A stretch of 64,000 bases of DNA. Source: Parcubacteria group bacterium CG08_land_8_20_14_0_20_48_21. GTDB taxonomy: Bacteria; Patescibacteriota; Patescibacteriia; UBA1544. How positions within the stretch are numbered: the first letter of the stretch is position 1; each line of letters starts with the position of its first letter. The stretch covers positions 35,915-99,914 of the forward strand of contig PEYJ01000011.1 of assembly GCA_002774425.1 (NCBI GenBank), given 5' to 3'. The translations under genes were made by a program, and so were the position numbers. Shown here piece after piece: positions 1 to 64,000 of this stretch. The notes beneath the pieces are model-generated. The model saw only the letters and a list, made by a program, of their open reading frames with translations, had not been told where the DNA came from and made no database searches.

Positions 1-1052
1 GTCCCTTTGGCAAAACGCTTGTCTTCAAAAAATCCCATGGGACCGTTCCACACGATTGTTCGCGCTTGTGCCAATATCATTCCGTAAAATATGACTGTTT
101 CCGGACCTAGGTCAAGGATAACTTCATCTTTTTGCACGTTGCCTACCGCACAAGACCGCAAGCGATGGTACGCACTATTCTTCTTCGCAACGATAACGTC
201 CAGCGGCAGGTGTAATTGTTGACCGGAGAATTTTCGGGCGCGCAGCTTTCGCGCCATATCCGGCTCGGTGATTGATTGACCAATCGCCACCCCTCGCGCC
301 TGCAACATTGTATTGGCAAGCGCGCCACCAAGCAGCACGTCGTCCGCTTGCGTCAATATGTGTTTAAGCAGACTGAGTTTTGTTGAGATTTTTACCCCAC
401 CTACAACCACAACGTAGGGTTTGCGGGGACATGTCAGATACTTTTGTAAGTTCCGTAATTCCCGCTCTAGCCCATAGCCTGCAACCGCATGCGTTGCGCG
501 AGGAATGCGCACGGTACTCGCCTCAACGCGGTGGCATACGCTGAATGCATCCTGCACATAGACATCACACCATTGTGCTACGGTTTGCGCGAATGATGCA
601 TCATTTGCCTCTTCCTCCGGTATGAAGCGGATATTCTCCAATACGCCGACCGATCCTGGCGCAAGGCTATCCAGAAATATCTCGGTATGCGAAGTCATGC
701 GGCCTTTTTTATACCACACTCCCTCGTGCATAATCACCGGAGTATTCGGCAATAGGCGACGGATAATCGGCAGCAGGGGTTGGAGCGATAAAGCGGCACG
801 TGCCCTGCCGTGCGGTCTGCCTCGATGCCCTAAAAGTACGACACGCGCTTTTTTACGAATGAGCCAGCGCAAGGTCGCCACATTCTGCTCTAAACGGAAT
901 TTCGTATCTGCCGCAATGCGGCCGTGTATGACGGGAATATCCATGTTCGCGCGTACCCAGACGCGTTTGCCCCGTATATGCTTACAGTCCGTCAATTTTT
1001 GAAGGTTTGTGGGGTTTGTTTGTGTGTGGTGTGACAAGATTGAGCGCGGCAT
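1..1052 (-). CDS. pgk: phosphoglycerate kinase; C-terminus runs off window start
   Basis: Minus-strand translation gives ...LTDCKHIRGKRVWVRANMDIPV...LLGHRGRP... and the C-terminal ...TIVWNGPMGFFEDKRFAKG, classic PGK motifs. No stop before position 1. ATG at 1052; an in-frame TTG at 995 would give a more typical N-terminal length. Confidence 0.85.
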   Translation of the reverse strand, partial: MPRSILSHHTQTNPTNLQKLTDCKHIRGKRVWVRANMDIPVIHGRIAADTKFRLEQNVATLRWLIRKKARVVLLGHRGRPHGRARAALSLQPLLPIIRRLLPNTPVIMHEGVWYKKGRMTSHTEIFLDSLAPGSVGVLENIRFIPEEEANDASFAQTVAQWCDVYVQDAFSVCHRVEASTVRIPRATHAVAGYGLERELRNLQKYLTCPRKPYVVVVGGVKISTKLSLLKHILTQADDVLLGGALANTMLQARGVAIGQSITEPDMARKLRARKFSGQQLHLPLDVIVAKKNSAYHRLRSCAVGNVQKDEVILDLGPETVIFYGMILAQARTIVWNGPMGFFEDKRFAKG

Positions 1053-1219
1053 AGGATAGATGCGCAGGATTTTCCTGCATGCAATTACCTTGTCTTTATG
1101 GGTGAGTATATCACAAACGCGAGTCTTTTCCCATACATACCAATATTGTCATGCTGGCAAACAGAAAACAACCTCCATTTGTCGGCGGAGGAAAGTGAAA
1201 AACGACACCAGCCCTTCCT

Positions 1220-1957
1220 TTAGGTCCGTACTTTTACCACTTTGATCTTTACCTCGAGCACTTCATCCTGCGTAAAAACAGGTCCGACTTCAATGTTCAT
1301 TTTTTGGTAGAGAGTCTGCGGAATACCGATATCGGCAACAAATAACTCACCCATGACCTGTTTGGATTCAGGTTTTGCAAGTCCCGCTTTTGGAAGTCCG
1401 AGCGCAACCGTTGCTTTCGCAACTACACAGGGCGCATAGATAACTCCGGTCGTACTGTCTAATCCTGAAGGCAAATCAATGGAGATAATCTTTTTTGCAG
1501 ACCGATTTATGTGATCAATAATGTGCGCCACAGTTCCACGGGGATTGCCTTCCATGCCATATCCGAGCAGCGCATCCACAATGCAATCGGCATCCCGCGT
1601 TTCAATAGCAACTTCATCCGTTACTATCAACGGAAGCACGCCGGCTTTTTCCAATGCATACCAGTGCTGCTGCGACTCCGGGCCAAGTTCCTCCTTCGGG
1701 GAAGTTATGTATACCGAAACTTTAGCTCCCCAATTCACCAGGTTCCGCGCCACAACCAGACCAACACTTCCGTTATGTCCCTTGCCTGCGCAAATTACAA
1801 CTTTTTTATCGCGCGCGACGCCGCTCATGTAGTCGCGTGTTACCTTTGCCACATGCAACCCGGCTATCGTGGATGTCTGCAGAAGCGATACGCCGAACTC
1901 CTCCGTCATCAGACGGTCTATTTCGCGCATTTGTTCGGTGGTAACGGTTTGTAACAT
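1220..1957 (-). CDS. NAD(P)H-hydrate epimerase (YjeF N-terminal domain protein)
   Basis: 245 aa. VICAGKGHNGSVGLVVARNL and DALLGYGMEGNPRG match the YjeF-N fold. Confidence 0.7.
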   Translation of the reverse strand: MLQTVTTEQMREIDRLMTEEFGVSLLQTSTIAGLHVAKVTRDYMSGVARDKKVVICAGKGHNGSVGLVVARNLVNWGAKVSVYITSPKEELGPESQQHWYALEKAGVLPLIVTDEVAIETRDADCIVDALLGYGMEGNPRGTVAHIIDHINRSAKKIISIDLPSGLDSTTGVIYAPCVVAKATVALGLPKAGLAKPESKQVMGELFVADIGIPQTLYQKMNIEVGPVFTQDEVLEVKIKVVKVRT

Positions 1958-2095
1958 ACAAAACCTTAAAACTTGAAACTTAAACTATCAATTCCCTTGT
2001 CCTGTAATTCGAATGTACTTTAATGCTCTATGTTATGATGATAGGTGGAGTATACCACATTTTTGCACATTGCTGAAATGTGCTGTGGATAATTT

Positions 2096-3094
2096 TTATT
2101 TTCCGGAGACCATTGCCATTTCTACGAGGCGGTTCGCATAGCCCCATTCGTTGTCATACCAGGCAACGACTTTTACCATATCACCATCAACGACTTTGGT
2201 GAGATTAAGATCTACGATAGATGAATGCGGATTGCCGATAATGTCACTTGATACCACCGGGTCATGGGTTACTTGCAACACGCCTTTATACAAGGGATTT
2301 TTCGCCGCATCGCGCATCGCGATATTTACCTCTTCTACGGTAACCTTTTTTTTAAGAAGAAAGGTGAAATCGGCAAGCGATCCTACCGGAACCGGTACGC
2401 GTACCGACAGGCCGTCAAAAAGCCCTTTGAGCTGCGGTATGACTTTTGTGGTAGCGTGTGCCGCTCCGGTTGTTGTCGGGACAATATTTTGCGCCGCTGC
2501 CCGCGCACGGCGCAAATCCTTGTGGGGTCCATCCACCAAGTTTTGATCGGCGGTATAGGCATGGATGGTGGTCATCATCGCCTTGCGCACTCCGAAGCGG
2601 CTCTGCATGACCGCGGCAACCGGCGTAATGCAGTTCGTCGTGCAAGATGCGTTGGAAATTATTTTTGCGGATTTTTTTATTTTGCCGTCATTCACGCCGC
2701 GTAGATACGTGGCAATGGATTCGGATTTTGCCGGCGCCGAGAGTATGACGCGTTTGGATCCGGCTTGCAAATGTCCTGCGGAGAGTTCTTGTGTTAAAAA
2801 CCTTCCCGTACATTCTAGAACGACATCCACTTGCCGTTCTTTCCAGGGAAGTTCAGCAGGTTCCTTAATCGCCGTAACCGGAAAGTACTCTTTGCCTACA
2901 ACCAGAGCGTCTTTTATCGCGCGAACGGATTTTCCGTACCTTCCATAAACCGTATCAAACTGCAAGAGGTGCGCGAGTGTTACGGTATCGGTCAAATCGT
3001 TGATGGCGGCTACGCGTATATTCTTTTTTTCAAGTGCTATTTTAAACGCGGCGCGCCCAATACGACCAAAACCGTTGATGGCGATGGTAAGCAT
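2096..3094 (-). CDS. gap: glyceraldehyde-3-phosphate dehydrogenase, type I
   Basis: 332 aa. N-terminus INGFGRIGR, active-site SNASCTTNC, C-terminus WYDNEWGY. Confidence 0.95.
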   Translation of the reverse strand: MLTIAINGFGRIGRAAFKIALEKKNIRVAAINDLTDTVTLAHLLQFDTVYGRYGKSVRAIKDALVVGKEYFPVTAIKEPAELPWKERQVDVVLECTGRFLTQELSAGHLQAGSKRVILSAPAKSESIATYLRGVNDGKIKKSAKIISNASCTTNCITPVAAVMQSRFGVRKAMMTTIHAYTADQNLVDGPHKDLRRARAAAQNIVPTTTGAAHATTKVIPQLKGLFDGLSVRVPVPVGSLADFTFLLKKKVTVEEVNIAMRDAAKNPLYKGVLQVTHDPVVSSDIIGNPHSSIVDLNLTKVVDGDMVKVVAWYDNEWGYANRLVEMAMVSGK

Positions 3095-3290
3095 GGAAAA
3101 AGAATTAAAGAGTAAGAAAGATGTGGTAAGTTACGAAAAATTTCCCCGTACTGCTTTTACAGCAACGCTTACTTCGTATTTCTTACCTGGGACTTATTTT
3201 TCACTATAGCACATTTTTTTCCCAAAAACAAAGTGCGCTAGCCAATACTATACGACATCGCATGTCATATAGTAAGGTCAAGATGCATCC

Positions 3291-3322
3291 AAACATCAAA
3301 AATACTCCGGTGAGTGCCAGAG
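3291..3322 (-). terminator. intrinsic terminator downstream of tsf
   Basis: On the minus strand CTCTGG-cactca-CCGGAG (6 bp stem, one G-U) is followed by UAUUUUUG. It lies 25-55 nt after the tsf stop. Confidence 0.5.
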
Positions 3323-3347
3323 TATGTACGTATTTTTTCTTTGATTA

Positions 3348-3935
3348 TTATTTCAATGCAAAGCGCGCGAAGCGACGCACCTCTATTTTCTCCCCTATTC
3401 TCCCAATCGCTTCGGTGATGATTTCCGCAACTGTTTTATCCTCATCTTTGATGAACGGCTGATCCAGTAAACATACTTCGGCGTAAAACTTTTTGAGCTT
3501 ACCGCTCATAATGTTTTCCCGCATCGCCTCGGGCTTACCTTCTTTTGCTAGCTGCTCACGATAAATCTCCTTTTCTTTTTCAAGCACGTCAGCGGGAATT
3601 TCATCCGCCGAGAGATACTGCGGATCAGTTGCCGCCACATGCATGGCAATATCGTAGGCAAGTACCCCGAATTGTTCGTTGCGCGCGACAAAATCGGTTT
3701 CTGCTACGAGCTCTATCATGGCACCAACCTGGCCGTTTGCGTGGATGTAAGCCGCGACACGACCTTCTTTGGTTTCACGATCTGCGCGCTTTGCCGCCAT
3801 TTTCTGTCCCCTCTTGCGCAGCTCTGCAACAGCTTTGTCCATATCGCCGCCTGCGGTTTCCAATGCTTTTTTCGCATCCATCATTGCCGCACCGGTTTTT
3901 TCACGGAGTTTTTTTACGTCTTGAGCGAAAATCAT
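3348..3935 (-). CDS. tsf: elongation factor Ts (short form)
   Basis: 195 aa. N-terminal UBA-like motif KLREKTGAAMMDAKKAL and core VAETDFVARNEQF. Sits immediately downstream of rpsB, the conserved rpsB-tsf order. Confidence 0.9.
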   Translation of the reverse strand: MIFAQDVKKLREKTGAAMMDAKKALETAGGDMDKAVAELRKRGQKMAAKRADRETKEGRVAAYIHANGQVGAMIELVAETDFVARNEQFGVLAYDIAMHVAATDPQYLSADEIPADVLEKEKEIYREQLAKEGKPEAMRENIMSGKLKKFYAEVCLLDQPFIKDEDKTVAEIITEAIGRIGEKIEVRRFARFALK

Positions 3936-3975
3936 AAAATTACGGAAGAGGTTAGGGCTAAGAAATACAAGGTAT

Positions 3976-4746
3976 TTATGCTTCGGTTATTTCTTTTGGA
4001 AACACGGCTTTCTGCGCGGATTTTGATTCTCTTGCTACAGGATTTGCTGCAACCGACTGTTCCTGCAGCTTACGCCCCTCATTTATCGCGTCGGTCAGTG
4101 TCTGCAGAATCAGCTCAACGCTTTTAATCGCATCGTCATTTGCTGGAATGGGATGATCAATCAATGAAGGATTGGTATTGGTATCGCACAGCGAAATAAG
4201 CGGGATATGCTGTTTACGCGCTTCGCGCAAGGCTGTTTTTTCACGCTTCAAGTCAACCAGAATGACTGCATCCGGATCCGTATCAAGATTTGCAACTCCT
4301 GAAAACAGCTTCTCCAACCGTTCAAATTTTTTGGTAAGTATGAGCTGCTCTTTTTTCGTATACTTATCCCAGCTGCCTAATTCCCGTTGCTCTTTCCACA
4401 CCCGGTACTGTTTAATCCGCTGCTTGACGACGGAAAAGTTGGTAAGCAACCCCCCTATCCAACGCTCGGTAATGTACGGCATGCCGCATGACTTGGCAAA
4501 GTTTGCCACCTTTTCCTGTGTCTGCTTTTTGGTGCCGACAAAGAGCAGAGTGCCTTTCTTTTTCGCCATATCGCGCGCAAAATTGGCAGCCTCCTGCAAG
4601 AGCCTTGCGGTTTCCTCAAGATTGATGATGTGCACGCCGGACCGCACCGTAAAAATGTACGGAATCATTTTTGGGTGACGCTTTCCCGTTTGATGCCCAA
4701 AATGCACACCGGCTTTGAGCATTTCAATAATGGATGGTGTCTGCAT
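3976..4746 (-). CDS. rpsB: 30S ribosomal protein S2
   Basis: 256 aa. AGVHFGHQTGKRHPKM, GTKKQ and SLCDTNTNP are typical of S2. Followed by tsf. Confidence 0.95.
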   Translation of the reverse strand: MQTPSIIEMLKAGVHFGHQTGKRHPKMIPYIFTVRSGVHIINLEETARLLQEAANFARDMAKKKGTLLFVGTKKQTQEKVANFAKSCGMPYITERWIGGLLTNFSVVKQRIKQYRVWKEQRELGSWDKYTKKEQLILTKKFERLEKLFSGVANLDTDPDAVILVDLKREKTALREARKQHIPLISLCDTNTNPSLIDHPIPANDDAIKSVELILQTLTDAINEGRKLQEQSVAANPVARESKSAQKAVFPKEITEA

Positions 4747-4952
4747 AAACTCCTTTTCGGCTCGTTGCGATAAACGCCGTTTACCGCCTCCGCCTTACCT
4801 CCATCTCGTTTGGCCGCCGTAACGGCGACTAAGGAGCAGTCTCTATGAGATGTGAGAGATACTAACGTAATAGTGAATACAACGAGTCACAGTGTACCAT
4901 ACTGTTTGCCATCACGCAAGATCCTCCGGTGTACGATTGGGATTACAAGCTC

Positions 4953-4981
4953 TTGCAAAAAAACTTGCGGCGTGGTAGAAT
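4953..4981 (+). promoter_or_regulatory. sigma-70-type promoter for rpmE
   Basis: TTGCAA, a 17 nt spacer, then TAGAAT, about 100 nt upstream of the rpmE ATG. Confidence 0.5.
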
Positions 4982-5085
4982 TTCCCCCGCAATAGGGTAT
5001 GGGGTTCGTGATCGCTGAAACTTCGGAAATTTGTTCCCATCCTTAAAATTACTTAGCGCAAACACGTATATATTTATATCGCTCT

Positions 5086-5466
5086 ATGCAGAAAGACATG
5101 CATCCAACCTACTACCAAAAATCCGTCATTACCTGTGTCTGCGGCGCGCATTTTTCTGTCGGATCAACCGTTGAGGCAATTAATGTGGAAATTTGCAGCG
5201 TGTGTCATCCGTTTTATACCGGCAAGCAAAAACTGGTAGATACCGCGCGCCGTGTTGACAAATTCCAAAAGCGCGTAGCCCTTCAGGAGTCCGTCGGACA
5301 GGGACGTAAGGGCAGGGCGGTAAAGCGTACTGCGCGCACGGCTAAAAAATCAACGCACAAAACGCTCAAGTTGTCTGATCTTGCCGATAAAGATGTTGTT
5401 GAAACTCCGGCAGAGGCACAGATGATAAAAAAGAAAAAGACAACGGTTAAAACTACAAAAAAATAG
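5086..5466 (+). CDS. rpmE: 50S ribosomal protein L31 with a lysine-rich C-terminal extension
   Basis: N-terminal 65 aa have the L31 pattern MHP.Y...C.CG......ST......[12 protein letters not shown]. The C-terminal ~60 aa are Lys/Thr-rich. Confidence 0.85.
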
Positions 5467-5510
5467 CCCTCTCAAACGGTGTGGATTTTGTGTTCTGCTC
5501 TTGAGTAAGA

Positions 5511-6632
5511 GTGCGCAATCCCGCCGTTTTTCTTTACTGCTTTTTCTCACGACCGACTACCGGCGAAATAGTAACTTGTTACGCTATACATCCCTTAACA
5601 ACCACCATTCTTGAACGTGTTACGGAACTCGAGCGCCAATTGAGCGACCCGGGTGTGGTTGCGGACACCCGAAAATTTGCGGTGCGGTCAAAAGAGTATC
5701 ACGCACTCATCGAACAAAAATTAGCGGTTGAGCAATACAATAATTTGGAAACAGCGCTTGTGGCGGCGCGAAAAGAATCGGCAGATGATACTAGCGAACT
5801 CGCAATGCTTGCGCAGGAAGAAACAATACGATTGAGCGGCGAGTTGGAGCGGGCGCGCAAAGAGCTCAACGCACTCTTACGTCCCCGCGACCCAAAAGAC
5901 ACAAAAGATAGTATTGTGGAAATTCGGGGGGGATCGGGCGGTGATGAGTCATCGCTTTTTGCCGCGGAGCTTTTTCGCATGTATAGCCGGTTTGCGGAAC
6001 TCAATGGATGGAAAATGACTGTACTCTCTTCTCACCGCACGGAAGTCGGCGGACTCAAAGAACTTATAGCGGAAGTGAAAGGCACGAGGGTATACGGCAC
6101 ACTCAAGTGGGAAAGCGGCGTGCATCGCGTCCAACGTGTTCCGGAAACCGAAAAGAGCGGCCGCGTGCACACGTCAACCGCAACGGTTGCAATACTGCCC
6201 GAAGCGGAAGAAATAGACGTTAAAATTAATCCTAAGGACTTAAAGGTTGATACGTTTTGTTCCAGCGGTGCGGGTGGGCAAAGCGTCAATACCACTTATT
6301 CCGCCGTGCGCATTACGCACCTTCCGACCAACATCGTTATTTCCTGCCAGGATGAGCGTTCGCAGACACAGAACCGAGAACGCGCCATGACCATTTTACG
6401 CGCGCGGCTTTTGGCTTTGGAAGAAGAAAAACAACGCAAAGAAATTGAGGCGGCGCGCAAAGCAACTATTGGCACAGGCGACCGGTCGGAAAAAATCCGC
6501 ACCTATAACTTTCCGCAGGACCGCGTTACCGATCACCGGATTAAGGAAAGCTGGTCCAACATTCCGGCAATCCTTGATGGCGGAATTGCGCCCATACTGG
6601 AAGCATTGGAAAAAGCAGAAGAAAATGCGTAA
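5511..6632 (+). CDS. prfA: peptide chain release factor 1
   Basis: GGQ motif in [12 protein letters not shown]; the RF1-type tripeptide region reads [17 protein letters not shown]; followed by prmC. The first ~33 aa do not align with RF1, so the true start may be downstream or non-canonical. Confidence 0.85.
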
Positions 6633-6701
6633 AAAATAGAAACTATCGCGGACAGCACGCAGGTAGATGATCAAAGCACCTGCGTATCTCGTATCACGTA
6701 T

Positions 6702-7619
6702 ATGTCCCATTCCATGGTAACCGTTGCTGAATTGCTTAAAAAAGCTACCGAACAATTACACGCGCACCATATTGACACCCCGGATCTTGATGCCGAGGTG
6801 CTTTTGTCTTGGGTACTCAACCGAGACCGCGCGTGGCTTTTCGTGCATGCCGATGCGCGTCTGACCGTTGTGCAAAAGGAAAAATTTTTTCGCGTGATAC
6901 AAAAACGCTCGCGCCGTGTTCCGATTGCCTATATCACCGGTAGCAAACCGTTTTACCGGTCGGACTTTATCGTCAATCAACACGTGCTCATCCCCCGCCC
7001 CGAAACGGAAACGCTGGTGGAAGAAGCGGTGCGTGCTCTAGGGGATAAGCGACATCCTGCTACGGTTGTTGATGTCGGCACTGGCAGCGGCTGTATCATG
7101 GTAAGCGTCGTACAAGAACTTTTGGCAAGAAGTGAAGATATTTCCGGTATGCGATTCTACGCAACCGATATATCTCACAAGGCGTTGCGTATTGCGAAAA
7201 AAAATGCAAAAAAAGAAGGTGTTGCAAAATATATCACTTTTTTACACGGTAATTTGTTGGAACCGTTTCTCATCCTGCAGAACGCCGTCCCTACGAAAAA
7301 ACTGTACATTCTTGCAAATCTTCCGTATCTTTCAGAAGTACAAATGCGCAATCTGCAACAGGAGGTCGCCCATGAACCGCGGGAAGCACTTGATGGCGGG
7401 GTTGAGGGATTGGCATACTACCGAAAACTTTTTGCGCAAATGCAAAACATGCGACGCGTACAGCGCGCGAGTATAATCTATACGCTATGCGAAATAGAGC
7501 CCGTGCAGGCAACGACGCTTACCAGCGAGATATGCAAAAACTTTCCAAGAACAACCGTACGCATGCGTAAGGATTTGCAGGGCAATGATCGCGTACTCCT
7601 AGCTCTCTCAAATCTATGA
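6702..7619 (+). CDS. prmC: release factor glutamine N5-methyltransferase (PrmC/HemK)
   Basis: SAM-binding VVDVGTGSGC and NLPY (a variant of the NPPY catalytic motif). Sits directly after prfA. Confidence 0.85.
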   Translation: MSHSMVTVAELLKKATEQLHAHHIDTPDLDAEVLLSWVLNRDRAWLFVHADARLTVVQKEKFFRVIQKRSRRVPIAYITGSKPFYRSDFIVNQHVLIPRPETETLVEEAVRALGDKRHPATVVDVGTGSGCIMVSVVQELLARSEDISGMRFYATDISHKALRIAKKNAKKEGVAKYITFLHGNLLEPFLILQNAVPTKKLYILANLPYLSEVQMRNLQQEVAHEPREALDGGVEGLAYYRKLFAQMQNMRRVQRASIIYTLCEIEPVQATTLTSEICKNFPRTTVRMRKDLQGNDRVLLALSNL

Positions 7620-9016
7620 TACTGCGAAACATCAAAGCAAGATTGTATCTTTTACTTCCCCCTCTTTCCGGATTGCTGCTGGCAACCACCTTCCCTCCCC
7701 TTGATTGGAATTGGAGTATTTGGATAAGTTTTGTGCCACTCCTCTTCTTTTGGTCAAAAAATATTTCTCTGCAACAGAAACTTGGCGGAGGCTTTGTTAC
7801 CGGATTGCTCTACTACAGTTTTGTCGCGCAGCCATTCTTGGGTGTTGCCAATTGGGCATGGGCTGATTTTGGCACCATTATAGCGGATAACCGCGCGCTC
7901 ATTCTTTTTTGGGTGTGGCTATGTGCCGGTATGGGCAGCGCGATAGGGTTGGGAGCGGTCGCTTACGCTCTCCATAAATTGAAAAACATTCCTCTCTTGC
8001 TGCTTTTCCCTTTTACTTTCGTCGTAAGCGAATGGCTGCGCGCTGCTATTTTTTTTCACTTCACCTGGGGACACATTGGCTACGCGGTACACGATCTTGC
8101 GCGCATACGCCAACTAGCCGGTATTATTGGTGTATACGGTGTGTCATTTTTTATCTGCACAATCAATGTACTTGTGTTGTTACTTATAAAACATATCCTG
8201 CTGAAAAAATATTATTCCGCCGTGGTATATACGTGCGTCATAGCGCTTGTGTACGCGGGTTCGTGGTTTTATGGAGTATACAGGATACAAGAAAACAGCG
8301 CGCCACCGATGAACGCGGTAATCCTGCCCAACGCCGCGGCAAGCGCATTCTCTCCCTTGTCATTCGCGCAAGCACTGGATACGGCGTTAGCAGGCAATCC
8401 TCAACTGGTCATTCTCCCTGAAAATTATTTTGGCGTGCCTTACGACCTAGCCGCAAAAACCTTTGTCCGTCAAATGTTTCTCCTTGCGCCAATGGCGGAA
8501 AATGCCTTCTCTATGCTCCTCAACCAATCATTGCGCCATCCGGATGTATTGTTTATTATGGGCTTGCACACGATTGAAAATGACCAACATTTCAACTCTG
8601 CCGTACTGCTGCAAGATGGCGCTCTGCGGGACACCTACCATAAACATTTTCTCTTTCCACTTGCAGAAAAAATTCCGGGAAGAGCGTTTTTAGAGAACTT
8701 TTGGACGGCAAATGCGTATCGTATTGCCGAAGGAAGCGGAAAACAGGTTGTGCGAAACCGCGAGCATACGATTGGCGTACTCATGTGCTCTGAAGCAATG
8801 TTTCCTCAACTCGCGCAAAACGCAAAAAAACAAGGGTCTGACTTCCTGGTAATTATCGGAAACGATGCTATTGCACAAAATGAGATTGTCCGTGATGAAT
8901 TGCTCGCCATGGCGCAGTTTCGCGCGGTGGAAACAAGGCAATGGATATTTCGCGCGACAACCAATGGTTATGCAACGATAATAAATACGAGTGGAGATAT
9001 TGAAAAAAATAGGTAA
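7616..9016 (+). CDS. lnt: apolipoprotein N-acyltransferase
   Basis: 466 aa. The N-terminal half is polytopic membrane. The C-terminal CN-hydrolase domain has LVILPENYF (Glu) and GVLMCSEAMFP (Cys). Its start overlaps the prmC stop as ATGA. Confidence 0.7.
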   Translation: MILRNIKARLYLLLPPLSGLLLATTFPPLDWNWSIWISFVPLLFFWSKNISLQQKLGGGFVTGLLYYSFVAQPFLGVANWAWADFGTIIADNRALILFWVWLCAGMGSAIGLGAVAYALHKLKNIPLLLLFPFTFVVSEWLRAAIFFHFTWGHIGYAVHDLARIRQLAGIIGVYGVSFFICTINVLVLLLIKHILLKKYYSAVVYTCVIALVYAGSWFYGVYRIQENSAPPMNAVILPNAAASAFSPLSFAQALDTALAGNPQLVILPENYFGVPYDLAAKTFVRQMFLLAPMAENAFSMLLNQSLRHPDVLFIMGLHTIENDQHFNSAVLLQDGALRDTYHKHFLFPLAEKIPGRAFLENFWTANAYRIAEGSGKQVVRNREHTIGVLMCSEAMFPQLAQNAKKQGSDFLVIIGNDAIAQNEIVRDELLAMAQFRAVETRQWIFRATTNGYATIINTSGDIEKNR

Positions 9017-9044
9017 CAAAAACTACAAACACATCTTATGCAAC

Positions 9045-9668
9045 TTACCAACAATGATTTACGCCAAACATGTCTGCTCCAAATTTTGTAGCATCAAAAC
9101 ACACATTCCACCACGATCCAACCGTCCCGTCTGAAAGACGTATATACCTGTCACTTGGACCAAGAGCGGTATTAGTTTTCAGCATAAATAAAATCGCGTA
9201 TTCTCCTGCGGGAAAATCGTCTTTATATAATCCATCAACCGCTGTATATCTTATGCGGCTGAATTCATCCTCGCCACCCTTTAATGTATCTACCATTGTT
9301 CCAGGATTGGGGAGGTTTGGCATATATGGCAACAACGCATTACGCAAAGTGTCGTTGGTAGCGTTTCCTTTCACTTCTGCGTATCCAAGTGTTGCCTCAC
9401 CTGAAGCAGGATAAATTCCATACTCGTCATAATAGAAATCTAGAGCTTTCGCGAGTGAATCAACATCCGCTAAAATTGTCGCGTCACGCGCTTTGGCGCG
9501 CGCGGTATTGAGCGCGGCAATTCCGGCAGTTGCGATAAAACTTATCACCGAAATGACGGTGAGAAGTTCAATGAGCGTAAAACCCCGCTTGTTGCGCAAA
9601 ACAACACCAAGATATTTTTTCGTGCGGGGATGTTGTTGCAGTAATGTTGATTTTTTGTTGCGCTGCAT
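9045..9668 (-). CDS. type IV pilin / pseudopilin (prepilin-type N-terminal cleavage/methylation domain)
   Basis: ...RNKRG|FTLIELLTVISVISFIA is a class III signal. Start set at ATG MQRNKK (9668); the ORF track extends to 9746. No Shine-Dalgarno (SD) sequence. A TATACT -10 lies 7 nt upstream of the ATG, suggesting a leaderless mRNA. Confidence 0.7.
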   Translation of the reverse strand: MQRNKKSTLLQQHPRTKKYLGVVLRNKRGFTLIELLTVISVISFIATAGIAALNTARAKARDATILADVDSLAKALDFYYDEYGIYPASGEATLGYAEVKGNATNDTLRNALLPYMPNLPNPGTMVDTLKGGEDEFSRIRYTAVDGLYKDDFPAGEYAILFMLKTNTALGPSDRYIRLSDGTVGSWWNVCFDATKFGADMFGVNHCW

Positions 9669-9826
9669 GGAGAAAGTATAGCACAAAAAGAGCGTGGGGA
9701 ATATGAGATGTGGATATACGGAAAATGAGGCTGCGGATTCCCTCATGCGCGGGCATGGCCGCTATTTTTTGTCTACACCAAACGCTCTGCGGCAAAGACC
9801 TCGGGTAAAGCGCACTCTTTTCTATA

Positions 9827-11074
9827 CTATTCGTATGTTACCTGATCCAGTGTACTCACCACTTCCAACCAGAGATGATCATACGGAAGCGACATTTCCT
9901 CTCCTCGCACATTCCTGATGCGAAGCTGCCCAGCCTGCTCCCGTACCCACGTCATTTTCGCCGCACGCCCATGGTAGAGTATAAGCGCGTCGCCCTCGCC
10001 TTCGGTGCGCAAACGTTTTCTGCCTATCGCGTCAATTGTTGCGATATCCGTTGCCTGCACGACGATAGTTCGGGCAATAAGCGGCTCACCTGTTGCGGCA
10101 TCGTACTGTTTTTCCCCTCCCTGACTTCTTTTATAGACACTTTGAGATGCATCGTAGAGCCACTCCACCTTGTATTCCGGAAAAGAGAAATCCAGTACTA
10201 CTTCCCGCACCTCATACGGTACGCAATCTCCACTTTTTTCGCCTGTTGCCTGTATTGCAACGGTAACCATTTTATTGCGGTCGCAAAATTTTGTGGACAA
10301 TGTGTCTGCAGCATAGGGTGCGTTTTGTGCAATAACATACCCTGATGTCTGGGGATACTCGGACGTATCGCTTCCATATATTTCATCAAAATACGCGGCA
10401 AATGCCGGATCTTCACGTACGAGGGTCGTGGAAGCCAGGCTAATGCTTTCTCCGTAATCGCTTAACGAAGGTATATCGGTAAACGTGTTATGCGGTCGTG
10501 GAATACGGGTGTCATGCCAAAAATAACCGCCCTGGTAAAATTCATTGATACTTGCAATGCCGTCTTTGGTAATTTGGGTAAGCGCCTCGGGACTGCCGCC
10601 CACGTGCGCCAGCAGCGCGCCATACCCTTGCGCCCAGTCTACAAAATAAGGGCGTGCGGAACGCACCGGACCGATCCGGTCAACGGTTGAGATCGCGTCA
10701 TCCAGGGCATAAAATGCCAGAAATCGCGTTACACCGCCTTCCGCAGGCGCCTCAATCACGAATAGCGAACCGGCAAGTCCCCATTGCGGGCGCGTAGGCG
10801 AAAAATTGTCTATGGAAATTGCCGCCAGTCGACCCATATACCAACGCACAGTAGATGTCGCAACTGCAGTATCATTAACGATTGCGACTCTAGCGTCCAC
10901 TGCTGACTCTGCCTCGGGTTGAGCTTTGCCCATTTTGCTGTCCAGTAACACGTATGCTCCTGCACATGCCACAAAAGCCCCGCCCAAAATGAGCAAGGTT
11001 TCTGTGCGAGAGAACGGGTTTATCCGCCAGTATCTATGCTTTTTTTGTTTCTCCCCCTTGCGTAGTTTCCGCAT
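9827..11074 (-). CDS. DUF3048-family secreted/membrane-anchored protein (YerB-like)
   Basis: N-terminal transmembrane helix, then ...ISIDNFSPTRPQWGLAGSLFVIEAPAEGGVTRFLAFYALDD...GPVRSARPYFVDWA, the DUF3048 pattern. Start placed at internal Met (MRKLRKG) and still overlaps the rplY 3' end by ~40 nt, so the true start may be further downstream. Confidence 0.55.
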   Translation of the reverse strand: MRKLRKGEKQKKHRYWRINPFSRTETLLILGGAFVACAGAYVLLDSKMGKAQPEAESAVDARVAIVNDTAVATSTVRWYMGRLAAISIDNFSPTRPQWGLAGSLFVIEAPAEGGVTRFLAFYALDDAISTVDRIGPVRSARPYFVDWAQGYGALLAHVGGSPEALTQITKDGIASINEFYQGGYFWHDTRIPRPHNTFTDIPSLSDYGESISLASTTLVREDPAFAAYFDEIYGSDTSEYPQTSGYVIAQNAPYAADTLSTKFCDRNKMVTVAIQATGEKSGDCVPYEVREVVLDFSFPEYKVEWLYDASQSVYKRSQGGEKQYDAATGEPLIARTIVVQATDIATIDAIGRKRLRTEGEGDALILYHGRAAKMTWVREQAGQLRIRNVRGEEMSLPYDHLWLEVVSTLDQVTYE

Positions 11075-11696
11075 GAGCGTCCTTTGACACTTCAGTGGCA
11101 GTTTCGGTCGCCGCGCCTTCCGCCGCTTTTTCTTCCTCCGCAACACTCGGCGCGGTAACCTGCACAATTACCTGTTTAGGATCTCCCGCAAGAGCGAGTC
11201 CTTCGGGCAGCGCCACATCTTCAGCATGAATAATTTTGTCAAATCCGTCTAAAACGCTCAAATCTACCTTGATCTCATGTACCAAATCCCTAGGAAGACA
11301 TACTACTTCCAAAAGCTCGGTCTGTTTTACCAAAATGCCGGCAAGCAGCTTCACCGCGGGAGCCTCACCGATAAATACCAAATTGATATCGGCGTAAATT
11401 TTTTCATCCATACGCACGCGGTACAAATCCACGTGTAGCACCGTTTCCGTGACTGGATGCCGCTGGACATCATAAATCAACGCGGTAACCGGCTCACCTC
11501 CATCGCTGGTAAGCTCAACAAGAGAGTTCCCGCCCGCTTGTGCGTATACCTTTTCAAATTCGGTTGCGGAAATCGCAATCATGATGGATTCAGCGCCACG
11601 CCCATAGAGTACCCCGGGTATGAGGTTTTTTGAACGAATATGCCCTAACGAGTCGGAGGTAACACGGGATGTTATGGAAAGATTGTAGGAAGACAT
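11034..11696 (-). CDS. rplY: 50S ribosomal protein L25 / general stress protein Ctc
   Basis: 220 aa. N-terminal L25 fold (RSKNLIPGVLYGRG...) plus a C-terminal beta-barrel domain and an acidic tail. Confidence 0.8.
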   Translation of the reverse strand: MSSYNLSITSRVTSDSLGHIRSKNLIPGVLYGRGAESIMIAISATEFEKVYAQAGGNSLVELTSDGGEPVTALIYDVQRHPVTETVLHVDLYRVRMDEKIYADINLVFIGEAPAVKLLAGILVKQTELLEVVCLPRDLVHEIKVDLSVLDGFDKIIHAEDVALPEGLALAGDPKQVIVQVTAPSVAEEEKAAEGAATETATEVSKDAHAETTQGGETKKA

Positions 11697-11788
11697 AGCT
11701 ATCGTACAACGTGAAGTTTGAAACTCGTAACTGGAAACGGCTATGGGTTTTTAAGTTATGAGTTATGCGTTATGAGTTAGCAGGAGCT

Positions 11789-11817
11789 ACCATATCCTAT
11801 TTTTTACCCATTGTCAA
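11789..11817 (-). promoter_or_regulatory. sigma-70-type promoter for rplY
   Basis: Minus strand TTGACA, a 17 nt spacer, then TATGGT, about 90 nt upstream of the rplY start. Confidence 0.5.
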
Positions 11818-11829
11818 CACACAACAAAA

Positions 11830-12954
11830 TTATCCTGCCAGCTCCGCAACACTCCATCGTTTTGAACGCATGTACATACTCTCTATAAGTCCGATGATGA
11901 TGAAGCTACTGACGAGCGAACTTCCGCCATAGCTGACAAAGGGCAGAGTGATGCCGGTTACGGGCAGCAGCCCCATATTCATACCAACGTTCACCGCCAG
12001 CTGCATGAGCAGGATAGCCAAGGTCCCAAGCACCATAAAGAGACCAAAATCATCGCGCGCGTACCGCAGTGCGGTTACTATGCGCCAAAATACCAACAAC
12101 CAAAAAGCAAAGAACACCAGCATGCCGATAAATCCAAGGTCCTCGGCCAATACGGAAAAAATAAAGTCCGTCTGCGCCTCCGGCAAAAATTTCAACTGGC
12201 TCTGCGAACCGAAGCTCACCCCCCTGCCAAAGAGCTTTCCTGACCCTACCGCTATGACCGATTGCGTTATGTTATATCCGGAACCAAGCGGATCTCGTGC
12301 AGGATCCAGAAATGTTAATACCCGATCTTTCTGGTAGTCTGCAAAAAGAAAAAACCATCCGGCGGCAAAAGCGGCAAGCAGGCATACGGCAAACAGCAGT
12401 ATATATTTTTTACGAATACCCGTAACGAGCAATAGCATCATCCATACGCCCCCAAACAGCATCGCGGATCCGAAATCAGGCTGGAGCAAAATGAGGCAGA
12501 GTATGATACTCACCGCAAGAACGTTCAGCGCCATATACCGCAGCATGTTGATAAATCTCGCATACAAACTCTCAAACGCCGCCAAAAACAACAGGAAGCC
12601 GACCTTGGCAAACTCAACCGGCTGAAACTGCTGGTCGGCAACCACAAACCATCCGGTCGTGCCACGTATGGTCGCACCGAATATAAGTACGGCGCCGAGT
12701 AGCGCCACGATTCCCGCATAAATCCAGATGCTGTACAGCCGCCATATGCGATAATCCAGAAAGCTCATCGCAATGCAGACCGCAATACCCACGCCACCGA
12801 AAATGAGATGTCTGATGAGATACGTGTAATTATTTTCCGCTCCCGCAAGCGCAACGCTGTAGAGTGCCAGCAATCCGAACCCCCACAACACCAACACACC
12901 GGCAAACAACAGCCAGTCAAAAGTTTTGAAACCTTGGCGCAGTGAGAGACGCAT
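11830..12954 (-). CDS. SEDS-family peptidoglycan polymerase (RodA/FtsW)
   Basis: 374 aa, polytopic. LPEAQTDFIFSVLAEDLGFIG and MNMGLLPVTGITLPFVSYGGSSL are SEDS signatures. Confidence 0.85.
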   Translation of the reverse strand: MRLSLRQGFKTFDWLLFAGVLVLWGFGLLALYSVALAGAENNYTYLIRHLIFGGVGIAVCIAMSFLDYRIWRLYSIWIYAGIVALLGAVLIFGATIRGTTGWFVVADQQFQPVEFAKVGFLLFLAAFESLYARFINMLRYMALNVLAVSIILCLILLQPDFGSAMLFGGVWMMLLLVTGIRKKYILLFAVCLLAAFAAGWFFLFADYQKDRVLTFLDPARDPLGSGYNITQSVIAVGSGKLFGRGVSFGSQSQLKFLPEAQTDFIFSVLAEDLGFIGMLVFFAFWLLVFWRIVTALRYARDDFGLFMVLGTLAILLMQLAVNVGMNMGLLPVTGITLPFVSYGGSSLVSSFIIIGLIESMYMRSKRWSVAELAG

Positions 12955-13095
12955 ACGATCAACCTACCACACACAACCACGATACACAAACCATGTACCA
13001 TAACGCTACCTCTAAGCCACGAGTGTAGAGCGCAGCGCACTATGATCCCGGCATCACGCATGATCCCATCTCCTCTGTCTGTCGTGACGTGCGTA

Positions 13096-13914
13096 CTACT
13101 CTTCCACGCCAAAAATACCATTTCTTCCCGTCCAGTAGCTTTCGGGATTCAAGATGTCAATTTCAGGTTCAATCCGTATGCTATCAAATCGATTCCGAAT
13201 CCCAAACCAGCTCACCACTTGCGTTGTTGCTTTCCCGGACACCAAGGGGGAAACCACTTTACGCTGCAAGGCAACGGGACGGTCGTCCCGTATGCCGATG
13301 ATCAAGAACCCTACTTCCCAATAATCAAATATGGAGTTGTTCACTGCGGTATAGGTGACGCGGCTCACGACCAACGAACTGTTTTCATGGAGCTGCGCGG
13401 GCGGCGCATACACCAAATCTTTAATGGTAATCTTCTGCCGATCCCCGGCCCAGGCAGCATAGTCGGAAATATCGTGGTTTGAAACATGCGTCCAATCAAG
13501 ACGATCGAAGACAAGGATAACGGTTGCGGCATCTTTGGGCAGGGTGAGTGAAAATCCTGTAAGTGTTTTTTCTTCTCCGGGAAGCGTAAACCCTTCAAAT
13601 ACCGGCGAATTGTAGTCGCCCAGAGAAAAATGATATGAAAATCTTGCATACCAGCGATCGTTGGGATTTGCAACACTTGCGAAAGCATCCGCACTTTCTT
13701 CATTTTCCACGATACCAACGGAGGTGACATTGAGATCCTGTGCGCTGATCTTGGACGCATAATCCCTATGCACCATGCCCGACACTGCAAGTTGCTGTTC
13801 CCATGCGATAGTTTGCTTGCGCTGCAACACGAAGTAATCCACCAGTCCGTAGATACCATTCAGCAGCAGACCTGTGGCAATCGCCAAAAATAGACCACTT
13901 CCCAGCCTCTTCAT
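13096..13914 (-). CDS. hypothetical membrane-anchored protein (one N-terminal transmembrane helix, large extracytoplasmic domain)
   Basis: Long ORF. Start placed at MKRLGSGLFLAIATGLLL (transmembrane). No recognisable motifs. Confidence 0.5.
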   Translation of the reverse strand: MKRLGSGLFLAIATGLLLNGIYGLVDYFVLQRKQTIAWEQQLAVSGMVHRDYASKISAQDLNVTSVGIVENEESADAFASVANPNDRWYARFSYHFSLGDYNSPVFEGFTLPGEEKTLTGFSLTLPKDAATVILVFDRLDWTHVSNHDISDYAAWAGDRQKITIKDLVYAPPAQLHENSSLVVSRVTYTAVNNSIFDYWEVGFLIIGIRDDRPVALQRKVVSPLVSGKATTQVVSWFGIRNRFDSIRIEPEIDILNPESYWTGRNGIFGVEE

Positions 13915-14128
13915 CTGCAAACGATGCGTAGTGATCCAGTAGCCAATGGCCAGCTGCTTATTGCCGACTTCATGGGGTTGGTAGGAGGGCATAGAAATCA
14001 CCAACAACGTGCGACGGACAACCTTAGGTTTATGGGATATGGTTGTGGATTGTATGTTGTTGGTCGTAGATTATTACATTATATCAAAAAGTATGATTTT
14101 TTACCATGAATTTTCAACAGACAGACCC

Positions 14129-14157
14129 TTGTTTACCCGGGTATTGTCTGCTACACT
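14129..14157 (+). promoter_or_regulatory. possible promoter for gyrB
   Basis: TTGTTT, a 17 nt spacer, then TACACT, about 35 nt upstream of gyrB. Confidence 0.3.
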
Positions 14158-14163
14158 CACTAG

Positions 14164-16269
<2,106 letters not shown>

Positions 16270-16391
16270 TATCTTGAAATATATGGTCTGACTCTTGAAG
16301 TATTTTTTCTGATTGTGCCAACATAATTTCTTTTGGTGTTTCAAGTTTCAAGGTTAACGCTGCACGTTTCATGTTCCACGACAAAAGGGTC

Positions 16392-16420
16392 TTGCATAGT
16401 ATGCCGATATCCTGTATACT
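16392..16420 (+). promoter_or_regulatory. sigma-70 consensus-like promoter for secE-nusG-rplKA
   Basis: TTGCAT, a 17 nt spacer, then TATACT. A CCGCCC-GA-GGGCGG hairpin plus TTTT (16437-16454) follows between the predicted start site and secE. Confidence 0.55.
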
Positions 16421-16468
16421 GTGCACAGTACCAATTCCGCCCGAGGGCGGTTTTAAAAACCACGAAAT

Positions 16469-16678
16469 ATGAAGCTTACTTTACCTGAAAATAAGATAAT
16501 TTCCTACCTACGCTCATCCTACATAGAGCTTAAAAAAGTAACGTGGCCAACACCCAAAGAAACGAGAAACTACACGCTGCTCGTTATCGGCATCAGTGTG
16601 GCTGTCGCGGCTTTTTTAGGGTTGTTGGATTTCATTTTCACGATCGGACTTGAAAAACTCATCTCTCTGAAGGGTTAA
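16469..16678 (+). CDS. secE: preprotein translocase subunit SecE
   Basis: 69 aa with a single C-terminal transmembrane helix and KVTWPT motif. Sits upstream of nusG. Confidence 0.85.
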   Translation: MKLTLPENKIISYLRSSYIELKKVTWPTPKETRNYTLLVIGISVAVAAFLGLLDFIFTIGLEKLISLKG

Positions 16679-16795
16679 TGACCTGCTGCCCTCAATAACC
16701 GCGCAACCGAAACGAAATTCAACTCATCTCGCTACTGTATACTTTCACGAAAGGCGGATCAGCCTCCGGCTGAACTTCCTGCAAGCTATCACTCT

Positions 16796-17341
16796 ATGCC
16801 CAGACAAACCGCACAACATGGACGAAGATGGTATGTACTCCATACCTATTCCGGCTATGAAGAAAGCGTTGCGCGCAACCTACACCAACGTATTGAAACC
16901 CTTGACATGCAAGATAAAATTTTTGAGGTGCTCATTCCAACCGAAAAGAAAATAAAGATCAAAAACGGCAAACGCAAGGTGGTGGAAGAAAAAATATTTC
17001 CTGGCTACGTCCTTGTGCAAATGATCGTTGCGGATGATTCGTGGTACGTCGTGCGCAATACGCCGCATGTAACCGGTTTTATCGGCAGCGGCAATACGCC
17101 AACCCCGATTTCCGACGAAGAAGTGAGGGGACTCCAGAAACGCATGGGCGTGGAAGAACCAAAGTTCACGATTGATATTGAGGAAGATACGCCGGTTAAG
17201 ATCACGGACGGTCCGTTCAAAAACTTTGAGGGTAAAGTTGAGGAGGTTGACACGGCTCGTGGAAAGATTAAAGTACTGGTGTCCATGTTCGGCCGCGAAA
17301 CGCCAGTTGAGCTGGACTTCCTGCAAATTAAGAAAATTTAA
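16796..17341 (+). CDS. nusG: transcription termination/antitermination factor NusG
   Basis: 181 aa. N-terminal NGN domain WYVLHTYSGYE and a C-terminal KOW domain. Confidence 0.9.
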   Translation: MPRQTAQHGRRWYVLHTYSGYEESVARNLHQRIETLDMQDKIFEVLIPTEKKIKIKNGKRKVVEEKIFPGYVLVQMIVADDSWYVVRNTPHVTGFIGSGNTPTPISDEEVRGLQKRMGVEEPKFTIDIEEDTPVKITDGPFKNFEGKVEEVDTARGKIKVLVSMFGRETPVELDFLQIKKI

Positions 17342-17359
17342 ATTACTACATACTATACG

Positions 17360-17386
17360 GTCATTCCGTATCAAGTGCGGAATGAC
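17360..17386 (+). promoter_or_regulatory. perfect 9 bp hairpin immediately upstream of rplK (possible autoregulatory or attenuator structure)
   Basis: GTCATTCCG-tatcaagtg-CGGAATGAC, 11 nt before the rplK ATG. No SD or T-run. Confidence 0.3.
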
Positions 17387-17397
17387 ATCCGACTCCT

Positions 17398-17823
17398 ATG
17401 GCAAAACCAATCAAGGCACTCGTCAAACTCCAAATTGTCGGCGGACAGGCAACACCAGCACCCCCTGTAGGTACGGCCTTGGGACCTCATGGTGTCAATA
17501 TGCAGGAGTTCTGCACAAAGTTTAACGATGCGACAAAAAGTCGCATGGGTGAGGTTGTGCCGATTGTCATGACCATCTTTGAGGACCGCACCTTTACGTT
17601 TGTGCTCAAAACCGCACCTGCATCCGAGATGCTCAAAAAAGCCGCGGGCATCAAGAAAGGTTCCGGAAATCCCTTATTAAATAAAGTTGGTAAGGTAACA
17701 AAAGCACAGGTTAAAGAAATTGCCGAAGCGAAAATGCCAGACTTGAACGCTCATACGGTTGATGCCGCTATGAAAATTGTGGAAGGAACCGCGCGGCAGA
17801 TGGGATTGGAGGTTACTGAATAA
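17398..17823 (+). CDS. rplK: 50S ribosomal protein L11
   Basis: 141 aa; [23 protein letters not shown]. Confidence 0.95.
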
Positions 17824-17885
17824 GTGTTTATTTTGTGGGAGTCCCCCAGTCAACGGGACGTTCGCACCACGCAATATGTTTTTGT

Positions 17886-18563
17886 ATGACGCAACATTCC
17901 AAGCGCTTTGTGGAAAGCGCAAAAAAGGTGGACGCAAAAAAAACGTACATTCCTGACGAAGCGATAAAGCTCGCAAAAGAAACGTCAACGGTCAAATTTG
18001 ACGCGTCCGTTGAAGTACATGCACGGCTCGGTATTGATCCGAAAAAAGGTGAGCAGCAGGTGCGCGCAACGGTTACACTGCCCCATGGCACAGGTAAGAC
18101 CGCGCGGATTTGCGCATTCGTTGCAAATGATGCGGATGCAAAAGCCGCGGGAGCTGACATTGTTGGCGGCGAAGAACTGATCGCCGAAATCAAAAAGACC
18201 GAAAAGATAGATTGCGATGTCGCCATCGCCACGCCCGACATGATGCCTAAGTTGGCTGCTATTGCGCGGGTATTGGGACCCCGCGGGCTCATGCCATCCC
18301 CCAAGAACGATACCGTAACCACCGATGTGAAAAAAACAATTGAAGCGCTAAAAAAAGGCAAGATTGCCTTTAAGAACGATGGCACCGCAAACGTACACCA
18401 GATTATCGGCAAGGCGTCCTTCACGGAAAAGCAGTTATTGGAAAACTACGAAACGTTCATGGATGCAATCACAAAAGCCAAACCCTCGGCAAGTAAAGGC
18501 GTGTATATCAAGAGTGTCGTCGTAACCACTACCATGGGTCCGGGGATAAAAGTGCAAACGTAG
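17886..18563 (+). CDS. rplA: 50S ribosomal protein L1
   Basis: Start set at MTQHSKRF... (the ORF track begins 17 codons earlier). Conserved L1 core. Confidence 0.9.
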   Translation: MTQHSKRFVESAKKVDAKKTYIPDEAIKLAKETSTVKFDASVEVHARLGIDPKKGEQQVRATVTLPHGTGKTARICAFVANDADAKAAGADIVGGEELIAEIKKTEKIDCDVAIATPDMMPKLAAIARVLGPRGLMPSPKNDTVTTDVKKTIEALKKGKIAFKNDGTANVHQIIGKASFTEKQLLENYETFMDAITKAKPSASKGVYIKSVVVTTTMGPGIKVQT

Positions 18564-18595
18564 GGAAGATGCGGATATAGTGAAAATCCTGAATG

Positions 18596-18624
18596 TTGAC
18601 AATAGTAAAAATCTGTACTATAGT
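18596..18624 (+). promoter_or_regulatory. consensus sigma-70 promoter
   Basis: TTGACA, a 17 nt spacer, then TATAGT, upstream of the small membrane-protein gene. A strong SD (AGGAGG) precedes its ATG. Confidence 0.6.
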
Positions 18625-18670
18625 ATGGTACAGATTTTTTGCTCTTTAACTCTTTCTTTAGGAGGAAAAT

Positions 18671-18904
18671 ATGAAAGGGGTTCGTAAGATGTTCAACGCT
18701 CTTTTGCCATGTTGCTTCATCATGAGCATGGCATTAACCCTGCTGGTATTCGTCGCAATGTTCGTGACTACTAGCAAAAGTCCGGGAGAAGCCCTGTATC
18801 TGGTCATGTACATGACCAGATCATTACCATTGCTGATGGCAATGGTAATGACGAGTGTTGTTGCGGGACTTGCACTCGTGTTCCGTAAAAGAATTTTCTC
18901 CTAA
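18671..18904 (+). CDS. small hydrophobic protein, 2 predicted transmembrane helices, unknown function
   Basis: 77 aa with its own consensus promoter, an AGGAGG SD and a downstream terminator. Confidence 0.5.
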   Translation: MKGVRKMFNALLPCCFIMSMALTLLVFVAMFVTTSKSPGEALYLVMYMTRSLPLLMAMVMTSVVAGLALVFRKRIFS

Positions 18905-18921
18905 CCTTCCCTCGCCCCAAC

Positions 18922-18956
18922 CCGCCAAGTAGCTTCTCGCGAACGGCGGTTTTTTC
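18922..18956 (+). terminator. intrinsic terminator (convergent with thyX-like gene)
   Basis: CCGCC...GGCGG stem followed by TTTTTTC. Confidence 0.45.
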
Positions 18957-18972
18957 TTTTCTCCCGCACTTC

Positions 18973-20271
18973 TCACTTACTACCCTTTTCTTTAATGTCC
19001 TGCAATCCCCTGCGGACATCCCAGTCGTCCGGATCGGTATCGGCATGTATGACTAGCTTGGGAAATTGTTGCTTGAGCGCGTGGTGCATTTGATGCGCCA
19101 CGGTACGCAACGTCGGGTGTACCGTTTTTCCGGAACGCAGCTCTATCACGTACACCATCGGCGGAAGTCCGTAGGTAACGCGGCAGGGCACCCGATAGCC
19201 CATTGCGTGATAATATTGCGCCTCATTTTCATCAGCATGCAATTGCTCAACGGCCTCTTTTTGTTGCACCACAAGATTCTCCGCTTCTTTTCGCGCAGCA
19301 ACGGGAAGTTGTTCCACATACCACGGATGAAAACCGAATCGCGTAGTCAAAAGTGGCATGCGGCACACGCCGTTGCGGTGGCGTTGAATATCGCGGAATG
19401 ATCCGAAATCCAGCAGAAAATCAAAGGTGCACTGCCCGAGTTCCGTCAAAAAATGTGGTAGCCCAACATGTGGCGGGCGCATGGTTGTAATATCCCTATA
19501 TTGTTCCAATGCATGCGCATCAATAGTGGTGTGCAAAGCAAAATCAGGATACTGTTCAGGATTGAAATAGTTGTAGCGCCGCGCAACCGTATCACGATAC
19601 TGTTCCTGGTCTGCATACAATTCATGGCTGAAGCTGTGCGCGTATTTTTCCTTTAATTGTGTATGTATCTCTGCGGCAACCTCGCGCACTTCAGTAAGCG
19701 GATGGTGACGCAAAATGGCGAGCTTGTCCCACGCCTGGCGCAAATTGGTATGCCAGCTCAATTGCGTCATTATACCCGCGGGCAAAAAGCCGCGCAATAT
19801 ATCAAACGAACGCGCATTGATGGCGCGCTCATACACCTTTATATCCTCACCGTCTTTTCGCGGATACTTCTCCCGAATATGTGCACGGACCGCTTCCTGA
19901 CTGCCGAGGTAAAATGCCACCCACGTATCCAGTATCGCTTTGGAATTTTTGGTGCCAACCGGATCGGTTATCGCCTGCTGCGACATGTCAATATAGCGCG
20001 TGCTGGTCTCCTGCCCCGCGTAGAGCGGCCAATCCTGCACAGCTTTGGCAACGAGCGTGCTCACCCCCTCAATAAAGATGGTTGTGCTGCCGCAATCCGC
20101 AATGCTTAAGTGACCATAGCCAACATAAAACCGTTCCATGAATTTTCCTGAACCGGCTTCCTGCACCTTTTGGGCATGCACCTCCACGCTCTGCGCGCTG
20201 CGGGAATAAAGCGCTTGCATCATTGCCGTATCCTGCGGCGCAAATTTATCGTAGACGAATATTTTTGGCAT
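18973..20271 (-). CDS. ThyX-like (Thy1-family) thymidylate synthase, apparent tandem duplication
   Basis: 432 aa. Second half has FRDIQRHRNGVCRMPLLTTRF (RHR motif). First half has VQDWPLYAGQETSTRY aligning to the ThyX RHR-x7-SGRY block, with RHR replaced by DWP. Neighbours are dcd, dut and tmk. Confidence 0.5.
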   Translation of the reverse strand: MPKIFVYDKFAPQDTAMMQALYSRSAQSVEVHAQKVQEAGSGKFMERFYVGYGHLSIADCGSTTIFIEGVSTLVAKAVQDWPLYAGQETSTRYIDMSQQAITDPVGTKNSKAILDTWVAFYLGSQEAVRAHIREKYPRKDGEDIKVYERAINARSFDILRGFLPAGIMTQLSWHTNLRQAWDKLAILRHHPLTEVREVAAEIHTQLKEKYAHSFSHELYADQEQYRDTVARRYNYFNPEQYPDFALHTTIDAHALEQYRDITTMRPPHVGLPHFLTELGQCTFDFLLDFGSFRDIQRHRNGVCRMPLLTTRFGFHPWYVEQLPVAARKEAENLVVQQKEAVEQLHADENEAQYYHAMGYRVPCRVTYGLPPMVYVIELRSGKTVHPTLRTVAHQMHHALKQQFPKLVIHADTDPDDWDVRRGLQDIKEKGSK

Positions 20272-20360
20272 GTTATGGAGAAATAATTTTTACAAAAGGT
20301 ATAATGCTACATACCGTGCTTTTTGCAAGTATACCAGCACCATACCCTAGAGCGCAACTG

Positions 20361-20389
20361 TTGACCCAACCCAACACGTCTGATATTGT
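20361..20389 (+). promoter_or_regulatory. sigma-70-type promoter for dcd
   Basis: TTGACC, a 17 nt spacer, then TATTGT, about 30 nt upstream of the dcd ATG. Confidence 0.45.
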
Positions 20390-20417
20390 AAAGATGCTAT
20401 ATCTAATCCAATTTTTT

Positions 20418-21170
20418 ATGATTCTCTCGGACGCCGATATTAAAAAAGCCATGGAAGACGGGCAAATTAGCGTGAAACCCTTATTTCCTAACGCTGTGCA
20501 GCCGGCAAGTATTGACTTGCACCTTGACCGGTATTTTCTTATTTTTGATACCTCCTACCATCACGTGATTGATATCAAGAATCCGGTGGACGATCTCATG
20601 CGGGAAATTGAGATCAACGACGAACGGCCGTTCGTGCTGCACCCGGGCGAGTTTGCGCTTGGCTCCACCTTTGAAGAAGTTGGCGTTGCAGATGATATGG
20701 TGGGGAGGTTGGAAGGCAAGAGCTCGCTCGGACGCCTCGGCATTATCATTCACGCAACTGCCGGCTATCTGGACCCGGGCAATAAACTTCACATGACGCT
20801 GGAGCTCCACAACATCGGCACGCTGCCGGTAAAGCTGTACTACAAAATGCCTATCGCGCAGATGTCGTTTTCTCCGCTTTCTTCCCGAGCGGAAAAGCCG
20901 TACGGCATTAAAGCAAATAGTAAATATTTCGGTGCGTCAAAACCGCAGGCAAGCGCAATGTACCGGGATTTTATTCAGGAAAAACCTGTTGTCGCTGCGG
21001 CGCCAATACTATCCGTACCACAACCGGAAACTTCATTTACTCCGGAAGCCAAACCGCTCGTGACCGAAATGCAGTCAGGTCCAACACCTATAAGCGAAAT
21101 TTTGAAAGAAAAGAGCGAGGCAGCCGTAAGACCTAAAACACGCGCCACGCTCATTCCGCCCCTCCTGTAA
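20418..21170 (+). CDS. dcd: dCTP deaminase with ~90 aa low-complexity C-terminal extension
   Basis: Start set at MILSDADIKKAMEDGQI (a canonical dcd N-terminus; the ORF track starts 65 codons earlier). ASIDLHL and GRLEGKSSLGRLG motifs. Confidence 0.85.
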   Translation: MILSDADIKKAMEDGQISVKPLFPNAVQPASIDLHLDRYFLIFDTSYHHVIDIKNPVDDLMREIEINDERPFVLHPGEFALGSTFEEVGVADDMVGRLEGKSSLGRLGIIIHATAGYLDPGNKLHMTLELHNIGTLPVKLYYKMPIAQMSFSPLSSRAEKPYGIKANSKYFGASKPQASAMYRDFIQEKPVVAAAPILSVPQPETSFTPEAKPLVTEMQSGPTPISEILKEKSEAAVRPKTRATLIPPLL

Positions 21171-21209
21171 CTTACAGGAGGCAGTTTGGGGAAACACGAA
21201 AAAATTTAC

Positions 21210-22214
21210 ATGCCGCTTCAAGCAAAGATCAAACGCGTTGATACTACACTCCCCCTTCCCCGCTACGCAACGGCCGGTGCGGTGGGTTTTGACATGGTTA
21301 GCCGCGAAACAGTTATCATCTCTCCTAAAACGCTCGTGCGCATTCCCAGCAATCTGATTATTGAAATTCCTGCAGGCTATGCGTTGCTCGTGGTTCCCCG
21401 AAGCTCCACGCCGAAGAAGAAGGGGCTGCTCATTCCGCACGGTATGGGTGTTATTGACCGCGACTACTGCGGACCTGCAGATGAGATACTCATCCAACTC
21501 TATAATTTTACGGCCGAAGAAGTGACGGTTGAGCGGGGTGAGCGCATTGCACAGGGACTGTTCACCCGTATTGACCGGGTGGAGTGGAAAGAAGTGGAAA
21601 CCATGGCACACAACGATACACGCGGCGGATTTGGGAGTACGGAACCGCAATCAAAAATGAACATGAACAAACAGGATATTCTTGATATTATTGCGCGCGA
21701 TTCCTGGATGATGGAGGTGTTACGCGCAGCACGTTTACTCCATCTTCCTGATTGGATGATCGGCGGCGGGTTCGTGCGAAATAAGATTTGGGACGTATTA
21801 CATGGCTTTCAGAATGACATGGTTCCAACAGCCGATATTGATCTTATCTACTTTGATCCACGAATTACTGATGCATGGCAAGAAAAAACCTACGATACGC
21901 AACTGAAGAAAATTCTCGACCTTAACTGGTCATCCAAAAACCAAGCGCGCATGCATCTTAAGCACAACCGCTCGCCCTACAAAAACATTGAAGAAGCGCT
22001 TTCCGACTGGGTAGAAACCGCGACTGCCGTTGCTGTTCGATTGCAAGATGATAGTACACTGAGATTATTTGCCCCGCACGGAATAGATGACCTTATGCAT
22101 CTCATTGTTCGTCCAACACCGTTACATGCTTCTAGCTTGCAGCACTTTCATGAACGGGTACACGGCAAAAAATGGCGAGAACGCTGGCCGAAATTAAAAG
22201 TTGTAGAAATATAA
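21210..22214 (+). CDS. dut: dUTP diphosphatase fused to a C-terminal minimal nucleotidyltransferase-fold domain
   Basis: N-terminal dUTPase motifs 1-5 (AGAVGFDM, PRSS, GVIDRDYCG, RIAQ, RGGFGSTE). C-terminal ~185 aa carry GGGF-x20-DIDLIYFD, the hG[GS]...DhD nucleotidyltransferase signature. Start set at MPLQAKIKR. Confidence 0.75.
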   Translation: MPLQAKIKRVDTTLPLPRYATAGAVGFDMVSRETVIISPKTLVRIPSNLIIEIPAGYALLVVPRSSTPKKKGLLIPHGMGVIDRDYCGPADEILIQLYNFTAEEVTVERGERIAQGLFTRIDRVEWKEVETMAHNDTRGGFGSTEPQSKMNMNKQDILDIIARDSWMMEVLRAARLLHLPDWMIGGGFVRNKIWDVLHGFQNDMVPTADIDLIYFDPRITDAWQEKTYDTQLKKILDLNWSSKNQARMHLKHNRSPYKNIEEALSDWVETATAVAVRLQDDSTLRLFAPHGIDDLMHLIVRPTPLHASSLQHFHERVHGKKWRERWPKLKVVEI

Positions 22215-22232
22215 TCACCGTTCTATAGTTCT

Positions 22233-22919
22233 ATGCAAACTTCCCGGGGGGGACTCATCGTTATTGACGGCACCGATGGTTCCGGCAAAGCGACCCAGGT
22301 GAAAATATTGACCGATCGGCTGCAGCAAGAAGGCGTGGCAATCGCCTCTTTTGACTTTCCGCAATACGGAAAAAAATCCTCAGGGCTTGTTGAAAATTAT
22401 TTGAATGGCGCCTATGGCACGGCGGACGCGGTAGGCGCGTACCGTGCGTCGCTTTTTTACGCATGCGATCGGTATGACGCAAGCTTTGCGATACGCAAGG
22501 CATTGAACGAAGGTAAGGTAATCGTGACCAACCGCTACGTATCGGCAAATCTGGGGCATCAAATGGCAAAGATCGCTAACACACAAGAACGCAAAAAATT
22601 CAGAGACTGGCTCTACGACGTGGAATATGGCATATTTGATATCCCAAAGCCTGATCTGCAAATCATGTTACACGTGACGCCGGAAATATCACAAAAACTC
22701 GTGGATGACAAAGGGCATCGGGATTACGTTGGTGGCGTCAAACGAGATATTCATGAGGCTGACATCCATCATCTGCGCAAGGCGGAACAAGCATATAAAG
22801 AAATTGCACAGCTTCCCGGTTTCACTCTTATTGAGTGTGTTGAAAATGGTGAAATATTCTCCCGTGAGATTATTGCAGAGCGCATTTGGACTGTTGTTGC
22901 ACCAACACTGGGCTTGTAG
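22233..22919 (+). CDS. tmk: thymidylate kinase
   Basis: 228 aa; P-loop IVIDGTDGSGKAT and DRY motif. Confidence 0.9.
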   Translation: MQTSRGGLIVIDGTDGSGKATQVKILTDRLQQEGVAIASFDFPQYGKKSSGLVENYLNGAYGTADAVGAYRASLFYACDRYDASFAIRKALNEGKVIVTNRYVSANLGHQMAKIANTQERKKFRDWLYDVEYGIFDIPKPDLQIMLHVTPEISQKLVDDKGHRDYVGGVKRDIHEADIHHLRKAEQAYKEIAQLPGFTLIECVENGEIFSREIIAERIWTVVAPTLGL

Positions 22920-22958
22920 TTGCTTTGCACGGTTTTTCATGATACCATAAGATACGCT

Positions 22959-24464
22959 ATGCAAAATAAGAAATATGAAACCGTTATCGGACTAGAAATC
23001 CATGTACGGCTTGACACGAAGTCAAAGATGTTTTGCGCATGCAGCAATTCCGGAGAAGATCTGCCGCCGAACACGACGGTATGTCCCATTTGCATGGGGC
23101 ATCCCGGCACACTTCCCGCTATGAACGAGCAGGCAATTGCATGGGGTATGAAAGCGGCGCTTGCCATCAATTGCACCGTGGCGCATGAGTCAAAGTTTGA
23201 TCGCAAACACTACTTCTACCCTGACTTGCCTAAGGGCTACCAAATTTCCCAATACGACCAGCCCATTGGGCAGAACGGCTGGATAGAGTTTATGGTTGAG
23301 AGCGAACTCAAAAAGGTTCGGCTCAACCGCCTACACCTGGAAGAAGATGCTGCAAAGCTCATGCACGAAAAAAATCATTCACTGGTTGATTTTAACCGTG
23401 CCGGAGTGCCACTCGCGGAAATTGTAACCGAAGTCGATCTCCGCTCCCCCAAAGAAGCCAAGGCATTTTTACAGGAACTGCGCCGCATCATGCGCTATCT
23501 CGGCGTCTCGGAAGCTGACATGGAAAAGGGACATTTGCGCTGCGACGCGAATATTTCCCTGCGTCCGGTTGGGGATGCCAAGCTCTACGCCAAAACGGAA
23601 ATAAAAAACCTCAACTCATTTCGTTCAGTGGAAAAAGCGCTTGCCTATGAAGAAGAGCGGCAGCGAATATTATGGGAAGAAGGCACTCCGGTGTCTTACC
23701 TCTCTACGCGCGGGTGGAACGAACAGGAACAGAAAACGTATGAACAACGTATTAAAGAAGATGCAAACGACTATCGTTATTTTCCTGAACCTGATCTGCC
23801 CCCGCTTGAATTTAAGGACCGTGTCATTGAAGCAGTGCGCGATCAGCTTCCCGAACTTCCCGCGGCCAAGCGTAAACGCTTCCAAGAGCAGTATGGACTC
23901 TCCCCTGCTGACGTTGCGGTACTGACCGATGATAAGGAAGTTGCCCATTATACCGAACAGGTGATATCGGAACTCAAAAGCTGGCTTATGGATTTGGAGG
24001 AAATGGAGGGAACTGAAGAAGATATCTGGCGAACGCACAAAAAGAAGCTGGCAAAACTGGTTGCGAACTGGATTGGCACTGAACTTTTTAAGCATCTCAA
24101 TGAACACAAGCTTTCAATTAAAGATTGTAAGATAACCCCGGAAAATTTTTCGGAGTTCTTGACGCTCATTTGGAAGAAAAAAGTTAATTCCTCTGCCGCC
24201 CAAACCATTCTTGAAACCATGCTGGGTACAGGAGCTGATCCCTCGCATATTTTGGAAGAAAAGGACTTGGGACAAATGGATGATGCGAGAGCGCTTGATG
24301 TAATTATTGCAAAAATCATTACGACAAACGAGAAAGTCGTTGCTGAATATAGAGGGGGTAAGGAAAATGCCATACAGTTTCTTGTGGGTATGGTCATGAA
24401 AGAAAGTAAAGGCAAAGCAAATCCGGAAACTGCACTGGAGATATTGAGAAAGAAATTATCTTGA
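22959..24464 (+). CDS. gatB: Asp-tRNA(Asn)/Glu-tRNA(Gln) amidotransferase subunit B
   Basis: Start at MQNKKYETVIGLEIHVRL. Typical GatB with a C-terminal YqeY-like tail. gatA and gatC are not adjacent. Confidence 0.9.
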   Translation: MQNKKYETVIGLEIHVRLDTKSKMFCACSNSGEDLPPNTTVCPICMGHPGTLPAMNEQAIAWGMKAALAINCTVAHESKFDRKHYFYPDLPKGYQISQYDQPIGQNGWIEFMVESELKKVRLNRLHLEEDAAKLMHEKNHSLVDFNRAGVPLAEIVTEVDLRSPKEAKAFLQELRRIMRYLGVSEADMEKGHLRCDANISLRPVGDAKLYAKTEIKNLNSFRSVEKALAYEEERQRILWEEGTPVSYLSTRGWNEQEQKTYEQRIKEDANDYRYFPEPDLPPLEFKDRVIEAVRDQLPELPAAKRKRFQEQYGLSPADVAVLTDDKEVAHYTEQVISELKSWLMDLEEMEGTEEDIWRTHKKKLAKLVANWIGTELFKHLNEHKLSIKDCKITPENFSEFLTLIWKKKVNSSAAQTILETMLGTGADPSHILEEKDLGQMDDARALDVIIAKIITTNEKVVAEYRGGKENAIQFLVGMVMKESKGKANPETALEILRKKLS

Positions 24465-24649
24465 TTTATTTCTTAAGTACCCTATATATGGAAAGAGAAA
24501 AACTATTTGGTATACGTGATGCCGAACCAGGAGAAGGAGGAGTAACGCATGTAGCTGAAGGAGCTATTGATCCCGAAAAGGAACGAGCGGAATTAGAAAA
24601 AATGGGAGTTGAATTTCCTGAAGACGGAGAACAAAAGGAAACTGCTTAA
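24461..24649 (+). CDS. small acidic hypothetical protein (doubtful)
   Basis: 62 aa, Glu-rich. The start overlaps the gatB stop as ATGA. No SD and no homology recognised. Confidence 0.2.
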   Translation: MIYFLSTLYMEREKLFGIRDAEPGEGGVTHVAEGAIDPEKERAELEKMGVEFPEDGEQKETA

Positions 24650-24705
24650 GCATACTTTTTTTGGATTAACTTGACAGTTTTTTTTGGGCATGCTACCATA
24701 TTTTT

Positions 24706-24836
24706 CAGTATGCGTATACAGTTGCACAAGCCGTATCAGCGACTATCCGGAACCGCACAATACTGCGGGAAGCATACGCCGTTTCCCAAAATCAATTCAG
24801 TAAAAAATACCTCTCGCTAAGCGAGGTATTTTTTTG
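24706..24836 (+). ncRNA. candidate small RNA (~130 nt) with its own promoter and terminator
   Basis: Promoter TTGACA (24671-24676), a 17 nt spacer, then TACCAT (24694-24699). Strong intrinsic terminator at 24807-24836. Contains UCCGGAA...GGGAAGCA, reminiscent of the SRP RNA apical motif interrupted by a CCGCA-caauac-UGCGG hairpin. No coding potential. Confidence 0.35.
24807..24836 (+). terminator. intrinsic terminator (bidirectional architecture)
   Basis: ATACCTC(T)CGC-TAA-GCGAGGTAT followed by TTTTTTT. Preceded by an A-run. Confidence 0.7.
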
Positions 24837-24886
24837 TGGATTGGTTTGTAGATAGATCTTTACACTTCAAACTAGGAGGAAATACC

Positions 24887-25240
24887 ATGATTCCCTGTCC
24901 CTTTGCCGTAACCGGCACCTGTCCGTCAATCGGAGAGGCTTGTTTTTCCCTCTCCAGCAGCTTACGAAGTGAGTGCGAAATGTACGCGTCCCGCAACCCA
25001 AGTTTTCAAGTACTTGATGTCATTGGCAACACCGACGCACAGCACAAGATTAGGACGCCACACTGGCAGACCGTTATTAATAATGTTGGCAAGGGGCCGT
25101 TTGAAGAGCTGATTATCATGGAGTATCGTGATAGGTGCGCTTCGTCGGTGCTATTTAATGTTACGGTGCTACAACACAGTATCGAAAAACACAAGAATCT
25201 CTCATGTCCTGACACGCTGCTGGCACATGTCGCCGCATAA
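24887..25240 (+). CDS. hypothetical Cys-rich protein
   Basis: 117 aa. AGGAGG SD 6 nt before the ATG. CPFAVTGTCPSIGEAC cysteine cluster. A terminator follows. Confidence 0.45.
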   Translation: MIPCPFAVTGTCPSIGEACFSLSSSLRSECEMYASRNPSFQVLDVIGNTDAQHKIRTPHWQTVINNVGKGPFEELIIMEYRDRCASSVLFNVTVLQHSIEKHKNLSCPDTLLAHVAA

Positions 25241-25268
25241 CCCCTCAACCCAGATCCTTTTTTCTCTC

Positions 25269-25295
25269 AAGGCCGTCTTTTGGTGGCCTTTTTTC
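25269..25295 (+). terminator. intrinsic terminator
   Basis: AAGGCC-gtcttttggt-GGCCTT followed by TTTTC. Confidence 0.45.
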
Positions 25296-25508
25296 TTTTT
25301 ACTGAACGTGCCCTCATATCTTAAGAAATACTCATGAAAAAACCTATCATCTCGTGACGGCCGTCATTTCATGATTGTTCTATAACTCCTAGCGAGCCAG
25401 TAGGCGAAAATAAAGTCCTATCAAAACAAGTGCCAGAATGTTAACTTAAGCCGTTTGCATCTGTGGCGAGTAATGGAATTTCAAGCACCATGGTAGCACT
25501 TATACTTT

Positions 25509-26501
25509 CTACATCTGCAAAAATTTTCGGGTAATCTTTTCAGCTTCTTGCGCATCCGTAACCCAGTGTATGCGTTTGTCACGCTTGAACCACGTCATCT
25601 GGCGCTTGGCATACTGCAACGTAGCAACCACTATTCCTTCAATAACTTCTTCTGGTAGCGGTAACACAACACTTCCACCATTACTTAGCCAACTCCCTAT
25701 TTCTTTATAACCAATACCCGTCATTGAGGGTAGATCACGATCATAGTCTTTGGTTATGAGTTTTTGTACCTCTCCAGCAAATCCTTGCGCGATCATTTCC
25801 TGTACGCGCTTTCGTATTTTCTTTTCTCTTTCTTCCGTACTCGTTATAATACCAAGTTGCAAAACATCGTACCGAGATTTTTTTTGTTTTTTTTGTTGCG
25901 TAAAAGGCTTGCCGGTCAAGATACAGACCTCAAGCGCGCGAATTACCCTTCGTGGATTTTTTCCGTCAACTTGCCACGCCGCATCAGTGTCGCGTTTGCA
26001 TAAATCTCTATACAGCTCTTGCAGTCCTTCGGTGTGTAAGCGTACATCCAGTTCTGCTCTTATCTTGTACTGATCTGCGTCATTTCCCTTGGGAATCACA
26101 AAATTATCCACAACTGCTGCTACGTACAATCCGGTACCCCCAACCAAAAAAGGTACCCGACCCCTTTTTATAATACCAGGGATGATGTGCAGGGCGTCCC
26201 GTTGATACTGTGCAAGCGTGTATAATTCTTCTGGATCCGCTATATCCAGCAGCCAATGTACTACCTCTCCCGAACGCGAGGGTATCAGTCGTCCGATTGC
26301 TTGTGGTACAGCATCCTGATTCACGTCGGGCAACGCTTTATCAGTGCCAATATCCATCCCTCGATAAATTTGCCGAGAATCCGCGGAAATTATTTCACCA
26401 GAAAATACTTTTGCAAGATGTATACCAAGAGAGCTTTTGCCGGAAGCAGTCGGTCCCACAATGCACACGAGAGGGAGTTGTTTTTTTATACGCTCATCCA
26501 T
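25509..26501 (-). CDS. miaA: tRNA dimethylallyltransferase
   Basis: P-loop IVGPTASGKS and DSRQIYRGMDIGT. Sits downstream of miaB. Confidence 0.9.
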   Translation of the reverse strand: MDERIKKQLPLVCIVGPTASGKSSLGIHLAKVFSGEIISADSRQIYRGMDIGTDKALPDVNQDAVPQAIGRLIPSRSGEVVHWLLDIADPEELYTLAQYQRDALHIIPGIIKRGRVPFLVGGTGLYVAAVVDNFVIPKGNDADQYKIRAELDVRLHTEGLQELYRDLCKRDTDAAWQVDGKNPRRVIRALEVCILTGKPFTQQKKQKKSRYDVLQLGIITSTEEREKKIRKRVQEMIAQGFAGEVQKLITKDYDRDLPSMTGIGYKEIGSWLSNGGSVVLPLPEEVIEGIVVATLQYAKRQMTWFKRDKRIHWVTDAQEAEKITRKFLQM

Positions 26502-26569
26502 AGCATAATGCATCAAAATCCATATAGAACAGCCAATGCGCTACGCACGAGAGATCTCGGAATACTGTT

Positions 26570-27883
26570 TTACACCGCCAATACACCACTCATTCCCCAC
26601 GTGTCGGCATCCGTCACGCGCGCCCGCACAAATGATCCTATAAGATTATCACTCACACCTTCGCCTCCTATTTGCATCGTTTTAAACGTATCGGTCTTAC
26701 CCTGCAGCATACCCTTGTGTATTTTTTCCGGAAGAACCGTCACTTCCTTGCCGATCATTTTTTTATTATGCTGATTGGAAATATTTCCAATGAGTTCGTT
26801 TAATGTCCGATCACGCCGTTTTTTTTCTTCGTGCGGCACATCATCCTTGTAGTGTTCTGCGGCATAGGTTCCTTTACGCGGACTGTAGATTCCACTGTAA
26901 ATCATATCGTACTCTACTTCGCGACATACATCCAATGTTTTTTGGAAGTCTGCTTCCGTTTCGCCGCAGAAGCCAACCACAATATCGGTTGAAATCATAG
27001 CGTTGGAGATGGTTGCGCGAACTTTACGCATGCGCTCCAGGTAGTGTGCTATCGTATAGTGGCGATTCATGCGTTTCAATACCGCATCGGAACCTGATTG
27101 TACCGGCAAGTGCACATAGGGAGGAATCTTCGGGTGGCGTCCCATAAGCTCAATGAGCGCATCAGACATATCATGCGGGTGAGATGAGGTATAGCGCACC
27201 CAAAATTCACCCGGGATGTCCGCAATACGCTCCAACAATTCAGGAAAGGACAACTCCTCATTATTATCATTTCCATAGGAATTGACATTTTGTCCGAGAA
27301 GTGTTAATTCCTTATAACCATTTTGTACGAGCAGTTCGCATTCGGCAATAATATTATTGGAGTTGCGTGATTTTTCCCTCCCTCTCGCCTTTGGCACGAT
27401 ACAGTAGGTACAGAATTTATTGCAGCCGATAGAGATGGGTACGTACGCCCGAAAGCGCGAGTTGTAGGTCGGTGGCACGTTAAAATACTCATCGTTCTGT
27501 TCTTTTAAGGTCAGGGGTGTCGCGATGGTGTTGGACTTCGCAAGTCCAACAATTTCCGGAATTTTTGAAATATTTTGAATATTCACGACAAAATCAGCGT
27601 CTGGAACTTTTTTTCTGAATGCTTCTCCTTGGCTTCCCGGAATGCATCCGGTGATGAGTACTTTGAGATGCGGATTCTGTTTTTTAAACTCCCGATACAT
27701 GCGCATTTTTCCATACATCCTATTTTCAGCAGATTCCCGCACGGAACACGTATTGAGCACAATAAAATCAGCCTCGTTCTCCGAGGCTGATTTGGTGTAC
27801 CCCATGTTTTCCAGTATCGTTGCGATGCGCTCCGAGTCCGAGGTGTTCATTTGGCACCCCATGCTCAAAATAAAATATGTCAT
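26570..27883 (-). CDS. miaB: tRNA-i6A37 methylthiotransferase (radical SAM)
   Basis: N-terminal MTTase domain MGCQMN, radical-SAM CxxxCxxC (CNKFCTYC) and a TRAM domain. Confidence 0.9.
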   Translation of the reverse strand: MTYFILSMGCQMNTSDSERIATILENMGYTKSASENEADFIVLNTCSVRESAENRMYGKMRMYREFKKQNPHLKVLITGCIPGSQGEAFRKKVPDADFVVNIQNISKIPEIVGLAKSNTIATPLTLKEQNDEYFNVPPTYNSRFRAYVPISIGCNKFCTYCIVPKARGREKSRNSNNIIAECELLVQNGYKELTLLGQNVNSYGNDNNEELSFPELLERIADIPGEFWVRYTSSHPHDMSDALIELMGRHPKIPPYVHLPVQSGSDAVLKRMNRHYTIAHYLERMRKVRATISNAMISTDIVVGFCGETEADFQKTLDVCREVEYDMIYSGIYSPRKGTYAAEHYKDDVPHEEKKRRDRTLNELIGNISNQHNKKMIGKEVTVLPEKIHKGMLQGKTDTFKTMQIGGEGVSDNLIGSFVRARVTDADTWGMSGVLAV

Positions 27884-27884
27884 A

Positions 27885-29687
27885 CTACACCCGGTCATGT
27901 ACTTCTTGTTGCACCATGGTGATGAATGTATCTTTTGCTATTTCACTCATGGCTTTTTCTCCGCGCTTGCGTACGGCAAGTTTTGCGCTTTTCATTTCTT
28001 TATCACCTACCACAAGCATGTACGGTATTTTCATTTTTTCCGCACCGCGGATCTTGTAACCTACACTCTCATCGCCGTTATCAACCTTGACCCGCATACC
28101 CGCGTCACACAATTCTTTGCCAAGTCCGTCCGCAAAATCCCGATGCTTCTCTCCGACCGAAAGTACCACTATCTGTACGGGAGCAAGCCAGGTTGGAAAT
28201 ACCCCCGCGTAGTGCTCTATCAAAAAGCCAATGAAACGTTCGTGCGTTCCCAGCGGCGCGCGATGGATGCAGAGTGGTGTCCGCGCAGTGCCGTCACGGT
28301 CGGTGTAGGTAAGCCCGAACCGACCCGGTACCGCAAAGTCCACTTGATTCGTCGCAAGGGTGAACTCGCGGCCGATGACACTCCAAACCTGCACATCAAT
28401 TTTTGGACCGTAAAATGCCGCTTCATCCGCAATTTCCACATACGGTATTTCGGATTGCTGCAGTACGTTACGCACCATGTTTTCAGTTTTCTTCCATAAT
28501 TCCGGCGCATTAATATATTTTTTTCCGAGTTTTTCCGGCGCATGAGTGGAAAAACGCATTTGGTACTTCTTGATGCCGAAAATCTTAAAATAGGTCAGGT
28601 AGATGTCGTTCACGCGCCTGAATTCTTCCGCGAATTGATCTTCCGTGCAGTAGATGTGCGCGTCGTTCATCTGCATCATGCGTACGCGCATGATGCCAAA
28701 CAGCTCGCCTGACTTTTCATGGCGGTAGACCGTACCATACTCGGCAAGGCGCACCGGCAGATCGCGATAGCTCTTGTGACGCGCCGCATAAATCTTGTGA
28801 TGGTGCGGGCAGTTCATGGCCTTGAGGTAGTATTTTCCACCTTCATAGGTCATAGGTGGATACATAGTTTCTTCGTAGTATGGCAGATGACCGCTCGTAA
28901 TGTAGAGTGATTCTTTTGCAATATGCGGCGAACGTACCCTCATATACCCACCCTTTTCTTCCGTTTCCTTTGCCAGCTTTTCAAGCTCATCACACACAAT
29001 CGTTCCGTTGGGCAGCCACAGCGGTAACCCGGGACCAACCTGATCATCAAAGGTGAACAGGTCAAGCTCCGCACCCAGTTTTCGATGATCGCGCTTCTTT
29101 GCCTCTTCCAACATCGCCAAATGCGCGTCCAGTTCTTCCCGGGTTGCAAACGCGACGCCGTACACACGCTGCAGCTGCGGATTTTTCTCATTGCCGCGCC
29201 AGTATGCGCCGGCAAGATTCGTCAACTGAAAGATGCCTAATTCTTTCGTGCTTCCTACATGCGGACCCCTACACAAATCTACAAAATCCCCGGTCATATA
29301 CACGCTTACGGTAGTAATTTTTTTTGGATCCATATCGGCAAAATCATCCCCTTGCAGAAGCGTCGTACCACGTTGCTGCAGATCGCGTAAAAGCTCCACT
29401 TTAAAATCCTGCTTGCGCTGCTGAAAAAAGTCTATCGCTTCATCACTTGACATTTCCTTGCGCTCAAACGCAGTGCCAGTCTTGATGATGCGGCGCATCT
29501 CTTTTTCCAGCTTCGGTAAGTCTGATTCTGTGAGACTTCGGGGAAGTTGAAAATCGTAATAGAATCCGAAGTCCAAGACCGGTCCTACCCCAAGCTTCAC
29601 ATCGGGAAAGAGCTTGGTCACCGCTGCAGCCAGCACGTGAGCCGTTGAGTGGCGTATCGTTTCAATGGTTGGTTGTGTTGTGCTCAT
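27885..29687 (-). CDS. thrS: threonine--tRNA ligase (lacks N-terminal TGS domain)
   Basis: Starts at the second additional domain HSTAHVLAAAV. Class II core with the ThrRS zinc site CPHHHKIY and a C-terminal anticodon-binding domain. Confidence 0.9.
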   Translation of the reverse strand: MSTTQPTIETIRHSTAHVLAAAVTKLFPDVKLGVGPVLDFGFYYDFQLPRSLTESDLPKLEKEMRRIIKTGTAFERKEMSSDEAIDFFQQRKQDFKVELLRDLQQRGTTLLQGDDFADMDPKKITTVSVYMTGDFVDLCRGPHVGSTKELGIFQLTNLAGAYWRGNEKNPQLQRVYGVAFATREELDAHLAMLEEAKKRDHRKLGAELDLFTFDDQVGPGLPLWLPNGTIVCDELEKLAKETEEKGGYMRVRSPHIAKESLYITSGHLPYYEETMYPPMTYEGGKYYLKAMNCPHHHKIYAARHKSYRDLPVRLAEYGTVYRHEKSGELFGIMRVRMMQMNDAHIYCTEDQFAEEFRRVNDIYLTYFKIFGIKKYQMRFSTHAPEKLGKKYINAPELWKKTENMVRNVLQQSEIPYVEIADEAAFYGPKIDVQVWSVIGREFTLATNQVDFAVPGRFGLTYTDRDGTARTPLCIHRAPLGTHERFIGFLIEHYAGVFPTWLAPVQIVVLSVGEKHRDFADGLGKELCDAGMRVKVDNGDESVGYKIRGAEKMKIPYMLVVGDKEMKSAKLAVRKRGEKAMSEIAKDTFITMVQQEVHDRV

Positions 29688-29833
29688 AGATCTCCTGTAT
29701 CCTACCAAAAATCAGGGTCAATCGTCAAATGCTGAATAAGGTAAACGTGTTATGCTCAAATCATTATTTTATGCATACGAATACCCGCTCAAAAGCGGGT
29801 ATGTTTATATCTTGTACGTCGTGTAGGGGAATG

Positions 29834-31000
29834 CTACATCCCGCCATCGGTTACCAAGCGCAGATCTATCCTCTCAACAGCTTCCGGTAAAGTCGTCAGC
29901 CATTTTGGACGCAGGGTCACGGTTACCGAGGTGACTTGCGGAAACGTTTCGTAGTAGACCCGCACCTCATCGGGAGTAAGACCGGTCAAGACGTTCTTGT
30001 CAAACAGCGGTCCCTGTTGTTTGGTTGTTATTGATGTTTCCAGTTGCACGCTCAATCGCGCCATTCCCTTCTCCGCATCCACGGTTTCTACCGTTACGTC
30101 CGCGAGCACGGGCGTACCGTCCTGCCATACCTTGTCATCGGGAAGCGCTTCCGTCAACTTTGCCTTGCGCAGCTCTGTAAACGCGGCGTACGGATACACG
30201 ACACCCGTGAGCGTTATCGTTGTTGTGGCGGAAAGATTCTCTGCAACCTCACCCGCGGCATTGCTCCATTCCGTTGTTCCGAAATCAACGAGGTAGCGCA
30301 CGATATCCTGCGCAGTCAGTGCCTGTTCACGTTCAAAGATGGACTTTGCCTCTTTCTCTACCTGTGTTTGCAAATCATGTTCAAGTTTGACTGTATCTAT
30401 CTCCTTAACCGTAGATATCTCGGCGACACCGTGCGTGAGTGATTTGGCAAGCTCTCCATAAATAACGTCCTGCAGCGCATCGCGCAGTCCCGGAATGGTA
30501 AAATGTGTTTCTTTTTCCAGTGTTCCCGCCCAGGTTTCATCGGTAACATACACCGGGACTTCCGCACTACCCTGCGCAGGTACCCGCACATACTCCCTAG
30601 TCCGCAAAAGTAAGCCGTCGGATGCCAAAAAACGCGTCGTCGCAACAAGCGTCTGCGCGCTTACCGTGGTGTTCACCACGCGCATGATGCCGTCTGCCTG
30701 CGTATCGGCTATGGTTTTTCTGCCCGTGGTTGCGCTGCTTCGCGATGCGGTCAGCGATACCTTACCTACCATTCCCGCAAGCCGTTCGCCCGATATGACA
30801 CCCGTGATGGTACTTTTCGGAACGACATCCGCTATAAAATGCGTGCGAAAAGGCTCCGTGGCCACTGTTACCACCACTTCAGCACGAACAAAAATGAAAT
30901 AAAAAACCACCGCTACCGCAACAACCGTAAGGAAGAGAAAGGTAAATGCAATGGTGCGATAGAAATGCACGCGCGCATAATACGACGATGGAGCAGGCAT
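29834..31000 (-). CDS. hypothetical membrane-anchored protein
   Basis: 388 aa. N-terminal transmembrane helix (TIAFTFLFLTVVAVAVVFYFIFV), then a Thr/Val-rich extracytoplasmic domain. Confidence 0.5.
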   Translation of the reverse strand: MPAPSSYYARVHFYRTIAFTFLFLTVVAVAVVFYFIFVRAEVVVTVATEPFRTHFIADVVPKSTITGVISGERLAGMVGKVSLTASRSSATTGRKTIADTQADGIMRVVNTTVSAQTLVATTRFLASDGLLLRTREYVRVPAQGSAEVPVYVTDETWAGTLEKETHFTIPGLRDALQDVIYGELAKSLTHGVAEISTVKEIDTVKLEHDLQTQVEKEAKSIFEREQALTAQDIVRYLVDFGTTEWSNAAGEVAENLSATTTITLTGVVYPYAAFTELRKAKLTEALPDDKVWQDGTPVLADVTVETVDAEKGMARLSVQLETSITTKQQGPLFDKNVLTGLTPDEVRVYYETFPQVTSVTVTLRPKWLTTLPEAVERIDLRLVTDGGM

Positions 31001-31077
31001 AGGGATGGCTTTGTAGGAAAACTATGACTCTATTGCACGACTGTGGTAACTACTGTCTTGGTGATAGTGTGATGGTT

Positions 31078-34000
31078 CTATAGTACCATACTTTCCGATG
31101 GTACGTCTATGTGGATGAAACTATTTCCAAAAATGACCCGCATATCATGCGTGAAGGAAGTTGTAAGATTGTATGATGCGTGCGTTTCCAGCTTGCGCGA
31201 TGCATCAAACCCCTGGTGAATGACCATGGTAAGCGGATGTGATCCCGGGTGCGACAATTGATATGTATGCAATGCGTCCTGTTGCGCGGCATCCGGCATC
31301 TCGCGTAACGTTAGTATGATTCCATCTCTTGCTGTATCCGTACCCGCACCGGCTGCTGGATATCCGGCGCTAGGGTCATCCTGAATTTCCCTCGTGCCAT
31401 CCGCGGTCGGTTGCATAAAATCTATGCTGCCAAGTTCTCGGCGTAGCTCCGCAACCGCTTGTGGATCATAGGCAAAAACCCGTTCCGCAATGAGTTTGCA
31501 TTCCGCATCTTTTCGTGATCGTTCGCCAACAATAACAATAGGCGCACCATCCTCCCACAACCGCTGGGTCTGGGCAAGAACACGCGGAAACACCACTACT
31601 TCAATGGAATCTCTGCCGTCTTCCAGCGTAACGAAAAGCATTGGTTCACCCGTGCGCGTGATGATGCGCTTTGCCGTGTGTACGATGCCGCCTACCGTCA
31701 CTCGGTCTTTCTTGCGAAACTTTTTCTGCTCCAGCACTTCCCGAATAGGCGTGATACTCCCCTCTAAATCCTTTTGCATGCCCGCATACGGATGCGCGGA
31801 TACGTACATACCTAGAAGCTCTTTCTCCCATCGCAAAAATTCCTCTTCGGGTACGGCTGTGACTTCCGCAAACTGCAGTTTGCGCAACGCATGGTTTTTC
31901 CCGAACAAACTTTCCTGCCCGCTCGCACGCTCCTCTTTAATATCCCGAATACATTGTATGATGGTTTCAAGATTTGCCAAGAGCGTTCCCCGATCGCCAT
32001 AACTGTCCAACGCCCCCGCTTTCACAAAACTCTCCAGAGATTTTTTGTTGAGGTCGCGGCTCTTGACCCGCTCGAGAAAATCTTCCAGCGAGGTAAAGGC
32101 ACCATTCTTTGCTCGCTCCTCAATAATCGCTTCAATGACGTGTTCGCCCACATTCTTAATAGCCGCAAGACCAAAGCGTATGTTGGTTGGCTCAATCCCA
32201 TCTTCCACAACAACGGTAAACCCTTTATAGCTTTCACGAATATCGGGTGGCAGAATTTCCAGTCCCATCCTGCGACATTCCTCAACCTCTATGGCAATGC
32301 GATCGGTATTGCCCTGGTCAGCGGTCAACAACGCCGCCATGAATTCAGCGGGGTAATTCGCTTTGACATATGCGGTCTGGTAGGCAATAAGCCCATAGCA
32401 TGCCGCGTGCGACTTGTTAAAGCCGTAGCGCGCAAACGGTTCCACGAACTCAAATACCTTCTGCGCGACTTCCAGCGCAACGCCTTGTGCGACACATCCG
32501 GCAATGAACTTCTCCTTTTGTTTGGCCAAAAGAGAGGCGATTTTTTTCCCCACAGCTTTACGGAGCACATCCGCCTCGCCAAGCGTAAAACCGGCAAGAT
32601 CGCGCGCTATTTGCATGAGCTGCTCCTGGTATACCGCTACGCCGTAGGTTGGCGAAAGTATCGGCTCCAACTTCGGATGCAGATAGGTCGCCTTTTTCTT
32701 GCCGTGCTTGCCCAAGATAAAGTCCGGGATAAGATCCATGGGTCCCGGCCGATAGAGGGCAACCATCGCGACAATATCCTCAAAAGCCGTGGGCTTTAAC
32801 TCTTTTAAGTACCGCTTCATACCGCTACTCTCCAGCTGAAATACACCGGTTGTATCTCCTTTTTTTAATAAAGTGTATGTGGCATCATCGTCCAGCGGCA
32901 GGTTGTCAATAGAGAGCGCAACCCCGCGTGTGCGCTTTACAATGCGCAGCGCTTCCTCCAGAATGGATAAGTTTTTGAGTCCCAAAAAATCCATTTTGAG
33001 AAGCCCCAAGTCTTCTATCGCGTGCATTTCGTACTGTGTTACTACTGTTGCGTCGCTTGAGCTTGCGTACTGCAGCGGCGTATAAGTGACCAGGGGTTTT
33101 GGGGTGATTACAACCGCGCACGCATGTGTTGAGGTGTGCCGCACCACACCCTCAAGTTTTTTAGCCGTATCAATAAGTATTTTTGCGTCATGGTCGGTAT
33201 CATAGAGCGCCCGAAGTTCGGGTTCCGCCCCGAGCGCTTCATCCAACGTCTTAAACAAGGGAATGAGTTTTGCGATACGGTCGCAAAAACCGTAGGACAT
33301 ATCCAGTACGCGCCCCACATCTCGCACAGCAACACGCGCCGCCATGGTGCCAAACGTGATCACCTGCGCCACGTGATCTTTTCCATATTTATTTTCCACA
33401 TACCGCAGCACTTCATCCCGCCGCGTATCCGCAAAATCCAGGTCAATATCCGGCATGGAAATGCGTTCCGGATTCAAGAAACGCTCAAACAGCAGATCGT
33501 ACTGCAAAGGATTAATGTTGGTAATGTTGAGGAGATAGGCCACGAGAGATCCGGCAGCGCTTCCGCGTCCCGGACCAACCACAATTTGGTGCGCTTTCGC
33601 CCAGTTGACAAAATCGGCAACGATTAAAAAATAGGAGGCGAAGCCGGTTTTCCTAATAATCCCTAATTCGTAGAAAAGACGATCCTGAATACGCGTGAGC
33701 TCATCCGAAGAAGCGTCTGCAAAACGCGTCGCAACGCCTTGTGCGCAGAGATTTTCAAGATGGCTGTATTCGGTTTCTCCAGAGGGAACGGTAAAGTGCG
33801 GCAGCACCGTCTCCCCAAGCACGAGGTCCACTGTACATGTATCCGCAACTTTTTTGGTATTGGTGATTGCTTCGGGAACATCTCGCCAAAGATGCGCCAT
33901 CGCCTCTGCCGAGGTCAATGAGTAATCTTCATCAAGCATGCATAGCCGATCCGTATCCTTTTTTTTCTTTTTGGTTTGAATGCAGACCAGCACATCCTGG

Positions 34001-34647
34001 GCTTCATTGTCTTCGGGACGCAGGTAGTGCGCATCTTGCGTCGCGACCAACGGCACACCCGTGTGCTTGGCTAACTCTGTAAGCTTCTCTGAAATCCGCA
34101 TGGCTTCCGGTAAATGCGTATGCCTCCAGGCTTCCAAATAAAAATCTTCGCCGAACTCCCGGAGATACTTTTCAACAAGCACAACCGCGTCTTCAACTTC
34201 ATGCGTGCGCAAGTAAGTGGCGATCTCCCCGTTTAAACAGCCGGAGAGTACGATCACCCCCTCTTTATGCCGGAGGAGTGTTTCCCAGTCAATTCGGGGT
34301 TTGTAGTAGAATCCTTCAAGGTGCGCAATGGTTGTAAGCTTCAGCAAGTTCTGGTAGCCAATATTATTTTTTGCCAAGAGCGTAATGTGCCGCCGCTCCC
34401 GATCTTGCGCTGAATTTTTATTGGCAAGACCGTGCTGCGCCATATACGCTTCTACACCGATAATGGGTTTAATCCCCTCTTTTTTGCACGCTTTATAAAA
34501 CGCCAACGCGCCGTACATGACACCGTGATCGGTTAGCGCCAGCGCGGTTGCATTGTCTTTTTTCGCAGCCCTCACCAAGTCCGGTATCTGCCCAAGGCCA
34601 TCCAGCAAGCTGTAGTGCGAATGGGTATGGAGGTGGATAAATGACAT
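31078..34647 (-). CDS. dnaE: DNA polymerase III alpha subunit
   Basis: PHP domain HLHTHSHYSLLDG, GxGRGSAAGSLVAY, an OB-fold and a C-terminal tail. About 1190 aa. Confidence 0.95.
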   Translation of the reverse strand: MSFIHLHTHSHYSLLDGLGQIPDLVRAAKKDNATALALTDHGVMYGALAFYKACKKEGIKPIIGVEAYMAQHGLANKNSAQDRERRHITLLAKNNIGYQNLLKLTTIAHLEGFYYKPRIDWETLLRHKEGVIVLSGCLNGEIATYLRTHEVEDAVVLVEKYLREFGEDFYLEAWRHTHLPEAMRISEKLTELAKHTGVPLVATQDAHYLRPEDNEAQDVLVCIQTKKKKKDTDRLCMLDEDYSLTSAEAMAHLWRDVPEAITNTKKVADTCTVDLVLGETVLPHFTVPSGETEYSHLENLCAQGVATRFADASSDELTRIQDRLFYELGIIRKTGFASYFLIVADFVNWAKAHQIVVGPGRGSAAGSLVAYLLNITNINPLQYDLLFERFLNPERISMPDIDLDFADTRRDEVLRYVENKYGKDHVAQVITFGTMAARVAVRDVGRVLDMSYGFCDRIAKLIPLFKTLDEALGAEPELRALYDTDHDAKILIDTAKKLEGVVRHTSTHACAVVITPKPLVTYTPLQYASSSDATVVTQYEMHAIEDLGLLKMDFLGLKNLSILEEALRIVKRTRGVALSIDNLPLDDDATYTLLKKGDTTGVFQLESSGMKRYLKELKPTAFEDIVAMVALYRPGPMDLIPDFILGKHGKKKATYLHPKLEPILSPTYGVAVYQEQLMQIARDLAGFTLGEADVLRKAVGKKIASLLAKQKEKFIAGCVAQGVALEVAQKVFEFVEPFARYGFNKSHAACYGLIAYQTAYVKANYPAEFMAALLTADQGNTDRIAIEVEECRRMGLEILPPDIRESYKGFTVVVEDGIEPTNIRFGLAAIKNVGEHVIEAIIEERAKNGAFTSLEDFLERVKSRDLNKKSLESFVKAGALDSYGDRGTLLANLETIIQCIRDIKEERASGQESLFGKNHALRKLQFAEVTAVPEEEFLRWEKELLGMYVSAHPYAGMQKDLEGSITPIREVLEQKKFRKKDRVTVGGIVHTAKRIITRTGEPMLFVTLEDGRDSIEVVVFPRVLAQTQRLWEDGAPIVIVGERSRKDAECKLIAERVFAYDPQAVAELRRELGSIDFMQPTADGTREIQDDPSAGYPAAGAGTDTARDGIILTLREMPDAAQQDALHTYQLSHPGSHPLTMVIHQGFDASRKLETHASYNLTTSFTHDMRVIFGNSFIHIDVPSESMVL

Positions 34648-34721
34648 AACGTTTCCCTGCAAACAAAATCACCTCGTCCGGTGGCAGAAGAGATGATTTG
34701 TAAAGATACAAAACAAAAATG

Positions 34722-35018
34722 TTATTTTGCTGATTTTTTTGTAGCCTGTTTTTTCTTTTTTTTCTGCATGTAGTCCGCGACCTGCTTGCCCACATCAATG
34801 AGCGTTGCAATATGCGCGGTGGAGGTATGTATTTTTTCTTTGATACCGTTGACGATCTCCTGTACACCGTCTACCACGCTCAGCAGTTTCTTGCTCGCCT
34901 TGTATGCGTTGCGCAGGATCATCGCAAAGTAGAAGATGGTCCATGTTACGAATAGTGTAAACCACAGCACGCAGAACGCAAGAACAATGTTCAAAATGTC
35001 TCTTGAGGTTTCAAGCAT
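34722..35018 (-). CDS. DUF948-like small membrane protein
   Basis: 98 aa. N-terminal transmembrane helix, then an amphipathic helix V..V...V..I...T and a K-rich tail. Confidence 0.4.
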   Translation of the reverse strand: MLETSRDILNIVLAFCVLWFTLFVTWTIFYFAMILRNAYKASKKLLSVVDGVQEIVNGIKEKIHTSTAHIATLIDVGKQVADYMQKKKKKQATKKSAK

Positions 35019-35100
35019 AGCGCATGGGGAATGAAGAAGTATGGAGAAAAGAGTTAAGAGTATTTTGGAATGTAGGAGCTGTTTTTTTCAAGGGGAGATT

Positions 35101-37539
35101 TTACGCCCGGAGCAACGCACCGCAGTCTCTCTCCAATGCACTCCGTATCTGCCGCATTTCCTTTTCCACTTCTTTATCGGTAAGCGTGCGGTCGGACGCG
35201 CGAAAGATCAAGTGGAACGCCATACTTTTTTTACCCTGACCAATTTCCTGTCCTGCAAATACATCAAAGAGTTCAAGCTGCGCAAGTAGGGTACTGCTGG
35301 TGCGTACCACACTTGCAAGTGTAGTGTACACCATTTCAGTATCTACGACAAACGCAATATCACGCATGGCGGCAGGATAGTGCGGCAGCGGCGTAAAAGC
35401 GATTTTCTGCCGTATGGCAGCAACAAGCCCGTCAAGCGCAAAACCCCAAATACCGACCTTACTCTTGGCAAACATGCGGCGGGAGTATTTGGGGTGTACT
35501 TCCCCGACCAAGCCAACGCGCGCATCGCCTACCAAAATTTCCGCACCACGACAGGGGTGGACAAGTGGATACAGTTTCTCACTCGCACGAAACTTCGGTG
35601 CGTATCCAAGCGTTGTGAGGAGCCGTCGTACCAACTCCGCCGTTTCATTCCATGCGATCCCCTCATCTTTCCATACCGCACCGGCGCACATGGTCGGCTG
35701 CGATGGCAGTTTCGTCTTGGCATCCGGATGAGCCGCGTCTTCTCCCGTTGCATTAAAAAATACTCTCCCTATTTCAAATATTCTCCCCCGCGGAAACTGC
35801 CGTTCATTGGTTGCTACATTGCGCAAGAGTCCCGGAAGCAAGCTCGTGCGCAATGTCGTCGCATCCTCACTGATAGGATTTGCAAGATGCAACGCGCTTT
35901 TCCGGGGCATCCCAACCAACAACAGATCATCGCCTCCGGAAAAACCATAATTGAGCACCTCGGTCATACCAAGCGCCGCAGCGGACTTTCTGATAGTATG
36001 CTGCAACCGCAATTGAGGGTTGTAATGCCGCACGCTCATGCGCTGCAGGGGCAAGGTGGGTTTGAGCATGCCGTAGCCTAATCCCCTGCCAATCTCCTCT
36101 ATCACATCTTCGGGTAGGGTGATGTCTCTTCCGGCGCGCCAATGCGGCGCCACAACCGTAAAGACACCTTTTTTCTTTTCCTCAACCAAAAAGCCGAATC
36201 GTGCGAGCACGCCCTTGATGTCGCGAGGTTTCAGCGTTGTACCCAATTTTTGTTCCACGAGCACATGCGGCAGTGTAATGGTTGCAAGTTTCCTTTTCTT
36301 GGAATGGATGTCGCTCACCGCGGAGGTGATTTTTGCGTCCGGCAAAAGCTGCAGTGCCAATGCTACCGCGCGAGCCAAACCTTGTGGCGCAAGTTCCGGA
36401 TCCAGCCCTTTTTCAAAGCGCGCTGATGATTCACTCCGCAGGCCGAGACGCATGGAAGTGGTACGAACGGTTACGGCGTCAAAGTTTGCCGATTCAAAAA
36501 TTATACTTGTTGTTGCGCCGGTAATGCCTGACGATCCGCCACCCATAATTCCCGCAAGCGCTATGGGTTGTACGCCATCGGTGATCACGAGCATCATATC
36601 ATCCAGCGTGCGTTCTGCCTCATCCAGTGTAGTGAGCGTTTCACCTATTTTTGCGCGGCGCACGCCAATTTCTCGCACGCGCGCGGCATCAAATGCGTGC
36701 ATGGGCTGCCCCAGTTCCAACAGCACGTAATTGGTAATATCAACCATGTTATTGATTGGCCGCACCCCTCCCGCAACGAGGCGCTTGCGCAACCAATAGG
36801 GAGACGGTGCGATGTGTATGCCCTCCATGCGCACCGCCGTATAGCGCGGACAGTCAAGAGAATCGGTAACGTTCACTGATAATTTTTCTTTTGGCACTTT
36901 GGTAAACACACCTTTCGTAAAATCCCTCTCGATAAATTTTGCATGCGCAACCGCAGCCAAATCCCGCGCCATACCATAATGCCCCCACAGATCCGGCCGA
37001 TGCGTCAGCGACTTGTTGTCAATGTCAAAAATACTGTCTATCAGATCAAGCGCATCCGCCAGCGGCGTTCCGGCGCGCGCTTTCGTGTCACAGGTAATAT
37101 CCAAAATATGGTGATCATCGGCGGGAAAGAATGACTCCAATCCCAATTCGGCGGCGGCACAAATCATGCCAAAACTTTTTTCCCCGCGTATTTCCGTTTC
37201 GTTGAGTTCCACCAAATTTCCTTCACCGTGCCACCTCACTTTCGCGCCCGGCAAAGCGACCGCCACGCGCATGCCTTCCTGAAGATTGACCCCTCCGCAT
37301 ACGATGCGTACGGTTTCTTTGCCGATGTTCGTTTCCCCCACGCGCAGTTTGTCGGCATTAGGGTGTGGCAGCACGCGCACAACCTCTCCAACGACCACCT
37401 TATCCAGCGGCTGCGGTGCAAGTTCCCTCACGCCCTCCACTTCTACCATGCGCGTGGTCATCAAGACACTCAACTGTTGAGAGGTGAGTTTCTTTGATAA
37501 GGGGACGTATGCTTCAAGCCAGGAACGACTCACTAACAC
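35101..37539 (-). CDS. pheT: phenylalanine--tRNA ligase beta subunit
   Basis: 812 aa. N-terminal tRNA-binding OB domain (VVGEVVRVLPHPNADKLRV), B3/B4 and B5 domains, FDT domain. Confidence 0.95.
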   Translation of the reverse strand: MLVSRSWLEAYVPLSKKLTSQQLSVLMTTRMVEVEGVRELAPQPLDKVVVGEVVRVLPHPNADKLRVGETNIGKETVRIVCGGVNLQEGMRVAVALPGAKVRWHGEGNLVELNETEIRGEKSFGMICAAAELGLESFFPADDHHILDITCDTKARAGTPLADALDLIDSIFDIDNKSLTHRPDLWGHYGMARDLAAVAHAKFIERDFTKGVFTKVPKEKLSVNVTDSLDCPRYTAVRMEGIHIAPSPYWLRKRLVAGGVRPINNMVDITNYVLLELGQPMHAFDAARVREIGVRRAKIGETLTTLDEAERTLDDMMLVITDGVQPIALAGIMGGGSSGITGATTSIIFESANFDAVTVRTTSMRLGLRSESSARFEKGLDPELAPQGLARAVALALQLLPDAKITSAVSDIHSKKRKLATITLPHVLVEQKLGTTLKPRDIKGVLARFGFLVEEKKKGVFTVVAPHWRAGRDITLPEDVIEEIGRGLGYGMLKPTLPLQRMSVRHYNPQLRLQHTIRKSAAALGMTEVLNYGFSGGDDLLLVGMPRKSALHLANPISEDATTLRTSLLPGLLRNVATNERQFPRGRIFEIGRVFFNATGEDAAHPDAKTKLPSQPTMCAGAVWKDEGIAWNETAELVRRLLTTLGYAPKFRASEKLYPLVHPCRGAEILVGDARVGLVGEVHPKYSRRMFAKSKVGIWGFALDGLVAAIRQKIAFTPLPHYPAAMRDIAFVVDTEMVYTTLASVVRTSSTLLAQLELFDVFAGQEIGQGKKSMAFHLIFRASDRTLTDKEVEKEMRQIRSALERDCGALLRA

Positions 37540-37658
37540 AAAGGTAAAAGGTAAGGAATAAGCATGGTAGGTAAGCTACACCATACGCAAGATCCGTATG
37601 AGCGTGGATGCGTCAAAAGCGGCGTATGATCTTGTATGTGGAGGTAGCGAAGATGTTT

Positions 37659-38711
37659 CTAAAATTGTTGGAGCAACCGCAAATCACCGGAAAGCAGCAG
37701 CCGAATATCGGTGATTCTGTATTTCATCATAACCAGCCGAGTTAAGCCAAAACCGAACGCAAAACCCTGGTATTTTTTTGCATCAATATTTCCCGCTTTC
37801 AAGACATGAGGATGCACCAATCCCGCACCCATAAATTCCACCCAGCCGGTTTTTTTGCATACGGAACACCCCTTCCCCTCGCAGAGTACGCACGAGAGAT
37901 CAAGCTCCACCCCAGGCTCTACAAACGGAAAATATCCGGGGCGGAGGCGCACGTCCACATCTTTTTGAAACAGTTCACGTAAAAAAGTGCGGAAAACGCC
38001 AATAAGATCACTCATAGAGATATGCTCATCAATGAGCAACCCTTCCACTTGGTCAAAGGTGGTCTCGTGCGATGCGTCAGTTGCCTCGTACCGATACACG
38101 CGACCGGGAACAATAATTTTTAAGGGAGCCCCAATCGCGCGCATGGCGCGAATTTGCATGGGCGAGGTATGCGTGCGCAAAAGCAGCCGTTCAGATCCGG
38201 CAGTTTCATGCAGCCAAAAAGTATCCTGCGTGTCGCGCGCCGGATGATCCGCCGGAATATTCAGCGCTTCAAAATTATAGTACTCGGATTCCACTTCCGG
38301 CCCTTCCCATACGTCAAATCCCATGGCAACAAAAATATCTTCTAACTCCTCCCGAACACGGGTAATGGGGTGGAGGTGCCCTTCTTCCATGAGCAGCCGC
38401 TCCAAGATGGGTTGGGTCACCTCAATCCTTTCTTTCTGCAAACTCCCCTCAATTGCCGCCGCTTCAAGCGCTGATCGCTTATCCGCAAATACCGCTGCAA
38501 TGTGCCGTTTTATTGCATTGGCTTCCTTACCTGCCGCGGGACGCTCGTCTTTTGGCAATGCCGAAACACCTTGTATGAACAACGTCAATTTGCCGTTTTT
38601 CCTGCCAAAAAAGTTTTGGTCTATGGCATCCAAATCATCCAGTGTCCTTGCGCTGGCGATCGCTTGATCTGCCTCTTTTTGTAATTGCCTAAGTTGTTCT
38701 TGTATCGTCAT
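37659..38711 (-). CDS. pheS: phenylalanine--tRNA ligase alpha subunit
   Basis: Start at MTIQEQLRQL. Class II motifs FNFEALNIPADHPARD and GAGLVHP. The ORF track's 57 aa upstream extension is non-homologous. Confidence 0.9.
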   Translation of the reverse strand: MTIQEQLRQLQKEADQAIASARTLDDLDAIDQNFFGRKNGKLTLFIQGVSALPKDERPAAGKEANAIKRHIAAVFADKRSALEAAAIEGSLQKERIEVTQPILERLLMEEGHLHPITRVREELEDIFVAMGFDVWEGPEVESEYYNFEALNIPADHPARDTQDTFWLHETAGSERLLLRTHTSPMQIRAMRAIGAPLKIIVPGRVYRYEATDASHETTFDQVEGLLIDEHISMSDLIGVFRTFLRELFQKDVDVRLRPGYFPFVEPGVELDLSCVLCEGKGCSVCKKTGWVEFMGAGLVHPHVLKAGNIDAKKYQGFAFGFGLTRLVMMKYRITDIRLLLSGDLRLLQQF

Positions 38712-38812
38712 ACGGGGAAAGGTAAAGGAATGATTTCTCCAGTGTAGCAAAGAATGCTCTATGTGGTCAACCACACATAGCTTGCAGATTGTATAGCTGG
38801 TAGCTTGCTGTA

Positions 38813-38848
38813 TGTACACAACCCCGCCGAAAGGCGGGGTTGTGTACA
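38813..38848. repeat. perfect 16 bp GC-rich hairpin with GAAA tetraloop
   Basis: TGTACACAACCCCGCC-GAAA-GGCGGGGTTGTGTACA, 100-140 nt upstream of pheS (minus strand) and ~75 nt from the IS30-remnant end. Confidence 0.6.
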
Positions 38849-38899
38849 GAAAATTATTGGGATGTTTTTTTTGTTTGCTCAAGCATATTTTTTACCACT

Positions 38900-39960
38900 A
38901 ATTTTTTCCGCAAATTAACTATCTTAGTTTCTAGAATTTAACGCAACAGCGTTATCGAGTAATTGATTAAAGACTTCGTAAGGCTTTTGGAAGTCCAGCG
39001 CCGCCCTTGGGCGGTCATTAAGTAAATCCTGCACCTTCTTCTTAACTGGATATCTTGTTGAAATCCGTGCCCTTAGGAAAGAATTGTCTGATCAATCCGT
39101 TGGTATTTTCATTCGTGCCTCGTTCCCACGGACTGCGCGGATGGGCAAAGTAAACTTTAATGCCGCTGATTTTAGTGAACAGTTTATGCCGAGCCATTTC
39201 CCGCACCTGGTCATAGGTCATGGTCAATTTCATTTGTCGAGGCAGTTTTTTTACTTCTTTGGCAAATGCCTTAGCTACAATTTCAGCCCCTCTGCTTTTT
39301 ACCGGAACGAGGATAGTCGTGCGGGTCGCGCGCTCTACCAGAGTGCCAAGAGCCAAACGATTGTTCTTTCTGATAATCAAATCGCCTTCACAGTGCCCGG
39401 GGATAATCCTGTCTTCCACCTCTTTCGGCCGTTCCTCGATCGAGAGCATATCTTCTATTCTCCGCTCCATTTTGACGCTCCTGGACTGCTTATGTCTTCT
39501 CTTGTGGTTCTGCCGCAAACAGGCTGTCAGCTCTTTTTTAAGAGAGCCACGGGGAAGAACATAGACGTAGGTGTAAATCGCTTCCGGCGAGATGCGCATA
39601 GTCATATCTAGAGGATAATCTTTTTCCAGTTCTTCTGCAATCTGCCGTGGCGACCATTTCTTTTTTCTCAGTTTTTTCAGAATATATTTCCACAATGCCG
39701 GGTTGTCGTTCAGCTTGTATTTGTTGGTCTTCCTCTTGGACGAATTCCGTTTGGCCCGATGCTGCGCCGTAACTGCTCGATAGGTGCGCTTATCGCAACC
39801 GCCAAATCCGATTTCCCGACTGATGGTGCTTGCATGCCTATCTAGATACTTGGTAATACTACGAACCGAAAATCCTTACGAGAACATCCAGCTGATATCT
39901 TCCCGTTCTAAATCGCTTAATCTTTTATAATTTATCATAGATATCTAAAGTAATTTTTAA
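38900..39960 (-). mobile_element. IS30-family insertion sequence remnant (boundaries approximate, inverted repeats not identified)
   Basis: Contains a ~338-codon IS30-like transposase reading frame with inactivating lesions. Confidence 0.6.
38925..39938 (-). pseudogene. IS30-family DDE transposase, disrupted (nonsense codon near 39876; frameshift near 39045)
   Basis: MINYKRLSDLEREDISWMFS*GFSVRSITKYLDRHASTISREI... (IS30 N-terminal HTH). The 217 aa intact core (39042-39695) has HCEGDL...RGTNENTNGLIRQFFPKGT. The C-terminal tail VKKKVQDLLNDRPRAALDFQKPYEVF continues in the +1 frame. Confidence 0.7.
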
Positions 39961-40399
39961 AAATCAAATCCATCCAATTGAAGCTAAAATACTGTCTTGA
40001 CAGGCAGTCCGCCTTACACTTTACTTGCTATCGGAAAGCGTGCGGCTTTCTATAAATTCTTCAGGTGATGGCATCTGCTCTCGTTCTCTTGGGGTCATAA
40101 AAATATGGCTTAAAAAGTAAATCTTTCTTCAAGCATACCCCCCCTGCCGTTTTGTCAACCACAAAGCTGTTGACAGGCGTAAGCGATCAGTAGTAAAAAA
40201 ACAACATGTGTTTTATATCGAGGTTGGTCAAAAAAAATGGATGTTGGACAGCGCATAGCGCTTTGGCGCAGGCATCGTACATACACTCTGCGTACACGAA
40301 GCCAATTTTCTCGCAAATGTATATGGTAAACTTGGCAGTCAGGCTGCCAAGACAAATAAAAAAGAGTGATTGCGCTCAACGCTATCACTCCGTACATCA

Positions 40400-40957
40400 C
40401 TACGATGAAATGGGCAAAATTTGCGCGTTGTCCCACCTATCGCGCACATCCCATAACGCATGCACACACGACGCAAACTTGGAGCTTAGCGCAAAATATA
40501 CTTTTGCCTGCTCATCACTTATCACACTTTGGTCGTGCGCGTGTATACGATACGCGATGCTTCCCATGGTCATGAAATAGCTGATCGTGGATCGTTTGTC
40601 GGCAAACTCCGGAAATATGCCGACAACAAACAGCGCGTAATCGCCAATTGCCTTCAAAGGCACATCTGCTTTAAATGGACTGTAGGTTGCTTCAATCGGC
40701 TGATCTTGATACGCGTATATCTTGCGCGCCGCATCTCTTAGGTATGGCCATGAAATGTTTGGCGATTCGGCCTCTTGCATCATCTGTACCGGCTTCATGT
40801 GACTAAAGTGCGCCAAGAGTTGCGCCAGATATAGTTGTATCGCGGGATCCAGAGGATATAGTGTTGTGTCGGTAATGCAGCCAAAAAAGAATTCGCATAC
40901 GTCTGCGTAGCTACGTACCGTCACGAAACGGCGGGATATTTCGGATATACGGTTCAT
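40400..40957 (-). CDS. hypothetical protein (185 aa, mostly alpha-helical, no recognised domain)
   Basis: Clean ORF in a three-gene minus-strand block. No motif assignment possible by eye. Confidence 0.4.
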   Translation of the reverse strand: MNRISEISRRFVTVRSYADVCEFFFGCITDTTLYPLDPAIQLYLAQLLAHFSHMKPVQMMQEAESPNISWPYLRDAARKIYAYQDQPIEATYSPFKADVPLKAIGDYALFVVGIFPEFADKRSTISYFMTMGSIAYRIHAHDQSVISDEQAKVYFALSSKFASCVHALWDVRDRWDNAQILPISS

Positions 40958-41042
40958 GGGCTACCTCCTTATGGTTGGTCGGAAAGCTCACCGTGTTTTG
41001 GAAAGATCGTTTTTTTGACTTTAATCCTGTATGGTTCCTTTG

Positions 41043-41432
41043 TCAAATTTTTGGCGCTTTGCCGTTGCGGGACAAAAAGAAAAGCTCTATAACCGTATGC
41101 GCCATGATAAACAAAAAAACATTCACCGCGGTTAGCATGTCTTGGGATTGCAAGAAAAGCATGATAACGAGAAACAGCGCAAACCACACGCCCTGGCGAA
41201 ACGACACCGGCACCTGTCGGAACTGCAATTCATGCCGCTTGCATATACGACGCATGCCAAGACCTGCCAACGAAAAAGTCCCAACGAGCGCTAAAAACAA
41301 ACTCGTATAGAATAACACAAATCCTATTACCCCTGCGTCATACGGATTGATGCGCAAGAGTATGAGCACCCAGGCAAGCCAGCACAATACCGTACACAAG
41401 AGAATGGATATGATGAAAAAGCGGAGTGACAT
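41043..41432 (-). CDS. hypothetical integral membrane protein (about 4 transmembrane helices)
   Basis: 129 aa and strongly hydrophobic. Sits between the DUF721-like gene and the 185 aa hypothetical. Confidence 0.4.
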   Translation of the reverse strand: MSLRFFIISILLCTVLCWLAWVLILLRINPYDAGVIGFVLFYTSLFLALVGTFSLAGLGMRRICKRHELQFRQVPVSFRQGVWFALFLVIMLFLQSQDMLTAVNVFLFIMAHTVIELFFLSRNGKAPKI

Positions 41433-41529
41433 AATTGCATGAAAATTCTAACGCATCACATGAAACACTCTTACCCTATACGCACTCTTGAAGAGAGTTT
41501 GTGTGATGTGCTATATTGTACCACACTTT

Positions 41530-41835
41530 TTACGAAATCCGCACGATGATTGTTTTGACTACCGTTGTGCCAAGAACTTTTGCAAGATGTCGCACTATTT
41601 CTCCCGCGCGGGCGCGCACTTCAGATGCGGCGGGAGAACTCGCGGTCACATATACAAGTATGCCTGCGCGCACGGAGTGCGCCCGAACTCGTTCGGCAAC
41701 AGCATCATCACATACTTTGGCCAAAGTTTTTTGCGCTTCTTCCACCACTACCGCCGCCTCTATCTGCTTTCGCAACCCATGCTTGGTGATGAGTGATGAT
41801 GTTAAGAGTGTTTTTTTGAGGGTTTGGAAAGACAT
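41530..41835 (-). CDS. DUF721/DciA-like protein (possible replicative-helicase operating protein)
   Basis: 101 aa. MSFQTLKKTLL...GLRKQIEAAVVVEEAQKTLAKV...AHSVRAGILVYVTASSPAASEVRARAGEIVRHL matches the DUF721 pattern (L..L..A.V...W...G......P..i..G.L.V.v.s...QEL). Confidence 0.45.
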   Translation of the reverse strand: MSFQTLKKTLLTSSLITKHGLRKQIEAAVVVEEAQKTLAKVCDDAVAERVRAHSVRAGILVYVTASSPAASEVRARAGEIVRHLAKVLGTTVVKTIIVRIS

Positions 41836-41897
41836 ACAAATCTTGAAACTTGTTTACGCACGGCTCTAGCATATCATATAAGCCACGTTATACACAA

Positions 41898-41925
41898 TTG
41901 ACAGTTGTTTTTTTTACGCTACACT
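41898..41925 (+). promoter_or_regulatory. sigma-70-type promoter for the CHAP-like gene
   Basis: TTGACA, a 16 nt spacer, then TACACT. A GCGGTT-gtgt-AACCGC hairpin (42058-42073) lies in the 5' UTR. Confidence 0.45.
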
Positions 41926-42109
41926 CACTCGTGCGTCGCTTTTTTGAAACATGACGGGAAAGGAGATGATAGTGCAGATTATGTAGGAAAAGTAAGCGCA
42001 CGCATTGGTTCTTTTTTGTTCTTTGAGAAAGGAGGTTTCTACACAAAACAGCATCATGCGGTTGTGTAACCGCAAGTTACAGCCTCATCATTCACGAAGG
42101 AGCGATGAA

Positions 42110-42607
42110 ATGAAGACAAGCATGTCAGTATGTACGCTCTTTTTATTTGCCGCATTATTCATGGCGGTAAACACCGACCAAGCATACGCAGGATGGCACG
42201 AGTGGAGTCAAAACTCCAGGAATCAGGCCATCGTTGATGAAACGGCAAACTACAACGAAGGTGATGACGGCGGCGAATGCAAGGTCTGGGTACAGAATGT
42301 AGTAAACGATGCTTCCGGCTCATGGTTGATCCCAACCAATTCTAGTAACGATTGCTACTGGAACTACGGTGCGTACGTGTCCCCTAGGTCCGGCTACATT
42401 GAAGATGTAGTTCCTGGGGAAATCGTACAAATGGAGTTGAGCAGCGGTGGACCACACACTGCAATCGTACTCGGCATCAGCCCGTATGGTGTCACTTTCA
42501 TAGAAAGCAACTGGTGCAAGCCCTGCCATGAAATTCATGTACGGTATGTCAATTTTGATGACTTCTACGACCAGGTAAGTTGCTTTACCATTTACGAAGT
42601 ATTGTAA
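42110..42607 (+). CDS. secreted CHAP/NlpC-P60-like Cys-His hydrolase (putative peptidoglycan amidase/peptidase)
   Basis: Signal peptide MKTSMSVCTLFLFAALFMAVNTDQAYA. GECKVWVQNVV (catalytic Cys context) and GGPHTAIVLG (His). GGAG SD 8 nt before the ATG. Confidence 0.45.
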   Translation: MKTSMSVCTLFLFAALFMAVNTDQAYAGWHEWSQNSRNQAIVDETANYNEGDDGGECKVWVQNVVNDASGSWLIPTNSSNDCYWNYGAYVSPRSGYIEDVVPGEIVQMELSSGGPHTAIVLGISPYGVTFIESNWCKPCHEIHVRYVNFDDFYDQVSCFTIYEVL

Positions 42608-42687
42608 TACAACCTCCGCGTATGGGAGAGCTTTTTCTCCCATACGCAACTTTTTCCCAAAAGTAAATGTCAGTGTATACTACTACC

Positions 42688-43356
42688 ATGAAACCAAAAA
42701 ATAAATTATTCGTAATTGTACTTCTTGTTGCAGTCGTCAGTAGTATCGGTGCAGCTATATTCTTTTTTAGTAAAAAAACAATGCGGACACCAGCGAATAT
42801 ACAACAAGAAACACTATTGTCTCATATTGATCCCACTCAAAATATCGACGGCACGTCTGTTTACTTAGAGAATGGCTGGAAAGCATACACCGATACAGTG
42901 TTAAAATTTCAACTGGAATACCCGAGTCGCGAGTTCGCGTATGGTATTCTCAAATCTCGAACAACAAGTCGTATTCGTAAGTCTTTTGAAGGCGAGCTGG
43001 TAGCAGGAGACGTTGCATACACTGTTAGTTTTTCTGACGGCGATTCAGCACGTATTGGCGTGAGTATGCAACCCGCACATATTTCTTCGCTCGAAGAATG
43101 GCGTATTCAATTTCTTGCATCGCAACCTGATTATTTGGAGCATAATGAGTTATGGGATTTTCGCATCATAAGAGCAGCAAACCAAGAAGCATTGTTTATT
43201 CGCCGTATCCCGTCTTTTGAGGGTCAATACGAAGACGAACAGTTACCTGATGAAATATACATGCTCCACGACGGCATGTTAGTGCAACTCTACATATGGT
43301 ATTTACCGAAAGAAGATCGTGAGAGAGTATTAAAAAGTTTCCGCTTTTTGGAATAA
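42688..43356 (+). CDS. hypothetical membrane-anchored protein (AT-rich gene)
   Basis: Start at MKPKNKLFVIVLLVAVVSSIGAAIFFF (transmembrane). GC is clearly below the window average. Has a degraded paralogue immediately downstream. Confidence 0.5.
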   Translation: MKPKNKLFVIVLLVAVVSSIGAAIFFFSKKTMRTPANIQQETLLSHIDPTQNIDGTSVYLENGWKAYTDTVLKFQLEYPSREFAYGILKSRTTSRIRKSFEGELVAGDVAYTVSFSDGDSARIGVSMQPAHISSLEEWRIQFLASQPDYLEHNELWDFRIIRAANQEALFIRRIPSFEGQYEDEQLPDEIYMLHDGMLVQLYIWYLPKEDRERVLKSFRFLE

Positions 43357-43430
43357 ATAATCTGCTTTGTCGCTTGCTTGCCACCCATCTCCTTTTGTTG
43401 GTCGCATTATAAAAATATGCATCGATATCA

Positions 43431-43982
43431 GTGATCAAAACTTCTTCTTGGTTTCGCCACCAGAATAGTTTTTGGTGGGATTATTGTGTTTTGTTGCACC
43501 TCTATTTTTTTAAAGTAGCTCCTGAAGCACATCCACAACCACAAAAAGAAGTCCCGCAACCAGTCACAGAAAATACCGAGAAGCAAAAATTCATACCTTA
43601 TAGTGAAAGAGAGTGGTTAACATACACTGACAGTTAGTTTCATTATGCCATTCGGTATCCTTCTGGTTTGCGAGTAATTCCTACTCCTGTAAATATTTCT
43701 TCTCCATCTATTATTGATGGAGAATTTAATGAAAATGGATGGGTAAGTTTTGCAAGTTGGGGACCTGGGGTGATGGGTGTCAAAATATACACCAACACAT
43801 CCTGTACCTTCGCCGAGGATTGGCTCGCATTTGTAAATAACAAGATCAAATTGAGAGAAACGCAAGTGCTGGAAAAAAAGGTTCTTATTGATGAACAAGA
43901 GGCGTTGGTTACCTACCCCAAAGGAGGCGTACCACCTTATAAAGAATTACCTTTCCTTACGCTAAAAAAACTGTTTTTATGA
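43431..43982 (+). pseudogene. degraded paralogue of 42688-43356 (frameshift plus in-frame TAG at 43635-43637)
   Basis: Transmembrane segment KLLLGFATRIVFGGIIVFCCTSIFLK in one frame; ...EREWLTYTDS*FHYAIRYPSG... aligns with ENGWKAYTDTVLKFQLEYPS of the upstream gene. Confidence 0.55.
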
Positions 43983-44131
43983 AAGATGGCATTCTCTTCC
44001 AAATTTGGACAAATTTTTACAATAACGAGAGTAATCACCAGAGAGCATGGGATAGCTTTGAATTTTTCGAATAACTCTTCGCAAGAGTACATTTATTACC
44101 TATTTTCTGTAGTATTTTTTATAGAAGTACG

Positions 44132-47068
44132 TTACTTCCTATACGGACAAATGTCTTTATAATCACATGAGGCGCAGGTGAATGGGGACGGTGTGGGTAC
44201 GAATGACCCTTCCTGTATCTTTCCTACAACCTCGGAAACGCTCTTTTCTAATTTTTCAAAATCCTCTGCTCCACCAATGAAACTTTGTTCGCTGACATCC
44301 TCCAAATAGACGAACGCCAACTCCGCTACCTGTTCGTTGAGTACATCTTGCGCGGCAAGCTGGTATAAGAACAACTGCTCTTTGTCTTCGGGTTTGAGCT
44401 TGTCTTTCGGTTTGCCGGTTTTGTAGTCAATGATGCGTACCTTGCCTTCGGGCAGGAGGTCAATGCGGTCAATGGAACCCTTAAAGGTCACGCCTGCGAA
44501 CTTGAGATGAAACCCCTTTTCTACGCTTTGCGTGTCGGGCCAAAGACCATCATGCTTGTTGTAAAATTCCCGCAACTCCTTACGCGCTTTTTCCTTTGCT
44601 CGCTCCTGCTCGCGCGCATGCGCATACCAGTCATCAATCCATACGTCGTCCAGCATGCGAAGTAATGCGGTTTCGTCAGGGTATGTGCCGTCCATGCGTT
44701 CTTGAAAGAACTTTTGGAGCACTGCGTGCATGCTCTTGCCAAAACTAAACGCTGGTTTTCCCCGCACCGGCACCTGTAAAATATGCGCGTACTTATATTG
44801 CAGGGGACATTTTTGGTACGCGCGCAACTGCGTAAAGCTGAAATACTGCGGCATTGACCATGGCATCTCCGATAAGGGTACATATTCCTTTTTTTGCGAG
44901 CTATCCGTGGAATGCGCCGTAACGCTATCCTGCGAGGTTGGTTTCCCGTTATCTCCATATCCCAGCTCCACCAAAAAACGTGAGAGCTTTTTTTTCGTCT
45001 TCCCTCCGTAGTCGTCCGCCGAGAGAAAATACAATCCTTTCTTCGCCCGCGTCATGGCAACGTACATGAGCCGCCGCTCTTCTTGCAAATGCATATCCGC
45101 ATTCGGAAGCTGTTCTTTGATGAGCGCATCGGGAACGGGTATCGCTTCGCTCTTGCGGATAGATGGAAAATGCTTGTCTACCAAACTCCCGATGAACACG
45201 TGGTCAAATTCCAATCCTTTCGCCGCGTGCACCGTCATGACCGCGACCCGATCCGGGCTTGCTTCCTCCGGATTCTGCCGCAGGGTACCCGCGTCTCCCG
45301 TTTCCATTTTCAGTTTCCAGTAGTCCAAAAAATTTTTCAGCGTTGGATTGTCCTGCTGTTCCGTAAACTGTGCTACCTCGCGAAAAAATTCCGCGAGCGT
45401 GTGCGCGCGCTCCTGGCGTTCCGCTTCATTCCATACCCAGCCGGACAAAACCTTTGCCGGCGTTTTTGGCTGCACGCTGCTCAATTCACCCAAAGCGGTC
45501 AGGTAACCGAAGTCTTCCAAAAACGCTAAAAACACTTCGCGCACCGCTTGACTGTTCGCCACTCCCCGATGTTTTTCCATGAGCCGCAAGAGTGTCGCGA
45601 TATCCGCAAGCGTATCCTCCCCCACACCCTCCGCGCTTGTGGCGCGCGTACATGCTTCAAAGAGCGACAGCCCTTTTTTATGCGCGAACGAGGTGAGGTG
45701 TGCTATGTTCTGCCGCAACACGGGAAACACCGATAAAGTGGCAATGTGGTAGAGCGCGGGAGATTCGTGGTACGCATCCAAAATTTGCGCGTAGGCGAAT
45801 AAGTCACGAATCACCGGTTTGCGATAGAGTCCTTTTGCGGCCAAGTAGTGATACGGAATGCCTGCCGCATCCAGTTCCGCCGTAAACCGGTCGGCATGCG
45901 CATTGGCGCGCACCAAAATCGCGCACGCGCCGTATGAAGCACCCGCTCGAACAAGTTCACGAATTTTTTTTACCGCAAGCAACGCTTCTTCCTGCGCATC
46001 CCGCGCGTGCAGGTGGATAAGCTCCGCGCCCTTTCCCTGATGCGCCGTAAGACGCTTGGTGAATGCACTATCTTCCTGGGGCTTATGCGTTTGTTGGATT
46101 TGATACTCTAGCCGGTCAGGATTATTGAGCTGGATAAACTCGTACGCTTTGTCCAAGATTTCCTGTTTTGAGCGATAATTGGTCTGCAAAAATATGCGTG
46201 CCGCTTGGGGAAAGTCTTTTTGAAATTGCAGAATGTTGCTGACCGAGGCCCCGCGGAATTTATAAATGCTTTGGTCGTCATCCCCCACCACTGTCACCTT
46301 ACCCACACTCCCCGCCAAAAGTTTGACCAGTGCATACTGCGCAAAGTTGGTATCCTGAAACTCATCCACCAAAATATATTTGAATTGTTTGCGATAGATT
46401 TCCAAAATTTTCGCTCGTTCGGTAAAGAGTCGCAACGCGTGCACCAGCAGATCGCCAAAATCATAGGAGCCGTTTTCCAAAAGAAGCTTTTCATACGCCT
46501 GATACGCGCCTGCAACTTCCCGAACGCGCGCAATTTCCTCCGCATCCAGCTCGTCGCTCTCCCGAAGAGCCGCCGCATACGCCGCATACTGTACACTCGT
46601 GATCGCTTCGTCTTTGCATCGGGAAAAATGGCGCAGCAGTACTCCGATAAACTGGGTTGGGTTGCCAAGCGGCTTGTAGTAGGAGAGATGGAACCGCTCA
46701 AAATTTTTCCGGATCAGCAGCTGTTGCTCTGTTTCATCCAACACGCGCCCTTCATTGGATAGCCCGATATCCAGTCCATACCGCTCCAAGACGCGCTGGC
46801 AAAAACTATGAAACGTCATAATCCACAGATCCACGTAGCCGTAGGGTAAAAGCCGATCCACCCGCTCCTCCATCTCGCCCGCCGCTTTATCGGTAAACGT
46901 CAACGCCAACAGCTCATCCGGCTTTGCGAGTTCCTGCTCTATCAGCCAGCCGATACGCTGGGTGATAACCGCAGTTTTTCCCGTTCCCGCTCCCGCCACA
47001 ATCAACAACGGGCCATCCTGGTGCGTTACGGCTTTGAGTTGTTCTTTGTTTAAATCTTTGAGTAACAT
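44132..47068 (-). CDS. UvrD/PcrA-family SF1 DNA helicase with C-terminal PD-(D/E)XK RecB/Cas4-like nuclease domain (AddA/AdnB-like)
   Basis: 978 aa. N-terminal LLIVAGAGTGKTAVITQRI (Walker A) and DEFQDTN. C-terminal GSIDRIDLLPEGKVRIIDYKTGK nuclease motif, with terminal CASCDYKDIC cysteines. Confidence 0.75.
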   Translation of the reverse strand: MLLKDLNKEQLKAVTHQDGPLLIVAGAGTGKTAVITQRIGWLIEQELAKPDELLALTFTDKAAGEMEERVDRLLPYGYVDLWIMTFHSFCQRVLERYGLDIGLSNEGRVLDETEQQLLIRKNFERFHLSYYKPLGNPTQFIGVLLRHFSRCKDEAITSVQYAAYAAALRESDELDAEEIARVREVAGAYQAYEKLLLENGSYDFGDLLVHALRLFTERAKILEIYRKQFKYILVDEFQDTNFAQYALVKLLAGSVGKVTVVGDDDQSIYKFRGASVSNILQFQKDFPQAARIFLQTNYRSKQEILDKAYEFIQLNNPDRLEYQIQQTHKPQEDSAFTKRLTAHQGKGAELIHLHARDAQEEALLAVKKIRELVRAGASYGACAILVRANAHADRFTAELDAAGIPYHYLAAKGLYRKPVIRDLFAYAQILDAYHESPALYHIATLSVFPVLRQNIAHLTSFAHKKGLSLFEACTRATSAEGVGEDTLADIATLLRLMEKHRGVANSQAVREVFLAFLEDFGYLTALGELSSVQPKTPAKVLSGWVWNEAERQERAHTLAEFFREVAQFTEQQDNPTLKNFLDYWKLKMETGDAGTLRQNPEEASPDRVAVMTVHAAKGLEFDHVFIGSLVDKHFPSIRKSEAIPVPDALIKEQLPNADMHLQEERRLMYVAMTRAKKGLYFLSADDYGGKTKKKLSRFLVELGYGDNGKPTSQDSVTAHSTDSSQKKEYVPLSEMPWSMPQYFSFTQLRAYQKCPLQYKYAHILQVPVRGKPAFSFGKSMHAVLQKFFQERMDGTYPDETALLRMLDDVWIDDWYAHAREQERAKEKARKELREFYNKHDGLWPDTQSVEKGFHLKFAGVTFKGSIDRIDLLPEGKVRIIDYKTGKPKDKLKPEDKEQLFLYQLAAQDVLNEQVAELAFVYLEDVSEQSFIGGAEDFEKLEKSVSEVVGKIQEGSFVPTPSPFTCASCDYKDICPYRK

Positions 47069-47205
47069 ACCAACCTTGAAACGTGAAGCTTAACACATGA
47101 AGCTTGCATGTTGTACCACTATAGCATCCAAAACAACGCTTGACAAAGAATAACCTCTGCTTTTTTCCAACCTCATACTGCTGATTTCTGACTTCCAACA
47201 TCCGT

Positions 47206-47232
47206 TAATAAAAAAGATCTCTCGCGAGATCT
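47206..47232 (-). terminator. intrinsic terminator
   Basis: Minus strand AGATCTC-gcga-GAGATCT hairpin followed by UUUUUUAUU. Lies between the small ORF and the helicase gene. Confidence 0.5.
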
Positions 47233-47247
47233 TGGAAGTAGGGACGT

Positions 47248-47415
47248 TCAGATGGTGAACGGTTTGTATAAACTTTTTTGGTGCACACGGCGCGCTTCTT
47301 GCAGTCTAGCGGTCAATCGTAGCGATCGCGCAAGCGCGCGTTGCATAGTTTTCTTCCCTTCCGGTGAAGCAGCCCATTTCCGCACCAGCTCGATCTCTTG
47401 ATCGTTTGCATCCAT
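47248..47415 (-). CDS. small hypothetical protein (55 aa)
   Basis: AAAGGA SD 7 nt before the ATG (MDANDQEIELVRKWAASPEGKK...). A terminator follows. The longer 180 aa ORF in the track is probably spurious upstream. Confidence 0.3.
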   Translation of the reverse strand: MDANDQEIELVRKWAASPEGKKTMQRALARSLRLTARLQEARRVHQKSLYKPFTI

Positions 47416-47809
47416 GATAATTCCTTTAGTGAAAATTCCGCTCATTATGGCGCATACGTAAATCCGTAAACAAGAAGCATTAAGGGTTGTCGGATGGAAA
47501 CATGCGCCGCAGATGCCACACACAATACCTTCTTGCTTGGCAAATGCGTACCAAGCGTTTGCAAGCGGCGTACAACATAGTATACGCTTGTTCCGTATAG
47601 AAGCAGACGGCATCACCGATGTACCACAAGGTGAGAAAGAAAATAAAAAGAGCAATGTTGCGCAAGCGGACACGGGGAAGAAAATGCGTATAGGAACTGT
47701 GCATGGTATCCTCCTTAAAAAAGAAATTTTAAGAACGAATCCAGTATAGCACCTCGTGGGGAAAACACAATCTTTTGCATATTTTTGCACATGCTATACT
47801 TACCATACT

Positions 47810-48907
47810 ATGCACGATATTGCTTATTGGATAGCCTTCAATCATCTGGAAGGCATCACCTCAAAACATCTCCTCGCACTTCATGCCTACTTCGGCAAAA
47901 TGGAACGCGCGTGGCATGCGTCGTATGCGGAATTGATGAGGTGCGGTCTGCGCGAAACGGCGGTTGAGGCAATCGTTGCGGGACGGGGCGAAAGGGATCC
48001 GGCAACGCTCGCGGAATCAATTGAGCGACAGGGTATAGCCGCGCTCTCCTTCACGCACCCCGACTATCCGCCTCTGCTCAAAGAGATCGCCGACCCGCCG
48101 GCAATACTGTACGCGCGCGGGGATACCGATATTTTGCACAATACCTGCCTTGCAGTTGTGGGCACCCGAAAAGCCAGTCCCTACGGTACACAGGTCATGC
48201 AACGATTTGCGGCGGCACTTGCACAGTACTCTATAACCATTGTCAGCGGTTTGGCATTTGGCATTGACGCACTCGCCCACCGTGCGGCACTTGCGGCAGG
48301 AGTGCCGACCATAGCGGTTCTAGGAGGCGGTGTGGATGATGCGAGCATCGGACCGCGCAACCACGCGCCGCTTGCGCATGAAATTCTGCGGCAAGACGGA
48401 ACGATCATTTCTGAATACGCGCCGTGCACAGCAAGTCAACCCTACCATTTTCCGGAACGCAACCGTATTATCGCCGGACTCTCAAAAGGCACGCTTGTTG
48501 TAGAGGCGGGGTTGAAAAGCGGATCGCTTATCACGGCACACCTGGCACTGGACTACAACCGCGAGGTATACGCGATTCCGGGAAGCATTTTCTCCCCCGT
48601 ATCCCACGGCACGCACGCGCTTTTGAAAGAAGGAGCGATTCCAATCACCGATATGGAAGAATTGTTCGTGCTGCTTGGAGTCTCCAACACTGCGAAAAAA
48701 AATGGATACGCGACCAAGCCGAATTTGCCGCCCGAACACGGTCGGATATTCTCCCTCTTAACCCATGAACCGCAACTCCCCGACATGCTTGCGCAAGCGG
48801 CAGGCGTAACTTTTGCTGAGCTCAACGGTATCCTTACCGCGCTGGAATTGCGAGGACTGGTACAATCCTCCGGAGGCCGCTATCTCTTGACAGGAAAAAC
48901 GAAATAA
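47810..48907 (+). CDS. dprA: DNA-processing protein A
   Basis: Rossmann-like core LAVVGTRKASPYG...IVSGLAFGIDALAHRAAL...AIPG and a C-terminal winged-helix domain. Followed by topA (conserved synteny). Confidence 0.85.
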   Translation: MHDIAYWIAFNHLEGITSKHLLALHAYFGKMERAWHASYAELMRCGLRETAVEAIVAGRGERDPATLAESIERQGIAALSFTHPDYPPLLKEIADPPAILYARGDTDILHNTCLAVVGTRKASPYGTQVMQRFAAALAQYSITIVSGLAFGIDALAHRAALAAGVPTIAVLGGGVDDASIGPRNHAPLAHEILRQDGTIISEYAPCTASQPYHFPERNRIIAGLSKGTLVVEAGLKSGSLITAHLALDYNREVYAIPGSIFSPVSHGTHALLKEGAIPITDMEELFVLLGVSNTAKKNGYATKPNLPPEHGRIFSLLTHEPQLPDMLAQAAGVTFAELNGILTALELRGLVQSSGGRYLLTGKTK

Positions 48908-48970
48908 CGTACTAATAGCAACCAACAACGTGTGCAAGGGCGCTATGCTGCAAGTTGTAAGTCATGAAGT

Positions 48971-51199
48971 ATGAAACTCGTCATTGTTGAATCCCCCACA
49001 AAAGCAAAAACCATTTCCCGATTTTTGGGTAAGGGATACAAAGTGCTGTCTTCATTCGGACACGTACGGGACCTGCCCAAGAGTAAAATGGGCGTGGATG
49101 TGGAACATGCATTTGAGCCAACCTACACCATTCCCGTAAAAGCGAAAAAGATTATAACGGAGCTTAAGTCCGCCGCCAGCAAAGCAGAAGAAGTTATTCT
49201 GGCATCCGACGAAGATCGTGAAGGCGAAGCCATTGCTTGGCACCTGGTTGCAGCGCTTGGTTTGGATACAAAGAAGAAAACCGACCAAAAAATCTCGCGC
49301 ATCGTGTTTCATGAGATCACGAAAAAAGCGTTGGAAGAAGCATTGGCGCATCCGCGCATCATCAATCAAGAACTGGTGGATGCCCAGCAGGCGCGGCGCA
49401 TTTTAGATAGATTGGTCGGCTACGAACTTTCGCCTTTTCTGTGGAAAAAAGTTTCCTATGGACTTTCCGCCGGGCGCGTGCAATCCGCCGCGGTACGGTT
49501 GATCGTGGAACGCGAACGCGAGCGCGAAGCATTCAAAGCGCAGGAGTATTGGACGATACAAGCACTTTTGGCGAAGGGCGCGGATACGTTTGAGGCACAG
49601 CTTGCGAAAAAAGACGGCACAACGCTGGACAAGTTCGCGCTCGGCACACAAAAGGACGCGGAAGCAATCGTCCAGAATCTCCAAAGCGCATCCTACATCA
49701 TTGCGGATGTTACGAAAAAAACCGCCAACAAAAAACCTCCAACTCCCTTAACCACATCGCTCCTCCAGCAGGAAGCCGGTAACAAGCTCGGGTTTTCCGC
49801 AAAGCAGACCATGCGCTTGGCGCAGCAACTCTATGAAGGTGTGGAAATTCCGGGCGAAGGGCATGCGGGTTTGATAACCTACATGCGTACCGACTCGCTT
49901 AATTTAAGTAATGACGCGGTAGCCCTCATGCGCGATTTTATTGAAAAAGATTACGGCAAGGACTATCTTCCCGAAAAACCCCGTTTTTACAAATCAAAGA
50001 GCAAGGGCGCGCAAGAAGCGCATGAGGCCATTCGCCCGACTGACGCGACCAGAACGCCGGACAACTTAAAAAGCGCGCTGGATGCGCGACAGTGGAAGCT
50101 CTATCATCTTATATGGAGCCGCGCGCTTGCGAGCCAAATGGCGGATGCGGTATACGACCAGACGAGCGTCGCCATTGACGCGAAATCCGCGGACACGGTG
50201 TATGGATTGAAGGCAAACGGCTCCCTGCGTACGTTTGACGGTTTTCAAAAAGTGTATGTGAGCAAGACCGAAGAAAAGACGTTGCCACGCTTAACGCAAG
50301 GTGATGTACTCACCGCGGAAAAACTGGAACCCGAGCAGCACTTCACCGAACCCCCCGCGCGCTACTCCGAAGCGACGCTCGTCAAAGCTCTGGAAGAACA
50401 CGGTATCGGCCGCCCTTCCACCTACGCACCTACCATCTCCACCGTTCAGGATCGCAACTACGTTGCGAAAGACGACGCGAAACGCCTGTATCCAACCGAC
50501 ATCGGCAAACTCGTCAACGACATTTTGGTGGAACATTTTAAAGATATTGTGGACATTGACTTTACCGCGGAGATGGAGGAGAAGTTTGATTGCATCGCGC
50601 GCGGCGAGTGCGCATGGCGTCCGACCTTGCAAGAATTTTATACACCCTTTAAAGCGAATCTTGTGCAAAAAGAAGCAACACTCACCAAAAAAGAATTGAC
50701 CGAACAAAAGACTGACGAGGTATGCGACAAGTGCGGCAAGCCGATGGTGATTAAAACGGGACGCTTCGGGCAGTTTCTTGCCTGCACCGGCTACCCGGAG
50801 TGCAAAAACACGAAGCCGTTGGGTGGCGCGGAACAAAAATCGGAAGAAATGTTGGAAGATAAAAAATGTCCCGAGTGCGGCAAGCCCATGGCGGTCAAAC
50901 ACGGACGCTACGGAAAATTTTTGGGTTGTTCCGGCTATCCTGATTGTACATATATTGAAAAGATAGAAAAGAAAACGGGTGTTACCTGTCCCAAGTGCTC
51001 GACAGGCGATATGGTGGAACGACGCACCCGCGCGGGTAAAACGTTTTACGGCTGCAACAACTACCCCAAATGCGATTTTGCGCTGTGGTCCAAACCCACG
51101 GGCGAAAAGTGTCCCGAGTGCAGCTCGCTTCTCGTCTTCGCCGCCAAGGACACGGTTAAGTGCAGTAACAAAGAGTGCGGGTTTGAGAAAAAATCATAA
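48971..51199 (+). CDS. topA: DNA topoisomerase I
   Basis: 742 aa. TOPRIM domain MKLVIVESPTKAKTI, active-site Tyr region YMRTDS and three C-terminal C4 zinc ribbons. Confidence 0.95.
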   Translation: MKLVIVESPTKAKTISRFLGKGYKVLSSFGHVRDLPKSKMGVDVEHAFEPTYTIPVKAKKIITELKSAASKAEEVILASDEDREGEAIAWHLVAALGLDTKKKTDQKISRIVFHEITKKALEEALAHPRIINQELVDAQQARRILDRLVGYELSPFLWKKVSYGLSAGRVQSAAVRLIVEREREREAFKAQEYWTIQALLAKGADTFEAQLAKKDGTTLDKFALGTQKDAEAIVQNLQSASYIIADVTKKTANKKPPTPLTTSLLQQEAGNKLGFSAKQTMRLAQQLYEGVEIPGEGHAGLITYMRTDSLNLSNDAVALMRDFIEKDYGKDYLPEKPRFYKSKSKGAQEAHEAIRPTDATRTPDNLKSALDARQWKLYHLIWSRALASQMADAVYDQTSVAIDAKSADTVYGLKANGSLRTFDGFQKVYVSKTEEKTLPRLTQGDVLTAEKLEPEQHFTEPPARYSEATLVKALEEHGIGRPSTYAPTISTVQDRNYVAKDDAKRLYPTDIGKLVNDILVEHFKDIVDIDFTAEMEEKFDCIARGECAWRPTLQEFYTPFKANLVQKEATLTKKELTEQKTDEVCDKCGKPMVIKTGRFGQFLACTGYPECKNTKPLGGAEQKSEEMLEDKKCPECGKPMAVKHGRYGKFLGCSGYPDCTYIEKIEKKTGVTCPKCSTGDMVERRTRAGKTFYGCNNYPKCDFALWSKPTGEKCPECSSLLVFAAKDTVKCSNKECGFEKKS

Positions 51200-51364
51200 G
51201 TATGCATAGTATGGAAGTAGTATAATAAAAAGGAACTGCCCTATCACCTGCAAGAGTAACGGTAAAGATAAAGTTCGAGATGCCAGATTCCCGACTCTCG
51301 CGAGAATATACTAGCTATCATTTTTCATCCGCTTACTGACCTGGAATTTCTTACTTCCCTTATT

Positions 51365-52813
51365 GTGCCTTTAACCCAAGCAAAAAACACGTTGGAGAAT
51401 CTGCTTGAGGAACTCAAGAACAATCCCAATCCGATTGACGAGGAGTTGGTTCAGCTTGCTTATGTATTCGCATCAGCCGCTCACGAAGGACAGGTACGCA
51501 AATCCGGCAAACCCTACATCACGCATCCGTTGGCAACTGCCTTGACGCTTGCACGCATGCGACTTGATCAGCCGACTATTATCGCGGGCCTGCTCCATGA
51601 CGTTCCGGAAGAAACGCCAGTAACTTTACAAGAAATTAAAAAAAATTTCGGAGCCGAAGTCGCGCAACTCGTGGAAGGTATCACTAAGCTCGGAACGCTC
51701 AAATACCGCGGTATTGAACGTTATGCGGAAAATCTCCGGAAAATGTTCGTCGCCATGGCTCAGGACATTCGGGTAATTCTCATTAAATTCGCCGACCGCT
51801 TGCATAACCTGCGCACGCTGGAACACCTGCCAAAAGAAAAACGAGAGCGTATTGCGCACGAGACTCTGGAAATTTACGCACCGATCGCCAACCGTTTGGG
51901 CATTTGGGAAATGCAAGGGATATTGGAAGATCTGTCATTCAAGTACACCAATCCCGAAGACTACGAATGGCTGCGCACGTCCACGACACACCGCTACGAG
52001 CAAAAGCTCGCGTATGTCGCAAAACTGCAAAAAATTCTGGAAAAAGAGATGCTCAAGCAAGGAATGGCCTATACGATAGTTTATGGTCGCCCGAAGCGCC
52101 TCTACAGCCTCTACAAAAAGCTGCTGCGCAAAAACAAAGATTTTGACAAAGTGTATGACCTTGTTGCGTTGCGCATTATCGTCCCGGCGGTTGCCGATTG
52201 CTACACGGTACTTGGCATCGTACACGGGTTATGGCCTCCCTTGCCCGAGCGCTTAAAGGACTACATCGCCATGCCTAAGCCCAATGGCTACAGGTCGCTG
52301 CATACCACGGTATTCGGTCCTGACGGGGAAAGGGTTGAGGTGCAAATTCGTACGGAGGACATGAATGCCCAGGCGGAATTTGGTATCGCGGCGCACTGGG
52401 TATACAAAGAAAAAGATAAGCGACAACAAAAGCGAGAGTTGCAGTGGATTCAAGAGCTTGTTACCTGGCAAAAAGAAATCGCGGACAATACCGAGTACGT
52501 TAAAAAACTGCGGAATATTGATATTTTTTCTGAACATATTTTCGTCTTCACACCCAAAGGAGACGTTATTGACTTGCCTGACGGGGCAACCGTGATTGAT
52601 TTTGCTTATACAATCCACACGGACATCGGCAACCAGGCAACCGGTTCTTTGGTCAACGAAAAAATGGTAAGTTTGGACACGGTGCTGCAGGACGGTGACG
52701 TCATTGAGATTATCCGCGACAAGAACCGCAAGTACCCCAACCGCGACTGGCTGGAATTCGCTAAAACCGGAATCGCGCGCAGTAAGATCCGCGCACTCGC
52801 AAAACCGTTTTAA
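51365..52813 (+). CDS. rel: bifunctional (p)ppGpp synthetase/hydrolase, short form (HD + synthetase + TGS; no ACT)
   Basis: HD motif HPLATALTLA...HDVPEET, synthetase YRSLHTTV and RTEDM, and a C-terminal TGS beta-grasp domain. 482 aa. Confidence 0.8.
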   Translation: MPLTQAKNTLENLLEELKNNPNPIDEELVQLAYVFASAAHEGQVRKSGKPYITHPLATALTLARMRLDQPTIIAGLLHDVPEETPVTLQEIKKNFGAEVAQLVEGITKLGTLKYRGIERYAENLRKMFVAMAQDIRVILIKFADRLHNLRTLEHLPKEKRERIAHETLEIYAPIANRLGIWEMQGILEDLSFKYTNPEDYEWLRTSTTHRYEQKLAYVAKLQKILEKEMLKQGMAYTIVYGRPKRLYSLYKKLLRKNKDFDKVYDLVALRIIVPAVADCYTVLGIVHGLWPPLPERLKDYIAMPKPNGYRSLHTTVFGPDGERVEVQIRTEDMNAQAEFGIAAHWVYKEKDKRQQKRELQWIQELVTWQKEIADNTEYVKKLRNIDIFSEHIFVFTPKGDVIDLPDGATVIDFAYTIHTDIGNQATGSLVNEKMVSLDTVLQDGDVIEIIRDKNRKYPNRDWLEFAKTGIARSKIRALAKPF

Positions 52814-52881
52814 CATAGAGTATATGGATCGCAGGTATGGATTTGTATTTTAACCACAGATGTATAAGTCCACCCATTTTT

Positions 52882-53320
52882 TCAGTCTTCAGGCAGATTA
52901 ATCTTGTAATGATTTGATTGTAGCATGAACTCTAACGGAGAGTATTTGTTCTTGAACGCGTGATGAACTCTCTTTGTATTGTAAAACTCTAAATATGAGC
53001 GGAATTTGGTATTGAAAGCAGTGATATTGTTGAATAGGTCATCTATATTGTAATCAATGAACTCTTCCTGCAATGTTCGGTTTAACCTTTCGCGGTGAGC
53101 GTTCATCTTTGGAGTCTTAGGATAGGTATGAAAATGAGTAATTGATTTCTGGCTGTGTGGACACAGCATGGCCACGTAGGACAGCTCCAGATCCTTGTTG
53201 TGTATTGGCAGTATCACCTTAGGCGTTCTTCTTTGATTGTTTTTGGCATATTTATACTCATTTCCCAAAGCTAACGCTTTGGGGCAAAAACCGCCATATG
53301 TGTGTGGACATTGCCTTTGG
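52882..53320 (-). pseudogene. IS481/IS3-family transposase fragment (integrase-core C-terminal remnant)
   Basis: ...HFHTYPKTPKMNAHRERLNRTLQEEF...YLEFYNTKRVHHAFKNKYSPLEF matches rve C-terminus. The upstream catalytic D residues are missing. Local GC is ~35%. Confidence 0.55.
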
Positions 53321-53323
53321 TTG

Positions 53324-53352
53324 TTGACACGAATCGGTTTTTCAGCTATACT
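53324..53352 (+). promoter_or_regulatory. perfect consensus sigma-70 promoter for secG
   Basis: TTGACA, a 17 nt spacer, then TATACT, 20 nt upstream of the secG ATG. Confidence 0.55.
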
Positions 53353-53371
53353 GGGACTTGTTATTGTTTTT

Positions 53372-53590
53372 ATGTTACACGTACTCCAAATCGTTGAAAT
53401 TATTCTCTCCATCCTCCTTATAACCGCTATTCTCTTGCAAAATCAAGGATCGGGTTTGGGAGGTGCATTTGGCGGCGAGGGTAACGTCTATCGTACAAAA
53501 CGCGGTCTTGAAAAAAGACTCTTTCAAGCTACAATCGGGCTTGCAGTCCTCTTTTTCGGTATGGCAATCGCCGCCATATTTCTTAGTTAA
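53372..53590 (+). CDS. secG: preprotein translocase subunit SecG
   Basis: Start set at MLHVLQIV.... LLQNQGSGLGGAFGG and a second transmembrane helix. Confidence 0.8.
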   Translation: MLHVLQIVEIILSILLITAILLQNQGSGLGGAFGGEGNVYRTKRGLEKRLFQATIGLAVLFFGMAIAAIFLS

Positions 53591-53642
53591 TGTGCGAAGG
53601 ATCATACGATAAGCGGGTATATCCGCGAATTTCTTACGCGTT

Positions 53643-55700
53643 GTGACACCTATCAACTCTTTTTCATTTCGTCAAAAAGACGGCACTGCTCCCGCTGCAA
53701 CAGAAGATCCCGGGGGAGAAGAATCAACGACACCGCGCATGCTACGAGGCATAGTAACACGGCTGCAGTATTTTTTTGCAATACGCAAGGAACGCAAGAT
53801 GCTCGCGCGTACAGCGCATATTGATCGGACGCTGATACGTAGGCTACGATCTCGCGCACTTCCCCATGCAAACCAACTTCGCTATTTTTCAACCACGTTA
53901 TCCGGGAAAGAGCGCCCACTCCTCAAACTGGGCATGTTGCTCATACTGGCGGGCGTGGGCATCATCACTTTTCGTTACATAGCCGCACATGTGGATCGCG
54001 TACCAAAGGTTGGAGGAAGATATACGGAAGCAATTGTTGGTCTACCCCAGTTCATCAATCCGATTTTGGAAACGAGCGATGCCGACAAGGACATTTCTTC
54101 GCTTATTTTTTCCGGTCTTCTCGCCTATGATGTCCACGGCGAACTCACTCCCGACTTGGCACGTGATTACACGGTAAGTGAAGATGGCAAAGTATATACG
54201 TTTGCGCTGCGCAACGATGTCGTATGGCACGACGGTCAGCCCTTCACTGCCGACGATGTCCTATTCACGATTGAGAGCATGCAAGATCCGCTCTATAAAA
54301 GTCCCCGCACGTTTAGCTTCCGCGGAATTACGGTTAAAAAACTTGACGACTTCACCGTACAATTCACACTTGAAGAGCCGTTTGCTCCCTTCATCACACT
54401 TTTGAGCATCGGGGTTATTCCGAAGCACATCTGGGAACATATTGCCCCCGAAAATACAGCACTCGCACGGGCAAACATTCAGCCTATAGGTACAGGGCCA
54501 TATCGCGCGCTCACCTTCACCCTCGGTGAAGACGGTACTATCCGCGACTACACGCTTTCCCGCAGTCAGGTATATTATGGAACGGCGCCATATATTGATA
54601 AGTTGGTATTCAAATTCTACCCGTCTTTTGAAGAAGCAATTGCGGCAGTTAAGCAGAGAAGCGTTGAAGGAGTAAGTTTTGTGCCACAGCGTCTTAAATC
54701 AAGCATCACGGCCGGAAAATATTTGGTTTTTCACACTTTCCAGCTCCCCCAGTACACTGCACTATTCTTTAACCAGGAACAACAAAAAATACTTGCCGAT
54801 AAGAACTTGCGCATCGGACTCGCACATGCAATTGATAAAGATCGTATGTTACGCGAAGCGGTCGCGGGCGAAGGTCAAGTCATTCACTCACCGATACTGC
54901 CCGGTTATGTAGGATACGATCCTTCGCTTGAGGGACACGCATACGATGTTCCTATGGCCGAGGCATTCCTTGACAAAACGGAGTGGAAGCGCATGGAAAA
55001 AGAAGGTTACGCCGCTCTCGTGGAAGCGCAGCACATCAAAGAACAGGAAAATCTCGCAAAAACTATCAATGCTGCTGCACAACCGCCCGAGGGAACGACA
55101 ACGGAAGCGTTGGCATCAACCACCCAACCCCTAGTCAAGGAGCCCCTGCCTGACGTGCCGTACTTGAGAGTCAATAAAGATGGCAAGCCGCTGGTGCTGA
55201 CGCTGACTTTGATTGATACCCCCATCAACGAAAATATTGCATACCTCTTAAAAGATATGTGGGGTGCGGTAGGTATACAGCTGGAAATTCGTTCTATAGC
55301 GGCAAATGCGATACGGCGCGAAATACTGCGTCCGCGCGATTATGAGATACTCCTCATAGATGAAGTGGTAGGCTTTGACCCTGATCCTTATGTGTTCTGG
55401 CACTCAAATCAAACGGAACATCCCGGACTAAATTTCGCGAAGCTTGCCAATCGGCACGTGGACGAACTCTTAGAACAAGCCCGGCAAACGAATGATCGGA
55501 CCATACGCGCCGAAAAGTACCAAGAATTCCAAAAGTTACTCATAGGTGAATTACCGGCAATTTTCCTCTACACACCAACGTATACCTATCTCACGAGCAG
55601 CAATCTGGAGGGTATTGCCGTTGAGCGCGTTACTATACCGGCAAATCGCTTCTCGGGCATTGCCAACTGGTACGTAAAAACCCAGTGGGTGTGGAAATAA
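53643..55700 (+). CDS. ABC transporter substrate-binding protein, family 5 (peptide/nickel type), N-terminally membrane-anchored
   Basis: SBP_bac_5-like core ...DGKVYTFALRNDVVWHDGQPFTADDV.... Transmembrane segment LLKLGMLLILAGVGIITF. No adjacent permease or ATPase genes. Confidence 0.75.
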   Translation: MTPINSFSFRQKDGTAPAATEDPGGEESTTPRMLRGIVTRLQYFFAIRKERKMLARTAHIDRTLIRRLRSRALPHANQLRYFSTTLSGKERPLLKLGMLLILAGVGIITFRYIAAHVDRVPKVGGRYTEAIVGLPQFINPILETSDADKDISSLIFSGLLAYDVHGELTPDLARDYTVSEDGKVYTFALRNDVVWHDGQPFTADDVLFTIESMQDPLYKSPRTFSFRGITVKKLDDFTVQFTLEEPFAPFITLLSIGVIPKHIWEHIAPENTALARANIQPIGTGPYRALTFTLGEDGTIRDYTLSRSQVYYGTAPYIDKLVFKFYPSFEEAIAAVKQRSVEGVSFVPQRLKSSITAGKYLVFHTFQLPQYTALFFNQEQQKILADKNLRIGLAHAIDKDRMLREAVAGEGQVIHSPILPGYVGYDPSLEGHAYDVPMAEAFLDKTEWKRMEKEGYAALVEAQHIKEQENLAKTINAAAQPPEGTTTEALASTTQPLVKEPLPDVPYLRVNKDGKPLVLTLTLIDTPINENIAYLLKDMWGAVGIQLEIRSIAANAIRREILRPRDYEILLIDEVVGFDPDPYVFWHSNQTEHPGLNFAKLANRHVDELLEQARQTNDRTIRAEKYQEFQKLLIGELPAIFLYTPTYTYLTSSNLEGIAVERVTIPANRFSGIANWYVKTQWVWK

Positions 55701-55785
55701 TACACAAGTAAGCTGGGAGGGAACAAGGGTAGCACCTACCGCAAGCACAAACTTCATACTTCATGCTCCGTACTTCTTGTACCTT

Positions 55786-55872
55786 GCCGCAGTGGTGGAA
55801 CTGGTAGACACGCAGCGTTCAGGGCGCTGTGACTTTCGGGTCGTGAGAGTTCAAATCTCTCCTGCGGTACCA
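55786..55872 (+). tRNA. tRNA-Leu (anticodon CAG)
   Basis: Manual fold: acceptor GCCGCAG/CTGCGGT, D-arm with GG, anticodon loop TTCAGGG, long variable arm, T-loop TTCAAAT, encoded CCA. Confidence 0.85.
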
Positions 55873-56104
55873 TCCTTCGCCAAAACTTCAGAGTAGCCAG
55901 CCATTTTTGCGAACGATAAGATGTCTATGCGGAGTAAAGCCGAAAGGCATTCCCCATCAATAACCTCTACTATGTATCCTCCTATTTATTTATCTACGTA
56001 ATAATAACGCAACCTATCTTACAATTTTTAATGTACACTTCTTAAAGTATTTTTGCTTTTTGTTGCTGGAGTTAGTTGTAAGCATAAAGTTCAGCGTACG
56101 TTCT

Positions 56105-57928
56105 ATGGAACAAACTTATAAACCTCACTTAAAACGCCCCCAAAAGAATCCTTCGGGGGATCATGTACCGCGAACTCGCGGTGAAAGAAACGGCCGTAAA
56201 AAATCGTTTACCGTGAAACGAGAGAAAAAAGACGAGCCGCAAAAATACACTAAAACCGGACCGGAAAACAAGCTCAAAATCATTGTACTCGGAGGCTGCG
56301 AAGAAGTCGGCCGCAATATGACGCTTTTGGAATACGGAAACGACATCATCCTCATTGACATGGGTCTGCAGTTCCCAGAAGAAGATATGCCGGGCATTGA
56401 CTACATTATTCCCAATATTGAGTACTTGCAGGGCAAAGAAAAAAATATCCGTGCCGTCATCATCACCCATGGCCACTACGACCACATCGGCGCAATTCCG
56501 CACTTGATGCCCAAATTGGGCAATCCCCCCCTCTACACGACAAGGCTCGCATTGGGTATCATTCAAAAGCGACAGGAAGATTTTTCTCGCGGTCTGCCAT
56601 TTCCCGCAACAGCAATTGATATTGAGAAAGGCCAGCTCCAGTTGGGTGTCTTCCGCGTGGAATTTTTTCGCGTGGATCACAACATCCCTGATAGCATGGG
56701 GTTGATTGTACACACGCCGGAAGGCATCGTGGTGCATACGGGCGACTTTAAAATCGACCACAATCCATCTGGTGTGGCGGGAGATATCGCTAAAATCGCA
56801 AAATTGCATGACCAGAACGTATTGGTGCTGATGAGTGATTCCACGAATGCGCAAATGCCGGGTTTCCAAATTTCGGAAAAGGAAATTAAAGGAACACTTG
56901 AGCAAATCCTCCTTACCGCCAAGGGGAGAATTATCATCGGCACTTTTGCCTCCATGCTCAACCGCATCAAGCAAGTGATAGAAATTGCCGAAAAAACAGG
57001 CCACAAGGTGCTGATTGAAGGCTACAGCATGAAAAATAATGTGGAGATTGCGCGCAATCTCGGCTACATGCAACTACCGCGCGGCGTAGTGCTGGATAAC
57101 GTCAATCAGGCTTTGGGCATCCCAAAAAACAAGCTCATCATCATTTGCACCGGCGCGCAAGGTGAAGATAAGGCGGCGCTCATGCGTATTGCCAATCGCG
57201 AGCATCGCTACTTCGCCATTGAAGCGGGTGATACGATTATCTTCTCTTCTTCGGTTATTCCGGGAAATGAACGCACGGTTCAGCGACTCAAAGACACGCT
57301 TTACCGCGAGGGCGCGAAAGTCATTCACTACCAAATGATGGATATTCACGCGGGAGGCCATGCCAAGCAGGAAGATCTGAAACTCATACTGCGCCTCGTC
57401 AATCCCCGCTTCTTCATGCCCATTGAAGGCAATCACTATTTCCTCAAAATTCATGCGGAGTTGGCCGAATCCATCGGCATGGACCCTAAAAATATTTTTG
57501 TGGCGGATAACGGTCAGGTGGTTGAATTCCAGGGAGGTAAAGGCAAGCTCACAAACAAAAAAGTCCCTGCAGATTACGTCTTTGTTGACGGGCTGGGGGT
57601 TGGAGATGTGAGTAATATCGTGCTTCGCGACAGACGCACGATGGCGGAAGACGGCATGTGCGTCATCATCGCAACTATTGACGCGAGATCCGGTGCGCTC
57701 ATTGGCTCACCCGATATTATTTCCCGAGGTTTCATCTACCTCAAAGAAAATAAAGAAATTATTGATCAAACCCGCGAAAAAGTAAAAAATATTTTGCGGA
57801 CGCACGATCCGAAAGCGGCGGCAAACGATACGTATATCAAGAACAAAATCCGCGATGATATCGGGCAATTTCTCTTCTCCAAAACAAATCGCCGACCGAT
57901 GATTCTGCCAGTGGTCATTGAAGTATAA
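56105..57928 (+). CDS. rnj: ribonuclease J
   Basis: Start at MEQTYKPHL.... Basic N-terminal tail, metallo-beta-lactamase HGHYDH and a beta-CASP domain. Confidence 0.85.
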   Translation: MEQTYKPHLKRPQKNPSGDHVPRTRGERNGRKKSFTVKREKKDEPQKYTKTGPENKLKIIVLGGCEEVGRNMTLLEYGNDIILIDMGLQFPEEDMPGIDYIIPNIEYLQGKEKNIRAVIITHGHYDHIGAIPHLMPKLGNPPLYTTRLALGIIQKRQEDFSRGLPFPATAIDIEKGQLQLGVFRVEFFRVDHNIPDSMGLIVHTPEGIVVHTGDFKIDHNPSGVAGDIAKIAKLHDQNVLVLMSDSTNAQMPGFQISEKEIKGTLEQILLTAKGRIIIGTFASMLNRIKQVIEIAEKTGHKVLIEGYSMKNNVEIARNLGYMQLPRGVVLDNVNQALGIPKNKLIIICTGAQGEDKAALMRIANREHRYFAIEAGDTIIFSSSVIPGNERTVQRLKDTLYREGAKVIHYQMMDIHAGGHAKQEDLKLILRLVNPRFFMPIEGNHYFLKIHAELAESIGMDPKNIFVADNGQVVEFQGGKGKLTNKKVPADYVFVDGLGVGDVSNIVLRDRRTMAEDGMCVIIATIDARSGALIGSPDIISRGFIYLKENKEIIDQTREKVKNILRTHDPKAAANDTYIKNKIRDDIGQFLFSKTNRRPMILPVVIEV

Positions 57929-58037
57929 AACGTGCAAAACATACGACGCGGCAGGATAACTGCCGCGTTTTATATTTGCAAAGATTTGCAAAAAATCCCG
58001 TAAAAAGGTACACTACGTGCGTAGTAATCGAAAGCCT

Positions 58038-59036
58038 ATGCCCTCAAATAAAGAAATTATCATTAGTGGCATTAAGCCAACTGGCCGCCTTCATATCGGA
58101 AATTATCTGGGTGCGATTAAGCAATGGGTAGAGCTGCAACACTCCCATACATGCTATTTTTTTATAGCGGATTGGCACTCAATGACCGACGTCTACGACC
58201 CCAAAACCCGCTATCAAGAGGTTCTTGACATGGCCGCGTCATTGCTTGCGCTTGGCATTGACACCGATGCAAGCACGCTCTTCGTACAATCTCGCGTGCT
58301 GGAACACACGGAGCTTTGTTGGATATTCAATACTATTACGCCAATGGCGTATGCGGAACGCATGACCCAATACAAGGATCAAGCTCAGGCGCAAAAGAAA
58401 AACGTAAATGTGGGTCTGTTTGATTATCCGGTGCTTCAGGCCGCGGATATTCTCATATACAAAGCTACAGCCGTACCTGTAGGCAAAGACCAAGTACAGC
58501 ACGTGGAGCTGACACGCGACATCGCGCGGTTTTTCAATAGTCGCTTCGGAAAAACTTTTTCCGAACCAAAAGCGCTCTTAACCGCAACCGAGAAAGTCAT
58601 GAGTCCCTTGGACCCCGAAAAAAAGAAGATGAGTAAGTCCCTAGGTGATGCTCACTGCCTCTATCTGGATGATGCACCGGGGGCGTTGCAACAAAAATTA
58701 CGCCGCGTGGTAACCGATACCGGACCATCCGGAAAAGGAAGAAAATCTCCCGGCGTTGAAAATCTTTTTGCGCTCCTTAATATATTTGGTAGTATAGCAC
58801 GTGTGCAAGCGTTTGAACTCGCATATGCGGAGGGAACAATACGCTATGCGGAACTTAAAAATGCCGTTGCAGACGCTATCGCATCTTCTTTTGCGGAATT
58901 TCGCAAGAAAAAAGAAAAGATTCTCGCCGATACCGTTTCGCTTGAACGGCTACTGGAGCAAGGCGCGGTACGCGCACAAAAAATCGCCCGAGATACTATG
59001 CGGGAGGTTCGAAAAAAAACGGGCTTGAGTAACTAA
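58038..59036 (+). CDS. trpS: tryptophan--tRNA ligase
   Basis: HIGN (a HIGH variant) in SGIKPTGRLHIGNYLGA; KMSKS present. Confidence 0.9.
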   Translation: MPSNKEIIISGIKPTGRLHIGNYLGAIKQWVELQHSHTCYFFIADWHSMTDVYDPKTRYQEVLDMAASLLALGIDTDASTLFVQSRVLEHTELCWIFNTITPMAYAERMTQYKDQAQAQKKNVNVGLFDYPVLQAADILIYKATAVPVGKDQVQHVELTRDIARFFNSRFGKTFSEPKALLTATEKVMSPLDPEKKKMSKSLGDAHCLYLDDAPGALQQKLRRVVTDTGPSGKGRKSPGVENLFALLNIFGSIARVQAFELAYAEGTIRYAELKNAVADAIASSFAEFRKKKEKILADTVSLERLLEQGAVRAQKIARDTMREVRKKTGLSN

Positions 59037-59173
59037 TGTATACTGAGTCGACATACACTAAGCACGAAATCATCAATACTCCACAACAGCAGTTTCCAAA
59101 TCCAAAAAAGTAGCCGGGTTTTTGAAAAAATGCGTATGGTGCATTTCTTCATGAGAATCTAGCATTTCATGTT

Positions 59174-60445
59174 ATGTCATCCGCTTTTACCAACGCGCTC
59201 ACTCAGCTTGAAAAAGCTGCGCGTGTACTCAAACTACACCCGCACGTTCATGAACTCATGAAGCGTCCGCAGCGTATCCATGAAGTAGCCATTCCCATTC
59301 GCATGGATAATGGGGAATTGAAAAATTTTCGAGGATTTCGGGTCCAGTATACTAATGTACGCGGACCATATAAGGGTGGCATACGCTTCCACCCGCAGGT
59401 TGATTTGCAGGAAATGCAGGCTCTTGCATTCTGGATGGCATTGAAGTGCGCCGTTGTTGGCATTCCCTTAGGAGGTTCCAAAGGCGGTATTGAAGTTGAC
59501 CCAAAAAAACTTTCCGAGGGTGAGCTGGAACGCTTGAGTCGCGGATATGTCCGCGCGCTTTTTCTGGAGCTGGGGCCGCAAATAGACATTCCGGCGCCGG
59601 ATATCTATACCAACCCACAGATCATGGGCTGGATGATGGATGAGTATTCGCGCATGATCGGCTACACCGCTCCCGCCTCATTTACGGGAAAGCCTCTGGA
59701 AGTCGGGGGTTCGGAGGGACGCGCAAGATCCACCGCATACGGCGGTTTCGTGCTGTTGGATATCATGCGCAAGAGATTGCAGAAAGATCCGAAAGACACG
59801 CATTTGATCATTCAGGGTTTCGGCAATGCCGGCTTGACGCTTGCCCAGCTTGCCTATAAAGCGGGTTATGTGATCGTAGGACTCTCGGATTCGCAGGGTG
59901 CTATCTATAGCACTACTGGCAAGAGCATGAATCCAAATCTCGTTTTGAAGCGCAAGCTGGAAGAAGGATTGATTGACGGCATATACTGCAAAGGCACTGT
60001 ATGTGATACGGTGAATTTCCAGCCGATGTCCAATGCCGAACTCCTGATATCCGATTGCGATATACTCGTGCCTGCCGCCATAGAAAACCAGCTTACCAAA
60101 GAGAATGTGCGTGAGATCAAGGCGAAAGTTGTATTGGAATTAGCCAATGGTCCAACCACGCCCGAGGCGGATGAGATGCTCTTCAAAAAAGGTATACCGG
60201 TCGTCCCTGATATTTTGGCAAATGCCGGAGGAGTCACGGTTTCGTATTTTGAGTGGTTGCAAAATCTGCAAAACTTCTCTTGGAAAGAAGACGAGGTAAA
60301 CACCAAACTTGAAAAAATTATGGTGGAAGCGTTTGATACCGTATGCAAGAAGCAAGCGGAACATAAAACGGATATGCGTACCGCAGCGTTTATGGTAGCT
60401 TTGGAACGTATTGCATCCGCTATGCAGGCGCGTGGGTGGGTATGA
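59174..60445 (+). CDS. gdhA: glutamate dehydrogenase
   Basis: GPYKGGIRFHP...LGGSKGG (active-site Lys region). Rossmann GFGNAG. Confidence 0.9.
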   Translation: MSSAFTNALTQLEKAARVLKLHPHVHELMKRPQRIHEVAIPIRMDNGELKNFRGFRVQYTNVRGPYKGGIRFHPQVDLQEMQALAFWMALKCAVVGIPLGGSKGGIEVDPKKLSEGELERLSRGYVRALFLELGPQIDIPAPDIYTNPQIMGWMMDEYSRMIGYTAPASFTGKPLEVGGSEGRARSTAYGGFVLLDIMRKRLQKDPKDTHLIIQGFGNAGLTLAQLAYKAGYVIVGLSDSQGAIYSTTGKSMNPNLVLKRKLEEGLIDGIYCKGTVCDTVNFQPMSNAELLISDCDILVPAAIENQLTKENVREIKAKVVLELANGPTTPEADEMLFKKGIPVVPDILANAGGVTVSYFEWLQNLQNFSWKEDEVNTKLEKIMVEAFDTVCKKQAEHKTDMRTAAFMVALERIASAMQARGWV

Positions 60446-60472
60446 TGCCATGAAGCATTAAATTACAGACGT

Positions 60473-60498
60473 AAAAAAACTCGGGGGATCTCCCGAGT
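60473..60498 (-). terminator. intrinsic terminator in convergent gdhA/murI spacer (oriented for minus strand)
   Basis: Minus strand ACTCGGG-agatcc-CCCGAGT followed by UUUUUUU. Confidence 0.5.
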
Positions 60499-60624
60499 GT
60501 TACTGTAAAAGGGCAGGCAGTACTACGACGAGGTGGCAAGACAATAAGTATATCGGACTTTTTCTTTTTTATAGTCAACTATAACTATTTGCAGTATACC
60601 TTATGCTCAAAAAACTGCAAGTTT

Positions 60625-61422
60625 TCACTTTCCAAAATCAACTTTGTGCAGGGTGACGGATTCTCCTAACAGCCTCAAAGCGGTTTTTTGAAATTGTGGC
60701 GTCAGGTCAGATACATAAAACGCATCTTTTTTCTTTTTTGATAATTTTTTCTCCCATTCCGGGTGATTATTGAGAAAGTGCGCAACCGATGCGGCTTGCG
60801 CTTCAGCCGAATCAACGAGCGCTACACCGTTACCAATTTTTTGCTGAAAGAGCGATTTGAGCAGCGGGTAGTGGGTACAGCCCAGTACGAGCGTATCCAC
60901 GCCCTTAGCCCGCAAGGGATGAACGTACTTGCGTATGATGCGCTTCGTTTCTCCAGAATCAAGCCATCCCTCTTCAACGAGAGGCACGAGCAAAGGGCAT
61001 GCCACGCTTACTACCTTCGCTTTGCCCCCGCTCAATTTTTCGGCATAGCTTTCATACATACCGCTCGCAACCGTGGCACGCGTACCGACTAATCCTATGC
61101 GTCCATTTTTCGTTGCAGCGATCGCGGCCTCAACTGCGGGCGTAACAACACCAAAGAATGGCACATCGGGAAAAGCTTTGCGGAGCTGCACCGTTGCGGC
61201 GGCTGAAGCGCTGTTGCACGCAACCACGATCATTTGCGCCCCATGCGCCAGAAGCCATTCGGTGTTTTGCCGCGCGTAGCGCAGGAGCGTCTCGGAGCTC
61301 TTGGTTCCGTAGGGCATACGCGCCGTATCACCGAAGTAGAGCAGCGAATATTCGGCAACAAGCTCCCGAAAAGCTTTTACCACGGTGAGTCCGCCAATTC
61401 CCGAATCAAAAATACCGATCAT
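60625..61422 (-). CDS. murI: glutamate racemase
   Basis: IGIFDSGIGGLTV, VVACNSAS and GCTHYP motifs. Confidence 0.95.
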   Translation of the reverse strand: MIGIFDSGIGGLTVVKAFRELVAEYSLLYFGDTARMPYGTKSSETLLRYARQNTEWLLAHGAQMIVVACNSASAAATVQLRKAFPDVPFFGVVTPAVEAAIAATKNGRIGLVGTRATVASGMYESYAEKLSGGKAKVVSVACPLLVPLVEEGWLDSGETKRIIRKYVHPLRAKGVDTLVLGCTHYPLLKSLFQQKIGNGVALVDSAEAQAASVAHFLNNHPEWEKKLSKKKKDAFYVSDLTPQFQKTALRLLGESVTLHKVDFGK

Positions 61423-61570
61423 AAGAATAAGTACATGTTATTGTATACGACCGCAAATAGTACCTAAGGTCTAGACCGAGAAAATCCAATTGAGATTGGT
61501 GGTTTTTTTGTAAGATGTTTCTCAAAAGCATGTTCACCGCAATACAGTAAATTGTATTACCTCTAGTTAT

Positions 61571-62935
61571 TTAGTTTCCTCGTATAATCCGCAAAACCTC
61601 GTCCCGCTTTTTCTTCATCAAGTCATGCGTATCGGCTTCAAGGTTCAAGCGCAACACCGGCTCGGTGTTGGAAGGTCGCACGTTGCACCACCAATCGCCA
61701 TACCGCAGGGTTAAGCCGTCCAACTCATACTGCTCGGCATCGGGGTAGGCTGTCTTGAGTGCCTGCAACACTGTCTGCACATCATACACTTCGGAATTTA
61801 TTTCCCCGGTATGAAAATACTTTTGCAGCGGTTGTACAAGCTCGGTGAATTTTTTTCCCGATTCGCTCAAGAGCCGCAACAGCAACAGCATGGTTCGATC
61901 GCCGTTTTCCACATACCCCTCGTCTTGATAATAAAAATGGGAGGAGAGCTCGCCTGCAAAGAGTGCGTTTTCCTTACGCATTTGCTTTTTGATAAATGCG
62001 TGCCCGACACGCGTTTCAACCGCTCGACCTCCACGCCCCTCAATCACCTCTTTCACGACACGACTTGAACGCAGATCGTACAGAATCGTTGCACCATGAC
62101 GCTCTTTCAAGAGTTCCCGTGCGAGAAGCGCGGTGATAATATCGCCACGTACCGTCACCCCCTCTTCCGTCACAAACCCCACACGATCGCAATCCCCGTC
62201 ATACGCCACACCAATATCCGATCCCGTTTCCACAACTCTGTCCTGGAGCGCCACCATATTCTCTTCTTTTAACGGATTCGCCTCGTGGTTGGGAAAGGTG
62301 AAATCCACATCAAAAAAAAGCTTGGTAACTTTAAGATCGGTGAGATACGGCAAGAGTTTTGGAACCACCTTCCCCGCCATGCCGTTACCCGCATCTATCA
62401 CCACTTTCAAGCGCCTGGCAAGCGCGTAGTCCTGAGCGACATGCTCCACGTACGCCCGCCATATATCTTCGCTGCGTACGACACCTTTTTCTTTGCTTTG
62501 CGTATATGCATCTTCCTCTACCCTGCGCTTGATTTCTTTAAGCCCCGTATCTTCGCCGATGGGTATAGCCTCTTCTCGCGTAAGCTTCAAGCCGTTGTAC
62601 TTTGCCGGATTGTGCGACGCGGTCACCATCATGCCACCCTGCACTTGAAAGTGCTTGACCGCAAAATAAAATACCGGTGTGGATACTTCGCCGATATCAA
62701 TCACCGCGACGCCGCTTTCCGACAATCCCCGTACAACTTCTTGCACAAGTGCGGGAGAGCTCGTTCGCGCATCCGACCCCATCACGACCGCCATCGCACG
62801 CGGATCCCTCCCCTGCGCCTCGGAGAGAAACGCGACATACGCACGGGCTATCGCACCTGCAACTTGTTCATTAATTGCTTCCGGATAGATACCGCGAACA
62901 TCATACGCCTTGAAGAGTGTGTTATGGACATGCAT
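61571..62935 (-). CDS. phosphomannomutase/phosphoglucomutase (alpha-D-phosphohexomutase)
   Basis: Start at MHVHNTLFKAYDVRG. Active-site VTASHNPAKYNGLK, which is PMM/PGM-type rather than GlmM-type. Confidence 0.75.
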   Translation of the reverse strand: MHVHNTLFKAYDVRGIYPEAINEQVAGAIARAYVAFLSEAQGRDPRAMAVVMGSDARTSSPALVQEVVRGLSESGVAVIDIGEVSTPVFYFAVKHFQVQGGMMVTASHNPAKYNGLKLTREEAIPIGEDTGLKEIKRRVEEDAYTQSKEKGVVRSEDIWRAYVEHVAQDYALARRLKVVIDAGNGMAGKVVPKLLPYLTDLKVTKLFFDVDFTFPNHEANPLKEENMVALQDRVVETGSDIGVAYDGDCDRVGFVTEEGVTVRGDIITALLARELLKERHGATILYDLRSSRVVKEVIEGRGGRAVETRVGHAFIKKQMRKENALFAGELSSHFYYQDEGYVENGDRTMLLLLRLLSESGKKFTELVQPLQKYFHTGEINSEVYDVQTVLQALKTAYPDAEQYELDGLTLRYGDWWCNVRPSNTEPVLRLNLEADTHDLMKKKRDEVLRIIRGN

Positions 62936-62960
62936 AGTTGCAAAATAAAAGTAAGGAAGT

Positions 62961-63938
62961 TTATGTTTTGTGAGATGTATGGTGCGTAAATTTCCGAACA
63001 TACAACCAGAGGCTTCCCATACCCACAAAGACCGTGAGAAGCTTTAAAATCCAGCCGATTGTCGGCAGACCCATGAGCATGACGAGCACGAACGCACCTC
63101 CGGCAAACTGTACGTATGGCTTCGTCGGTATGTTGGGCAGAAGTTTTTTCCCGATAGCGTGCGCAACCACGATTTTGGCGAAATACATAGCCGCAACCCA
63201 TCCGGCGAGCATCAGCAATCCCAAAGGAATGCCGATAATGGTGAGTAACAGCGCAAGCGCAATAAGGGGCGACAATACCGTTACCGCAATTCCGTGCCAC
63301 AGCGCTTTATCCAACGTCTTATACAGTTGTTTTGCCGTACCCTCAAGAAACGGCTTGGCGATGTGCAAGCATACCATACCCACGACAAGCATCCCGAAGA
63401 GATACGCCAAGAGCAGCAGTAGATGCACAGCTACCGCAAAACCGCTGAAGGTATCTTCTTTGTCAGGCGTGCGCGTATGCTGCACCGTCCCTTCTATAAC
63501 CGACCCTTCCGCCAAGGTCAGTGCGGTATCAGGTGAGCTGTACCGCACATTACCCGTTATATGCGCCTGGGGCAAAAGCATAATGCCGCCCCCGTGTACA
63601 AGCGCCAGCGACATATTGCCGCCAACACTGCCTGCCACCGTTGTTTGCGTAACTGCGCCGGCAATATCACCGTGCACTACCCCCCGCACCTCAACAGATT
63701 GCGCGCCAATAAGCACATCCCAACCAACCTGTGTTGCGGCTCCCAAAAGTACGCTCTTGGCAACAACGCTCACGTTTTTTCCCACCGCGCCGTCTATTTC
63801 CAATATGTCGGCAATACCGCGCACATTGCCCGAAACGTCCCCTAAAATGCGTACGCGCGAGCCGAATACCAGCACATCCCCCGCCACAGGTCCGGAGATG
63901 GTAATCGTATTTCCCGCAACGATAACGTCTTTTGCCAT
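62961..63938 (-). CDS. bactofilin-like beta-helical repeat protein with C-terminal polytopic membrane domain
   Basis: N-terminal ~150 aa of G.V.G.V....V.I.G repeats (VAGDVLVFGSRVRILGDVSGNVRG...), then 4-5 hydrophobic helices. Confidence 0.5.
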   Translation of the reverse strand: MAKDVIVAGNTITISGPVAGDVLVFGSRVRILGDVSGNVRGIADILEIDGAVGKNVSVVAKSVLLGAATQVGWDVLIGAQSVEVRGVVHGDIAGAVTQTTVAGSVGGNMSLALVHGGGIMLLPQAHITGNVRYSSPDTALTLAEGSVIEGTVQHTRTPDKEDTFSGFAVAVHLLLLLAYLFGMLVVGMVCLHIAKPFLEGTAKQLYKTLDKALWHGIAVTVLSPLIALALLLTIIGIPLGLLMLAGWVAAMYFAKIVVAHAIGKKLLPNIPTKPYVQFAGGAFVLVMLMGLPTIGWILKLLTVFVGMGSLWLYVRKFTHHTSHKT

Positions 63939-64000
63939 CGTTCCTTCAATGATAAGGTCAGGCGCATAACGGATATAGTTGTGGGTAACCGTTTCCTCTT

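Follow-up and report, generated by a model that had tools for sequence, protein, structure and literature searches.

A double-length ThyX gene beside dcd, dut, and tmk

We analyzed a gene on the reverse strand of the 64-kb window, by which we mean the whole stretch of DNA under analysis. The open reading frame at 18973..20271 starts with ATG, and its translation agrees with an earlier note on this DNA in its length of 432 amino acids and in the two motifs quoted there, VQDWPLYAGQETSTRY at aa 78-93 and FRDIQRHRNGVCRMPLLTTRF at aa 292-312. Its product is identical to a database protein from the metagenome-assembled genome of a Parcubacteria group bacterium CG08. The gene, the parts of its product, and its neighbors are as follows.

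18973..20271, reverse strand: whole gene of the tandem ThyX ('thyX2'), 432 aa and stop codon; Pfam Thy1 E 5.9e-18 in two stretches
19627..20271, reverse strand: N-terminal ThyX-fold half (N-half), aa 1-215; Thy1 55.5 bits and alignments to the ThyX of Mycobacterium tuberculosis (Mtb), Corynebacterium, and Thermotoga maritima
19543..19626, reverse strand: linker, aa 216-243, variable and partly helical; identity to relatives and AlphaFold2 secondary structure
18976..19542, reverse strand: C-terminal ThyX-fold half (C-half), aa 244-432; Thy1 15.2 bits and AlphaFold2 model of aa 223-432
20418..21170, forward strand: dcd (dCTP deaminase-like), divergent, supplying dUTP or dUMP; PF22769, 140 bits
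21186..22214, forward strand: dut, a dUTPase (aa 23-152; PF00692, 86 bits) fused to NTP_transf_6 (aa 181-339; PF06042, 183 bits)
22233..22919, forward strand: tmk (thymidylate kinase), consuming dTMP; PF02223, 62.8 bits

The likely start of dcd, placed by comparison with homologues, is the MILSD at 20418.

The earlier note had read the protein as a tandem of two ThyX folds, and the profile and structure searches bore this out. The whole protein matched Pfam Thy1 (PF02511; cut-off 24.8 bits) with 65.8 bits and an E value of 5.9e-18, in two stretches. When the halves were scanned separately, the N-half gave 55.5 bits (E 8e-15, profile positions 16-188 of 191) and the C-half gave 15.2 bits (E 0.019), below the gathering cut-off. 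The stronger match came from the first half, whose lack of fold similarity the earlier note had named among the findings that would speak against its reading. Because the C-half fell below the Pfam cut-off, it was examined by fold. Its own AlphaFold2 model (aa 223-432, pLDDT 80) had 115 Foldseek matches in the PDB at E<=1e-3, and the best 50 of the 115 were all ThyX, the PBCV-1 (4fzb) and T. maritima (1kq4) enzymes among them (TM about 0.6). The full-length AlphaFold2 model (pLDDT 87.7, pTM 0.87) likewise matched only ThyX structures in the PDB.

The similarity between the profiles of the two halves was marginal (E 0.004, hhalign with 50%-identity representatives), and for this reason the tandem assignment rests on Pfam and fold and not on repeat similarity. 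These results indicate that the 432-aa protein is two fused ThyX folds. An assembly or frameshift artefact was ruled out, as the same length and architecture recur in thousands of independent sequences. The NCBIfam equivalog for thyX (TIGR02170) missed its trusted cut-off, with 27.4 bits against 87.9. A phmmer search of the PDB sequences gave no match to the tandem protein at E<=10, and a family profile was therefore needed for alignment to known ThyX. With hhalign, a shallow family alignment yielded fragments only and the 50%-identity representatives aligned better; the N-half was aligned to T. maritima ThyX residues 1-207.

Active-site residues are divided between the two halves

Canonical ThyX is a homotetramer with four active sites, each built by three subunits (PMC5003785, PMC3498832, and section 3.1 of PMC6514825). 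In T. maritima numbering, the subunit in role A provides the RHR motif and R174, which bind the phosphates of FAD as well as flavin and uracil (PMC6514825); contacts of RHR with the FAD phosphates, flavin N1/O2, and dUMP are described there and in PMC11940539 and PMC5003785. The subunit in role B provides H53, T55, and R165 for folate and FAD-phosphate contacts (PMC11940539, PMC6514825), H53 being located on 'monomer-3' (PMC11940539). The subunit in role C provides the E86/S88/R90/Y91 loop and R147 for dUMP binding and catalysis (PMC8316439, PMC5003785, PMC6514825). Catalytic roles are assigned to R174, S88, R90, and Y91, with R174 activating dUMP at N3/O4 (PMC8316439). In the PolB structure, the primed and unprimed residues place R166' on the loop-giving subunit (PMC5003785). 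The RHR and the Ser of one canonical site thus come from different subunits (PMC3498832, PMC5003785, PMC6514825).

The T. maritima ThyX reference sequence was checked against PDB 1kq4/1o26 and aligned by hhalign and hmmsearch. The corresponding residues of the tandem protein are encoded as follows.

20104..20112, reverse strand: H54-L55-S56, equal to T. maritima H53/T55 and Mtb H69/S71; folate-stacking His and FAD-phosphate Ser, both from the third subunit
20026..20034, reverse strand: D80-W81-P82, the degenerate RHR position; profile alignment and hhalign
19993..20010, reverse strand: E88-T-S90-T-R92-Y93, the kept dUMP/catalytic loop, equal to T. maritima E86, S88, R90, Y91
19792..19794, reverse strand: R160, dUMP-phosphate Arg of the loop-giving subunit, equal to T. 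maritima R147, Mtb R172, and PolB R166'
19738..19746, reverse strand: N176-L-R178, the 'subunit B' FAD-phosphate Arg, equal to T. maritima N163/R165 and Mtb R190
19375..19395, reverse strand: R293-D-I-Q-R297-H298-R299, the kept RHR with the R74 equivalent; hhalign
19330..19356, reverse strand: P306-L-L-T-T-R-F-G-F, degenerate counterpart of the S88/R90/Y91 loop; alignment of 111 representatives
19117..19137, reverse strand: R379-S-G-K-T-V-H385, equal to T. maritima R174 and H178; hhalign
18994..19023, reverse strand: C-terminal tail W417-D-V-R-R421-G422-L-Q-D-I426, family-specific, lacking a counterpart in the T. maritima alignment

All six A-role residues (R74, R78, H79, R80, R174, and H178) were found in the C-half as R293, R297, H298, R299, R379, and H385, respectively; the N-half has K76, D80, W81, and P82 at these positions and a variable residue at R174. 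Profile alignment with the Corynebacterium and M. tuberculosis ThyX placed D80-W81-P82 on RHR and S90, R92, and Y93 on S-x-R-Y. The B-role residues H53, T55, and R165 correspond to H54, S56, and R178 of the N-half, and the C-half lacks B-role counterparts, having L369/P370 at the R165 position. Likewise, the C-role residues E86, S88, R90, Y91, and R147 are E88, S90, R92, Y93, and R160 of the N-half; their positions in the C-half are occupied by L307, variable residues, and an invariant Q352.

As RHR is kept in the C-half and S-x-R-Y in the N-half, the RHR-x7-S motif is split between the halves. The single-domain signature is absent from the protein, which has DWP-x7-S in the N-half and RHR-x7-L in the C-half. 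Each of the 14 T. maritima FAD, dUMP, and folate positions is kept in exactly one half, and the positions are sorted by subunit role. Mtb R87, an Arg that contacts the phosphate of dUMP, has no conserved equivalent in the N-half. As judged from these alignments, both halves have degenerated, each in the roles that the other retains: the A set alone is left in the C-half, and just the B and C sets are left in the N-half. The block LP....T..W..N.R......LR, which the earlier note had seen in both halves, was present in the N-half only (aa 163-188); in the C-half, the aligned stretch (aa 353-379) retains just the final E-L-R.

The residue division is conserved across a large family

The family comprised 4195 matches at E<=1e-3, which formed 1972 clusters at 50% identity. 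RHR was found in none of 354 N-halves, where the variants include DWP, DNP, and DWQ, and in 336 of the 354 C-halves, with RQR in 16 others. This agrees with the earlier claim that RHR was lost from the N-half only. In the same 354 relatives, R293, R297, R299, R379, and H385 were 100% conserved and H298 95%. H54 (99%) and S56 (100%) were conserved to a similar degree, as were the C-role residues of the N-half (97-100%; R160, 98%), with E-x-S-[ST]-R-Y as the family motif. R178 did not vary in 115 close relatives, and 92 of the 111 diverse representatives (83%) carried it. In the 111 representatives, the C-half positions corresponding to S88, R90, and Y91 were occupied by T/S/N, D/S/E/K/R, and Y/L/F, respectively, next to a conserved P306.

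Several residues outside the canonical set were also conserved. These were K76 (99%), D80 (without variation in close relatives and kept by 92 of the 111 diverse representatives), H190 (largely), the family-specific pairs W317-Y318 and Q352-Y353, and, in the C-terminal tail, R421 (100%), G422 (98%), and I426 (98%; n=354 for the tail). Identity to relatives was 39-70% in the halves and 19-39% in the linker. On this sequence comparison, the halves are under purifying selection and the linker is not.

The relatives showing this residue split include proteins of Vibrio jumbo phages and of Microcystis phage Ma-LMM01 (24% identity), as well as bacterial relatives of 505-590 aa. The N-half of these phage and long bacterial proteins carries, for example, GHxS and GQE-x-ST-R-Y, and the C-half carries RD-x-NRHR. 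They are annotated as hypothetical proteins or as thymidylate synthases, the latter being the case for Ma-LMM01 gp020.

Genomic context in the window and in related loci

The earlier note had observed dcd (divergent), dut, and tmk next door and had taken them to argue for a dUMP-to-dTMP function. The Pfam annotation of the window confirmed these genes, and related loci gave the same picture. A tblastn search of GTDB species-representative genomes yielded 423 stretches with a confirmed relative, of which 80 loci were listed and counted; all are metagenome-assembled genomes, mostly labelled Patescibacteria/CPR. In 66 of the 80 loci, no more than 3.5 kb separated tmk from the tandem thyX. A dCMP deaminase gene lay directly upstream on the same strand in 46, SHMT (a source of the methylene donor) was present in 27, dut in 23, and MazG in 12. 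dCMP-deaminase::tandem-ThyX fusion proteins also occur among the relatives, and a distant relative of 525 aa lies between tmk and dcd. The neighbors are housekeeping genes of nucleotide metabolism and form no biosynthetic cluster. SHMT is absent from the 64-kb window.

Neither thyA nor a second thyX was found in the window by tblastn with E. coli ThyA and T. maritima ThyX, by family HMMs, or by Pfam annotation of the large ORFs. Across the 80 related loci, no other thymidylate synthase was found except a truncated thyA remnant, which adjoins the tandem thyX in one locus (L077); single-domain ThyX was absent from the window and from all 80. The gene neighborhood supports dUMP-to-dTMP synthesis. 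Judging from conservation and distribution, the tandem design occurs widely among the ultra-small CPR bacteria and is apparently functional.

A predicted homodimer with two rebuilt sites

Taken together, the residue map, its conservation, and the gene neighborhood suggest that the protein is probably a functional dUMP-to-dTMP synthase of the ThyX/FDTS type that arose by duplication and fusion with complementary loss and works as a homodimer with two sites. A ThyX gene would have been duplicated and fused, and the halves would then have lost complementary parts of the active site. The chemistry would be the flavin- and methylene-tetrahydrofolate-dependent conversion of dUMP to dTMP. With role A confined to the C-half and roles B and C to the N-half, a single chain cannot form a site. 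Two chains, contributing two N-halves and two C-halves, may be arranged like the ThyX tetramer as a pseudo-tetramer. If the C-halves are related by the true two-fold axis, exactly two complete sites would be rebuilt, each N-half acting as 'B' in one site and as 'C' in the other. The remaining two sites would be dead, with residues missing from all three roles. Dimerization, two FAD per dimer, and activity are what we infer for this arrangement. In the source organism, dcd and dut would provide dUMP, and the dTMP formed would pass to tmk.

The earlier note had predicted a reduced and asymmetric set of active sites from a fused pseudo-dimer with one degenerate half. The reduced, asymmetric set is retained here because the conserved residues were mapped onto the published three-subunit site. 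The idea of one degenerate half beside an intact one is not, as the C-half has lost the loop that binds dUMP (positions S88, R90, and Y91, together with R147) and the equivalents of T55/R165, which contact the FAD phosphates.

The two 'dead' pseudo-sites might have been repurposed as a conserved pocket, for example, an NAD(P)H-docking or an allosteric nucleotide site. We consider this proposal because K76, D80, P306, W317-Y318, Q352-Y353, and R421-G422 are almost invariant, and we give it a low chance. Canonical ThyX has no dedicated NADPH pocket, and NADPH must use the folate site.

It seems unlikely that this ThyX-fold enzyme acts on another substrate or yields another product, for example as a UMP C5-methylase of the PolB kind or as an enzyme producing a modified pyrimidine (e.g., hydroxymethyl- or otherwise modified dUMP or dCMP). 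ThyX folds with altered specificity do exist, PolB having been found among the Foldseek matches, and relatives are present in jumbo phages, which often modify their own DNA. The TIGR02170 score far under its cut-off and the family-specific residues R421, W317-Y318, and Q352-Y353 could also be read in favor of such an activity. However, the known dUMP-contact and catalytic residues of ThyX are conserved in the appropriate half, the Mtb R87 equivalent excepted. Moreover, the CPR gene set with tmk, dCMP deaminase (sometimes fused), dut, dcd, and SHMT is that of the classical dTMP pathway, and another thymidylate synthase was lacking nearby in the 80 related loci apart from the truncated thyA remnant.

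It is very unlikely that all four pseudo-symmetric sites are in use, with the N-half binding FAD or another cofactor via non-canonical residues. The region around DWP is well conserved (K76 and D80), and H190 largely so; the 'dead' pocket is thus not drifting freely. Such sites would nevertheless have an N-half in the A role lacking RHR and R174, and C-halves in the B and C roles lacking the equivalents of H53/T55/R165 and of S88/R90/Y91/R147, which leaves no catalytic residue.

A dead pseudoenzyme, or a regulatory or structural derivative of ThyX, with dTMP supplied by salvage or by another synthase in the genome, is highly improbable. CPR bacteria have reduced biosynthesis and depend on hosts, which counts for this explanation, as does the fact that neither half has a complete RHR-x7-S motif. 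By contrast, the losses are exactly complementary, the catalytic residues are 95-100% conserved in the 354 relatives, and the pattern holds down to 24% identity, all of which would be surprising in an enzyme that has lost its activity. The operon-like linkage to, and fusion with, enzymes that produce dUMP or consume dTMP also argue against it. That the protein is active only when combined in a hetero-oligomer with a canonical ThyX subunit from another gene, because a full site is missing from the single chain, is hardly credible given that a homodimer already covers every role and that the family is kept as a single gene in the operon, with single-domain ThyX absent from the window and the 80 related loci.

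For a very large part of the CPR/Patescibacteria, the tandem protein looks like the enzyme that makes dTMP. Pfam usually detects only the N-half, which is the half lacking the signature motif. Because the equivalog model fails, Pfam sees the RHR-less half, and a motif check would call both halves inactive, metabolic reconstructions could mistakenly record the making of thymidylate as missing or defective. The family would also offer a natural dissection of the three-subunit ThyX site, with 'A' in one domain and 'B' and 'C' in the other. It may thereby serve as a system for asking how many sites ThyX needs, whether there is communication between them, and which contacts the enzyme cannot do without, questions that bear on ThyX as an antibacterial target.

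Comparison with known enzymes

The fold of both halves is that of canonical ThyX/FDTS (T. maritima TM0449, M. tuberculosis Rv2754c, and PBCV-1 A674R). The tandem protein has the same catalytic and cofactor residues and similar genomic partners, and the chemistry (FAD, NADPH, and CH2-THF) is presumably shared. Canonical enzymes, however, are about 220-250 aa long and have identical subunits, four sites, and the full RHR-x7-S in each, whereas the tandem protein has two fused folds, a split motif, and a predicted two sites per pseudo-tetramer. PolB, the polyoxin UMP/dUMP C5-methylase (4p5a/4p5b), has a ThyX fold and takes its dUMP residues from two monomers, as was used for the role assignment. 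By contrast, PolB is not a tandem protein; it is a homotetramer of single-domain chains that keep the motif intact and have extra loops for UMP, and its type belongs to a nucleoside-antibiotic gene cluster. Thermus thermophilus Thy1 (6j61) is also longer than usual, with a chain of 270 aa, but its extra C-terminal domain is a small non-ThyX appendage and not a second ThyX fold.

The two-fold architecture and the residue split are shared with proteins of the Vibrio phages vB_VmeM-Yong and BONAISHI, with Microcystis phage Ma-LMM01 gp020, and with the bacterial relatives of 505-590 aa, which differ from the 432-aa protein in longer linkers and insertions (24-33% identity). We found no description of a tandem ThyX architecture in the literature searched, which covered ThyX reviews and related papers. 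The ThyX of Chlamydia trachomatis (CT632), at about 529 aa roughly double length, has reportedly been characterized biochemically by Griffin et al. in 2005. If CT632 belongs to the 505-590 aa branch, an active tandem ThyX would already have been assayed.

The family may represent a clean case of duplication, fusion, and complementary loss of active-site roles that is common to bacteria and jumbo phages. The monomeric dUTPases of herpesviruses such as EBV arose by duplication and fusion of an oligomeric enzyme with complementary motif loss, and fewer sites are rebuilt in the fused chain. Their evolutionary logic is alike, but their fold and reaction are unrelated to those of ThyX.

A single chain with two ThyX folds

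The tandem thyX gene comprises the following ORF.

18973..20271 (-): tandem thyX, ATG start, 432 aa

A hypothetical protein from a Parcubacteria-group MAG has the identical sequence. An earlier note had read it as two fused ThyX domains, and the motif strings quoted there were found at aa 78-93 (VQDWPLYAGQETSTRY) and aa 292-312 (FRDIQRHRNGVCRMPLLTTRF). As expected under that reading, Pfam Thy1 (PF02511) matched the whole protein in two stretches (E 5.9e-18). When the parts were searched alone, aa 1-224 scored 55.5 bits with nearly the whole profile covered, and aa 225-432 scored 15.2 bits, under the gathering cut-off. The thyX equivalog TIGR02170 gave 27 bits, below its cut-off of 87.9, and phmmer found no match among PDB sequences. 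These results indicate that the protein is, judging from its sequence, a very divergent ThyX relative whose second domain needed an independent test.

The full-length AlphaFold2 model (60 homologues) was confident (pLDDT 87.7, pTM 0.87), with low confidence at aa 53-59 and in the 80s-90s; the ThyX equivalents of these stretches are the region of H53, which contacts cofactor, and the flexible loop of the active site. With this model as query, Foldseek returned exclusively ThyX entries from the PDB. A separate model of aa 223-432 (pLDDT 80) gave 115 PDB matches at E<=1e-3, and the best 50 of these were all ThyX chains (TM ~0.6), from PBCV-1, T. maritima, and Corynebacterium. The models thus assign the ThyX fold to both halves, in support of the tandem interpretation, and we regard the feature as real and not an artefact. 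Profile similarity between the N-half (aa 1-215) and the C-half (aa 244-432) was marginal (hhalign E 0.004), suggesting that the halves are old and diverged. No solved structure with two ThyX folds in one chain was found by phmmer, profile, and Foldseek searches of the PDB.

Active-site residues are divided between the halves

In published structures, each ThyX site is built from three subunits: A supplies RHR (Mtb R95-R97) and Mtb R199 (T. maritima R174), B supplies the FAD-phosphate contacts Mtb S71 (T. maritima T55) and Mtb R190 (T. maritima R165), and C supplies the loop Mtb S105/R107/Y108 (T. maritima S88/R90/Y91) (PMC6514825). H53 is carried by the third monomer (PMC11940539). The A/B split is likewise seen in PBCV-1 ThyX (PMC3498832), and R174, S88, R90, and Y91 have catalytic roles (PMC8316439). 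Two monomers contribute to dUMP binding in PolB: R82 and H83 from one, together with S96', A97', R98', and R166' from its neighbor, hold the phosphate, E94' and R86 contact the ribose, and R193 and R98' contact the uracil (PMC5003785). Constant offsets place these residues at T. maritima R74, R78, and R174 (A role) and E86, S88, G89, R90, and R147 (C role). The T. maritima sequence, verified against PDB 1kq4/1o26, was used as the ruler together with Mtb and Corynebacterium alignments.

In the tandem family, every mapped canonical position was conserved in exactly one half.

Active-site roles in the two halves, with conservation
A role, kept in the C-half: R293, R297, R299, R379, H385 (100%); H298 (95%). 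N-half counterpart: K76, D80, position 81 (variable), P82; without a conserved Arg where R174 aligns
B role, kept in the N-half: H54 (99%), S56 (100%), R178 (100% in close relatives, 83% in the broad set). C-half counterpart: no His or Ser; L369/P370 replace R165
C role, kept in the N-half: E88 (97%); S90, R92 (100%); Y93, R160 (98%). C-half counterpart: L307; S88/R90/Y91 equivalents variable; Q352 (invariant) in place of R147

When the family profile was aligned to Corynebacterium and M. tuberculosis ThyX, D80-W81-P82 fell on R-H-R, and S90, R92, and Y93 fell on the loop S, R, and Y. Among 354 full-length sequences, RHR was absent from every N-half, and the C-half carried RHR in 336 and RQR in 16. 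The replacement of RHR by DWP in the N-half, with RHR kept in the C-half, therefore holds as noted earlier; the accompanying picture of one degenerate half is sharpened, since the loss is reciprocal and the C-half lacks the B and C residues. Mean identity among representatives was 47% and 39% in the two halves and 19% in the linker (aa 216-243), a pattern by which both halves appear to be under purifying selection while the linker drifts.

The C-terminal tail WDVRRGLQDI (aa 417-426; window 18994..19023, -) is family-specific, with R421, G422, and I426 conserved at 98-100%, and has no counterpart in canonical ThyX.

Predicted assembly

In a D2 ThyX tetramer of subunits A to D, site 1 would combine A (RHR, R174), B (T55, R165), and C (loop, R147), and the three two-fold axes would generate site 2 (B; A; D), site 3 (C; D; A), and site 4 (D; C; B). 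With C-halves at A and D and N-halves at B and C, sites 1 and 4 would be complete and sites 2 and 3 would miss residues of all three roles; the remaining two placements would give zero fully intact sites. A C-half keeping A alone and an N-half keeping B and C are exactly what the first placement requires. Conservation and placement together suggest that a single chain would be unable to form a site, and that a homodimer with its C-halves related by the molecular two-fold axis would form two complete sites, each N-half serving both in different roles. The predicted stoichiometry for each 432-aa chain is one FAD and one dUMP.

Family size and spread

Database searches found 4195 related proteins at E<=1e-3. 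The best 120 were 61-69% identical, mostly 428-441 aa long, from Moran-, Falkow-, Uhr- and Paceibacteria, and annotated as "FAD-dependent thymidylate synthase" or "hypothetical." When 50%-identity representatives were searched exhaustively, 1972 clusters were recovered (502 at E<=1e-30); most of the best 150 listed were two-domain proteins of full length, and some were truncated fragments. Pfam usually detected the N-terminal domain alone in relatives. A pattern scan of GTDB species representatives found 423 stretches encoding a relative; the 80 loci examined were all MAGs, mostly labeled Patescibacteria/CPR, some with other automatic labels.

Phages, too, encode full-length relatives: those of Vibrio jumbo phages (33% identity, 97% coverage; BFVD TM 0.79 over 440 columns) are annotated merely as hypothetical proteins, and others come from the cyanophage group of Microcystis phage Ma-LMM01 (24% identity). 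A further bacterial branch of 505-590 aa (P0380-P0411) has long insertions separating the halves, with GHxS and GQE[RK]STR[YF] in the N-half and [RK]DFNRHR in the C-half. The residue split of the bacterial family is retained in both phage groups and in this branch.

L081 3929..5314: Vibrio phage vB_VmeM-Yong MS32, full-length, split residues
L082 1387..2862: Microcystis phage Ma-LMM01 gp020, full-length, split residues
L084 10001..11578: bacterial member of the 505-590 aa branch

Comparison with canonical ThyX

From fold, residues, and context, we infer that the tandem ThyX works like ThyX/FDTS, its activity being predicted, and file it as a divergent Thy1 superfamily member. Canonical ThyX/FDTS is a homotetramer with four sites, whereas a two-site dimer is predicted here. 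The protein also departs from the formal definition of canonical ThyX/FDTS, as it carries no RHR-x7-S within a single domain and scores below the TIGR02170 cut-off. Because many members are already named "FAD-dependent thymidylate synthase" in databases, the function assignment is not new; the searchable literature yielded no description of the tandem architecture, the reciprocal loss of roles, or the two-site dimer. Chlamydia ThyX, ~529 aa long, was reportedly shown to be active by Griffin et al. in 2005, and to our knowledge has not been interpreted as a tandem. If it belongs to the 505-590 aa branch, then activity has already been measured for a tandem ThyX. The tandem ThyX is a testable structural-evolutionary case with consequences for annotation of CPR metabolism, and not a new kind of system.

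Genomic context

Pfam confirmed the neighbors named in the earlier note: thyX is divergent from dcd (PF22769), followed by dut (PF00692) and tmk (PF02223).

20418..21170 (+): dcd, dCTP deaminase-like, DCD domain and C-terminal tail
21186..22214 (+): dut (PF00692, aa 23-152) fused to a full NTP_transf_6 nucleotidyltransferase domain (PF06042, aa 181-339)

By sequence, dcd, dut, thyX, and tmk would provide a complete route from dCTP to dTDP. Neither thyA, a second thyX, nor SHMT was found within the 64-kb window. The dcd product tail past the DCD domain is ~95 aa and rich in P, S, T, E, and K (…VVAAAPILSVPQPETSFTPEAKPLVTEMQSGPTPISE…), and the mechanical dcd ORF reaches upstream to a TTG at 20223, overlapping the thyX start. 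An NTP_transf_6 domain beside dut occurred in none of the 80 related loci.

Elsewhere in the window, a 217-aa ORF with a weak integrase core match (rve, PF00665) may be what is left of an IS or transposase, in surroundings that are otherwise housekeeping. At the thresholds applied, Pfam matched none of five ORFs of 77-388 aa; the shortest (77 aa), which lies between rplA and thyX, has a hydrophobic, membrane-like appearance.

39042..39695 (-): 217-aa ORF, weak rve match
29834..31000 (-), 13096..14007 (-), 42667..43356 (+), 62961..63938 (-), 18671..18904 (+): ORFs with no Pfam match

In the 80 related CPR loci, the usual order is co-directional (nusG-rplK-rplA ... dCMP deaminase - thyX - tmk ...), most having nusG-rplK-rplA upstream of thyX and tmk, dut, and gatB downstream. 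By contrast, thyX alone is inverted in the window, and the divergent dcd stands where an upstream dCMP deaminase is usual.

Number of the 80 loci with each gene within 3.5 kb of tandem thyX
tmk: 66
AAA_18 P-loop kinase: 52
dCMP deaminase (PF00383), immediately upstream: 46
SHMT (PF00464), CH2-THF source: 27
dut: 23
MazG: 12
dcd: 11

The P-loop kinase accompanying thyX and tmk (~185 aa, Pfam AAA_18/AAA_17) is missing from the window and may be another (d)NMP kinase. Several proteins are fusions of dCMP deaminase with tandem ThyX. A distant 525-aa relative from the 505-590 aa branch (L084) lies between tmk and dcd, the latter encoding a two-domain DCD, and adjoins rplK-nusG-secE.

In one Patescibacteria MAG (L077), an ORF directly upstream of tandem thyX (6001..7287) and tmk shares 61% identity with the N-terminus of E. 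coli ThyA over its first ~94 residues, then diverges and stops.

L077 5456..5854 (+): 132-aa thyA-like ORF

This ORF looks like a truncated thyA remnant, and the locus may be a snapshot of ThyA being displaced.

What the first reader, a model, noticed from the sequence alone, without database searches (positions are those of the whole stretch)
21210..22214. dUTPase fused to a minimal nucleotidyltransferase domain
The N-terminal ~150 aa have all five dUTPase motifs, ending in RGGFGSTE. The same ORF continues for ~185 aa with GGGFVRNKIWDVLHGFQNDMVPTADIDLIYFD. That is a hG[GS] x20 DhD polymerase-beta-type nucleotidyltransferase signature. There is no stop or frameshift at the junction. A dUTPase-nucleotidyltransferase fusion inside a dcd-dut-thyX-tmk cluster is unusual. 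The nucleotidyltransferase half could modify a nucleotide or a partner protein, but its substrate is unknown.
Basis: partly seen in the sequence, partly recalled or inferred. Interest (0 to 1): 0.6.

Follow-up and report, generated by a model that had tools for sequence, protein, structure and literature searches.

The report
One-off dUTPase–nucleotidyltransferase gene fusion
One Parcubacteria population really does encode a single protein joining the housekeeping enzyme dUTPase to a small nucleotidyltransferase of unknown function, but the join looks like a recent one-base accident between two neighbouring genes, not a conserved new enzyme.

Summary
One uninterrupted ORF (21210, or TTG 21186, to 22214) encodes a complete trimeric-type dUTPase with motifs I-V intact. 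After a 7-residue linker comes a complete PF06042 (DUF925/COG3575) nucleotidyltransferase (E 5e-54) that keeps its own start Met. Its fold matches 2LA3, then the head domain of class-II CCA-adding enzymes and poly(A) polymerase.

The junction is not an assembly artefact. The same sequence occurs in six independently assembled contigs and the protein is indexed in 155 collection blocks.

The fusion is unique to this population:
- None of the best 150 hits among 1.84 billion representative proteins matches both halves.
- None of 162 NTase loci from other organisms has dut, dcd, thyX or tmk nearby.
- The closest dut relative (81% identical) has the same thyX-dcd-dut-tmk-gatB order, a normal 148-aa dut, and no NTase.

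Removing one A from the A5 run at 21653-21657 restores a 149-aa dut. Its TGA stop then overlaps the NTase ATG, which is the commonest spacing for this NTase family.

Most likely reading: the NTase gene was recently inserted after dut, then a one-base change fused them. Nothing found here shows the two activities are coupled. The NTase substrate remains unknown.

The parts
21176..21209 (+). Alternative start region. AGGAGG (21176-21181) lies 4 nt before the TTG at 21186. That start would add 8 residues (MGKHEKIY) ahead of the ATG at 21210.
   Evidence: Sequence. Gene callers disagree: 334-aa calls P0001 and P0126, 342-aa calls P0121 and P0123. Homologues start at the position of the ATG at 21210.
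21210..21644 (+). dUTPase domain of the trimeric Dut type, with motifs I-V: 21273-21293, 21396-21410, 21447-21473, 21537-21554, 21621-21641.
   Evidence: PF00692 E 1.7e-24. TIGR00576 and NF001862 score above their cut-offs. Best PDB match 8y1q, E 4.6e-25. 81% identical to the stand-alone dUTPase P0127. DNA homology to the relative's dut ends at 21644.
21645..21662 (+). Junction and linker (PQSK-MN). It includes the A5 run at 21653-21657 and the first internal ATG at 21657.
   Evidence: Deleting one A in silico gives TCA AAA TGA. That yields a 149-aa dut ending PQSK-stop, with the TGA overlapping the NTase ATG. The relative's dut ends GSTE-NPKT-stop, the same tail length. The junction is identical in 6 independent contigs.
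21663..22214 (+). Complete PF06042 (NTP_transf_6 / DUF925 / COG3575) nucleotidyltransferase, starting at the Met where stand-alone homologues start. IGGGFVRN at 21759-21782, DIDLIY at 21834-21851, APHGIDDL at 22071-22094. Stop codon at 22212-22214.
22215..22252 (+). 18-nt NTase-tmk spacer and the first bases of tmk. This is the right-hand limit of the segment absent from the relative; tmk homology resumes at 22253.
   Evidence: blastn of L082 against the window.
18973..21170 (.). Upstream context: long thyX-like gene (18973-20271, - strand) and dcd (about 20397-21170, + strand).
   Evidence: PF02511 65.8 bits. TIGR02274 185.9 bits against a cut-off of 92.8. The same order is found in the relative L082.
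22233..24464 (+). Downstream context: tmk (22233-22919) and gatB (about 22959-24464).
   Evidence: PF02223 62.8 bits. Synteny with L082/L083, where tmk follows dut after 19 nt.

Best explanation
The ORF is a genuine two-domain gene in one Parcubacteria population (the Crystal Geyser 'CG_..._48' MAGs).

Proposed origin:
1. The ancestral cluster was thyX / dcd-dut-tmk-gatB, with a normal dut of about 148 aa.
2. A stand-alone PF06042 nucleotidyltransferase gene was inserted into the short dut-tmk spacer. It was probably acquired from another CPR bacterium and probably sat in a 4-nt ATGA stop/start overlap with dut.
3. A single-base change then removed the dut stop and put the two reading frames in register. 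The most economical version is A4 to A5 at 21653-21657.

Proposed function:
- The product is a dUTPase whose C-terminal arm (motif V) continues, after a 7-residue linker, into a complete NTase.
- The dUTPase half most likely does its ordinary job: dUTP to dUMP + PPi, feeding ThyX and Tmk.
- The NTase half most likely keeps its family's own, still unknown, two-metal nucleotidyl-transfer activity (hG[GS] plus DxD). Its nearest characterised structural relatives add NMPs to RNA 3' ends.
- The two activities are probably not mechanistically coupled. The fusion is a tolerated accident, or at most one that has only recently begun to be used.

Shown: the ORF, both domain identities, the fold, the uniqueness, the synteny, and the effect of deleting one A.
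Inferred: the order of events, the A-insertion itself, that both halves are active, and that they are not coupled.
For: Reality of the fusion:
- Continuous ORF.
- Identical junction in 6 contigs from different assemblers and samples; the protein is indexed in 155 blocks.
- A one-residue natural variant, P0126, is still fused.
- The 90% cluster contains no stand-alone 149- or 157-aa dut call.

Domain identities.

Uniqueness:
- Only P0001 has both domains among the 120 best-scoring proteins listed, of 274 hits.
- The best 150 of 20,122 hits in 1.84 billion representatives each match in a single stretch.
- 0 of 162 foreign NTase loci have dut, dcd, thyX or tmk within 3-4 kb.
- The two closest NTases (63-64% identity) sit in unrelated contexts.

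Polarity (insertion here, not deletion elsewhere):
- The closest dut (81% identity) lies in the same thyX-dcd-dut-tmk-gatB-miaA synteny, with dut followed by tmk after 19 nt and no NTase.
- More distant relatives carry thyA-folA or a HIT gene in that slot, never the NTase.
- dut homology ends at 21644 and tmk homology resumes at 22253.

One-base mechanism:
- Deleting one A gives a 149-aa dut ending PQSK-TGA, overlapping the NTase ATG. The tail length equals that of the relative.
- The -4 NTGA overlap is the commonest spacing for stand-alone NTases (16 of 106), and one (L066) has an A-run directly before ATGA.
- The window itself has another ATGA overlap at 7616-7619.

Fusions with neighbours are common and sporadic:
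- dut relatives are fused to Tmk (P0276, P0281) and ThyX (P0345).
- The NTase is fused one-off to NUDIX, GNAT, glyoxalase, DinB, peptidase S51, ASCH and enolase.
- The NUDIX fusion is itself a singleton.

No Shine-Dalgarno sequence lies at a useful distance from the internal ATGs. GGGAG is 19 nt upstream of the first. This fits former translational coupling.
Against: - The fused allele is the only one seen in every assembly, so it is at least tolerated and could be favoured.
- Both halves keep every family-invariant residue. That fits a neutral fusion and an adaptive one equally well.
- NUDIX genes, another class of NTP pyrophosphohydrolase, are enriched near this NTase family: 24 in about 1 Mb of flanks, and 5 of 162 loci with a NUDIX gene abutting the NTase. 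This leaves room for a real pyrophosphatase-plus-NTase theme.
- No intermediate genome with an unfused dut-NTase pair was found, so the A4 ancestor is hypothetical.
- The lower GC of the NTase half (44.6% against 53.2%) lies within the range of other genes in the window, so foreign origin is not proven by composition.
- No activity has been measured for either half.
Confidence: 0.65

Rival explanations
1. Adaptive bifunctional enzyme. The dUTPase trimer holds three NTase heads so that the two reactions are coupled. For example, the NTase might use or avoid a (d)NTP whose pool the dUTPase controls. More generally, PF06042 NTases might work together with NTP pyrophosphohydrolases.
For: - The fusion is fixed in all assemblies and both halves are intact.
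- NUDIX genes abut the NTase in 5 of 162 loci, including two different CPR lineages, and one NUDIX-NTase fusion exists.
- The gene sits inside a nucleotide-metabolism cluster.
Against: - No other dut-NTase fusion or adjacency was found anywhere.
- The NUDIX-NTase fusion is a singleton.
- The NTase's partners and neighbours are heterogeneous: GNAT, glyoxalase, DinB, APH, ASCH, peptidase S51, enolase.
- The closest dut relative manages without the NTase in the same cluster.
Confidence: 0.15
2. Damaging fusion on the way to gene loss. The appended domain hinders the dUTPase C-terminal arm, or the NTase, having lost translational coupling, is effectively a passenger that no longer matters.
For: - The join comes directly after motif V with only a 7-residue linker. 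From general knowledge of trimeric dUTPases, that arm must close over a neighbouring subunit's active site.
- The event is recent and population-specific.
- No second dut is present in the window.
Against: - No disabling substitution is seen in either half.
- dUTPases with C-terminal Tmk or ThyX fusions exist, so extensions at this end are tolerated.
- The NTase tolerates N-terminal partners in other proteins.
- CPR genomes are streamlined, and the allele is found in every assembly from many samples.
Confidence: 0.12
3. Sequencing or assembly artefact at the homopolymer, or two separate products made by slippage or frameshifting at the A-run, so that the cell actually makes separate Dut and NTase proteins.
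For: - The junction lies in an A5 run, and one A fewer separates the genes.
- One public annotation calls only the 185-aa NTase.
- A different homopolymer, the G7 run in tmk, does vary in one assembly.
Against: - A5 is identical in six contigs from independent assemblers and samples, and the fused protein is indexed in 155 blocks.
- The 185-aa call comes from DNA 100% identical to the window.
- No stand-alone 149-aa dut call is in the cluster.
- A5 is short for transcriptional slippage, and TCA-AAA-ATG is not a canonical slippery heptamer. This last point rests on sequence inspection and general knowledge.
Confidence: 0.04

Closest known systems
Trimeric (all-beta) dUTP diphosphatase, Dut (PF00692 / TIGR00576). 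Examples: PDB 8y1q and E. coli 1dud.
   Same: Residues 1-144 carry motifs I-V, including the motif III Asp and Tyr and the motif V RGGFGST. Scores are above the NCBIfam cut-offs. The domain is 81% identical to a stand-alone Parcubacteria Dut and sits in the usual dcd-dut-tmk context.
   Different: No stop follows the short post-motif-V tail. Instead the chain continues into a 183-aa foreign domain.
PF06042 / NTP_transf_6 (DUF925, COG3575; NTase-fold group XX of Kuchta et al. 2009, PMC2794190). The only solved member is S. pneumoniae NP_344798.1, PDB 2LA3.
   Different: Family members are almost always stand-alone proteins of about 184 aa. Here the domain is fused behind a dUTPase. The family has no known substrate: Kuchta et al. 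2009 state this explicitly, and plasmid annotations say only 'nucleotidyltransferase family protein'.
Head domain of class-II tRNA nucleotidyltransferases (CCA-, CC- and A-adding enzymes) and bacterial poly(A) polymerase I. Examples: 3aql, 3wfo, 3h37, 4wby, 1miv.
   Different: There is no sequence-level match: PF01743 is not hit, and the family profile finds only 2LA3 in the PDB. The domain is about 185 aa against 350-450 aa. It lacks the neck, body and tail that bind tRNA, and no EDxxR-type templating motif is evident.
Other dUTPase fusions to the downstream gene, found here among this dUTPase's relatives: Dut-Tmk (P0276, P0281) and Dut-ThyX (P0345).
   Same: N-terminal dUTPase (44-52% identical to the window's) with a second enzyme attached at the C-terminus. 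Tmk is the gene that directly follows dut in the closest relative, so these proteins fit fusion with a neighbour.
   Different: Those partners belong to the same dTTP pathway. The PF06042 NTase has no known link to it.

Membership tests
Trimeric dUTPase (PF00692 / TIGR00576) | Profile score above the curated cut-off | tested here: met
   PF00692 86.5 bits (cut-off 22). TIGR00576 107.1 bits (cut-off 102.55). NF001862 105.6 bits (cut-off 103).
Trimeric dUTPase (PF00692 / TIGR00576) | Five conserved motifs, including the motif III catalytic Asp and Tyr and the P-loop-like motif V | tested here: met
   AGAVGFD, PRSST, GVIDRDYCG, GERIAQ and RGGFGST at residues 22-28, 63-67, 80-88, 110-115 and 138-144.
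Trimeric dUTPase (PF00692 / TIGR00576) | Homotrimer with dUTP-specific pyrophosphatase activity | not testable with these tools
   Needs protein biochemistry.
PF06042 / NTP_transf_6 (COG3575, NTase group XX) | Full-length profile match above the cut-off | tested here: met
   182.8 bits (cut-off 25), profile positions 2-159 of 159, E 5.1e-54.
PF06042 / NTP_transf_6 (COG3575, NTase group XX) | hG[GS] motif and DxD catalytic carboxylates conserved | tested here: met
   IGGGF 184-188 and DID 209-211. These columns are invariant in the 40-sequence alignment A1.
PF06042 / NTP_transf_6 (COG3575, NTase group XX) | Fold of the solved member 2LA3 | tested here: met
PF06042 / NTP_transf_6 (COG3575, NTase group XX) | Nucleotidyl-transfer activity and a defined substrate | not testable with these tools
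   No member has been characterised. Literature searches found nothing further.
Class-II CCA-adding enzyme / poly(A) polymerase (PF01743) | Sequence membership (PolyA_pol profile) | tested here: not met
   No PF01743 hit at E <= 0.01. The family profile finds only 2LA3 in the PDB at E <= 10.
Class-II CCA-adding enzyme / poly(A) polymerase (PF01743) | Head plus neck, body and tail architecture that binds tRNA or RNA | tested here: not met
   The domain is 185 aa. Only 144-152 residues superpose on the head region of 344-517-aa enzymes.
Functionally coupled ('Rosetta-stone') fusion | The same fusion or adjacency recurs in independent lineages | tested here: not met
   No second fusion among the best 120 and best 150 hits listed. 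0 of 162 NTase loci have dut nearby. The dut relatives examined lack the NTase.
Known anti-phage defence components (PADLOC) | Match to a defence-system model | tested here: not met
   No PADLOC hit for the fusion. No homologue in 50,697 phage records.

The most novel reading that the evidence does not exclude
The fusion is adaptive. A dUTPase trimer would present three CCA-enzyme-like NTase heads, and PF06042 enzymes in general would act together with NTP pyrophosphohydrolases (dUTPase here, NUDIX elsewhere). One possibility is nucleotide addition to an RNA or small-molecule acceptor that is proof-read or reversed by the hydrolase. That would give the first functional handle on an uncharacterised, widespread NTase family.
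Probability: 0.1. Interest if true: 0.6.

Novelty: new variant of a known kind. Interest (0 to 1): 0.3.

Why it matters
- It is a clean, well-documented example of a fusion gene caught close to its birth. A foreign gene entered a conserved operon, and a single-base change at an ATGA stop/start overlap then welded it to an essential housekeeping enzyme.
- It is a caution against reading functional linkage into a single fusion. The architecture is unique, and its partner family fuses sporadically with whatever lies next door.
- It also draws attention to PF06042, a widespread CCA-enzyme-head-like NTase that still has no known substrate. Its modest association with NUDIX hydrolases is a testable lead.
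- If the fusion turned out to be catalytically coupled, it would be the first clue to that family's function.

Tried and rejected
- **Full-length structure model.** Two attempts to build a mixed alignment (A3, A4) misplaced the NTase homologues onto the dUTPase half. I dropped the model. A unique fusion carries no inter-domain co-evolution signal anyway.
- **Collection-wide DNA pattern.** The pattern requires dut motif V followed by the NTase D-x-W-M-M. It hits the window once but nothing in metagenome contigs or viral contigs. The metagenome collection evidently lacks this organism, so this is only a weak negative.
- **AFDB50 fold search.** The library was unavailable.
- **Promoter and terminator scan.** Counts were at chance level, so there is no support for an internal promoter or a terminator at the junction.
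- **Flanking repeats or target-site duplication around the insert.** Only short, chance-level repeats were found.
- **Composition as proof of horizontal transfer.** The NTase half is about 9-10 points lower in GC and GC3, but this is within the range of native genes, and its codon-usage distance is not an outlier.
- **Defence-system or phage origin.** No PADLOC hit and no phage homologue.
- **'Separate 185-aa gene' in a sister MAG.** Rejected, because the DNA is identical.
- **Apparent junction-spanning hits P0348, P0365 and P0386.** Their N-terminal extensions are not dUTPase.
- **Second dUTPase at about 42.4 kb.** Spurious; the ORF there does not resemble a dUTPase.
- **Programmed frameshift or slippage at the A5 run.** No slippery heptamer is present, and the run is short.
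- **Literature searches on PF06042, DUF925, COG3575, 2LA3 and dUTPase fusions.** Only the 2009 classification turned up, and it states that the function is unknown.

Full report
**1. Observation**

An uninterrupted ORF lies on the + strand from 21186 (TTG) or 21210 (ATG) to the stop at 22212-22214, giving 342 or 334 aa.

Curated profiles split it cleanly into two halves:
- Residues 15-144 match dUTPase: PF00692, E 1.7e-24; NCBIfam dut TIGR00576, 107.1 bits against a cut-off of 102.55.
- Residues 173-331 match the whole of PF06042 NTP_transf_6: profile positions 2-159 of 159, E 5.1e-54, 182.8 bits against a cut-off of 25.

The five dUTPase motifs are AGAVGFD, PRSST, GVIDRDYCG, GERIAQ and RGGFGST. 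The NTase motifs are IGGGFVRN and DIDLIY.

The neighbours are a long thyX-like gene on the minus strand, then dcd upstream, and tmk and gatB downstream.

**2. Is the junction real?**

The fused protein (P0001) belongs to a 90%-identity cluster whose members are 334 or 342 aa, with two possible starts. The cluster also holds partial calls and one 185-aa protein from a sister MAG. That sister contig is 100.000% identical to the window over 8558 nt, so the '185-aa gene' is only a different gene call.

The fused protein is indexed in 155 blocks of the assembly collection. Five further contigs from MEGAHIT, SPAdes and JGI assemblies of different samples are 99.9-100% identical to the window and carry exactly the same junction. 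A natural one-residue variant (P0126) is also fused. The cluster contains no stand-alone 149- or 157-aa dut call.

I could not see raw reads, but an assembly artefact is very unlikely.

**3. What the two halves are**

The dUTPase half is an ordinary trimeric-type Dut. It is 81% identical to a stand-alone 148-aa Parcubacteria protein, and its best solved relative is 8y1q (E 4.6e-25).

The C-terminal half is a complete member of PF06042, also known as DUF925 or COG3575. Kuchta et al. 2009 (PMC2794190) placed this family in NTase-fold group XX as 'probably active, no function assignable'.
- Stand-alone homologues are up to 64% identical, about 184 aa long, and begin exactly at the window's second internal Met, M-N-K-Q-D-I-L.
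- With a 40-sequence alignment, AlphaFold gives pLDDT 96.3.
- By sequence, only 2LA3 can be reached.

So the half is a minimal NTase resembling the class-II RNA nucleotidyltransferase head. It lacks the neck, body and tail that bind tRNA. It is not a member of the CCA-adding or PAP family.

**4. How widespread is the fusion?**

It is not widespread at all.
- Only P0001 carries both domains among the 120 best-scoring relatives listed from the 5.8-billion-protein collection.
- An exhaustive phmmer search of 1.84 billion representatives gave 20,122 hits. The best 150 each match in a single stretch. A fusion scoring roughly 60 bits or more per half would have reached that list.
- Three hits whose alignments appeared to cross the junction have unrelated N-terminal extensions.
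- One caveat applies. The window's own protein is not a representative, so fusions can hide inside clusters.
- I fetched 80 NTase loci from GTDB species genomes, 80 from metagenomes, and the two closest homologues. None of these 162 loci has dut, dcd, thyX or tmk within 3-4 kb.

**5. How it arose**

The closest dUTPase relative (L082/L083, 81% identical) sits in the same gene order: thyX(-), dcd, dut, tmk, gatB ... miaA(-). There, dut is a normal 148-aa gene followed 19 nt later by tmk, with no NTase.

More distant relatives have thyA-folA, or a HIT gene, in the slot after dut. None has the NTase.

DNA homology to the relative ends at window position 21644 and resumes at 22253. The NTase is therefore an insertion specific to this lineage.

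| | End of dut |
|---|---|
| Relative | ...GSTE-NPKT-TAG |
| Window | ...GSTE-PQSK-ATG AAC ATG AAC AAA..., through TCA AAA ATG |

The five A's lie at 21653-21657. Deleting one A in silico gives TCA AAA TGA. That yields a 149-aa dut with the same tail length as the relative, and its TGA overlaps the NTase ATG.

This 4-nt NTGA overlap is the commonest spacing between stand-alone NTase genes and a same-strand upstream gene (16 of 106). One of these, L066, even has an A-run directly before ATGA. The window has another ATGA overlap at 7616-7619.

The simplest history is therefore insertion of the NTase gene in a coupled overlap after dut, followed by a +1 change that put the two genes in frame. The A insertion itself is an inference. 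No intermediate genome was found.

**6. Is there functional coupling?**

The comparative evidence argues against it.

Fusion with the next gene is common for both partners:
- Relatives of this dUTPase are fused to Tmk (P0276, P0281) and to ThyX (P0345).
- PF06042 domains are fused one-off to NUDIX, GNAT, glyoxalase, DinB/MST, peptidase S51, ASCH and enolase.
- These partners mirror the family's heterogeneous neighbours.
- The NUDIX-NTase fusion has the same layout of pyrophosphatase followed by NTase. It is itself a singleton on a 1950-nt contig, and its 119 other listed relatives are all stand-alone apart from the enolase-NTase P0429.

One lead remains. NUDIX genes are over-represented near the NTase. 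There are 24 in about 1 Mb of flanks, and 5 of 162 loci have one abutting the NTase, including two CPR lineages. Many of these loci are Bacillota 'accessory' regions rich in such genes, and some are from closely related species, so I treat this as a hint only.

The family is absent from phages, occurs on 78 plasmids with no functional annotation, and matches no PADLOC defence model.

**7. Most likely mechanism**

The dUTPase half hydrolyses dUTP to dUMP + PPi for the ThyX/Tmk route. The NTase half retains its family's unknown two-metal nucleotidyl transfer. By fold, an RNA 3'-OH or another hydroxyl acceptor is the best guess. Neighbourhoods rich in GNAT, APH and glyoxalase genes leave a small-molecule acceptor open.

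No Shine-Dalgarno sequence lies at a useful distance before the internal ATGs, so the NTase is probably now made mainly as the fusion.

Appending a domain right after motif V could affect the dUTPase C-terminal arm, but the natural Dut-Tmk and Dut-ThyX fusions show that such extensions are tolerated.

Rough probabilities:

| Reading | Probability |
|---|---|
| Tolerated accident | 0.65 |
| Adaptive coupling | 0.15 |
| Damaging fusion or decaying passenger | 0.12 |
| Artefact or two separate products | 0.04 |

**8. Novelty and verdict**

Both domains belong to known families. The protein is already in public databases, annotated simply as 'dUTP diphosphatase' (PIY77868.1).

The architecture is undescribed and, as far as these searches reach, unique. 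I file it as a new variant of a known kind.

It is a neat case of fusion-gene birth and a warning against over-reading a single fusion. It does not reveal a new system. Interest 0.3.

Noticed in passing
window 22246-22252 (G7 run near the start of tmk); L085: In one independent assembly (L085, ENA ERZ27293391) tmk is split into 56-aa and 172-aa ORFs. That contig carries one gap relative to the window, probably at this G-run, though I did not locate it. This is either strain variation or a homopolymer assembly error. It contrasts with the invariant A5 run at the dut-NTase junction.
   Followed up: partly
window 18973-20271 (-): The thyX-like gene is unusually long (432 aa; 436 aa in the relative). 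It matches Pfam Thy1 only over residues 17-209 (65.8 bits) and falls well below the NCBIfam thyX cut-off (27.4 against 87.9). An RHR motif (QRHRNG) lies in the C-terminal half. It may be a divergent or internally duplicated ThyX typical of this lineage.
   Followed up: no
window about 20397-21170 (+): dcd carries a Pro-rich, low-complexity C-terminal tail of about 70 residues beyond the dCTP deaminase domain (profile match ends near residue 187 of 257). The relative's dcd is also long (282 aa).
   Followed up: no
window 21176-21210: The start codon is ambiguous. A strong AGGAGG lies 4 nt before the TTG at 21186, while the ATG at 21210, where homologues start, has no Shine-Dalgarno sequence. 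Public gene calls are split between 342 and 334 aa.
   Followed up: partly
P0276, P0281, P0345 (relatives of the dUTPase half): Natural dUTPase-thymidylate kinase fusions (348 and 376 aa) and a dUTPase-ThyX fusion (703 aa) exist among dUTPases 44-52% identical to the window's. These are same-pathway fusions that may deserve their own look.
   Followed up: partly
P0365, P0348: P0365 (374 aa) and P0348 (283 aa) carry N-terminal extensions on the PF06042 domain with no Pfam match. They share a motif (NIPAN-x-D-x-E...AK), and P0365 appears to have hydrophobic helices. About a dozen other PF06042 proteins of 312-403 aa also have long N-terminal regions; four that I scanned (P0290, P0311, P0331, P0334) likewise have no Pfam match. 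This could be a membrane-anchored subfamily.
   Followed up: no
L002 3581-4000, L015 3504-3986, L018, L042, L100; P0336: NUDIX hydrolase genes abut the PF06042 NTase in 5 of 162 loci, and 24 lie within about 1 Mb of flanks. One NUDIX-NTase fusion exists but is a singleton. This may be a weak functional association between this NTase family and NTP pyrophosphohydrolases.
   Followed up: partly
L082 1653-2312 compared with window 20272-20396: The closest relative has an HD-domain gene (219 aa) between thyX and dcd that is missing from the window. The slot after dut holds thyA-folA or a HIT gene in other relatives. The cluster is a hotspot of small gene gains and losses.
   Followed up: partly

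Follow-up and report, generated by a model that had tools for sequence, protein, structure and literature searches.

In a member of the Patescibacteria (CPR), a compact promoter-to-terminator element downstream of gatB carries a short reading frame that begins at an ATG close to the predicted transcription start and runs into the hairpin of the element's own intrinsic terminator, an arrangement that recurs at eight homologous or positionally equivalent loci. We read it, with a probability of roughly 0.45, as a leaderless, translated leader ORF embedded in its terminator, where a ribosome would block the terminator in the manner of a pyrBI-like attenuator. Positions are those of the window, the 64,000-nt stretch of DNA analysed here (Table 1).

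The element follows a dUTPase fusion, tmk and gatB, all on the plus strand, and a called 53-aa ORF; it precedes a plus-strand gene for a 117-aa Cys-rich protein, after which miaA, miaB and thrS lie on the minus strand. The first-pass annotation set the element between gatB and the Cys-rich gene and passed over the intervening 53-aa ORF. Genes of pyrimidine nucleotide metabolism are neighbours here (dut, tmk) and in relatives (thyA, folA, dcd). Judged by GatB, the best species-level match is L006 (77% identical), all others reaching at most 63%; a search with the GatB C terminus for fragments of close relatives found none above 56% identity. The Cys-rich protein has no Pfam match; it retrieved only itself in a word-index search and itself plus spurious repetitive proteins in a full HMMER search, and its AF2 model (pLDDT 39) is unusable. 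Both small flanking proteins have diverged strongly from L006, one having no detectable similarity and the other, the Cys-rich protein, being 36% identical to its homologue with codon-periodic divergence (0.47/0.58/0.27).

Sequence reading and a consensus scan both recover the promoter that the first-pass annotation had described, with a consensus score of 10/12 plus the TG; genes elsewhere in this genome have canonical TTGACA promoters 50–105 nt upstream. The terminator with its TAA loop, the CCGCA-caauac-UGCGG hairpin and the complementary 5′ GUAUGC and 3′ GCAUAC, all reported earlier, are likewise present, the count of seven T in the terminator including the last T of the stem. Matches of this sort are common, and in the region we found 17 promoter-like matches against 13 expected and 16 terminator-like matches against 11 expected, so that a single match of either kind is not above chance. 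Since lone promoters and terminators occur by chance, it is conservation that establishes the unit as real.

Table 1. Positions of the element and its flanking features in the window.
Feature	Position	Strand	Details
Called 53-aa ORF	24488-24649		Between gatB and the element
Sigma-70-like promoter	24671-24699	+	−35 TTGACA 24671-24676; 17-nt spacer; TG 24691-24692 (extended −10); −10 TACCAT 24694-24699
Predicted transcription start	24706-24708	+	7-9 nt past the −10; from promoter geometry
Long-range pairing	24708-24777	+	GTATGC (24708-24713, with the start codon) with GCATAC (24772-24777); lineage-specific
Short ORF	24710-24820	+	36 codons; peptide MRIQLHKPYQRLSGTAQYCGKHTPFPKINSVKNTSR; no SD; TAA stop in terminator loop
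GC-rich hairpin	24753-24768	+	CCGCA (24753-24757)-caatac-TGCGG (24764-24768); inside the ORF; candidate RNA polymerase pause hairpin
Linker block	24782-24799	+	U-run TTTCC 24782-24786 and TCAATTCA 24792-24799; best conserved unpaired stretch across clades
Intrinsic terminator	24802-24835	+	A-tract; stem 24807-24829 (ATACCTCTCGC 24807-24817, loop TAA 24818-24820, GCGAGGTAT 24821-24829); T-run 24829-24835
Spacer to downstream gene	24836-24886	+	SD AGGAGG 24874-24879; no usable promoter
Downstream gene	24887-25240	+	117-aa Cys-rich protein; presumed regulated gene

Four-fold degenerate sites, taken as the neutral reference, are identical to L006 at 0.42 in gatB and 0.35 in miaA, so neutral sites are near saturation between the two genomes. 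The −35 box is nevertheless unchanged (6/6), and identity is 75% at the RNA 5′ end, 77% in the hairpin region, 83% in the linker (against 42% at neutral sites) and 80% in the terminator. In the DNA upstream of the −35, between the −10 and the start, in the middle third of the element and from the terminator to the next ATG (where there are also indels), identity is at the neutral level. This pattern marks out a conserved unit bounded by promoter and terminator. The L006 promoter retains TGCTA..AT besides the identical −35; the GC hairpin stem is identical, the terminator stem carries a compensatory A-U to U-A change, and the sole indel in the whole element falls just past the stop codon. A conserved block, CAGTATGCG, begins at the predicted transcription start. 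The GTATGC/GCATAC pairing is kept in L006 through G-C to G-U and U-A to U-G changes, and is absent from the L021 clade. These comparisons support a discrete, short promoter-to-terminator unit under selection.

Seven further loci (L006, L021, L111, L116, L117, L118 and L119) carry an equivalent element, in every case between gatB and a convergent miaA. The L021 copy (Komeilibacteria, GatB 57%) surfaced as a weak nhmmer match and proved a real relative in the same gatB-miaA slot, with a TTGCGT-17-TATTAT promoter, a GC hairpin, UCUAUUUUUCC...UUCAAUUCAG and a terminator; L111, then L116 to L119, were found through the contigs of GatB proteins close to that of L021. Common to 8/8 loci are a sigma-70-like promoter at the same position, a hairpin and U-tract terminator whose stem sequence differs between loci, and a same-strand downstream gene that has an SD and no recognisable promoter. 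Between terminator and downstream gene no promoter was seen at the six loci examined, by consensus scan in the window (where the sole promoter-like match overlaps the start codon of the Cys-rich gene) and by eye in L006, L021, L111, L116 and L117. At the gatB-miaA locus of the close relatives L007 and L115 the element is absent. Further searches were unproductive: a metagenome scan with AACCGCA-N6-TGCGGGA-N-GCAT gave 22 matches, all of them chance occurrences in high-GC coding DNA, a covariance model built from the window and L006 found no further copies in 567 kb, and a phage collection gave no match. MAFFT global alignments of the eight elements, and of their terminators, were out of register, and stems were compared by eye.

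The first-pass annotation had seen about 130 nt with no plausible ORF between promoter and terminator. The ATG at 24710, 10 nt past the −10, opens a 36-codon frame there (the ORF program lists a longer form, 24671-24820), and all eight loci have an ATG that lacks an SD, lies near the predicted start and opens an ORF of 25–36 codons. Five loci (L021, L111, L116, L117 and L119) have a gap of 7 nt between −10 and ATG, the window and L006 one of 10 nt; in L118 it is 14 nt. At its other end the ORF always overlaps the terminator zone: the stop falls at the start of the hairpin loop at 6/8 loci, whereas L118 has it at the foot of the stem and L119 where the U-tract ends. When promoter and terminator were held fixed and the sequence between them was shuffled, locus by locus, an ATG-to-terminator ORF of this kind arose with a chance of 0.003–0.05 per locus. 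Counted over the ORFs of the eight loci, stop triplets number 0 in frame, whereas the other two frames contain 14 and 7 (P ~2e-4; 7e-4 with one locus per lineage). Frame openness alone is weak evidence at any one locus (P 0.05–0.5), two other frames being nearly open in some loci. The ORF prediction was set before L116 to L119 were examined, and three of these fit fully and L118 in part: its ancestral ATG reads ATA, and the frame that ends at the terminator is a shorter one, starting from another ATG close by. A start-proximal ATG and an ORF ending in the terminator at 8/8 loci argue against a plain non-coding small RNA. The first-pass reading of a discrete unit with promoter and terminator is supported; its non-coding premise is not.

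What is kept appears to be the act of translation and not the sequence of the peptide. Beyond what the nucleotides of hairpin and terminator impose, the window peptide shares no motif with its counterparts (L006, MRVQKKQYYSVLFQTAEHCGTHVYFPRIKSLKNSSH; L021, MKKYSVQKKKCFITRARAGKKSIFPLQFRKITP; L111, MKNQAINKKKFKNRSAAQKNRFQFQFKKMTP; L116, MILYKITKLDKHKRPKKIYFFPLKLIFQKFKITP; L117, MPWNNHITKQFTKAKPANRAGISIISIFQKRLS; L118, MNGYTTATHRNKKTRRRVRSVLIFT; L119, MNLFLGKYTINLKRSNECLKIHFLANHPKRMIF), and none of these leader peptides matches Pfam or NCBIfam. No codon position stands out in the substitution counts (15/11/14 between the window and L006, 14/16/17 between L021 and L111). A 1-nt indel after TTTCC puts the conserved TCAATTCAG block into a different frame in each of the two clades, which places its conservation at the nucleotide level. 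The lack of peptide conservation, of codon periodicity and of a common frame for this block is why we favour translation as such. Regulatory codons are not enriched in the ORFs beyond Lys, there is no tandem run, and no ORF has more than one Cys codon.

The composition of the peptides hints at some selection of its own. Lys and Arg together make up 24% of the residues across the eight loci (16% K), and only 3 of 261 residues are acidic. Acidic codons occur 3 times in frame, compared with 12 and 15–20 times out of frame, and AAG codons 14 times, compared with 2 and 3; frame 0 also has slightly better BLOSUM scores (90 against 60 and 63, and 43 against 25 and 17). Avoidance of acidic codons would be less expected of a mere leader than of a functional basic micro-protein. 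The element might instead be an autonomous gene, equipped with promoter and terminator, whose leaderless mRNA encodes a very basic micro-protein of 31–36 residues; stop and terminator would then overlap simply through genome compaction, and the downstream genes would be unrelated passengers in the gatB-miaA slot. We consider this unlikely. The conservation of the ORF at eight loci, the codon biases just given and the change of downstream gene between lineages all speak for it. They have to be set against residues that follow no pattern across clades, the even substitutions, the block read in two frames, the blank protein-family searches and the missing element in L007 and L115, and a micro-protein gene closed by its own terminator would leave the SD-led downstream genes with no promoter.

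In the attenuator reading, the steps that we infer from the anatomy (transcription start, translation of the ORF, pausing and read-through) would run as follows. RNA polymerase would start a few nucleotides upstream of the ATG at 24710 and, there being no SD, a ribosome would have to load on the 5′-terminal AUG. As the ORF continues through the 5′ arm of the terminator and stops in the hairpin loop, a ribosome keeping pace with the polymerase would cover the terminator arms and block the hairpin, allowing read-through into the promoterless, SD-bearing Cys-rich gene. Were translation absent or lagging, the terminator would fire and an RNA of about 125 nt would be released. The GC hairpin in mid-ORF, followed by a U-run (UUUCC in the window), may pause the polymerase until the ribosome arrives, and the signal sensed could be translation capacity or the UTP-dependent speed of the polymerase.

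The putative pause hairpin has a counterpart at the corresponding position in 7/8 loci, clear in the window, L006, L021, L117, L118 and L119 and weak (4 bp) in L111; L116 has none. It begins about 35–46 nt past the AUG, its stem sequence varies among loci, and in its seven loci a U-run of 3–7 nt follows some 8–14 nt beyond it; in L116 there is a U-run and no hairpin. Other observations fit the attenuator reading less well. The downstream genes belong to a Cys-rich family in the window and L006 and to a GKNP/WHxGPAW family in L021, L111, L116 and L117, and those of L118 and L119 encode small hypothetical proteins unrelated to the other families; being unrelated across lineages, they suggest no common pathway or ligand, which counts against an attenuator. 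Among its ordinary genes the window shows no enrichment of leaderless starts, with 3 hits where the control has 2. In the window and L006 about 3 nt of mRNA would precede the AUG, and a few extra nucleotides there are suboptimal for leaderless initiation.

The same unit could instead encode a non-coding, trans-acting RNA of about 125 nt, in which the ORF would be incidental and a conserved, single-stranded, A/U-rich seed (UUUCC...UCAAUUCA) would accompany the structured 5′ domain and the terminator. The fold of 24700–24842 is more stable than its shuffles (z = −4.1), as is that of the L021 element (z = −5.6); the element also has its own promoter and strong terminator, conservation at the nucleotide level irrespective of frame, and a conserved unpaired linker adjoining the terminator (TTTCC and TCAATTCA recur in both L021 and L111). 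In the window clade the 5′ end can moreover pair with 24772–24777, which would close the AUG in the released RNA. We nonetheless hold this explanation to be rather improbable, as it leaves the start-proximal ATG, the total absence of in-frame stops and the stop at the terminator in 8/8 loci unaccounted for, its 5′ domain is unconserved between clades, and no Rfam family matches. Against it, too, the complement of the linker extends past the U-tract: 24836–24848 is complementary to 24789–24799, an extended pairing of uncertain significance. This helix has undergone a few compensatory changes but is hard to make out in L116 and L117, and it involves a GTTCTTTGA-like motif that is also conserved as plain sequence. 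The small RNA and the attenuator are compatible readings, because RNAs released by attenuators can act in trans (rnTrpL, PMC6614838).

An untranslated cis-regulatory leader, that is, a riboswitch or protein-binding attenuator with a three-way-junction-like 5′ domain as its sensor, would also accommodate the order of promoter, structured domain, terminator and SD-bearing gene with no second promoter. In L006 the structure of minimum free energy is a P1/P2/P3 fold, and in the window a fold of this type comes to within 1 kcal/mol of the minimum. Folds taken up to the terminator loop, with suboptimals within 3 kcal/mol, gave the 5′ arm no antiterminator partner upstream, either in the window or in L006, nor any alternative partner for either arm; sequestration of the SD of the next gene was not evident in the folds either. 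With the middle third of the element diverging at the neutral rate, the junction fold missing from the L021 clade, downstream genes unrelated across lineages and no match in Rfam, we judge a leader of this type very unlikely. The three-way-junction 'aptamer' was dropped as a feature of the family, the L021 clade lacking the fold.

The first-pass annotation had also raised a divergent ffs (SRP, 4.5S RNA), pointing to the strings TCCGGAA and GGGAAGCA as similar to the domain IV apex. Both strings are in the sequence, and they are the only likeness to that apex; in size the element is similar to bacterial SRP RNA (RF00169, RF01854). A permissive local Rfam scan of 24450–24900 returned no SRP family at E ≤ 10 and only spurious matches on the terminator. 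We rely on local scans, a mode that finds the window tRNA at 48 bits; scans of the whole window were empty but missed this same tRNA and are thus uninformative. The SRP apex GTCCGGAAGGAAGCAGC, searched for in the window with up to 3 mismatches, has no match, and the GGAA of the window continues into CCGCA with no closing strand, so that no closed GNRA tetraloop forms. In L006 the counterparts have changed (UCCGGAA to UUCCAAA, GGAAGCA to GGACGCA), and the strings are absent from L021, L111 and L116 to L119. We reject SRP RNA on these sequence-based grounds (negative covariance models, an open GGAA, unconserved strings) together with the absence of the element from L007 and L115, and attach next to no probability to it. 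For the L021 element the best Rfam scores were Phe_leader at 28 bits (gathering threshold 55) and His_leader at 22 bits (49), both sub-threshold and on the terminator, and too far below those thresholds for the element to be a member of either family. A literature search for CPR small RNAs or SRP RNA found nothing relevant.

Comparison with known attenuators sharpens what is unusual here. At E. coli pyrBI a ribosome close behind the polymerase stops the terminator hairpin from forming, on a leader whose start is SD-led and whose stop lies beyond the terminator. As in E. coli pyrBI (pyrL) and pyrE, our leader ORF overlaps an intrinsic terminator and would need no antiterminator; as in pyrL, U-rich tracts upstream of the terminator encode Phe-Pro (FP and FFP here); and pyrimidine metabolism is at hand, in the neighbouring genes and in shorter modules before pyrB/carA-like genes in relatives. 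Unlike in pyrBI, the start here would be leaderless, the stop mostly sits in the loop, there is no sequence similarity, and the candidate regulated genes encode small hypothetical proteins and not pyrimidine enzymes. Attenuation of pyrBI and pyrE by coupled transcription and translation is described in PMC4491880, which cites Turnbough 1983.

Leaderless short ORFs with a proposed regulatory role have been described in mycobacteria, where sORF attenuators form a Cys 'ribulon' (bioRxiv 10.1101/834739), and as leader peptides in Deinococcus deserti (PMC4007540). With its start as predicted, the present element would share with these an unannotated short 5′-AUG ORF as the first cistron and a proposed control of the next gene; it differs from the mycobacterial sORFs in having no consecutive Cys codons and in its phylum, and the mycobacterial example acts on SD accessibility and not on a terminator. 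The series of promoter, short ORF, pause-like hairpin, terminator and structural gene is that of the trp, his and phe attenuators, from which it departs in having no predicted antiterminator, no enrichment of pathway codons and an ORF that runs into the terminator. If the leader is terminated as proposed, it would be a small RNA ending in a terminator with a possible second function in trans, resembling in this respect, with no sequence relation, the attenuator-derived RNA and peptide pair rnTrpL/peTrpL of Sinorhizobium (PMC6614838, PMC7298713).

A search of 1.56 Mb for modules of this design (promoter, ATG within 5–11 nt, ORF of at least 10 codons, stop at a terminator) returned 11, against 1 in reversed controls; some of them, shorter and separate modules, stand before pyrB/carA-like genes (L032, L051 and L115). 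A bolder proposal, and in our view a doubtful one, is that Patescibacteria use a previously undescribed family of leaderless 'coupling-checkpoint' leaders, in which a 5′-AUG ORF of about 33 codons, whose 3′ end contains a terminator, would override that terminator provided that its translation keeps step with RNA polymerase. Lineage-specific genes for small proteins would be gated in this way, pyrimidine genes by shorter versions, and a second role might fall to the leader once released or to its very basic peptide. Our literature searches turned up no cis-regulatory RNA or leader described for Patescibacteria.

In Patescibacteria genomes are very small, little regulation can be recognised and experimental genetics is almost lacking. 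Devices such as the one proposed here are missed, as the ORF is passed over by gene callers and the terminator alone shows up in RNA scans; where an apparent small RNA comes with promoter and terminator, a start-proximal ATG should be looked for before the RNA is called non-coding. If the attenuator reading is true, a conserved module of leaderless leader ORF and terminator would be a concrete regulatory device for this phylum.

Shorter modules built to the same design as the element between gatB and the Cys-rich gene are present in other Patescibacteria (see table), and a search for this design returned 11 matches in real sequence against 1 in reversed controls. In these modules a promoter is followed, 7–11 nt past its -10 box, by an ATG that opens 13–21 codons, with the stop lying inside or just ahead of a terminator. 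Several are followed downstream by pyrB- or carA-like genes, and others by genes for small Cys-rich proteins.

Coordinates of features in the window and in loci of other Patescibacteria (L-numbers)
Feature	Location	Remark
Shorter module	L032:5740-5875	
Shorter module	L051:5880-5990	first of two
Shorter module	L051:7070-7180	second of two
Shorter module	L115:4470-4610	
Shorter module	L010:5300-5400	
Shorter module	L016:5590-5710	
Shorter module	L049:5820-5940	
Gene 3' of element, second clade	L111:4138-4443	
Gene 3' of element, second clade	L021:6094-6291	
Gene 3' of element, second clade	L116:4314-4490	
Gene 3' of element, second clade	L117:4295-4858	
Repeat-like element immediately 3' of gatB	L021:5528-5645	
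Repeat-like element immediately 3' of gatB	L111:3776-3925	
Repeat-like element immediately 3' of gatB	L114:3805-3883	
TTGACA-17-TATAGT promoter	window 18596-18640	
Fused dUTPase and PF06042 nucleotidyltransferase domains, one ORF	window 21186-22214	
53-aa acidic ORF between gatB and element	window 24488-24649	annotated gene in public assemblies
Hairpin then T-run between convergent Cys-rich gene and miaA	window 25269-25290	
tRNA-Leu(CAG)	window 55786-55872	ARAGORN

Submitted as a single input, the 64,000-nt window gave zero Rfam matches in both gathering and E-value modes. The tRNA-Leu(CAG), which scores 48.1 bits in a local Rfam scan (gathering score 29), was missed, so Rfam negatives on large input are unreliable here.

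Around the element, ORFs resembling the 53-aa ORF in size and composition occupy the equivalent position in L032 and in L006, the closest relative by GatB, with no detectable sequence similarity between these counterparts and the window ORF. The tmk gene adjoining the dUTPase fusion is called as two genes in one assembly (L001), probably through an assembly or strain frameshift. The hairpin between the Cys-rich gene and miaA is apparently a bidirectional terminator common to both. Further upstream, the spacer of the TTGACA-17-TATAGT promoter and the DNA downstream of it form a terminator-like hairpin (AAAAATCTGTAC ... GTACAGATTTTTT) whose loop holds the -10 box. This structure lies directly 5' of a Shine–Dalgarno-led small membrane-protein ORF starting at 18672, and may act as terminator and promoter in one.

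The genes downstream of the element in the second clade, that of the Komeilibacteria locus L021, belong to a small, uncharacterised family marked by the motifs LP.GKNP and VR.WH.GPAW; the protein is one unit in L111 and is divided between two ORFs in L117. Komeilibacteria-like loci also bear, after gatB, an element of ~120–150 nt that is not found in the window; it has inverted ends (GTCATYCYG... ...CWCAGGATGAC) and resembles a repeat or a miniature mobile element.
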